From a virus (lineage: Duplodnaviria > Caudoviricetes), in IMG/VR virus record IMGVR_UViG_3300027205_000010, positions 1-28,571 of that record: 28,571 nucleotides of DNA; one strand, 5' to 3'. Below, piece by piece: positions 1 to 28,571 of the stretch (the first letter of the stretch is position 1; each line of letters opens with the position of its first letter). Below the pieces are notes generated by a model. It was not told the origin of the DNA. It saw only the letters and a list, made by a program, of their open reading frames with translations, and ran no database searches. A program made the position numbers and the translations under genes.

Positions 1-575
1 ATTAGTTCTTTGATTTTTTCAACCATTGCTTTTTCTTTCATATCTATATTTTTTGAATTCATTTCGTATCTGTCCGCAAAATAACCTTCAATAGAAAATC
101 CTTTTACTTCGCCTAATTTAACTTTGTTCCAAATTTCGTCGTTGTTTACTTTCATCGAAATCATCCAAGTTCCTTTTGGTAAATCAAACCCGTAATTTTT
201 GCTTTTGTCGTTTTGACCTTCAATAATCCAACTTTCGACCACTGACATTCCTTTTAACTTTTGGCTATGTTCTAACGTTGAATTATTTTGGTTTGCGTTC
301 ATTAAAAACAACTCACTTGCTTTTCGTATAGTTGCCTTTGAAAAATAAATATAATATTCGTCTTTTGTTTTGTCGTTTTTGCGGTAAATTTGTTTGTCGG
401 GAACTAAAGCTGGTCCCATTAAAATACGCTTTTCTGCGTCAACTTCTTTTAAAAGTATTTCGTGTTTTGACAAATGAATAAAATTTTCCTCTATGGCGGG
501 TGACATTACCACGCTTATTGCGTCAATCCCGCTTTGCTCGTCTTTTTCGTCTATAATTAGTTCAACTATTCGCAT
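1..575 (-). CDS. Prohead serine protease (XkdF-like), N-terminal part; continues across the circular junction to 28077 (306 aa total)
   Basis: Not in the ORF track. Manual translation from ATG 575: MRIVELIIDEKDEQSGIDAISVVMSPAIEENF...KRILMGPALVP...STLEH...VVESWI...GTWMISMKV...VKGFSIEGYF. His (LEH) and Ser (GFS) motifs are typical of XkdF/HK97-like prohead proteases. In frame with 28077..28484 through the end overlap. Confidence 0.85.
   Translation of the reverse strand, partial: MRIVELIIDEKDEQSGIDAISVVMSPAIEENFIHLSKHEILLKEVDAEKRILMGPALVPDKQIYRKNDKTKDEYYIYFSKATIRKASELFLMNANQNNSTLEHSQKLKGMSVVESWIIEGQNDKSKNYGFDLPKGTWMISMKVNNDEIWNKVKLGEVKGFSIEGYFADRYEMNSKNIDMKEKAMVEKIKEL
24..149. repeat. Terminal direct repeat, left copy (126 bp; circular assembly overlap)
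   Basis: Identical to 28446-28571. Positions 1-23 align to 28423-28445 with 7 mismatches. Confidence 0.95.
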
Positions 576-606
576 AAATATATAATTAAAGTTTTTCTAA
601 ATTGTT
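576..606 (-). promoter_or_regulatory. Putative phage late promoter A (AACAA-N13-TAATTATA-N5-ATG)
   Basis: Minus strand AACAA tttagaaaaactt TAATTATA tattt ATG(575). Same spacing at three other late gene starts. Confidence 0.75.
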
Positions 607-2984
607 GCATTATTTATTCGGTTACGCTCCAACGCTTGTGCGCTTGTCATTTCGGAACTAACAACGTAGGCTTGTACGGGTTTTTGTTGCAGTTGTGCTA
701 ATTGATTCATTCCGTTATTACCTACAACGTTAAATTGTGGTGCTTGTACCGCACCGCCAACACCACCACCACCACCACCGCCACTACTTGCGCTTGGTTC
801 TGCTCCTCCTTCAAATTGTGATTCTTTTATTTTCTTGATATTTATTAAACCCGCCGCAATCGCTCCCGCCGCCGCTAAAGGCGCTAATACTGGTCCGACA
901 ACGGGAACTCCAATAGTTGACTTATAAGCACTTTGAGCGCTCATATAAGTATCAATTGTCGCAGTTGCTATATTAGAAGCCTTTTGAACGTTAAACGCCC
1001 TTTTTTGACTTGCTTTACTTTTACCCGCAAATAGTTCTGCTATGTTTGCAATAGATGTTAAACCGCCTTTAACTGCGTCTAATTGTTTGTTTAATAATTC
1101 TTGTTTTTTATTTTTTGCGTCTTCGTCTAACTTTGCAATTTCTTTATTCGTTTTTTCGGTTAATGCTATTTTAGCCGTTTCATATTGTTCTTGAGTTAAT
1201 AATTTTAAATCATAATCGCTTGTTAACTTTTCTAAATCTAAAACCGCTTTTTGGTCTATTGCTTGACGTGCTAATTCTTCTTCGCTTAAAACAATTAAAT
1301 TGTAATTTTTTATCGCTTCAATTTCTTTTTGTCGTTGAGCTTCTTTAATCGCTTCTTCTTCGGCTAAATATTTTGCGTCAATTGCTTTTAATGCTTCTTG
1401 GTGTTCCGTAGTTAGTTTTTCAATATCCGTTGCAAGTAAACTTTCAGCATCGAATTTTTGCATTAAAACTAATTTTTCATAGTCTTGTTTACTTAAATCA
1501 ATTTCTTGTTGTTTTAACCAATCTTCGTCCTCTTTTTTAATTCGTTCTTGAGTATATTTGTCACGGATTTTTTGTTCGTCTATGCCTTGTTGAATAACAT
1601 CTTGTGCAATTAATTCGTCGGCTTGTTTCTTTTTTACACTTCCTTCTTTAACTTGCTTTTCTAAATCTGTTTTTTTACGCTCGTATTGAACTCTAATTAA
1701 CTCAAGTTCTTTTTCTTGTCCGTCTGCTAAAGATTTTAATTTTGCGTCTTCTATTTCCCTTGAAATATTTTTAACTTCTTTAACTTCTTTTTTCGCATCG
1801 TCTAATTTTTGTTTTGCTCGGTCTCTCGAATCTTTTGCGTGTTCCGCTTCTAAAATTGCTAAATCATTTTGGGAATCTAACAATGATTTTTGTGCGGTTT
1901 GATTTTCGTTAAGTATTTTTGTTTCTTTTTCGGTTAATTTTGCTAAGTCTTCTTTTAATATGTTTATTGTGTTTCGATTTAAAGCGTCATCTTTTAGAGA
2001 TTTAGCAAATTGAATTTGCCATTCTAAATCTGCTTTTTGTTGTGCTTGTGTTGCCTTTACTGATTGATATTGTAAATATGTGGTTCTAATTAATCCTTGT
2101 TGATAAGAAATAGCGCCTTTTATTCTTGTTCGTTCTAATTCATAGGTGTCTTTTCCTTGTGCTTTTAATAAAGCAATTTGCCTTCCAATAGCATCGTCTT
2201 CTTTTGTATATGATTTTAATTTTTTTGCGTTTGCCTTGTCAAATGCAATAATTTGGTCGTCTAACGCTTTTGTTTTTGCTTCGGCAATTGCCTTTGATTT
2301 TGAGTTGGCTTCGTCTTCGGCAAAACTTGTTAATCCAATCCAATCGCCAAAATCTTTTAACAATTGTATTGCGCCACTTATTGGCGTCATTAACATTTCA
2401 AAATTTGCAATTAATAAACCAACGCCAACAACTAAAGCGCCTATTCCAGTTCCAATCATTGCAAGTCTAAACAACTTCATTGCACCCGTTGACGTTCCAA
2501 CAACTGCGGTATATACTCCCGTTGCTACGCTTAACGCCGTTGTTTTTACGGCATCAACCCCTTTCATAAATGCGCTTTCCTTTTGTAACGCATTTTGTAC
2601 TTGTTGAACTCCATTTGCCAAAGCCATTGCGCCTTGAACTTTCAACATTGCTTTTTGTAAGTTTTCATTTTCAGAACCCGCCAAAGCCATTGCACCTTGT
2701 ACCGCTTCGAATCCACCCGTAACCGCACTAAGTCCGCCTAAAGCAATATCTACTTTTCCCGTGTCGGACGCAAAGTTTTTAACTTGTTGGTTTAAGTCTC
2801 CGATTTTATCTTGTAACTTACCCGCTTCGGCTACTAACTCCTTGAAACCTTCCGAACCTTCGTCCATTGTTCCAAGTTGCTCCTTCATTTCCCTTAATTG
2901 TTGTTTAAGGGTTTTCGTTTTTTCGGTTACTTGGTCGAAACCACTTTCTTTAACCTCAAGTTCAATTGTTCTTTTTTCAGCCAT
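597..2984 (-). CDS. Tape-measure-like protein (795 aa)
   Basis: Long coiled-coil Ala/Gln/Lys/Glu-rich protein with hydrophobic Gly/Ala segments (TGIGALVVGVGLLIANF; PVVGPVLAPLAAAGAIAAG). Last gene of the tail cluster. Confidence 0.7.
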   Translation of the reverse strand: MAEKRTIELEVKESGFDQVTEKTKTLKQQLREMKEQLGTMDEGSEGFKELVAEAGKLQDKIGDLNQQVKNFASDTGKVDIALGGLSAVTGGFEAVQGAMALAGSENENLQKAMLKVQGAMALANGVQQVQNALQKESAFMKGVDAVKTTALSVATGVYTAVVGTSTGAMKLFRLAMIGTGIGALVVGVGLLIANFEMLMTPISGAIQLLKDFGDWIGLTSFAEDEANSKSKAIAEAKTKALDDQIIAFDKANAKKLKSYTKEDDAIGRQIALLKAQGKDTYELERTRIKGAISYQQGLIRTTYLQYQSVKATQAQQKADLEWQIQFAKSLKDDALNRNTINILKEDLAKLTEKETKILNENQTAQKSLLDSQNDLAILEAEHAKDSRDRAKQKLDDAKKEVKEVKNISREIEDAKLKSLADGQEKELELIRVQYERKKTDLEKQVKEGSVKKKQADELIAQDVIQQGIDEQKIRDKYTQERIKKEDEDWLKQQEIDLSKQDYEKLVLMQKFDAESLLATDIEKLTTEHQEALKAIDAKYLAEEEAIKEAQRQKEIEAIKNYNLIVLSEEELARQAIDQKAVLDLEKLTSDYDLKLLTQEQYETAKIALTEKTNKEIAKLDEDAKNKKQELLNKQLDAVKGGLTSIANIAELFAGKSKASQKRAFNVQKASNIATATIDTYMSAQSAYKSTIGVPVVGPVLAPLAAAGAIAAGLINIKKIKESQFEGGAEPSASSGGGGGGGVGGAVQAPQFNVVGNNGMNQLAQLQQKPVQAYVVSSEMTSAQALERNRINNATI

Positions 2985-3139
2985 TATTTTTTATAATTAT
3001 AAATTATTTGTCGCTTTGCTTTTTTCCAACCTTGTTTTATTGTTATGGCTAAATTGTATTTTCCTTTTGCTATTTCTATATTTTCGGTTTGCCCGTAATG
3101 TTCGGACGATTCCAAAAGTTGAATTATTAGTGCTATCAT
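2984..3139 (-). CDS. Small hypothetical protein (51 aa, MIALIIQLLESSEHYGQTENIEIAKGKY...)
   Basis: Manual translation. Fills the gap exactly, with TAATG stop/start overlaps at both ends. Confidence 0.7.
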   Translation of the reverse strand: MIALIIQLLESSEHYGQTENIEIAKGKYNLAITIKQGWKKAKRQIIYNYKK

Positions 3140-3732
3140 TACCCGATTCGATTAAAGGTTGCAATTACCGAAGGCGTTGCGGGGTGTAACGCTTGTTCCG
3201 ATTCCGTTTGTAATTGTATTGTTTCAACGGACGGCATCCACATAATTTCTATGTAATCGTTTTCGCTCATAGCTAAAACAAAATTCCAAGAAGCCACCAT
3301 ATAATGCGAATTATTCGCAATTGTTATTCTTGTGTTTGAGTTGTCTATATTAACCCCGTTCAACGAAAACCAAATGTCAACGCTCGCTTCTATTCCACCC
3401 GACGTTCTATAAAGTTGAGCGGAAAACTGAACGTTAAATACTCCCGTTTGATTAGTTGTTATTTTGGTAAAATCTACGATTGAACAATCATTTGCTAAAA
3501 CATTATTTCGCAATCGCATAGGCGTTGGCGTATTCGCTAAAGTCGTTTGCGTTTGCGTATCGTAGAACGAACCCGTAACGTTTCCGTTAAAAACTCCGTC
3601 TCGAATTAAATACCCTTTTATTTTCTTTGTTCTATAAGTTTCACTCATTGCGTCAAACTCGGAAACACACGCTAAATCTTCATAATCTAAAGCGGTTGTT
3701 TTTTCTATCATTTCACTAAACTTGATTGCCAT
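3139..3732 (-). CDS. Putative tail fibre / receptor-binding protein with C1q/TNF-like beta domain
   Basis: C-terminal pattern GVFNVQFSAQL...VDIWFSLNG...WNFVL...DYIEIMW resembles C1q/BclA-C jelly-roll domains. Lies in the tail cluster. Confidence 0.55.
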   Translation of the reverse strand: MAIKFSEMIEKTTALDYEDLACVSEFDAMSETYRTKKIKGYLIRDGVFNGNVTGSFYDTQTQTTLANTPTPMRLRNNVLANDCSIVDFTKITTNQTGVFNVQFSAQLYRTSGGIEASVDIWFSLNGVNIDNSNTRITIANNSHYMVASWNFVLAMSENDYIEIMWMPSVETIQLQTESEQALHPATPSVIATFNRIG

Positions 3733-3733
3733 T

Positions 3734-5848
3734 TTATTCTATAATTAAGTTAATACTATCTTCAGTTTGCATTTGTATATTGTCTTCCGTTATTATTCCG
3801 CCTTCTTGTGGTTCGGGTAATATTGGAATAAAATCATTTAATAAATTAAATATTGTTTCGCCCGTTGTTAGATTCGTTTTAAAGTCGTTTATAATGTAAC
3901 GCTTGTCCCTTATAATAAGCCTATCGTTTAATTGTAACGACGTTAAAATTGAAATAGGTAATACCGCCTTAACGTTTGTTAATCGGTTCTTAGGGTCATA
4001 CAAATTTGCTAAATAATCAAAGTAATAAGTTGCAAACAAACTTTGTTGAATCGGTATACCTAAGTAAGTTGATGTTTCTGGCGAAAAGTTTAACGAGTAA
4101 TCTATACCGCCAACGTTTGTATCTTGTCCAAATATTTGAACTGAATTACAAACTGCCGTTCCCGTTGAATCTTTTATATAAATTGGATTTGTTGCAACTA
4201 CGTCTTGTCCATAATATAAAATGCAAGGCTTCGGAATATAAGGCGATAAAGCGCTATTAATTGAAAATCCAACTTGTACGTTTGTCCCCGTGTACTTACT
4301 AAACATTAAGTTTTCAAAAGGAACATCTATATTTAATTCGCCTCCGTCGTAAGGGTAAGGTTGCTCCGTGTTTCCGTATTCTTTTAAACCAATTTGTAAA
4401 TAATATTTATTCGTAATTGATTCGCTCGGTTGATACCTAAAAGAAATCTTTTTGTAAAGTTTTACTCTTTCAATATCTATGCTTGTCGAATCCGTAAAAG
4501 TTGTTATGTCGAAAACATTTCCCGAAGCGTACCAATAATTTAAAGTCTCAACTAAAAATTCGTTTGGTGTATTTGTTCCCGTACACGTTAAATTAAATTC
4601 TTTGAGTAACCCCGAAAAGAAATCCGAAACTTTTATATCGGGTGCGTTTCTTTGTAAAGATGTCGTTGGGAATAATGGCAAAGGTGCAACGTTAAAATTT
4701 GCAAAAGCAAAAGGTAACCCCGATATTGAATAATAGTAAAAATATAATAAAGTAAAATCTAAAATTACTATTCCCGTTGACCTTGCTTGGAAAAAGTAAG
4801 TGTTGTTTAACCCTAAAGTATCTGGTACATTTACAACGTCAAAACTTGCCCCCGTTCCATCGCCTAAAACTGATTGTACTAAATTTCCATTCAAATAAAC
4901 ATCAACATAAAAAGGTACTATTGTAGGTGTTATTAAAGCTAATTTTACCGAGTGCGAAGCTCCAACCGAACCCGCATTACTTGTTGCTTGAATGCTTATT
5001 GTATTGTTTACGTTACTAACAAAAGTTGACATTGCAACCCCGTTTGGAAAAGTTCCCGTTTGACTTACAAAGTTGGTTATGTTTAAAGTTGTAGGCGTTG
5101 ACATTATTTCGAAGCGGTCTCGGTTTTTATACCACAAGTAAGCGTTTTTAAAATTGTCCGTTAAAAAGAAATTACTACTAAAAGTTATTCCATAACGCAA
5201 CTCTATTAACTGCATTATTCTACTCAACCTTAATGCGGGAAATAGTTCGCTTATATCTATTGCTCCTAATAAAGTGTCTATTTCACTTGCCGTTCCTAAA
5301 TTAAACCAAGACGGGGGCGTACCACTTGCGGGGGTTGCGTTATATTTCCAAAATTCTCCAGAACTAATTAACGGGTAAGCTATGTCCGTAAATCCTAAAA
5401 GACCTTCAATAAAGAATTGAATCGTTGGTAAATTTACGGCTTGGTCAACGCTTGAATAGTCCAAGTCGCTTAACTTGTCTTCGCCAAATAAATCTTTTAA
5501 ACTCGTTAATTGCCCGTAAAAAGTAATCGTGTAATTTTCAACTTGTCCGTTCTTTACGTTTGACTTTTCTAACTGAATCCGTCCACGTCTAAACGTAGTC
5601 ATATCAATTTCAATATATCCGTCTTTTCGTTCTTGAAAGTTATAAGTGCCGTCTACGTCCGATTGGTAAAAGTGCTGAAAGATTGCGTTGTTTCGTGTTG
5701 TCGCTGGAATCGTAAACGCTTGGGAAAAGTCCGTGCTTGTTTTAGAAATATCCGCTATGTTTTGAACGCTCGAATTTACTTCAATAGTTTCGTCGTTGAA
5801 TAAATCTATTTGTTGCCCTTCGATAAAAACCCTTACTTCCCTTTTCAT
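3734..5848 (-). CDS. Large tail structural protein (tail tip/hub-like, 704 aa)
   Basis: N-terminus IDLFNDETIEVNSSVQNIADISK..TDFSQAFTIPAT..NN.IF, beta-rich centre, C-terminal LNDRLII...YIIN; position in tail cluster. Confidence 0.6.
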   Translation of the reverse strand: MKREVRVFIEGQQIDLFNDETIEVNSSVQNIADISKTSTDFSQAFTIPATTRNNAIFQHFYQSDVDGTYNFQERKDGYIEIDMTTFRRGRIQLEKSNVKNGQVENYTITFYGQLTSLKDLFGEDKLSDLDYSSVDQAVNLPTIQFFIEGLLGFTDIAYPLISSGEFWKYNATPASGTPPSWFNLGTASEIDTLLGAIDISELFPALRLSRIMQLIELRYGITFSSNFFLTDNFKNAYLWYKNRDRFEIMSTPTTLNITNFVSQTGTFPNGVAMSTFVSNVNNTISIQATSNAGSVGASHSVKLALITPTIVPFYVDVYLNGNLVQSVLGDGTGASFDVVNVPDTLGLNNTYFFQARSTGIVILDFTLLYFYYYSISGLPFAFANFNVAPLPLFPTTSLQRNAPDIKVSDFFSGLLKEFNLTCTGTNTPNEFLVETLNYWYASGNVFDITTFTDSTSIDIERVKLYKKISFRYQPSESITNKYYLQIGLKEYGNTEQPYPYDGGELNIDVPFENLMFSKYTGTNVQVGFSINSALSPYIPKPCILYYGQDVVATNPIYIKDSTGTAVCNSVQIFGQDTNVGGIDYSLNFSPETSTYLGIPIQQSLFATYYFDYLANLYDPKNRLTNVKAVLPISILTSLQLNDRLIIRDKRYIINDFKTNLTTGETIFNLLNDFIPILPEPQEGGIITEDNIQMQTEDSINLIIE

Positions 5849-6966
5849 TAAATTACATTGTTTATTACATCAAACGCCATTTCAAAATCTAAAGAATAAT
5901 TTATCTTTTTGTTGTTTATGTTTTTTTCCTTGTTAACGCTTTTCGTGTTTATTCTTATTGGTAGTTTCGTGTTTCCCTTCGTCCATAAAACCCGCTCACT
6001 AAGTAAAAGTTGTTGCAAGTTTTCGTTAAAAGTTTCATCTACCCAACCCGAATTCACTTTGTATTTTATATTTCCGTTGTTGTTAAAAATTTGTTTTTGT
6101 CCTTGCTTAACGTCGTAAGTCAAAGCGTCGATTGTCATCATAAAATTATAAGGGGTGCTTTGAACTTCTAAATTTTCAAAACTTGCCTTAAAAAATGTTT
6201 CCCGTTGCCAACCCCCGTATTTATTTATAAAGTCCAAAACTATTGGTTCATATTTACATTCCGTAACGGGTCTAAAATATCCAGTCCAAAAAGTAAACGA
6301 AAAAGGTGTTGGAGCGGTTGAAAATTTAACTTTTGCACCTTCCGAAATCATTGATGGCGGAACTCTAAAAAAATCGAACGCCCTTGAACTCGTCGCTGAA
6401 AAAGTAAATATTGTTCCCGTTTGTAAACCCGTGTATTCAACAATAAAATTAATAGGCAAGTAAGCCGTAATTGTTCCCGCTAAACTTTCAGCCGTTGTTG
6501 GGTAAGCGGGGTCGTAATAATAGTTGTAATCCATTTCTTCGGACAAAACAACCGCTTGTCCAAAAGAATAGTCGGGGTTAATTCCCGTTTCATAATAACC
6601 GAATCCGTCAAACGCTCGGTAAGTTGCGTTAAATTGCGCAACATAATTACCGCCAATTAAATTGTAAGTATAAATATCAACTAAAGTGTATTCTTCGTAA
6701 GGCGTTAATTGTAAGTTCGTGTTTGCGTTGTCGGGACTTGTTGGGTGCGTTATGTTTTCCCGAATGTAGGGACTTAGATTATAAAGCGTAACCGTGTTGT
6801 TTGAAGCGGGTATTAATTTGCTTAACGTGTAAGTTGGTGTTGCGGGTGGTAAGGCGTTTGCCTTGTAAATAAATATTTCGACTTTTGAACCCGTTTGCGT
6901 TGCATCGTCAACTTCGATTATAAAAGGACTGCGAACGAAAATGTGGTCTTGATTAGGTAACGCCAT
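5848..6966 (-). CDS. Tail structural protein (372 aa)
   Basis: RSPF N-terminus and FINKYGGWQ...NSGWV motifs; aromatic, beta-rich; coupled to the next gene. Confidence 0.55.
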   Translation of the reverse strand: MALPNQDHIFVRSPFIIEVDDATQTGSKVEIFIYKANALPPATPTYTLSKLIPASNNTVTLYNLSPYIRENITHPTSPDNANTNLQLTPYEEYTLVDIYTYNLIGGNYVAQFNATYRAFDGFGYYETGINPDYSFGQAVVLSEEMDYNYYYDPAYPTTAESLAGTITAYLPINFIVEYTGLQTGTIFTFSATSSRAFDFFRVPPSMISEGAKVKFSTAPTPFSFTFWTGYFRPVTECKYEPIVLDFINKYGGWQRETFFKASFENLEVQSTPYNFMMTIDALTYDVKQGQKQIFNNNGNIKYKVNSGWVDETFNENLQQLLLSERVLWTKGNTKLPIRINTKSVNKEKNINNKKINYSLDFEMAFDVINNVI

Positions 6967-6968
6967 TG

Positions 6969-7511
6969 TTATATGTTTTTAAAATTTTCTTTCATTATTG
7001 TATCAAATGTTTCTTCGGCTTCTAAGCCATACGCTTCAATCATTTCGTCGGGTAAATTCTTAAATGCTTTTTCGAAAGGCGTGGTAAAAAATAAACTCCT
7101 TGATATACCTTGTCTAAAAACACTTTCACGAACTGCGAACGGACTTAACCCCTTTGAGTTTGCCCATTGTTCAAAATGCTTAACGCTTGGTTTGTTTCCT
7201 ATCTTAAAACTAAAAGGACTGCCTTTACCTTTTTGTTTCCACATTTTGCCCTTGTTGTTCGTCTTTTTAAACTTGCTTGTTGTTGACCTTACGCCACCCG
7301 CACCCATAACCCCTTGGTCTTGATAAAATCCGTATTCTTCCATATCAAAATACAAGCGCAAAGAATTTGGCATTACTTGTATTTCGCCTTTAATAGATTC
7401 GTATAATTTGCGGGTGTGGTTCTTTTTTAACTTGCTTAAATTGCTTCGTGCTTGTTGTATAACGTAGTCCCGAAATTGCTCAAGAATTATTTGTTGTTCG
7501 GCTTTTTCCAT
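6969..7511 (-). CDS. Putative neck/tail-completion protein (180 aa)
   Basis: Basic protein with LYESI...YGFYQDQGV...GI...FFTTPF pattern, reminiscent of gpZ/gp10-like morphogenesis proteins; context. Confidence 0.45.
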   Translation of the reverse strand: MEKAEQQIILEQFRDYVIQQARSNLSKLKKNHTRKLYESIKGEIQVMPNSLRLYFDMEEYGFYQDQGVMGAGGVRSTTSKFKKTNNKGKMWKQKGKGSPFSFKIGNKPSVKHFEQWANSKGLSPFAVRESVFRQGISRSLFFTTPFEKAFKNLPDEMIEAYGLEAEETFDTIMKENFKNI

Positions 7512-7512
7512 T

Positions 7513-7968
7513 TTAACAAATCGTCATTTCGTTTGGTACTAAAACATCGAACGTCATCGTCCAACCGCTTAACAAGTTTTCGAATCGTTCCGTAAAAGGT
7601 TCGCAAGTTGGGTTTCCGTCTATTTGGAAAAGGTCGTATGCTAAACTTCCGTGTAACATAATATCGTAAGCTCGGTTTAAGATAGCTAACGTTGAGTTTA
7701 AAGCGTCTTGTGTATTATCGTTGCCTAAATATACATTCGTGTTTTCGTTCTTCGATATATCTACTAAATCCATTGCAATTAAAGAAATGTTAAAGCGCAA
7801 CACGTTTACTTCAAACGTACACGAATTAACCATAATGTGAACAAGTGGGAAAATAGTTTGTTTAGCTAAATCAACTTGGAAAATGTCTCCTTCGCTTACT
7901 GAGTTAACTAAAGCGTCTGCGTCAAAGTGCGCTTTTAGTTTGTCTATTGCCGTGTAAAATCCTATCAT
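7513..7968 (-). CDS. Putative tail terminator-like structural protein (151 aa)
   Basis: Acidic alpha/beta protein (FPLVHI...CEPFTERFENLLSGW); size and context. Confidence 0.45.
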   Translation of the reverse strand: MIGFYTAIDKLKAHFDADALVNSVSEGDIFQVDLAKQTIFPLVHIMVNSCTFEVNVLRFNISLIAMDLVDISKNENTNVYLGNDNTQDALNSTLAILNRAYDIMLHGSLAYDLFQIDGNPTCEPFTERFENLLSGWTMTFDVLVPNEMTIC

Positions 7969-8237
7969 TTTAAATACTTGTTAAGTTGTCGTTGTTCTAT
8001 TTCGTTTTTTTGTTTCTCAAAAGTTAAGTAGGTCAAACATTTAAGTAGTCCCATTGCGGTAACTTCGTCAAATTTTGTGACATCGCCTTTAGCGAGTGCA
8101 TAAATTGATTGATACCAACCCCATTGTTTTGAAAATTGTGTTGCTTCGCTAAAGTCTCCAATGCCTTCGGGTTCTTCGCTATCTCTTGTTCTAAATAAGC
8201 TATCGTACTTTGTAATAATTCGCTTCCTAAATTCCAA
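7965..8237 (-). CDS. -1 frameshift extension of the upstream chaperone (GT-like C-terminal part)
   Basis: The annotated TTG start lies inside the T9 slippery run. Overlaps the upstream gene in the -1 frame, and its TGA overlaps the next ATG. Confidence 0.7.
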   Translation of the reverse strand: MEFRKRIITKYDSLFRTRDSEEPEGIGDFSEATQFSKQWGWYQSIYALAKGDVTKFDEVTAMGLLKCLTYLTFEKQKNEIEQRQLNKYLK

Positions 8238-8725
8238 AAAAAAACCGACGAACTTAACACAACTCCGAGCGGTGCGAACTTCATTAAATCTGAAAATTCA
8301 GCAGTCCCAGTATAGTTAATAATTTCGTGTCCGTCTTTTCGTTTTAACTTTATTGGTCGGTACATTACCGCCATTGCTTTATGGTAAGTGTCCCAACTTT
8401 TTAAATTTTCCTCAAGGTCTACATATTCGCCAAAACTTATATTTTGCAGGTCGGGAATAAATCCGAACTCCATATCTTTAATTTTAAATGTCGGTGTAAA
8501 CTTCGGTGTATCTGAAAACAATTTATTAAAGTGAGCAACTAACTTTTGAACTTCGGTATATTTAATGTTTATAATTTCTTTTAATTCTATATCGCAAAAG
8601 ATTTGAATCATTTTTTCCGCTAACATTTCGTTGTCGGTTGTTGTTTCTTTTACCTTAATAAACTTTTGGTATTGTCCTAAGGTAATTTCGTTTAAGTCTG
8701 TTGGTATGGTTAATTCTAATTTCAT
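8033..8725 (-). CDS. Putative tail assembly chaperone (G-like, 230 aa)
   Basis: Start reassigned to ATG 8725 (MKLELTIP...), 5 nt after late promoter B. Contains the slippery GTT TTT TTT TGG (VFFW). Confidence 0.65.
   Translation of the reverse strand: MKLELTIPTDLNEITLGQYQKFIKVKETTTDNEMLAEKMIQIFCDIELKEIINIKYTEVQKLVAHFNKLFSDTPKFTPTFKIKDMEFGFIPDLQNISFGEYVDLEENLKSWDTYHKAMAVMYRPIKLKRKDGHEIINYTGTAEFSDLMKFAPLGVVLSSSVFFWNLGSELLQSTIAYLEQEIAKNPKALETLAKQHNFQNNGVGINQFMHSLKAMSQNLTKLPQWDYLNV
8236..8244 (-). other. Slippery sequence T9 (programmed -1 frameshift)
   Basis: Minus strand TCG GTT TTT TTT TGG. A -1 shift gives TTG GAA TTT AGG (LEFR...), open for 90 codons. Confidence 0.7.
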
Positions 8726-8756
8726 ATTTATATAATTAAGTTTTTCGTTTATTGTT
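8726..8756 (-). promoter_or_regulatory. Putative phage late promoter B
   Basis: AACAA taaacgaaaaact TAATTATA taaat ATG(8725). Confidence 0.75.
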
Positions 8757-8909
8757 ATATGCAACCGCTATTTCATAAGCGTATAAAAGCATTTCAAAAT
8801 GTAATACAAACTTTCGTGAATTGCTCATATTTATTTTAACCCTTACGCCTTTGCGTTGGTAAATGTATTCTTCTACAACGGCAATCATTACGTTTAAATC
8901 GTTTGTCAT
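8736..8909 (-). CDS. Small hypothetical protein (57 aa, MTNDLNVMIAVVEEYIYQRKGVRVKI...)
   Basis: Manual translation; ATGA overlap with the terminase stop. Confidence 0.65.
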   Translation of the reverse strand: MTNDLNVMIAVVEEYIYQRKGVRVKINMSNSRKFVLHFEMLLYAYEIAVAYNNKRKT

Positions 8910-10111
8910 CTTATAAAATATAAACCTTTTGTTGGGTTGGCTAATTGGTAAGATACCGCATAACGCAATGCATCAATGGCGTGGTTATGCGCATCTTGTG
9001 GTGTTTTTGACTTTTTTTCCAACCACGAATAGTTGTTTAGTTCTTTAATCAAATCAATACTATCTTCTGATATTACCAAGTCATAATCTTGTAATAAACT
9101 GATTCCATAAATTACGCTATCCGCTCCTTTGATTGTTGGAACTACATTATTACCAAGTGCGTTTAGTTCGCTTATAAGTCTCGGTTCTGAGTTGTCACCA
9201 ACTATTAAATCCTTTTCCGCAAAGTCTGAATTCAATCGTGCAATTTGACTTGTCGTTAATGCTTGTTTATAAAATAGTAACTTGACGTAAATAACTTTGT
9301 TTGCTTTGTCTATGTTTGTTTTTACTAAAGTCGTAGGGTCTGCGCTGAATCCGTAATCTTGTCCGTAAACATTTGTTCCTATTTCTCTAAATTGTCCGAT
9401 TTTCCAATTGGTAAATATTACACCTTCGGCTTTGTCCAACCAACCCCCTAAAATTGTGTGCTTGTATTTTTCGGGTCTTCGTGTTTTTATATGTTCGACT
9501 TGGTTTAAAAATGATTCCGATAAATTCTCAAGGTTGTCTAAGTAAGTCGTATGTATGTAAGTGGTATCGTTTTTTATTAGCGTTGCCCCTTGTTCTATTC
9601 CTTTGCTTTCAAAAAACTTGTCGTAAATAAAATGTTCCTTTGTCGTGGGGTTGAGAATAAGTATAACTCGGTTTTGTTTTGTCTTATGCCTAATTGATAA
9701 ATCTATTTTATCAAAGGTGTCTTCGTCCGTTAGTTCTTCAGCTTCGTCAAGTACCCAAGTCGTAACACCTTGCAAAGATTTAAGGTTTGCCGTTTGAGTT
9801 CCAGAACTTGTTTTAATTCCTTTAAAGATTATTTTGCTACCCGTTTGCAAATTTATTATTTCGTCTTTTGTTACAAGAAAATTTTCTTGCATATCCATCA
9901 GCTCTATTTTTTCTATGAATTCGGGAATGATTGATATACCCGCACTAACTAAAGTGTAACGAGTAAACAAAACAACGTGTCCGCTTTCCTTTGTAAGCAA
10001 TAATAAGAACGTGGTAACGCTATACGACTTCGACGAACCCCGACCACCCGTTACAATAAAGTAACGAGAGTCACTACCTAAATAATTAAACTTCGGGTTT
10101 AATACTATCAA
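8906..10111 (-). CDS. terL: Terminase large subunit (PBSX-like)
   Basis: Walker A GGRGSSKS, Walker B WVLDEAEE, coupling motif LNP, nuclease motifs GQDYG and HAIDALRY. Confidence 0.95.
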   Translation of the reverse strand: MIVLNPKFNYLGSDSRYFIVTGGRGSSKSYSVTTFLLLLTKESGHVVLFTRYTLVSAGISIIPEFIEKIELMDMQENFLVTKDEIINLQTGSKIIFKGIKTSSGTQTANLKSLQGVTTWVLDEAEELTDEDTFDKIDLSIRHKTKQNRVILILNPTTKEHFIYDKFFESKGIEQGATLIKNDTTYIHTTYLDNLENLSESFLNQVEHIKTRRPEKYKHTILGGWLDKAEGVIFTNWKIGQFREIGTNVYGQDYGFSADPTTLVKTNIDKANKVIYVKLLFYKQALTTSQIARLNSDFAEKDLIVGDNSEPRLISELNALGNNVVPTIKGADSVIYGISLLQDYDLVISEDSIDLIKELNNYSWLEKKSKTPQDAHNHAIDALRYAVSYQLANPTKGLYFIR

Positions 10112-10430
10112 TTTTAAATAAGTCTTTTACGTCAAAGTCTGAGACGTTTAGGTTTGTGTCGGTTGTTTGTTTAGGCGCTCCAAATGCGCTATCCATTATT
10201 GCTTTGTATGCGTTTACGTCTCCTTTACTTGCTTTGTTTAACATCGCTAACGTAATCATTTCTTCTTGACTTAATGATTCTATTTCGCCCGTTAGAACGT
10301 TCTTATGTTTAGTAATTAAATCTAAATATTGTCGTGCTATCGTACTGCGGTTCTTTGAACCTTTTGGTCTTCCGTTTGGATTAGCATTATTGTTTTTACC
10401 AAAAGGTTTTAAATTTTCTTCGTTAGCCAT
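10086..10430 (-). CDS. Terminase small subunit candidate (DUF5681-like)
   Basis: NPNGRPKGSKNRST N-terminal motif and A.KGDV.A helix; directly upstream of and overlapping terL. Confidence 0.7.
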   Translation of the reverse strand: MANEENLKPFGKNNNANPNGRPKGSKNRSTIARQYLDLITKHKNVLTGEIESLSQEEMITLAMLNKASKGDVNAYKAIMDSAFGAPKQTTDTNLNVSDFDVKDLFKIDSIKPEV

Positions 10431-10439
10431 TTTTCACGT

Positions 10440-10589
10440 TTATTTCTCGATTGTTTTACTTTCAGATTGCATTTTTCTTTTTAACTTTTTTAATTCTTTT
10501 GTAATTTCTAAATGGTGCATATTTGTTTTTATCCATTCTTCGGTTACAACCTTTTTATTTAAGTAAGCCATTGCGTTACTTAGTCTCAT
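10440..10589 (-). CDS. Small hypothetical protein (49 aa, MRLSNAMAYLNKK...)
   Basis: Manual translation; fills the gap and overlaps the upstream stop. Confidence 0.5.
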   Translation of the reverse strand: MRLSNAMAYLNKKVVTEEWIKTNMHHLEITKELKKLKRKMQSESKTIEK

Positions 10590-10989
10590 TTTCGTCTTTG
10601 TATTCGTTTACAACTTTGCTTAATCCGTTTACTACTTCTCGTAAACAACTTCCGCAACTTGTCGGTTGCCTTCTTTGTGAAAAGACACGGTTGTAAATTT
10701 TAAGTAGTTCCCTTTGTTCGCTTGGAATTAAAACGTTCTTTGCTAAAACTTTGGTTGTTGTTAAATATTTGTATTCCGCCTGGGTCAAACATTTTGGTTT
10801 TAAGTAAGGGAATAGTTTATTTAATTTTTCCTTTCGTTCTTCGCAACCGCAATCTTCGCCTAATAACCATTTGGCTACTTTTGCTATTCCCGTTTTTTCT
10901 AAAACAATTTCGATTGTGTCTCCTAATCCAGTAGGTTCGATAATTGTATTTTCTTCAATGTCAATTTGTGTTAGTTTTTTCTTTGCCAT
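10576..10989 (-). CDS. Hypothetical Cys-motif protein (137 aa)
   Basis: GLGDTIE...TGI...DCGCEERKEKLN and a C-terminal CGSC; possible metal binding. Confidence 0.75.
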   Translation of the reverse strand: MAKKKLTQIDIEENTIIEPTGLGDTIEIVLEKTGIAKVAKWLLGEDCGCEERKEKLNKLFPYLKPKCLTQAEYKYLTTTKVLAKNVLIPSEQRELLKIYNRVFSQRRQPTSCGSCLREVVNGLSKVVNEYKDENETK

Positions 10990-10994
10990 AATTT

Positions 10995-11534
10995 CTATTT
11001 TATAAGTTCGTAATCTTTGTTTTTATAATCTTGGTAATTCTCTTCTATGTTTTCTTTGATTCGTGTTTTACAATATTTGAGCGTGTGGAAAATAGACGTA
11101 ACCGATATATTTGTTTCCTTGCTTATTTCTCTCATTGACATATCGGAATCTTTGTATAAGTTAAATAACATTTGGTCGTACCAGTGCCAATCGTCTACTA
11201 TGTTTTCAACTTGGTTCAATATACAATTGAATGATTCGTGTTTTTCTACGTTTGGCGTTTCTTCTGCTAACATCGCTATTGAATCCAAATCTACTTTTTG
11301 CATTTTGTTTGCTTTATTAACGTGTTGTAAAAAAGTATTCTTGAGCGCAAACCAAACATAAGATTTATTTAAGTTTCCGTTTGTAAATAATTTTTCTTCG
11401 TTGCTCCATTTCAAAAGCATTAAATACGTTTCTTGCACTATGTCTTCAGCAAAGAAATATTCGCCAAATGAGTTAACTATCTTAACCCATTCTTTGTGGT
11501 GCTTTACTACTTTATTAATCCATTCCAATTTCAC
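10995..11534 (-). CDS. Phage-encoded sigma70/ECF-like RNA polymerase sigma factor
   Basis: Region-2-like AEDIVQETYL and region-4 HTH MSMREISKETNISVTSIFHTLK; 179 aa, ECF size. Confidence 0.8.
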   Translation of the reverse strand: MKLEWINKVVKHHKEWVKIVNSFGEYFFAEDIVQETYLMLLKWSNEEKLFTNGNLNKSYVWFALKNTFLQHVNKANKMQKVDLDSIAMLAEETPNVEKHESFNCILNQVENIVDDWHWYDQMLFNLYKDSDMSMREISKETNISVTSIFHTLKYCKTRIKENIEENYQDYKNKDYELIK

Positions 11535-11551
11535 TTTGCTTAAATATTAAT

Positions 11552-11584
11552 CAAATATATGTTTATTTTTTCAACAAGTAACAA
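11552..11584 (-). promoter_or_regulatory. Bacteroidetes housekeeping-type promoter for the sigma gene
   Basis: TTG-N22-TATATTTG on the minus strand, directly after a terminator. Confidence 0.55.
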
Positions 11585-11613
11585 AAAATCTTATCAACAA
11601 ACTTTTGTTAAAT

Positions 11614-11635
11614 AAAAAACCCCTAATTAAAGGGG
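11614..11635 (-). terminator. Rho-independent terminator
   Basis: CCCCT-TTAATT-AGGGG followed by TTTTTT, just after the 11643 stop. Confidence 0.75.
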
Positions 11636-11642
11636 CGTAAAC

Positions 11643-11846
11643 TTATTGTAGTTTCAATCGGTAAATATACTTGTCTAACTTCTTTGCGGTTTCTAAACTT
11701 ACGTCTTTACCTTGTAAAAATCGGTCTATATTGTATTGATGGAATTTTTCCCCTCTACCTTTTATTTCTTTTACAACTTGGTTTCGTGTTCGTGTTTTTA
11801 GTGCCTCAATTAAACAAGCTCGTAAATTATAATCGTCTATTAACAT
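11643..11846 (-). CDS. Small HTH-like hypothetical protein (67 aa)
   Basis: Start reassigned to ATG 11846 (MLIDDYNLR...). QYNIDRFLQGKDVSLETAKKL resembles an XRE-type HTH C-terminus. Confidence 0.55.
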   Translation of the reverse strand: MLIDDYNLRACLIEALKTRTRNQVVKEIKGRGEKFHQYNIDRFLQGKDVSLETAKKLDKYIYRLKLQ

Positions 11847-11881
11847 CGGTCTAAATTTATTTCGTTTTCTTGTAAACTTTA

Positions 11882-12205
11882 TTAAAATGGTAAATCGTCC
11901 GAACAATCCAATGCAACTTCTTTAACCGCACCTTCAACTGCGTTAATTTGCCAACCTTCAATCGTGTTGAAATACTTTATTTCGCCTTGTGGACTTTTCC
12001 ATTCACGCCCTCGTAAATTAATGCTTACTTCGACTTGTTCGCCAACGTTATTTTGCGTTATCAACTCGGTTTTGTCTTGTGTAAATTGAATAGTTATGTA
12101 CTGCGGAAACTTTTCGTCCGTTAATAATACTACGTCTTTACTTTTGAATTTTTCGCTTACTTTTCTAAGCGTTCCCACGTTGTGGATTTTTCCCGTTACT
12201 TTCAT
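11882..12205 (-). CDS. DUF3127-like single-stranded DNA-binding protein
   Basis: PQYITIQF.QDK...V.INLRGREW...YFNTIEGW and an acidic DDLPF tail. Confidence 0.85.
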   Translation of the reverse strand: MKVTGKIHNVGTLRKVSEKFKSKDVVLLTDEKFPQYITIQFTQDKTELITQNNVGEQVEVSINLRGREWKSPQGEIKYFNTIEGWQINAVEGAVKEVALDCSDDLPF

Positions 12206-12294
12206 TTTTTTAAGTAATTATAAGTTAGTGCAATAGTGCAAACCCAACCCCAAACAATTGCTGGGGTTAAAAGTATTGTTAAAAGTGTTATCAT
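12202..12294 (-). CDS. 30-aa single-TM microprotein (MITLLTILLTPAIVWGWVCTIALTYNYLKK)
   Basis: Manual translation; ATGA overlaps at both ends. Confidence 0.6.
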   Translation of the reverse strand: MITLLTILLTPAIVWGWVCTIALTYNYLKK

Positions 12295-12965
12295 TTTAAG
12301 TTGTTTAGTAAATTATCGTAATATTCTCTGCATTCTTCTATTCGTGTTTTGATATTCTCAATAATAACATCGTCTTTTACTATTTTAAACGTTTTTAAGC
12401 GCTTTTCTTTTGGTATATGTCCAAATGTATGTTTTGATTGCACAAAGGCTCTTAAATCTAAACTTTCTTCAATCAAACTTGCCTTCCAATGTTCCCTTCT
12501 TATTTCGTCTTCGACTATTTGTAATGGCGTGTCAATTAAGCAATAGCATAAAAGCGCTTCCGTTTTATTCGTAAGCCAAAGGTAGCCTTGCAATTGATAA
12601 AGATAGTCTTTATTTTTTAATTCAGTATCGAAAAAAGGAAACGTTGTAGCGTCCCAACTACTCTTTACATCAAGTAAAATTTCGTCCGTGTTTACGTCGG
12701 GCGTTCCAGAAATCCAATCGTTTGAAAAGTGTTCTTCGTTTTTGTAAATGAATCCTAAATTTAAAACATCATTGCATAAAGCAATTGATAATTCTTCGAC
12801 TTCGTTCCCTTTGTCGGTGTAACGTGAACTAAATTCTTTGCGTATTCCGTAAACTTCTTCAACTGCTAATTCTTGTAAATAAGTTTTAGTGGTTTGGCTT
12901 AACTTTTCTCCTTTTGTTTTGGGGTTCGTCATTATTTTGCCTATTGAACTACATCTGATTTTCAT
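12291..12965 (-). CDS. YqaJ/lambda-exonuclease-like PD-(D/E)xK nuclease
   Basis: KG..VE, GTPD, LLDVKS and YQLQGY motifs; adjacent to ERF. Confidence 0.8.
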   Translation of the reverse strand: MKIRCSSIGKIMTNPKTKGEKLSQTTKTYLQELAVEEVYGIRKEFSSRYTDKGNEVEELSIALCNDVLNLGFIYKNEEHFSNDWISGTPDVNTDEILLDVKSSWDATTFPFFDTELKNKDYLYQLQGYLWLTNKTEALLCYCLIDTPLQIVEDEIRREHWKASLIEESLDLRAFVQSKHTFGHIPKEKRLKTFKIVKDDVIIENIKTRIEECREYYDNLLNNLK

Positions 12966-13489
12966 AACTCAAGGGTTTTTAATTGTTCTGGCGTTAATTC
13001 GAAAGTCTTTGTAAGTTCGTCCATTGTGTAACCGCCGTCGCTTATTGCCTTAATTGCCTTTGCAAGTCTTTTATCGTCAATAGCAACCTTTTTAGTTTCG
13101 TTTTTTGGTTCGTTCTTAACTTGTTCGCCACCTGCGTCCGTATCTTTGTCGGTAACTAATCCCAAACAACTTGATAAAGAGTACCTTCTCAAGTAGGTAC
13201 AAGCACTTCCAAAAACTTGGAAATCATTCATTCCTTTTAATTGTACGTTTTGCGGAATCGACGTTTTGCTTTCGAGCGTTTCCCCGCTTTCAACGTGAAA
13301 AATAATTGTTATTAAGTCCGTGCCGTGAATCAATTGTGTAAACCCTAAGCCGTGCTTTTTTAACAAGGGGTTTATTACTTCAAAGATTTTTGGAAGGTCT
13401 GCGTAAGTGTAGCCGTAACCTTGCGTCGCTTTGTGAATCGTTGGAACTTCTTGTTGAAATTCCGCTAAACTTTTAAATAAGTGTTTCAT
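12962..13489 (-). CDS. erf: ERF family single-strand annealing protein
   Basis: YTYADL...PLLKKHGL...HVESGE...Q.FGSACTYLRRYSL...GL..DKDTD, the ERF signature. Confidence 0.9.
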   Translation of the reverse strand: MKHLFKSLAEFQQEVPTIHKATQGYGYTYADLPKIFEVINPLLKKHGLGFTQLIHGTDLITIIFHVESGETLESKTSIPQNVQLKGMNDFQVFGSACTYLRRYSLSSCLGLVTDKDTDAGGEQVKNEPKNETKKVAIDDKRLAKAIKAISDGGYTMDELTKTFELTPEQLKTLEL

Positions 13490-13521
13490 TTTTATTGGTT
13501 TTATTGGTTAGTAATTATATG

Positions 13522-13549
13522 CAAATATAACAATTTAATTAATATGCAA
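13522..13549 (-). promoter_or_regulatory. Bacteroidetes housekeeping-type promoter for the recombination operon
   Basis: TTG-N17-TATATTTG upstream of erf. Confidence 0.65.
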
Positions 13550-13557
13550 CTATTTTT

Positions 13558-13911
13558 TTAATTTATTTTTAAGAAATCTATTATTGGTAATAAAATTCCT
13601 TTGCTGGTGTTGTTGTCCCCGCCTAAAACATCGCGCTTTGTTCCTAAATATTTTCTACAAAGTATCTTTAATTCGTTTTTTTCTATTGTAATAAAATGCT
13701 TTTCGCTCAACCAATAAACCCAATAATGCGCTTCGCTTGTTGCTAATCCGCTTGGCTTGTTTCGGCTTTGATATTCAACAAAAATATTTCCCGTTTCGAT
13801 TGCCCTAAAATCCCGTTTAACTTCTATTTTTTTTTGTAGTAATTCAGCTAATTGGTTTTCGTATGTTTGTCCAACTTGTAAATCAAATCTAAAATCGTTG
13901 TTGTGCTTCAT
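13558..13911 (-). CDS. Hypothetical protein, possible PD-(D/E)xK-like nuclease (117 aa)
   Basis: IEVKRD...TGNIFVEY...PSGL..S.A.YW...GGDNNTSKG pattern. Confidence 0.55.
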   Translation of the reverse strand: MKHNNDFRFDLQVGQTYENQLAELLQKKIEVKRDFRAIETGNIFVEYQSRNKPSGLATSEAHYWVYWLSEKHFITIEKNELKILCRKYLGTKRDVLGGDNNTSKGILLPIIDFLKIN

Positions 13912-14447
13912 ATTTTATTTGTTTCGGATTCGGAAAACTTTATTTTTTCCTTATAAATGCTAATTATTTCTTTTAATTCGTCCCTTGTAAATTTTCGTGT
14001 TTCGTGTGCTTTGCCTTGTAATTCAATTAATTTTTCTGCTCCAATTCGTTTTTCTATTCCTATTTGATAGTTTAATAAATTTCCGTGTAAATATTGATTA
14101 CAATAAACGCATTGAGCGTGTACGTTGTCTTCGTCGAATGTAACGGCTTTGTGTCCGCCCATTGAATAATAATGTCCAGCGTCAAATTTTTGACCTAACT
14201 GAGTTCCGCACGAAATACATCCTTTGTTTCGGTCTCGGTTTCGTATGTAGCTATTGAAATAAGTTTGCGCTAATTTTGTAAGTTCTTGAACCGTTTGTAA
14301 TTTTTCCTTTAATTTGTTTTTTCGTGTTTTCCATTCTTTTTCTTTTTGTGAGTTAACCCAAACTTTTATGCAAGGTTCTTCTAAACAAAACTTTTGGTTG
14401 AATCTTATTGGCGTAAATTCCGCCTTGCAATTTTTACATTTTTTCAT
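13908..14447 (-). CDS. ninG: NinG/Rap-like recombination endonuclease
   Basis: N-terminal CxxC, AQ..FN.YIR.RD...CISCG...DAGHY...N.H.QC..CN. Confidence 0.9.
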   Translation of the reverse strand: MKKCKNCKAEFTPIRFNQKFCLEEPCIKVWVNSQKEKEWKTRKNKLKEKLQTVQELTKLAQTYFNSYIRNRDRNKGCISCGTQLGQKFDAGHYYSMGGHKAVTFDEDNVHAQCVYCNQYLHGNLLNYQIGIEKRIGAEKLIELQGKAHETRKFTRDELKEIISIYKEKIKFSESETNKI

Positions 14448-15058
14448 TAAAATAGTTTTAGTTGTGCTTTGTGGTTTTCTATTCTTTGCATTGCCTTATC
14501 GAAATATTCTTTGTCAAGTTCACAAGCGGTTAAATCAAATCCGTAATCGTGACAAGCTATTGCTATACTTCCGCTTCCTAAGTGAGTATCTAAGATTTTG
14601 TCTCCTTCTTTTGCGTATTTGTCTAATAGCCATTTGTAAAGTTTTATTGGTTTTTCTGTTGGGTGAAAATCTTTAATACCTACAACTCCTCTATAAATTT
14701 TTGCGTTCATATTAAATGATGTATAAGCCAACTCACACATTGCAAAACTCATCCCCTCGGCTATTTTTTTATCCCAAACAATCCACCCTCTGCTATGATT
14801 TAAATTATTTGGAAAGTAATTACCTCCCCAAATAATTTGATTTTTTGATACTCTTTTTAGTTCATTAAAATAAATATCATTAGGTACAATATCATTAAAC
14901 TTTTCAAGTCCTTTTTGTATTTTAATTTTCCTATTAGTTTCTCCTCCCGAAACTATTTTATCCATTATCCCATACGGCGGGTCTACAATAGCCAAGTCAA
15001 AATATTTATCTGGATAACGTGCCATTAATTGCATATTGTCTTCGTTCGTTATTTCCAT
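14447..15058 (-). CDS. Orphan N6-adenine/N4-cytosine DNA methyltransferase (beta class)
   Basis: Catalytic DPPY precedes HPTEKP and the SAM-binding LDTHLGSGS. Confidence 0.92.
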   Translation of the reverse strand: MEITNEDNMQLMARYPDKYFDLAIVDPPYGIMDKIVSGGETNRKIKIQKGLEKFNDIVPNDIYFNELKRVSKNQIIWGGNYFPNNLNHSRGWIVWDKKIAEGMSFAMCELAYTSFNMNAKIYRGVVGIKDFHPTEKPIKLYKWLLDKYAKEGDKILDTHLGSGSIAIACHDYGFDLTACELDKEYFDKAMQRIENHKAQLKLF

Positions 15059-15059
15059 C

Positions 15060-15344
15060 TTAAAAATTATTTATTTTAATTTCGTTTTCTAATTCCTTAA
15101 TTCTAAATTTCAACTCTAAATTTAATTGTTCTAAATTGTTTGAACTTGACGAAAATATTCGTGCTTGTTTTTCTAAAACTAAAAAAGTTGTTAAGACCTC
15201 CGATAATTCATTTTCAGTTTCCAACATCGAATTTAACAAGTCGGTTCGGTGTCCGTTTTTTTCTTCTATTTCCTCACGGCTTATTTTTAACTTTAATAAA
15301 GTTTTGCGTAAAATAGCAGTTGCGCTTAGTAGTTTAATTTCCAT
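15060..15344 (-). CDS. Hypothetical coiled-coil protein (94 aa)
   Basis: ORF tightly packed in the operon; heptad pattern. Confidence 0.7.
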   Translation of the reverse strand: MEIKLLSATAILRKTLLKLKISREEIEEKNGHRTDLLNSMLETENELSEVLTTFLVLEKQARIFSSSSNNLEQLNLELKFRIKELENEIKINNF

Positions 15345-15346
15345 TT

Positions 15347-16270
15347 TTATTTGTTTATAATTTGCTCAGTTGCGTATGCTTTTTGATATACGTTTGGCGC
15401 TGGGTTCGTTTGCTCAAAATAACTCAAACGTTCTTTGTCGAACCAAATTTCAATCATTCCAATATTTCCGTTTGAACGTGGTTTAATTTTATTAAAGTGT
15501 ATTTCCGCAAGGTTAAAAGTTGGGTCTTGTCGGTGTACGGTAATCATACATTTACCACTATTAAACCATTCCGAACCTCCTTTTAAATCGTAAGGAACGG
15601 GTGCGTTTCGTTTTCCATTTTCCTTCTCGGTTAATTTTGGGTGAATAATCGTGTGTAAATGTAAATCATTGTCTTCTGCTATTTGGTTTCGGTAAGGCAA
15701 AACATATTCTAAATATTGAGCGTAACCCCCAAATTCAGCGTAAGGGTGGTTTAAATCTTTCCAACTATCAATTGAAGCCGTGTGTAATTCTCCGTGTTTT
15801 TTTAATTCAACCGCCATATCCCAAAATTGAACGGGCGTTAATTTCGCTTTTACGTCTTTTTTAGTCAAAACTTTAAAATGGTTTAAAACCCAGTCAATCG
15901 CTTGAGTAATTTCCCTATCTTGAATAACGTTTTTATCCAAAGGGTTAAAACTTTTGCCCGTTTTTTTGTTTATTAAGTCTGCTATTATTTCAACGTTTGT
16001 GCCTACGTCGGGAAAATATACTAAATGTTTCCAGCCGTAAAATTTAGACGTATTCATTAAGCACTCCATTAAAACTTGCGTTTTACCCGACATCGGAAAA
16101 CCCGTCCAATCGGTGCAATTGCCTAAGCTCATTGAATAATGTTCGTGTAACTTAGCAAAGCCTAAATACTTTCCTTTTTGATTATAAGTATCGCGATACT
16201 TAAACAAGTCGGTTATTACGTCGCCTGCTTCGGTAATTTTATATCCATTTAACTCCACGGTGCTTTCCAT
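15347..16270 (-). CDS. SF4 (DnaB/T7 gp4-like) replicative helicase
   Basis: Walker A TGFPMSGKT, Walker B ASIDSW, IIHPK, YDLKGGSEW, KIKPR. The start is probably ATG 16270 or a nearby GTG rather than 16330. Confidence 0.8.
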   Translation of the reverse strand: MESTVELNGYKITEAGDVITDLFKYRDTYNQKGKYLGFAKLHEHYSMSLGNCTDWTGFPMSGKTQVLMECLMNTSKFYGWKHLVYFPDVGTNVEIIADLINKKTGKSFNPLDKNVIQDREITQAIDWVLNHFKVLTKKDVKAKLTPVQFWDMAVELKKHGELHTASIDSWKDLNHPYAEFGGYAQYLEYVLPYRNQIAEDNDLHLHTIIHPKLTEKENGKRNAPVPYDLKGGSEWFNSGKCMITVHRQDPTFNLAEIHFNKIKPRSNGNIGMIEIWFDKERLSYFEQTNPAPNVYQKAYATEQIINK

Positions 16271-16869
16271 TTTGAAGGTTCGTTTTTTTCTTGTATTGTT
16301 TGTATTTTGTCCCAAAACAATCCTTGCCAACCTTGTTCGATTGAATTGTTTATTACAAACTTACATTGTTCATTTGTATAATTTTCCATTTTAACTAAAA
16401 TAGAATCTATGCTTTGTTTTGTTAAAGCCTTTTTTGTTGATTTTCTATAATTAATCCAAGAATCTAAAATAAGTTCTTTTTCATTCTTTTCTTTCTTTAC
16501 ATTCTTGTTAGTGGTTACTTGCTGGTTACTTGTTGGTTCTTTAATGGTTACTTCGTTGGTTACAAGTTGATATTTAGCGTAGTTAACTACTTCAATTATA
16601 GTGCCTTGCGAGCTTGTTTTGATGGTTATTTCGTTGGTTGATTTTAACTTATCTAAAGACGTTCTTATTTGTTGAACACTTAAACCCGTTTCAATTGCTA
16701 AAATATCCCTTGACGTTATTATCGTTCCAATTTTTAACTCCAGACCTTTATATCTTTTTTGTTTGTGGTTTGCCTTAAGTAGCAAGTGTAAAAAAACACG
16801 AAAAGAATTGTTATCCGAATACCATTCCCAATCTAAAATTTGTCTATGTATTTTTATCCAACCGCTCAT
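16249..16869 (-). CDS. Phage replication initiator / replisome organiser (lambda O-like)
   Basis: MSGWIKIHRQILDWEWY N-terminus, winged-HTH-like segment, internal iterons, C-terminal SIEQGWQGLF; upstream of the helicase. Confidence 0.8.
   Translation of the reverse strand: MSGWIKIHRQILDWEWYSDNNSFRVFLHLLLKANHKQKRYKGLELKIGTIITSRDILAIETGLSVQQIRTSLDKLKSTNEITIKTSSQGTIIEVVNYAKYQLVTNEVTIKEPTSNQQVTTNKNVKKEKNEKELILDSWINYRKSTKKALTKQSIDSILVKMENYTNEQCKFVINNSIEQGWQGLFWDKIQTIQEKNEPSKWKAPWS
16512..16563. repeat. Iteron array, putative replication origin
   Basis: TGGTTACTT-like units at 16512, 16523, 16534, 16545 and 16557 (spacing 11/11/11/12), next to a strand-asymmetric AT-rich tract at about 16470-16510. 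Confidence 0.7.
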
Positions 16870-16890
16870 AATCTTAATTTGTTAGTAAAT

Positions 16891-16980
16891 AAAAAAGCCT
16901 CATATCTTCGCAGGGCTAGACTTCTGCGTCAATACAAGGCTAATAACTTCCTTCTTGGATTTATGGTGTCTAGCCAATCC
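16891..16980 (-). ncRNA. Structured 5' leader of the initiator: two hairpins with complementary loops, the second followed by a U-tract
   Basis: Hairpin 1: GGATT/AATCC stem with loop GGCTAGACACCATA. Hairpin 2: AGCCTTGTAT..CGCAG[AAGTCTAGCC]CTGCG..ATATGAGGCT then TTTTT. The loops can pair over 8 bp. Confidence 0.65.
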
Positions 16981-16985
16981 GTTCA

Positions 16986-16993
16986 CAAATATA
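16986..16993 (-). promoter_or_regulatory. Bacteroidetes -7 element for the replication operon
   Basis: TATATTTG directly upstream of the structured leader; no clear -33 element. Confidence 0.5.
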
Positions 16994-17002
16994 ACAATTA
17001 TT

Positions 17003-17410
17003 TTAATATAAATCGTTTTTATCCGAAAACTTATAAACATTATTTTGTAACCGCCTTTTAATCTTAGTCAAGTCGTAAAGGTTTTTACTTTCCATTATAT
17101 CTTGAATTAAATTCCGCTCTTTTAATTTAATTTTCTTATTCTTAAATTCTTCAAATAAATCTTTAGTGTCTATTAAGTACATTTCGTCTTTTGCTCGTTC
17201 AAACAATTCCGCTTGTGTTATTCCGTGAATTATAGTTGCGTGATTCATTCCAAAAAGTTCGGCTATTTCACGAAGAACATAATTATTTTTTCGTAAGTAA
17301 GAAAATATAAACCAACGACGATGAACTTTGTTTGGTTTCTTTGTGCGTTCCCGTAGGTTTTCAGTTTTAATTATTTCGTGTATTCGTTCAATCAAGATTT
17401 CCATAAGCAT
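17003..17410 (-). CDS. DnaA-domain-IV-like HTH protein
   Basis: LREIAELFGMNHATIIHG resembles the DnaA C-terminal signature (L.EIG..F..RDHTTV.H). Start is 17410 or 17404. Confidence 0.65.
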   Translation of the reverse strand: MLMEILIERIHEIIKTENLRERTKKPNKVHRRWFIFSYLRKNNYVLREIAELFGMNHATIIHGITQAELFERAKDEMYLIDTKDLFEEFKNKKIKLKERNLIQDIMESKNLYDLTKIKRRLQNNVYKFSDKNDLY

Positions 17411-17453
17411 AAGTTATTAAGCATAAGTAAATGTATTCAATTAGTGTTTTCAT
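17388..17453 (-). CDS. Possible 21-aa peptide (MKTLIEYIYLCLITYAYGNLD)
   Basis: ATGA overlap with the upstream stop; bridges the gap. Confidence 0.35.
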   Translation of the reverse strand: MKTLIEYIYLCLITYAYGNLD

Positions 17454-17605
17454 ATTGTTTCGACTTTTAGTATTAGTTTTCTTTGCATTGCCATTCTTTG
17501 TATGGCGTGGTCTCGGTCAAGTGCTTTTAAAACACGATAACCAATTGTTTTTTTAGTGCAATTGCTATCTAAATAAAACACATATGTTACTTTATAATGT
17601 CTCAT
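17450..17605 (-). CDS. Small hypothetical protein (51 aa, MRHYKVTYVFYLDSNC...)
   Basis: Manual translation; overlaps both neighbours. Confidence 0.6.
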   Translation of the reverse strand: MRHYKVTYVFYLDSNCTKKTIGYRVLKALDRDHAIQRMAMQRKLILKVETI

Positions 17606-17795
17606 TACTATTTGGTATTTCGTTAAATTCTTGTTGGCTTAAATAGTCTAAGTAAAGGTTTAAATTAAAACTCCCGCCTTTATCACCTTCAACGCTTTGT
17701 TCCCGCCACCAGTTCATTTTTCTTTTAAGGCTAAAGGTTGTTTGTGTGAATTCGTTTTCTGTGTTCGCAATTTGCGACTTTAATAATTGTTTCAT
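17592..17795 (-). CDS. Hypothetical protein (67 aa)
   Basis: ORF track; ATGA coupling to the upstream gene. Confidence 0.65.
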   Translation of the reverse strand: MKQLLKSQIANTENEFTQTTFSLKRKMNWWREQSVEGDKGGSFNLNLYLDYLSQQEFNEIPNSNETL

Positions 17796-18118
17796 AAGTT
17801 ATCGTTTTTTTGTTCGTTATAAAAATCTAATTCCATTTCTAAGTGTTCAACCAACCCCCAATCAACGGGCGATTCCAAAACAACGTCTTCTATTGCCGTT
17901 TTGATTGTTTTTAGTTCGTCAAGGCTTGGAAAATACGAATGCTTAATTCCGTTAATCCATTGTTCTGCTTCCGTACAATAAACGTCAATTTTGCAATCGT
18001 AAGTTTTCGGGTCTGCGTCGTAAAAATTCCAATCAAATTCCATAATAAATTCAACTCCGTCAATTTCATAACATAAACTTGCGGTGTTTTGGTCAATTTG
18101 TAAATCTTCTAAATTCAT
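17792..18118 (-). CDS. Acidic hypothetical early protein (108 aa)
   Basis: ORF track; very Asp/Glu-rich. Confidence 0.75.
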   Translation of the reverse strand: MNLEDLQIDQNTASLCYEIDGVEFIMEFDWNFYDADPKTYDCKIDVYCTEAEQWINGIKHSYFPSLDELKTIKTAIEDVVLESPVDWGLVEHLEMELDFYNEQKNDNL

Positions 18119-18202
18119 TTTAAAGCGTTTTAAGAGTGGTTAAATAGTTAAGTTATATAAATGTATGCGTAAAGTAAAATAATGCGTTAAACGTGCTTAA
18201 AA

Positions 18203-18376
18203 TCAATACTCGTTAAGTTCGAGTTTGTCAAGTAAAAGCAACATCGTTACTAATTTAGCTTCGTTTCTTTTTGTAGCTGGGTCTTGTTGCCCAAATGCTT
18301 TGCAAAGTTCGTTGTAATCGTTTTGCAGTTCGTCTTTGTAATTTAAAATTACTTCAATCATTTCTTGCTTGTTCAT
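18203..18376 (-). CDS. Small hypothetical protein (57 aa, MNKQEMIEVILNYKDELQND...)
   Basis: Manual translation; A-rich initiation region. Confidence 0.65.
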   Translation of the reverse strand: MNKQEMIEVILNYKDELQNDYNELCKAFGQQDPATKRNEAKLVTMLLLLDKLELNEY

Positions 18377-18386
18377 TGGTTAATTT

Positions 18387-18623
18387 TTAAAGGTTAATAT
18401 TAATTAATTTTTGAAAATGTTCAATAACTTCTTTTATACTTCTTGCGTTATTAATAAATGGTCTTACGTTAAAAGAGTTAGTTATGTTTCGAACGTAATA
18501 TTTATCTCGTGAATCGTAGCCGTTTTTTACTGCGTTAATTATTAGGGTTAACTCACATATTTCTTCGCCATTTACACAAAGAATTCTTTCGTTTTTATTT
18601 TTTAAGATTGTTACTTGTTTCAT
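18387..18623 (-). CDS. First early gene, hypothetical (78 aa)
   Basis: Start reassigned to ATG 18623, downstream of the promoter at 18645-18675. Confidence 0.65.
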   Translation of the reverse strand: MKQVTILKNKNERILCVNGEEICELTLIINAVKNGYDSRDKYYVRNITNSFNVRPFINNARSIKEVIEHFQKLININL

Positions 18624-18644
18624 TGTTTCGTGTTTTGTTATACG

Positions 18645-18675
18645 CAAATATAAAGACTATTTTTATAACTGCAAA
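18645..18675 (-). promoter_or_regulatory. Main early promoter (Bacteroidetes consensus)
   Basis: TTTG-N19-TATATTTG, a full match to the -33/-7 consensus. Confidence 0.8.
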
Positions 18676-18707
18676 CATTTTAACAATTATTTTTAATAAA
18701 TTAACAA

Positions 18708-18726
18708 ATTTAGAATCATTCTAAAT
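18708..18726. promoter_or_regulatory. Perfect 9-1-9 palindrome, Fur-box-like operator
   Basis: ATTTAGAAT-C-ATTCTAAAT in the early control region. Confidence 0.6.
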
Positions 18727-18798
18727 AAGGAACGAGTGTAATTTATGCCCTTATGTATAGAAACAAAGGTAATTTATGCTTGATATAAGGGTAAAACC

Positions 18799-19833
18799 TT
18801 AAAATATATGCGTAAGCCGTGCAACTTGTCCAAATTCCTTATGATGAATAAAGCCTTCAACCGCTTTAGGAACTCCCGTAAATCCTTTTTTGTAGTGCCA
18901 ACTATCAGTTCCAGACGGACTGCGTAACGTTTCAAACGTGCAACCCACGAAATCTTTTTGAATTTTATGGTGAACGTGGTGTGAATAAATATAACGATGT
19001 TTTGTTTTGCTCCATTCCAAAGGAAATTCAGTAGCTAATAACAAAGGTAAATTTTCGGCTTTCGCTCCGTCTCCGTGAGTCGTTCCGATTAGATTATTTC
19101 CGTAAACAAATGCTTTGCGGTGTTTCAAGTCTACATTAAAACGAATTGAACTTTTATGAAAATGAGCTTCTATTAACTGCATTAAAAAAAACCCGTGCGT
19201 TAAATCGTGATTACTTGGATTGTAGACAACCTCAACTTCAGCAAAAGTTAATAATTGTTCTAATAAATCAATATAAAGATTCTTCGCCATTATAAAGTTT
19301 TCAAACCAAAAGCCGTCGGTATCTTGTGGCGTTAAATTTGTTGTGCTTTTTTTTGTGTTGTCGGTGTGTAGAATATCGTTCCCAGCAACAAATAAAACTT
19401 TGTCAATCTTAAACCCTTGCGATTTGTTTATAATGCCTTGTAATCCGTCTTTTGCCCTCTTAACTGCTATTTGACAATTATAGTCTTCGCCAACTTCAAA
19501 CGCACTTGCTAATTTACCAATATGTAAGTCTGCGATGTCAATAACTAATAAATGAGAATCGTTCGTTTTTTCAAACTTTATTTTTTCGTATTTTGGAGCG
19601 TGGTTTTTTACCGCTTCAATACATTCTTGTTTGATTGTTTTAAATCCTTGTTCGTCTTCGGTTTTAAAGTTTGGGTTTTTAAAGAATAAACTTGCGTTGT
19701 CGTTTTTAAGCCATCCGTGTTTTACGTCTTCGTCGTTTATTCCAATTTCGTCGGACGCTTTTTTTATCGCTCGGTATTTTTGTAAAATTTCCGCTTCGTC
19801 TGGTTGTAAACGGGGTCTATATTTGCTTATCAA
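18799..19833 (-). CDS. Calcineurin-like metallophosphoesterase
   Basis: ADLHIG, GNDILH, SNHD, HGD and HVHH metal-binding motifs. Confidence 0.85.
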   Translation of the reverse strand: MISKYRPRLQPDEAEILQKYRAIKKASDEIGINDEDVKHGWLKNDNASLFFKNPNFKTEDEQGFKTIKQECIEAVKNHAPKYEKIKFEKTNDSHLLVIDIADLHIGKLASAFEVGEDYNCQIAVKRAKDGLQGIINKSQGFKIDKVLFVAGNDILHTDNTKKSTTNLTPQDTDGFWFENFIMAKNLYIDLLEQLLTFAEVEVVYNPSNHDLTHGFFLMQLIEAHFHKSSIRFNVDLKHRKAFVYGNNLIGTTHGDGAKAENLPLLLATEFPLEWSKTKHRYIYSHHVHHKIQKDFVGCTFETLRSPSGTDSWHYKKGFTGVPKAVEGFIHHKEFGQVARLTHIF

Positions 19834-20294
19834 ATTATACGTCTAAATTTATCAATTATTCGCAAAATAAAAAATGTTCCGAAACCCGCTAAAAACCCCC
19901 AAAAGAATAAACTCCAATTTGTTCGTCTTTTCGTTTGTTGTACTTCTTTGCGTTTTTCTTTGCTATCCTTATAAATGTATTTGTACTTTAAAACGTCTTG
20001 TTTTATTAGTTTAGTTTTGTACCTATATTCAATTCTTGTTTGCCATTTCGTTTTTGGAAGATATACATTTCTAAAAAACACCACCGAATCACGGAATCTA
20101 ATAATTTTTTCGTATCGAATCGTATCATTTATATAGTAAGCAACCGAATCAATAGTTGCTATTCTTATTGTGTCGCTATCTTGTACCAATTTTAAGCCGT
20201 GTTTAAGCGCTTTTTTGTAGTGATATTGTGCTTTGCGTTCAGTTGAGCAACTAAACAACGTTAGAACGCTTAAAAAGACGATTAGCCTTTTCAT
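19830..20294 (-). CDS. Lipoprotein, putative unimolecular spanin
   Basis: Signal peptide with lipobox LFSC, and a C-terminal TM (WSLFFWGFLAGFGTFFILRII) followed by a basic tail; directly after the endolysin. Confidence 0.7.
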   Translation of the reverse strand: MKRLIVFLSVLTLFSCSTERKAQYHYKKALKHGLKLVQDSDTIRIATIDSVAYYINDTIRYEKIIRFRDSVVFFRNVYLPKTKWQTRIEYRYKTKLIKQDVLKYKYIYKDSKEKRKEVQQTKRRTNWSLFFWGFLAGFGTFFILRIIDKFRRII

Positions 20295-20875
20295 AACTCT
20301 ATTAAAGTGTAAGTAAATTTATTTCCGAATACCGCTTTAGCCTTGTTTATTATTTTCATAAACTCAACGAAATTTGCGTTGTATCTGAAAACTTGACAAC
20401 CTTCCGAAAAGTAATCCACGTTTGACGGGTCTTTATAAATGCTTGAGCGGTGAATATTGATTCCAAACATACCCGAATCAATTACTTTTTCGTCGTGGAT
20501 TGTATCTTTGTTGTTGTCTCTATAAACCGAAACATTTCCCAACCTTTGACAAAGTGCTTCATATTTTCCGTTATGTAAACTTACTGCGTAAACGCCTCTA
20601 TATTGATTTGGAACTAAACGAGCAACACCCTTTGAACTTCTTAAAATTTCAGTTGGTTTTTTTCCAGCGTCGGTTGTTATCGTCCATTCGTGAAATTGCC
20701 AAACTCCGTTTATTTTATAACTCAAAGTTAAAGTATCGTCGAATTCGTTGGTAACTTTTTTACCGCTTTTCAAATTTCTTACGCCAACAATATTAACGTC
20801 GTAATCTTTTGCGCTATCGAACCAAACGTAACCCTTGCTTTTAACCGCTTTTTCTATTTGTTCCCTTGTGTACAT
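20291..20875 (-). CDS. Putative endolysin, L,D-transpeptidase (YkuD)-like Cys peptidase
   Basis: GINIHRS...FSEGCQV resembles the H-x(14-17)-S-x-GC motif; lies between holin and spanin. Confidence 0.7.
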   Translation of the reverse strand: MYTREQIEKAVKSKGYVWFDSAKDYDVNIVGVRNLKSGKKVTNEFDDTLTLSYKINGVWQFHEWTITTDAGKKPTEILRSSKGVARLVPNQYRGVYAVSLHNGKYEALCQRLGNVSVYRDNNKDTIHDEKVIDSGMFGINIHRSSIYKDPSNVDYFSEGCQVFRYNANFVEFMKIINKAKAVFGNKFTYTLIEL

Positions 20876-20877
20876 AA

Positions 20878-20955
20878 TTAGATTTTAGAATAAATCATTG
20901 CTTTTATTTTTTCCCTTTGTAGAAAATTCAAATAATCAAATAATTTCTTTATCAT
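20878..20955 (-). CDS. 25-aa peptide (MIKKLFDYLNFLQREKIKAMIYSKI)
   Basis: ATGA overlap with the holin stop; ends 2 nt before the endolysin ATG. Confidence 0.45.
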   Translation of the reverse strand: MIKKLFDYLNFLQREKIKAMIYSKI

Positions 20956-21413
20956 TTTATTTCGTTTAAATCGCCTTTAATTTCTTTAGCTCTTGCAAAA
21001 AGGTTTTTAAGTGCTTGCCATATATCCACCCCTTTAACGGCTTTTATGTTCTCATTAATAGAGATGGTCTCAATACTTACCAACACTAAAGAAAGTATTT
21101 TAGTCAACATTAAAGGAACGGAAAAGAACGTTAAAATAATATCGTTAAGAATAAAATAATCTATTAAGTAAAATCCAATTACTGCAATTTCGTAAAGAAA
21201 TAACTTTGAAACAATAGCCGAAAGTTTTCTTGATGTAATTGGTATTCCCAATTTCTTTGACTTCCAAATTCCCGTTAAAGTGTCTAACAAAATTGCAAAC
21301 CCAATTAAGAATAAAATACCAGAAATAGGTAAAAAGAACGCTCCAATAATTGCCAATAATTTTGGCGATGCTATCCGAATATTGGTAAGTAAAATAAATA
21401 ATTGTATTTTCAT
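20952..21413 (-). CDS. Holin (phage holin 4_1-like, 153 aa)
   Basis: Start reassigned to ATG 21413. Several TM segments; LDTLTGIWKS...ITSRKL...E..SI.EN pattern. Confidence 0.8.
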   Translation of the reverse strand: MKIQLFILLTNIRIASPKLLAIIGAFFLPISGILFLIGFAILLDTLTGIWKSKKLGIPITSRKLSAIVSKLFLYEIAVIGFYLIDYFILNDIILTFFSVPLMLTKILSLVLVSIETISINENIKAVKGVDIWQALKNLFARAKEIKGDLNEIK

Positions 21414-21571
21414 TTTTTCAAGTAATATTGTTGTACTAATTCGTGCGTTAAAAAAACGAATAAAGCAACCCCGCCAAATTTTAAAAACAAAGCGTCTTCG
21501 CAAAACATAGCAAGGGAACACAAATAAGAAAATACAAAAAACAATAAAGATAAAGCTCGTAAATGTTCCAT
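21410..21571 (-). CDS. Two-TM small membrane protein (53 aa, MEHLRALSLLFFVFSYLCSLAMF...)
   Basis: Manual translation; ATGA overlap with the holin start. Confidence 0.6.
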   Translation of the reverse strand: MEHLRALSLLFFVFSYLCSLAMFCEDALFLKFGGVALFVFLTHELVQQYYLKK

Positions 21572-21573
21572 AA

Positions 21574-21663
21574 TTATTTTTTTTCTTTGTTTAGTTTCGT
21601 TAAGTAAACGAGCAACTTTTTAATATTTGTTTCTTTTGGTTTGTGCTTCTTTTTCATAGTCAT
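21574..21663 (-). CDS. Basic 27-29 aa peptide (MTMKKKHKPKETNIKKLLVYLTKLNKEKK)
   Basis: TAATG overlap with the upstream stop; fills the gap. Confidence 0.5.
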   Translation of the reverse strand: MTMKKKHKPKETNIKKLLVYLTKLNKEKK

Positions 21664-22163
21664 TAAATATACCAACCCGTAAAATTGTTTTGTGTGCTTG
21701 GGAACATATCCGCATTTGAGTTCGTGCTATATTCGGGAAACAAAGAATTGTTAAAATTAATATAAGTTATAAAACGTTCCGTGTAATTTTGTGCAATCAT
21801 TCGTTCTTTTTCAACTAAGAAATCCACTTCGTTTTTATCTACGCTTGTTGCGTTTTCGCTCGTATGTTTAAACACCCCTTTATTCGCTATTGTATAAGCC
21901 GAAAAAGGCAAATATTCGACCATTGCCCAATGGATTAGCATTGGCTTAATATATGAATTAAGTAAAAATAAATAAGGGTTGGCAAGTGTGTTGTTTATTA
22001 TATCCGTTTTAATCTTTTCAAGTAAATTCGTACCCAAGTAATTTTGTATATGTATATCTTGAGCAACTTTAATCCATTGAATAAAAGAATCCGTGTCAAT
22101 GTTTCCGTTAAGTGCGGTAAATTTTACGATGTCGTTTCGTGAAATTAGTAATGCTTCTGCCAT
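21663..22163 (-). CDS. Putative head-tail adaptor (166 aa)
   Basis: Helical protein directly after the portal (AQDIHIQNYLGT.L...YIKPML...FPEY). Confidence 0.55.
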   Translation of the reverse strand: MAEALLISRNDIVKFTALNGNIDTDSFIQWIKVAQDIHIQNYLGTNLLEKIKTDIINNTLANPYLFLLNSYIKPMLIHWAMVEYLPFSAYTIANKGVFKHTSENATSVDKNEVDFLVEKERMIAQNYTERFITYINFNNSLFPEYSTNSNADMFPSTQNNFTGWYI

Positions 22164-23947
22164 TATTTAAATCTTTTGTTTGTTGGTAAAAATCCTTCGA
22201 ACGGCATATCTTTTGGACGCATTGCAACAAGATTTGGATTGCGAACACGATACCCCGCCTTTTCCGCTTTGCCAGTCGAAATTGTTATTGCGTTTGGACT
22301 TAATGGGTCTATTCCCGTTTTATCGTCAAAGGCTACAAATGTTTTTCTTTTCCAAACGTGGTGACATCCTCCACCGCCTTTATATAACCAAATGTCGTAA
22401 GTTGGCGCTCCTTTTGCCCCCCAACCTTCGTTTACAACTTCCGTTTTCATTCTTAAAATGTCTTCTTTTCGATAAACCTTATTTGCAAAAATCATTTTTT
22501 TACAAAATTCACGGCTATCCGAACTCAAAGCATTTGCGTATTCATAACGTGTAATAAATAAAATGCCGTCAATAACTTGGTCTTGTTCGCTTTTTGCTCG
22601 TGGGTTTGCCGTTCCCGTTCTAACAATTTTTTTTATTTTACTAAATATGCTTTTTTTTGGTGTGTTTAACTTTTCAATTTCTAAATCTATTTCGTCTTCG
22701 GTGTCGTAATCAACTTCGAATTCGTCTATTAATATCCAATTAGGGTCTACGTCTTCGCCTAAATCAATTAACGCTTGTGCTAAAGCGTCGTCTTTTGGGT
22801 CTGCGCTTAATTCCGTTCCCGTTTCTTCGGCTATTTGTTCTTCGGTTTGTGCGTTTTCTAAATCCGTAAATTCTAAAGGTTGCAAAGTCTTGAAAAATAG
22901 TTTTAAATGTATTCCGTTAAAATGTAAAATTGTATCGAAAGCGTCTAATAATTCTTCTTGAAAAGGTCGTATAACCATATTGTCAAATAAGATTGCACTA
23001 TTTTTTAACTCGTCTGCATTACTTGAAAATCCGTTTGTTGAAGCAACTCCAAATAATAACGGACTTGTAACGTTGTGTCCAAGCATTATTTTTCTTAAGC
23101 ATTCTTCGCTTAAATAAGTGTAATGTTCTGGAGCGTCGTTTAGTGGTATATCCTCAACCGTTGTTTTTGATTCCGCATTATCATTAAAAGCAACAATTAC
23201 TTTTTGACCGCGTGACCCCGTTAATTTATTTAAAACTTTTTGGCTAATAATAGATTGTTGTTCTTCGCTTGGAACTCCATTATTAAAGTTAACTACCTTC
23301 GTTCCGCTAAATCCGTTTTGAACTTCGTTTATTAAGTAGTCGCCTATTTCTTGCTCCAATAGTGCGTAAGGAACTGCGCCTTGATAGTCGGGGTAAGCGT
23401 AGTATTTCATTCCAACCGAATAAGGCTTACTATAAAGTATTTCTACATTGTCATTTGAGAATCCAAAAGCCGAAAATCTAAGCGGTGGAAATTGTCGTGT
23501 ATCGTTCCAATTGTCCGAATAATAGTAACCCGCTATTTCACCTTCTTTATTGCACTTTTCCGCTCGTAAAAGATTAACGGGTATATGATAAGCCTTTAAA
23601 ATCTTTTTTCTATCTTTTGAATAATGTAATTGAATCGCAAATTGCCCTAACATTTTGCGGTCAATAATCATTTTACGCACATCGTCCCTTGAAAACAAAG
23701 TCATCATTTGTGCGTACTCGTTTACTTTTTTAGAAGCGTCTAACGCACCTAAACCACGCCCGTAAACCAATCTACAAATGTTGTTTATTATGGCGTTATT
23801 CGTCGTGCTATTCGTGTATCTATCAATTAAGAAATCAAAGTATTGTTCGCCATTTTCCGTTAAGAAATCAACCCAATTTTCTCGGTTTGTTTCTTCGACA
23901 ATTGGTGTCGTGTAACTTGATAAATTTAAGACGTGGTAATTATTCAT
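22163..23947 (-). CDS. Portal protein with C-terminal extension
   Basis: About 370-aa portal-like core (S.TNNAII...YG.GL; YY.YPDY; NGFSG; IMLGH.VTSP.LFG; VIRPFQ), an acidic linker, then a SREFC...YKGGGGCHHVW domain. Confidence 0.8.
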   Translation of the reverse strand: MNNYHVLNLSSYTTPIVEETNRENWVDFLTENGEQYFDFLIDRYTNSTTNNAIINNICRLVYGRGLGALDASKKVNEYAQMMTLFSRDDVRKMIIDRKMLGQFAIQLHYSKDRKKILKAYHIPVNLLRAEKCNKEGEIAGYYYSDNWNDTRQFPPLRFSAFGFSNDNVEILYSKPYSVGMKYYAYPDYQGAVPYALLEQEIGDYLINEVQNGFSGTKVVNFNNGVPSEEQQSIISQKVLNKLTGSRGQKVIVAFNDNAESKTTVEDIPLNDAPEHYTYLSEECLRKIMLGHNVTSPLLFGVASTNGFSSNADELKNSAILFDNMVIRPFQEELLDAFDTILHFNGIHLKLFFKTLQPLEFTDLENAQTEEQIAEETGTELSADPKDDALAQALIDLGEDVDPNWILIDEFEVDYDTEDEIDLEIEKLNTPKKSIFSKIKKIVRTGTANPRAKSEQDQVIDGILFITRYEYANALSSDSREFCKKMIFANKVYRKEDILRMKTEVVNEGWGAKGAPTYDIWLYKGGGGCHHVWKRKTFVAFDDKTGIDPLSPNAITISTGKAEKAGYRVRNPNLVAMRPKDMPFEGFLPTNKRFK

Positions 23948-24278
23948 AAATTATAAATTCGTTGTTTGATGTATGCGAAACATATTGTCCGTTATTTACT
24001 GAAAACGTCGCTAAAGGTTGATTCGTGCAAAATGCTTTTTCTAATAGTAATCTATCTCCGTTCGTGTCTTGTAATTCAATCATATAAAAACGATTTTCCG
24101 TAAGGTTAAAAATGGCTTCGATTTGATAAAAATAACTTGTTGCGCCTTGTGAAATAATCGGAACGTTTGTAGTTACGTTTTCGGCTTCGTCCGTAATTAA
24201 CAAATCCGTAATCGTTCCCGTTCGTGGCGTACAATTAAAGGTTTGACTTGTAACATTATTTGTAGTTAAAACTATCAT
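23940..24278 (-). CDS. Hypothetical structural protein (112 aa)
   Basis: Beta-rich; first gene after late promoter C. Confidence 0.7.
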   Translation of the reverse strand: MIVLTTNNVTSQTFNCTPRTGTITDLLITDEAENVTTNVPIISQGATSYFYQIEAIFNLTENRFYMIELQDTNGDRLLLEKAFCTNQPLATFSVNNGQYVSHTSNNEFIIYE

Positions 24279-24309
24279 ATAGATATAATTAGATTTTCTT
24301 GTTTTTGTT
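24279..24309 (-). promoter_or_regulatory. Putative phage late promoter C
   Basis: AACAA aaacaagaaaatc TAATTATA tctat ATG(24278), immediately after a strong terminator. Confidence 0.8.
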
Positions 24310-24313
24310 TCAT

Positions 24314-24340
24314 AAAAAAAGGGTTACACGAATGCAACCC
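24314..24340 (-). terminator. Rho-independent terminator
   Basis: GGGTTGCA-TTCG-TGTAACCC followed by T7. Confidence 0.85.
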
Positions 24341-24369
24341 CCTTTTAGTTTTAACCAATAAAACGTCTT

Positions 24370-24921
24370 TTATACCGTAATAACTGCGCCACCTAACAAA
24401 GATGCTAATTGTGCTTCAGTAGTACAATCTAAGAAATTGGCGGGAATCGCCTCTTGACCCGTGAAAGTCAAAGAATAACCCGACATATCACCCAAGTTTG
24501 TACCATTTCCGATAGTTCCCGCAGTTACGTCCATACCTCTTTCAAGTCCCGCAATAAAGTATTGATTTGCGTTTGTGCGAACAATAATATTTGGTCTTCC
24601 GTAAGTAAGTAACTTTACTTCTTTGTGCGTTTGAACGTCTTGTTTCTTCAACGTAACCGCCAAAACTTGTTCAAAGAATGTAGTTCCGTTTTCACGTGAA
24701 CTTGTAATTGTAGTTTCAAAAGAGTTTGTACCCTTTAATTCGAATTTGTAAACGGGTGTTGATGCGGGTAAAGCAATAGCCGAAATTTCGTCCGTTGTAC
24801 CAACATAAGTAACGTCGGTTGTTGCGTCGTAAAGTCCATAATTAAGTACAAAAATAGCGTTCAATCCGCCTATTATATCTTTGCATTGTTCAAGCCGTCC
24901 GTGTGTGATATCACAACTCAT
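24370..24921 (-). CDS. Putative major tail (tube) protein
   Basis: 183-aa beta-rich protein (SRENGTTFFEQ...GYSLTFTGQE), co-transcribed with the capsid gene and ending at a strong terminator. Confidence 0.55.
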   Translation of the reverse strand: MSCDITHGRLEQCKDIIGGLNAIFVLNYGLYDATTDVTYVGTTDEISAIALPASTPVYKFELKGTNSFETTITSSRENGTTFFEQVLAVTLKKQDVQTHKEVKLLTYGRPNIIVRTNANQYFIAGLERGMDVTAGTIGNGTNLGDMSGYSLTFTGQEAIPANFLDCTTEAQLASLLGGAVITV

Positions 24922-24951
24922 AATTTTTTTTTTTAGTATTGTTTATAATAA

Positions 24952-24969
24952 GGGGTGGTTGCCCACCCC
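24952..24969 (-). terminator. GC-rich hairpin after the capsid gene (partial terminator or mRNA stabiliser)
   Basis: GGGGTGG-N4-CCACCCC with only a weak U-tract. Confidence 0.55.
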
Positions 24970-24978
24970 GTTAAATGA

Positions 24979-25923
24979 TTATCCGTAAACTACGATGTCT
25001 TCAATTACTCCGTAAGTTGCTCCAGCAGCCATTCTCATAATTACACGAACGTTTTGGCTTCCGTCGATGTCCGACATATCAATAACACGTACTTCTTGAG
25101 TGTCGCTCAAAAGTGAACAACCGAAATACAAGTTAGATGTTGTTGTTGCCATCATTGAATCGTTAGGCAATCCGTTTGCCATAAAAATTGGTATTCCAGA
25201 ATAAGACAAAGCTCCGTTTGTGTACCACATTGTACCCATTGAGTTAACACCCGCATTTGCTTGTGAGTTAGTACCTAAAGCACCGAAACCACCTAAAGCG
25301 GAAACATAAGCCTTTGCAACGTTTTGTGAAACATAAATCTTTAAATCAGATTTTCCGTAAAGTGTTGCGGGAATTTGCGCTTCAACTAAAGCAAGTTGAG
25401 CAATTACGTTAGCGGGTGTAATCGCAACGTTTGAAATTAATTGTGCGGGTGGTAAATTTGGGTCAACTAAAGCCGTTGAAAACAATCCGTCAAATTCTCC
25501 CGTGTTTGCACTTGAACCTTGCCATAAAGAAACTTCGTTAGCGGAAGCAACTTGGGAAGCTACGTGTGCAATTAAGTAATCGGCAAAAGACTTAGGTAAT
25601 ACGTCAAAAGACGAAAATCCTTGCTCTATTCCTTGCCAAGTGTTGTGAAATTGTGACTTACAAAGTTGCATATTTACTTGTAAATCTTTAACCTCTAAAA
25701 TTCTCTCGGTTAAATCAACGGTTGAGTTTGTTTGAAAGTCACAAGAAGCGTCCTCAAGAACGTTTGCAGTTTCAAGACGTTGAATAACTGATTTAAATTT
25801 GATGTTTGGCATAACGGTAACCCCGCCATTTTCGATTGTTGGAGCGCTTAGTAGTGCTGCCGAAATGTACTTACCCGCGAATTGACCCGCGTAAGTAGTG
25901 GTAATAACTGGTTGTGTTGGCAT
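24979..25923 (-). CDS. Major capsid protein (314 aa)
   Basis: Follows the scaffold; E..LWQG...FDG motif; size and pattern compatible with the HK97 fold; no delta domain. Confidence 0.85.
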   Translation of the reverse strand: MPTQPVITTTYAGQFAGKYISAALLSAPTIENGGVTVMPNIKFKSVIQRLETANVLEDASCDFQTNSTVDLTERILEVKDLQVNMQLCKSQFHNTWQGIEQGFSSFDVLPKSFADYLIAHVASQVASANEVSLWQGSSANTGEFDGLFSTALVDPNLPPAQLISNVAITPANVIAQLALVEAQIPATLYGKSDLKIYVSQNVAKAYVSALGGFGALGTNSQANAGVNSMGTMWYTNGALSYSGIPIFMANGLPNDSMMATTTSNLYFGCSLLSDTQEVRVIDMSDIDGSQNVRVIMRMAAGATYGVIEDIVVYG

Positions 25924-25950
25924 TTCTTTTTAATTTTTAATTGTTAGTAA

Positions 25951-26532
25951 TTATTTAATTTTGTCTAATATAGAATCCATTACGTTACGCGGTCTTTTAG
26001 AACCAATTTTAGTGAATTCAATTTCTTTTGTATTCTCGGGGTTGAAACTAATTGGTTTAATGTCCGAAAGTTCGGTTGATTCTAATTCAACTTCGTCAAC
26101 TTTGGTTAATAATTCCAACTTAGCTTTTAACTCGTTATTTTCTTTTGTAAGCGCTTCCATTTCTGAAAAGAAAGTTTCTTTAACTACGCTTTCAATTGTT
26201 TTCTTAGGTGTTGACTTTTCAACTTGTGCTTCAACTTCTTCTTCAACAACTTCTTCTTCAGCAACTGGCGCTTCTTCTTCTTCGGCTTCAGCTTCTTTGT
26301 AGTCCGATATAATACCTTCTTCAACAACAACTAAAATAAAGCCGTCTTCCATTTCGTATTCACCAATTGGAACGGGTATTTTTTGCTCGTCTTCAGTTAT
26401 AACAAAAACTTCGTTTTCAGCTTCGAATGCGTCCGCTTCTATTAGTGTAACGCCGTCCGCCATTTTTCTTTGTTCTAACTTTACGTCCATTCCAAGTAAA
26501 GTTTTGATTTGATTAATTACGCTTGTTTTCAT
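25951..26532 (-). CDS. Capsid scaffolding protein
   Basis: Very acidic with a coiled coil and a C-terminal amphipathic helix NVMDSILDKIK; directly upstream of the capsid gene. Confidence 0.75.
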   Translation of the reverse strand: MKTSVINQIKTLLGMDVKLEQRKMADGVTLIEADAFEAENEVFVITEDEQKIPVPIGEYEMEDGFILVVVEEGIISDYKEAEAEEEEAPVAEEEVVEEEVEAQVEKSTPKKTIESVVKETFFSEMEALTKENNELKAKLELLTKVDEVELESTELSDIKPISFNPENTKEIEFTKIGSKRPRNVMDSILDKIK

Positions 26533-26550
26533 ATTTGATTTTTGTTTATA

Positions 26551-26913
26551 TTAAATTGATTTGATTTTATTAATTAAAGATTTAATTATTTTGGGGTCTC
26601 CAGAACCAGCTAAACTCAACGCCTCTTTTCCTTCTTTTGTTGAATTAAAATCCAAACCTATTTCTTTAGACGTTTTACTTAATTGACCATATAAAGTTTC
26701 AAGTTTCCCCTCGCTTCCCGCATATTTTTCACCAAAAAATATAACAAGTTTTTTAAAATCATTAAATTTAGTATAGGCATCGTTAAATTCTTTATAATCT
26801 GACGTCGCCGTGCTTAATAATTTTCGAAAATCATCAATCAAAGTTAATTCTACTTCGTGTTTTGCTAACTCAGTCTTGCCTATTTTGTCGTAAATTGTTT
26901 TTAGTGTATTCAT
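26551..26913 (-). CDS. Leader-KELGLD family protein, copy 3 (120 aa)
   Basis: MNTLKTIYDKIGKTELAKHEVEL leader; SKEIGLD motif. Confidence 0.85.
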   Translation of the reverse strand: MNTLKTIYDKIGKTELAKHEVELTLIDDFRKLLSTATSDYKEFNDAYTKFNDFKKLVIFFGEKYAGSEGKLETLYGQLSKTSKEIGLDFNSTKEGKEALSLAGSGDPKIIKSLINKIKSI

Positions 26914-27275
26914 ATGTTAGGCTGTTTTAAATAATCAGTATAGGTTTTATAAATACTATTAGATGTGCTAATTTCGCTTTCCGCTTGTTTTATTACGGGG
27001 TCATTAGTTGCGTCTAATCCTAATTCTTTTGCTTGTGTTTTAATTATAGAAACTAATTTTTCCGCCTCATCTAAATTTAATTTAACTTTTGGAAATTGTT
27101 CTTTTGCATAATCAACAACTTGTTTTTTTAAAGCAAAAAATTTATTTGAGCCGTCTCTTAACGCTACTAATTTTTTATTAATTGTGTTTAAGTCGTCTAA
27201 TTTTGTCAACTCAACTTTATGGTTTGCTAAATCCGTTTTGCCTAATTTGTCGTAAATGGTTTTTAGTGTGTTCAT
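26910..27275 (-). CDS. Leader-KELGLD family protein, copy 2 (121 aa)
   Basis: MNTLKTIYDKLGKTDLANHKVEL leader; AKELGLD motif. Confidence 0.85.
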   Translation of the reverse strand: MNTLKTIYDKLGKTDLANHKVELTKLDDLNTINKKLVALRDGSNKFFALKKQVVDYAKEQFPKVKLNLDEAEKLVSIIKTQAKELGLDATNDPVIKQAESEISTSNSIYKTYTDYLKQPNI

Positions 27276-27286
27276 CTATTTTTTAA

Positions 27287-27637
27287 TTAAAGATTTCCAA
27301 TAGCATCTTGTAATGACTTCAATGTGTCTTTTATAGTTTTATTAAATTCATTAATTAACATTTTAGGTTTATCCAATTCTTTCATTAAAGAATCCGCACC
27401 TAATTCTTTTGCGGTTGTTTCAATTTTTTGAACTGCTTTTAATGCCGTATCAACTATTTTACTATTTTTAATTAGTAAATCTTCTATTTTTAGAAAAGTA
27501 GGTCTTATGCTTGTTAAACTATCAGCAACAACATTAAGGTCTTTGGTAATATCTTGAACTAATCCTAAATTAACTTCGTGTTTTGCTAACTCGGTTTTAG
27601 CGCCTATCTTATCGTAAATTGTTTTTAGTGTGTTCAT
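27287..27637 (-). CDS. Leader-KELGLD family protein, copy 1 (116 aa)
   Basis: MNTLKTIYDKIGAKTELAKHEVNL leader; AKELGAD motif. Confidence 0.85.
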   Translation of the reverse strand: MNTLKTIYDKIGAKTELAKHEVNLGLVQDITKDLNVVADSLTSIRPTFLKIEDLLIKNSKIVDTALKAVQKIETTAKELGADSLMKELDKPKMLINEFNKTIKDTLKSLQDAIGNL

Positions 27638-27668
27638 ATAACTATAATTTAATTGTTTATTTTTTGTT
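27638..27668 (-). promoter_or_regulatory. Putative phage late promoter D
   Basis: AACAA aaaataaacaatt AAATTATA gttat ATG(27637). Confidence 0.75.
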
Positions 27669-27674
27669 GTAAAA

Positions 27675-27848
27675 TTAGTTTACGTTTCCAATTCCTTGAG
27701 CTTGTAAAGACCCGTCGCAACACTTCCGAGAATAGCGCTTTCCGTCCTTACATAAACAACCCCTTCGACCTCCAATTGGGCTTGAACGGGGTCTTTCAAT
27801 TTCTTTTTTTGCTACGTCTGAAACCTTTATGTTTGTTGGATTTTTCAT
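27675..27848 (-). CDS. Cys-rich microprotein (57 aa, ...SSPIGGRRGCLCKDGKRYSRKCCDGSLQAQGIGNVN)
   Basis: Manual translation; CxC...CC motif; GC-richer, coding-like composition. Confidence 0.7.
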   Translation of the reverse strand: MKNPTNIKVSDVAKKEIERPRSSPIGGRRGCLCKDGKRYSRKCCDGSLQAQGIGNVN

Positions 27849-27892
27849 TATCTTTAGTTTTAGGTATAATCTATCGTCAAAGTATTAAAGTT

Positions 27893-27922
27893 CGTTAAAT
27901 CGCGTTAAAACCGCGTTAAAAC
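27893..27922. repeat. Phased CGTTAAA repeats including tandem CGCGTTAAAAC x2
   Basis: CGTTAAA at 27893, 27903 and 27914; intergenic. Confidence 0.7.
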
Positions 27923-27938
27923 GCATTTATGTTTTTTA

Positions 27939-28076
27939 TTATCTTCCTTGCCTTGCGTACAATTTCTTGTAATTTTTACTTGATTTTAACCCGCTATTTC
28001 TTGTTTTTGAGTGTACTCCAGAACGCTTAATTTTTGGTTTTCTCAAGTGGTTTTGTACGCTCGTTTGCTTTGCCAT
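27939..28076 (-). CDS. Highly basic microprotein (45 aa, MAKQTSVQNHLRKPKIKRSGVHSK...KNYKKLYARQGR)
   Basis: Manual translation; ATG immediately follows the protease stop; no acidic residues. Confidence 0.7.
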   Translation of the reverse strand: MAKQTSVQNHLRKPKIKRSGVHSKTRNSGLKSSKNYKKLYARQGR

Positions 28077-28571
28077 TTAGAATCCAAATTTTTGAATATT
28101 GATTAGTATTTTGTCAATTACATCTTTTCTACCTTCAATAGCTTGCATTACTGATTGAGCTTGTTTGTAAAAATCAGTTCCTTTAAAATCTAATCCTAAT
28201 TCTTTAGCTTGTTTTTCTGATTGAAATAATGGCTCGTTAATATTACTTAATAAAACATTATATTTTACTTCTATTTCTCTTGCTTTTATAATAACTGCAT
28301 TTAAACTAGATTTAAAATCACTATATAAATTAGCTTCTTGCTTTTTACCTTCTGCTATTCCTTTTTTTAAATCGTCAATTAAACTTAAATCTACTTTATT
28401 GCTTTTTAATTCGCTTTTTTCTATTAACGACTTAATTTTTTCAATCATTGCTTTTTCTTTCATATCTATATTTTTTGAATTCATTTCGTATCTGTCCGCA
28501 AAATAACCTTCAATAGAAAATCCTTTTACTTCGCCTAATTTAACTTTGTTCCAAATTTCGTCGTTGTTTAC
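28077..28571 (-). CDS. Prohead protease, C-terminal part with fused KELGLD domain
   Basis: Open to the contig end and in frame with 1..575. KSELKSNKVDLSLIDD...QAKELGLD matches the three paralogues. Confidence 0.85.
   Translation of the reverse strand, partial: VNNDEIWNKVKLGEVKGFSIEGYFADRYEMNSKNIDMKEKAMIEKIKSLIEKSELKSNKVDLSLIDDLKKGIAEGKKQEANLYSDFKSSLNAVIIKAREIEVKYNVLLSNINEPLFQSEKQAKELGLDFKGTDFYKQAQSVMQAIEGRKDVIDKILINIQKFGF
28446..28571. repeat. Terminal direct repeat, right copy (126 bp)
   Basis: Identical to 24-149. Confidence 0.95.

What the first reader, a model, noticed from the sequence alone, without database searches (positions are those of the whole stretch)
25951..25986. The cargo leader mimics the scaffold C-terminal helix
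Seen: the scaffold ends N-V-M-D-S-I-L-D-K-I-K and the cargo leaders begin N-T-L-K-T-I-Y-D-K-I-G. N, I, D, K and I are identical and the hydrophobic register is the same. Similar amphipathic helices occur at the scaffold N-terminus (VINQIKTLLG), before the protease-fused domain (MIEKIKSLI) and in the portal extension (SIFSKIKKIV). Known: in P22 and herpesviruses the scaffold C-terminal helix binds the inner surface of the coat protein. Inference: cargo proteins enter the prohead by using the scaffold docking site on the capsid protein, which gives a concrete mechanism for targeting.
Basis: partly seen in the sequence, partly recalled or inferred. Interest (0 to 1): 0.85.

Follow-up and report, generated by a model that had tools for sequence, protein, structure and literature searches.

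The report
Phage cargo tag copies scaffold tail
In a large family of uncultured aquatic phages, interchangeable small proteins begin with a short helix that changes in step with the tail of each phage's own head-scaffold protein, which likely lets them dock where the scaffold docks inside the forming capsid before the head protease likely clips them free.

Summary
The match is real: 5 of 11 residues for two leaders, 4 for the third. Alone it is modest (BLOSUM62 22-24).

The window is the head module of a Bacteroidota-type phage: XkdF-type protease, three optional genes of about 120 aa, scaffold, HK97-fold capsid protein, portal. Across 335 scaffold-leader pairs from 254 related scaffolds, leaders resemble their own phage's scaffold tail more than other clades' tails (7 of 7, 17 of 21, 34 of 43 clades). 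The tail ranks first of 165 scaffold windows. Tree-independent pairs agree more weakly (about 30 of 46). Codons show no recent copying. Each leader ends in a [VI]-x-L motif, which in relatives also ends capsid-protein propeptides at the mature start, so it is the likely protease site.

Docking on the capsid protein itself is not shown: leaders do not track the capsid protein beyond the scaffold. The N-terminal and protease helices are a second class.

Verdict: likely a T4-style capsid-targeting tag working by CpmB-style scaffold mimicry. This scan noted scaffold-tail tags earlier, mostly in T4-like phages. New here are the phage group, the cut code and the covariation test.

The parts
25951..25986 (-). 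Scaffold C-terminal amphipathic helix plus stop codon; predicted capsid-binding helix and the model for the leaders
   Evidence: Sequence; conserved M-D-x-[IV]-[LMI]-x-K pattern in 26 homologues; covariation with leaders. Capsid binding is inferred.
25951..26532 (-). Head scaffold protein, 193 aa
   Evidence: Lies directly upstream of the capsid gene; matches residues 204-274 of the protease-scaffold fusion of Inhavirus P12024S (hhalign probability 97%; phrog_24921); 6,511 relatives at E<=0.001.
26491..26520 (-). Scaffold N-terminal helix (second helix class), followed by a V-K-L motif
   Evidence: Profile comparison; alignment. Role unknown; a core-assembly helix is my guess.
26551..26913 (-). 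Cargo 1, 120 aa: leader helix 26878-26910, leader to the predicted cut after Leu23 (26845-26913), then a helical body
   Evidence: no PHROGs family and no Pfam match at the curated cut-off.
26910..27275 (-). Cargo 2, 121 aa: leader helix 27240-27272, leader to the predicted cut after Leu23 (27207-27275)
   Evidence: a closely similar body sits alone at this position in relatives L003, L015 and L021.
27287..27637 (-). Cargo 3, 116 aa: leader helix 27602-27634, leader to the predicted cut after Leu24 (27566-27637), then a long helical hairpin
   Evidence: AlphaFold2 model, mean pLDDT 89.8: helix 3-13, loose linker 14-23, helices 24-79 and 83-114.
28077..28571 (-). Prohead protease (5' part beyond the window end), its tail helix 28422-28448, a V-D-L motif ending at 28386, and a fused cargo-type body 28077-28385
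   Evidence: Full-length copy in L002 matches PF14550 XkdF/S78_2 at E 1.9e-18, above the cut-off; the fused body is at least 70% identical to a stand-alone cargo in L272.
24979..25923 (-). Major capsid protein, 314 aa, HK97 fold; predicted docking partner
   Evidence: AlphaFold2 model of modest confidence (pLDDT 62); Foldseek best hit P2/P4 procapsid E 7.5e-10, then T5-like capsids and encapsulins.
22622..22651 (-). Amphipathic helix in the C-terminal extension of the portal protein (gene 22163-23947)
   Evidence: Portal: phrog_33693, E 8.7e-101. The helix is present in most of 26 distinct homologous segments and missing or different in L269 and L329. Role untested.

Best explanation
The leader is likely a capsid-targeting tag: its first helix changes in step with the C-terminal helix of the same phage's scaffold, likely because both bind one site, predicted to be the scaffold groove on the inner face of the capsid protein, and the head protease likely cuts the tag off after a [VI]-x-L motif. 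In order: (1) shown: optional, exchangeable ~100-aa bodies sit behind a conserved leader between the protease and scaffold genes, and some are fused to the protease tail; (2) shown: the leader helix matches its own phage's scaffold tail better than other clades' tails; (3) inferred: a shared binding partner keeps the two alike; (4) inferred by analogy with 80alpha scaffold and CpmB: the partner is the capsid protein's N-arm/P-domain groove, and the cargo takes a share of the sites during prohead assembly, perhaps more weakly because it lacks the conserved acidic residue; (5) inferred: the protease frees the body, as it likely also cuts scaffold, portal extension, its own tail and, in relatives, a capsid propeptide; (6) speculative: the freed helical hairpins stay in the head and are ejected into the host, where their fast turnover fits a host-conflict role.
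For: Covariation with the cognate tail, fixed register, 335 pairs from 254 scaffolds: cognate beats non-cognate in 7 of 7, 17 of 21 and 34 of 43 clades at 50, 60 and 70% scaffold identity (z 3.6, 5.8, 6.9). In the 109 pairs fetched after the method was fixed: 3 of 3 (p 0.17), 11 of 14 and 20 of 26 clades. Coiled-coil and cargo-body controls are flat. The tail ranks first of 165 scaffold windows (z 4.5 and 6.1; next 3.2 and 4.2). The signal sits at positions 6, 7 and 9. Independent tree pairs: about 30 of 46 positive, median p 0.0075, range 0.002-0.066 over 20 draws. Example L477: tail TIQDKVFEKMFN, leader SIESKVFEKLFT. 203 of 258 leaders fit the tail profile better than the N-terminal profile. 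Codon identity at identical residues is 0.54 cognate against 0.50 non-cognate and does not rise with score, so the likeness is kept at protein level. Cut site: 19 of 121 capsid proteins have an N-terminal extension, and 14 of these end in [VIT]-x-L exactly nine residues before the anchor, where Met removal places the start in the commonest form (52 of 121, read by eye). The motif lies in the predicted loose linker. Precedent: the 80alpha scaffold's last 16 residues form an amphipathic helix on the capsid N-arm, and CpmB uses the same site (PMC5644958, passages).
Against: Leaders do not track the capsid protein beyond the scaffold (partial rank correlation -0.01), and in 40 pairs with similar scaffolds but different capsid proteins the leaders are no less alike. 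Position 4 is Asp or Glu in 236 of 254 scaffolds, but Lys in 139 of 258 leaders and Asp or Glu in 36. Permutation p-values are too optimistic: null windows have sd 1.2-1.3 and reach z 4.2. In the first data set the coiled-coil control reached median p 0.034 in one of two independent-pair settings. The N-terminal helix shows a weak signal too (p about 0.03 in the full set, absent in the new pairs). 55 of 258 leaders fit the tail profile no better than the N-terminal one. No virion proteome or structure of any member was found.
Confidence: 0.6

Rival explanations
1. The leader loads cargo by joining the scaffold core: it pairs helix to helix with the scaffold tail, or binds another tail partner such as the portal, and does not use the capsid groove.
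For: Predicts the same covariation with the tail. Leaders track the scaffold side and not the capsid protein. T4 internal proteins co-purify with the scaffold gp22 and their tags target the core (PMC9026906, passages).
Against: Likeness at the same buried positions (6, 7, 9) is what two ligands of one groove would show. In the solved case read here the scaffold's terminal helix binds the capsid protein (PMC5644958).
Confidence: 0.2
2. These proteins dock at the scaffold site but act as auxiliary scaffolds or head-shape modulators, like CpmB, and are degraded or expelled; they are not delivered cargo.
For: The body is a long helical hairpin, as scaffolds are helical. 130 of 230 distinct proteins keep an A-K-E-L-G-like turn, and 134 of 245 bodies fall into one family at 30% identity, so many share one architecture.
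Against: They are optional (53 of 71 loci from the protease-pattern scan have none) and split into 184 families at 50% identity among 245 bodies, unlike a conserved assembly part. They move between stand-alone and protease-fused forms.
Confidence: 0.1
3. The likeness is not mimicry: it reflects generic Lys-rich amphipathic helices, shared descent of clades, or old copying of the scaffold 3' end with no present docking role.
For: The single-window score is modest. Non-cognate leader-tail scores (about 11) equal leader scores against a coiled-coil segment. The independent-pair signal is moderate. I seeded the fixed register with a pattern chosen after seeing the tail, which inflates absolute scores.
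Against: The cognate excess cannot come from generic composition, ranks first of 165 windows that share the same tree, recurs in new pairs, persists without the most divergent group (21 of 27 clades), and shows no codon trace of copying.
Confidence: 0.1

Closest known systems
Phage T4 capsid-targeting sequence (CTS) of internal proteins IPI-III, removed by protease gp21
   Same: A short shared N-terminal propeptide on small, variable, dispensable proteins, ending in a prohead-protease site (PMC9026906, PMC9958956, passages).
   Different: Different phage group and protease family (PF14550). The motif is [VI]-x-L, not L/I-x-E. The leader is 23-24 aa in the window with a separate helix that resembles the scaffold tail. 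[quoted passage not shown]
SaPI1 CpmB, which binds the 80alpha capsid protein at the scaffold's C-terminal site
   Same: A second protein carries a copy of the scaffold's terminal capsid-binding segment; cryo-EM shows both in one site (PMC5644958, PMC6893505, passages). This is the proven precedent for the mechanism proposed here.
   Different: CpmB is encoded by a satellite, carries the copy at its C-terminus and changes head size. Here the phage's own genes carry it at the N-terminus, ahead of a predicted cut site and a variable body.
Phage P1 DarB N-terminal packaging signal
   Same: An N-terminal signal (within 30 residues) sufficient to load a protein into the head (PMC9024508, passages).
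   Different: No consensus among Dar proteins and no scaffold identified in P1, by that paper.
Encapsulin cargo-loading peptides
   Same: A short peptide loads cargo into an HK97-fold shell (PMC13185644, passage); encapsulins are among the top fold matches of this capsid protein.
   Different: This shell is a phage head with portal, terminase and protease genes, and the tag is predicted to be cut off.
Inhavirus P12024S/P12024L (Nonlabens phages), the closest cultured relatives found
   Same: Homologous capsid protein (29% identity) and protease-scaffold module, with portal nearby.
   Different: Protease and scaffold are one 349-aa protein directly before the capsid gene, with no cargo genes between them.

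Membership tests
T4-type capsid-targeting sequence | Shared short N-terminal leader on variable, dispensable proteins | tested here: met
   338 distinct proteins in fetched loci; 1,051 clusters at 50% identity match the leader profile, and all 150 listed match at the N-terminus; optional.
T4-type capsid-targeting sequence | Leader ends in the gp21 motif L/I-x-E and is cut after Glu | tested here: not met
   Capsid propeptides in relatives place the likely cut after Leu in [VIT]-x-L; the protease is PF14550.
T4-type capsid-targeting sequence | Sequence homology to T4 internal proteins or their tags | tested here: inconclusive
   No PHROGs or Pfam family for the three cargo proteins at a meaningful score; no direct comparison with T4 sequences was run.
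T4-type capsid-targeting sequence | Leader is sufficient to load a foreign protein, and is removed in the head | not testable with these tools
   Needs a fusion experiment and virion mass spectrometry.
CpmB-type scaffold mimic | Carries a segment resembling the scaffold's terminal capsid-binding helix | tested here: met
   Covariation and profile tests.
CpmB-type scaffold mimic | Satellite-encoded, with the mimic at the C-terminus | tested here: not met
   The genes lie inside the phage's own head module and the helix is N-terminal.
CpmB-type scaffold mimic | Occupies the same site on the capsid protein as the scaffold | not testable with these tools
   Needs a prohead structure or a binding assay.
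Encapsulin cargo-loading system | Non-viral HK97-fold shell without portal or terminase | tested here: not met
   Portal, terminase and tape-measure genes are in the window.
HK97-fold major capsid protein (24979-25923) | HK97 fold | tested here: met
   283 PDB matches at E<=0.001; the listed top matches are capsids and encapsulins; model pLDDT 62.
XkdF/S78_2 prohead protease | Pfam PF14550 above the curated cut-off | tested here: met
   67.1 bits against a cut-off of 24 for the full-length copy in L002; the window holds only its 3' part.

The most novel reading that the evidence does not exclude
A widespread family of small Bacteroidota phages runs a plug-in cargo bay. More than a thousand different helical-hairpin proteins are loaded by a tag that copies, and keeps pace with, the scaffold's capsid-binding helix. 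One protease code ([VI]-x-L) frees them, and they are ejected into the host as a fast-turnover set of effectors. The covarying tail/leader pairs would be a natural, clade-specific docking code for HK97-fold heads.
Probability: 0.35. Interest if true: 0.8.

Novelty: new variant of a known kind. Interest (0 to 1): 0.6.

Why it matters
How phages pick proteins to carry inside the head is open even for T4, where a 2023 review calls the localisation mechanisms 'mysterious' (PMC9958956). This family names a candidate mechanism, reuse of the scaffold's own docking helix, and supplies hundreds of natural matched and mismatched tag/tail pairs that make it directly testable with four or five genes in a laboratory strain. 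If right, it also defines a large unannotated class of packaged phage proteins (1,051 clusters) and a short cleavable tag for loading chosen proteins into an HK97-fold shell.

Tried and rejected
Complex prediction of capsid protein (121-row alignment) with the 34-aa leader (99-row alignment): 'no answer', score 0.00 in both runs, controls not folded, partner fold uncertain. This is no evidence either way.

Mutual information between capsid columns and tail or leader columns: effective depth 74, nothing above the background of other scaffold columns, and the coupling profiles of tail and leader did not correlate (-0.11). Underpowered.

My early idea that the divergent clade's leaders copy the scaffold N-terminal helix: within that group the tail covaries (p 0.006-0.03) and the N-terminal helix does not (p 0.2-0.4). 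The two matches score about equally in absolute terms there, so a dual fit is not excluded.

Leader against the cognate protease-tail helix: no covariation; the helix finder misplaced some of these segments.

Recent DNA copying of the tail into leaders: not supported.

Function of the cargo body: Foldseek in BFVD gave no match at E<=0.001; VIA-align gave generic hairpins, best Z 10.1, rmsd 1.2, 72 aligned, below the level that counts for helical bundles; the ESM Atlas gave no usable hit; Pfam matched 3 of 113 leader-bearing proteins at E<=1e-4, one of them below its cut-off.

RNA runs: five lake-water metatranscriptomes with small word shares (0.07-0.15); contigs of four cover parts of the module, including cargo genes, at 90-100% likeness, but contigs do not show transcription. 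Not used as support.

Literature searches found no paper on these leaders; two searches returned nothing. The library lacks most subscription papers, one review on scaffold structures was not held, and no supplements were read, so absence from print is not established.

Full report
Observation. The finding's coordinates encode the last 11 residues and stop of a 193-aa minus-strand ORF (25951-26532): NVMDSILDKIK. Three upstream ORFs of 116-121 aa begin M-NTLKTIYDK[I/L]G. Two share five residues with the tail and one shares four. Among 8,463 11-mers from 46 ORFs that I chose as plausible genes, the leaders score 24, 24 and 22 against the tail. Only the self match and one other 11-mer score higher, and two tie at 22. 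The match is real, but too short to carry the claim alone.

Context. The window is a whole 28.6-kb record of a tailed phage, with terminase, portal and tape-measure genes. The module runs protease, two tiny ORFs, three cargo genes, scaffold, capsid protein, two more genes, portal. The capsid protein has the HK97 fold (model pLDDT 62; best Foldseek hit the P2/P4 procapsid, E 7.5e-10). The protease is PF14550. The scaffold matches the C-terminal half of the protease-scaffold fusion of the cultured Nonlabens phage P12024S. The host is likely in Bacteroidota: the only GenBank phage matches are four records of two Nonlabens phages, and 7 of 11 genome-collection loci carry Bacteroidota titles, while 3 carry other titles and 1 has none.

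Data set. Seven scans of IMG/VR gave 711 loci: one by scaffold, one by a protease motif, five by the motif at the end of the leader. None selected on the leader helix itself. Of 712 loci held, including P12024S which I left out, 428 had a complete scaffold and 323 of these had at least one cargo candidate, defined automatically as a complete 85-260-aa ORF between protease and scaffold with the motif in residues 9-45. After removing duplicates and one scaffold that failed the segment filter, 335 pairs from 254 scaffolds remained. One false cargo (L496) and one wrong start (L490), seen, were left in.

The cargo genes are an optional, exchangeable cassette. In the scan that did not select for cargo, 53 of 71 loci have none and 18 have one to three. 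In the first 444 loci, 245 bodies formed 184 families at 50% identity, though 134 joined one family at 30%. Of 195 complete proteases, 99 end shortly after the catalytic domain, 27 carry a cargo-type body, 56 carry another domain and 13 were unclassified. Four body families at 70% identity contain both fused and stand-alone forms, including this phage's fused body. A profile of the first 34 residues (96 of 120 listed leaders, kept by eye as tail-like, plus the window's three) matches 1,051 clusters at 50% identity; all 150 listed match at the N-terminus. The model of cargo 3 shows a free leader helix (3-13), a loose linker (14-23) and a long helical hairpin. Fold and family searches give no function.

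The leader follows the scaffold tail. In the first set (225 pairs) leaders scored higher against their own tail than against other clades' tails at five clade cut-offs (z 1.9-5.2; not significant with only 3 clades), while leader against coiled coil and body against tail were flat. With the register fixed from the leaders, the excess held in 8 of 8, 14 of 17 and 29 of 35 clades, was strongest at positions 6, 7 and 9, and persisted without the most divergent group. Against all 165 twelve-column windows of the scaffold, which share the same tree, the tail ranked first (z 4.5 and 6.1; next 3.2 and 4.2). The spread of those windows (sd 1.2-1.3) shows that the permutation p-values are too small. 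The 109 pairs fetched afterwards repeated the result (11 of 14 and 20 of 26 clades), although they come largely from the same clades; the full set gave 7 of 7, 17 of 21 and 34 of 43. Disjoint pairs on a maximum-likelihood tree gave about 30 positive and 16 negative of 46 (median p 0.0075). Controls were flat except the N-terminal helix in one setting (p 0.03), and in the first set the coiled-coil control reached p 0.034 once. Codon identity at identical residues is 0.54 for cognate and 0.50 for non-cognate pairs, against 0.63 between neighbouring leaders, so recent copying does not explain it. I seeded the register with a hydrophobic pattern after seeing the tail; this inflates absolute scores but not the cognate excess.

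The mimicry is imperfect and not universal. Position 4 is Asp or Glu in 236 of 254 tails, but Lys in 139 of 258 leaders. 203 of 258 leaders fit the tail profile better than the N-terminal profile. The scaffold N-terminal helix and the protease-tail helix form a second class. They likely descend from the linker helix of the fused form (my inference) and may bring protease and its fused cargo into the core by another route.

A likely cutting code. Every leader here ends in [VI]-x-L by definition of the set, so that is not evidence in itself. Independent support comes from capsid proteins: 19 of 121 have an N-terminal extension, and 14 of these end in [VIT]-x-L exactly nine residues before the conserved anchor, which is where Met removal leaves the start in the commonest form (52 of 121). 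Similar motifs occur in the window's scaffold (3), portal (4), protease tail and, once, inside the capsid protein, so the motif alone does not mark a cut. Cleavage is inferred.

What is not shown. Leaders do not track the capsid protein once the scaffold is accounted for (partial r -0.01), whereas they do track the tail (0.15); in 40 pairs with similar scaffolds and different capsid proteins the leaders are unchanged. Whole-protein distance is a coarse proxy for one groove, but this test gave no support. The partner is therefore assigned by analogy: in phage 80alpha the last 16 scaffold residues form an amphipathic helix and hook on the capsid N-arm, and the satellite protein CpmB binds the same site with a homologous segment (PMC5644958 and PMC6893505, passages read). 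The P22 case was seen only as a passage in PMC5644958 and as reference titles in PMC13185644; the herpesvirus case was not checked.

Comparison and novelty. It works like the T4 capsid-targeting sequence (PMC9026906, PMC9958956, passages) but fails T4's L/I-x-E code and is not a member on present evidence. It resembles CpmB in mechanism but not in position or origin. P1 DarB (PMC9024508, passages) and encapsulin peptides (PMC13185644, passage) are looser analogues; PMC5512222 (passages) added only background. Eight literature searches found no description of this family's leaders, within a library that lacks most subscription papers. This scan had noted scaffold-tail tags on other DNA, mostly T4-like phages (AI notes that I did not check, seen after my main covariation tests); look-ups by this window's place, sequence and family words found no note on this phage group. 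I rate it a new variant of a known kind, interest 0.6, with 0.6 confidence in docking at the scaffold's capsid site followed by cleavage.

Noticed in passing
window 27675-27848 (-): A 57-aa ORF with four cysteines recurs between protease and scaffold in most relatives listed; no Pfam or PHROGs family. Possibly a small metal-binding head protein.
   Followed up: partly
window 27939-28076 (-): A 45-aa, very basic ORF directly after the protease gene, with no Pfam match.
   Followed up: partly
protease genes of relatives, for example L031, L049, L057: 56 of 195 complete proteases carry a different optional C-terminal domain that starts at an L-E-[ST]-Y-x-D-Y motif after the tail helix; not identified.
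   Followed up: no
L014:50-403, L383, L714:697-1050: A second leader type, often on the gene directly after the protease, with a longer helix ending at the same motif; some copies fit the scaffold N-terminal profile. It may be a split-off protease tail.
   Followed up: partly
L027:4455-5997: Scaffold 85% identical to the window's but capsid protein only 51-53% identical, a likely capsid-gene swap; the leader is unchanged.
   Followed up: partly
capsid genes of relatives, for example L063, L086, L144: 19 of 121 capsid proteins carry an N-terminal extension, most ending in the leader's motif; the window's capsid protein has none.
   Followed up: yes
window 26538-27637: RNA-library contigs of related phages join across the cassette, for example 26878 to 27240 in two runs. 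This fits cargo gain, loss or swap through the shared leader, but assembly through the repeat is not excluded.
   Followed up: partly
P0175, P0193, P0270, P0159: Leader-bearing proteins that continue into unrelated sequence (UvdE endonuclease in P0270, Hsp20 in P0159). Probably chimeric contigs; genomic context not checked.
   Followed up: partly
L721-L723: Related head modules lie in long bacterial contigs (Chitinophaga, Flavobacterium, one unnamed). Two have protease and scaffold fused, and none shows cargo genes.
   Followed up: partly
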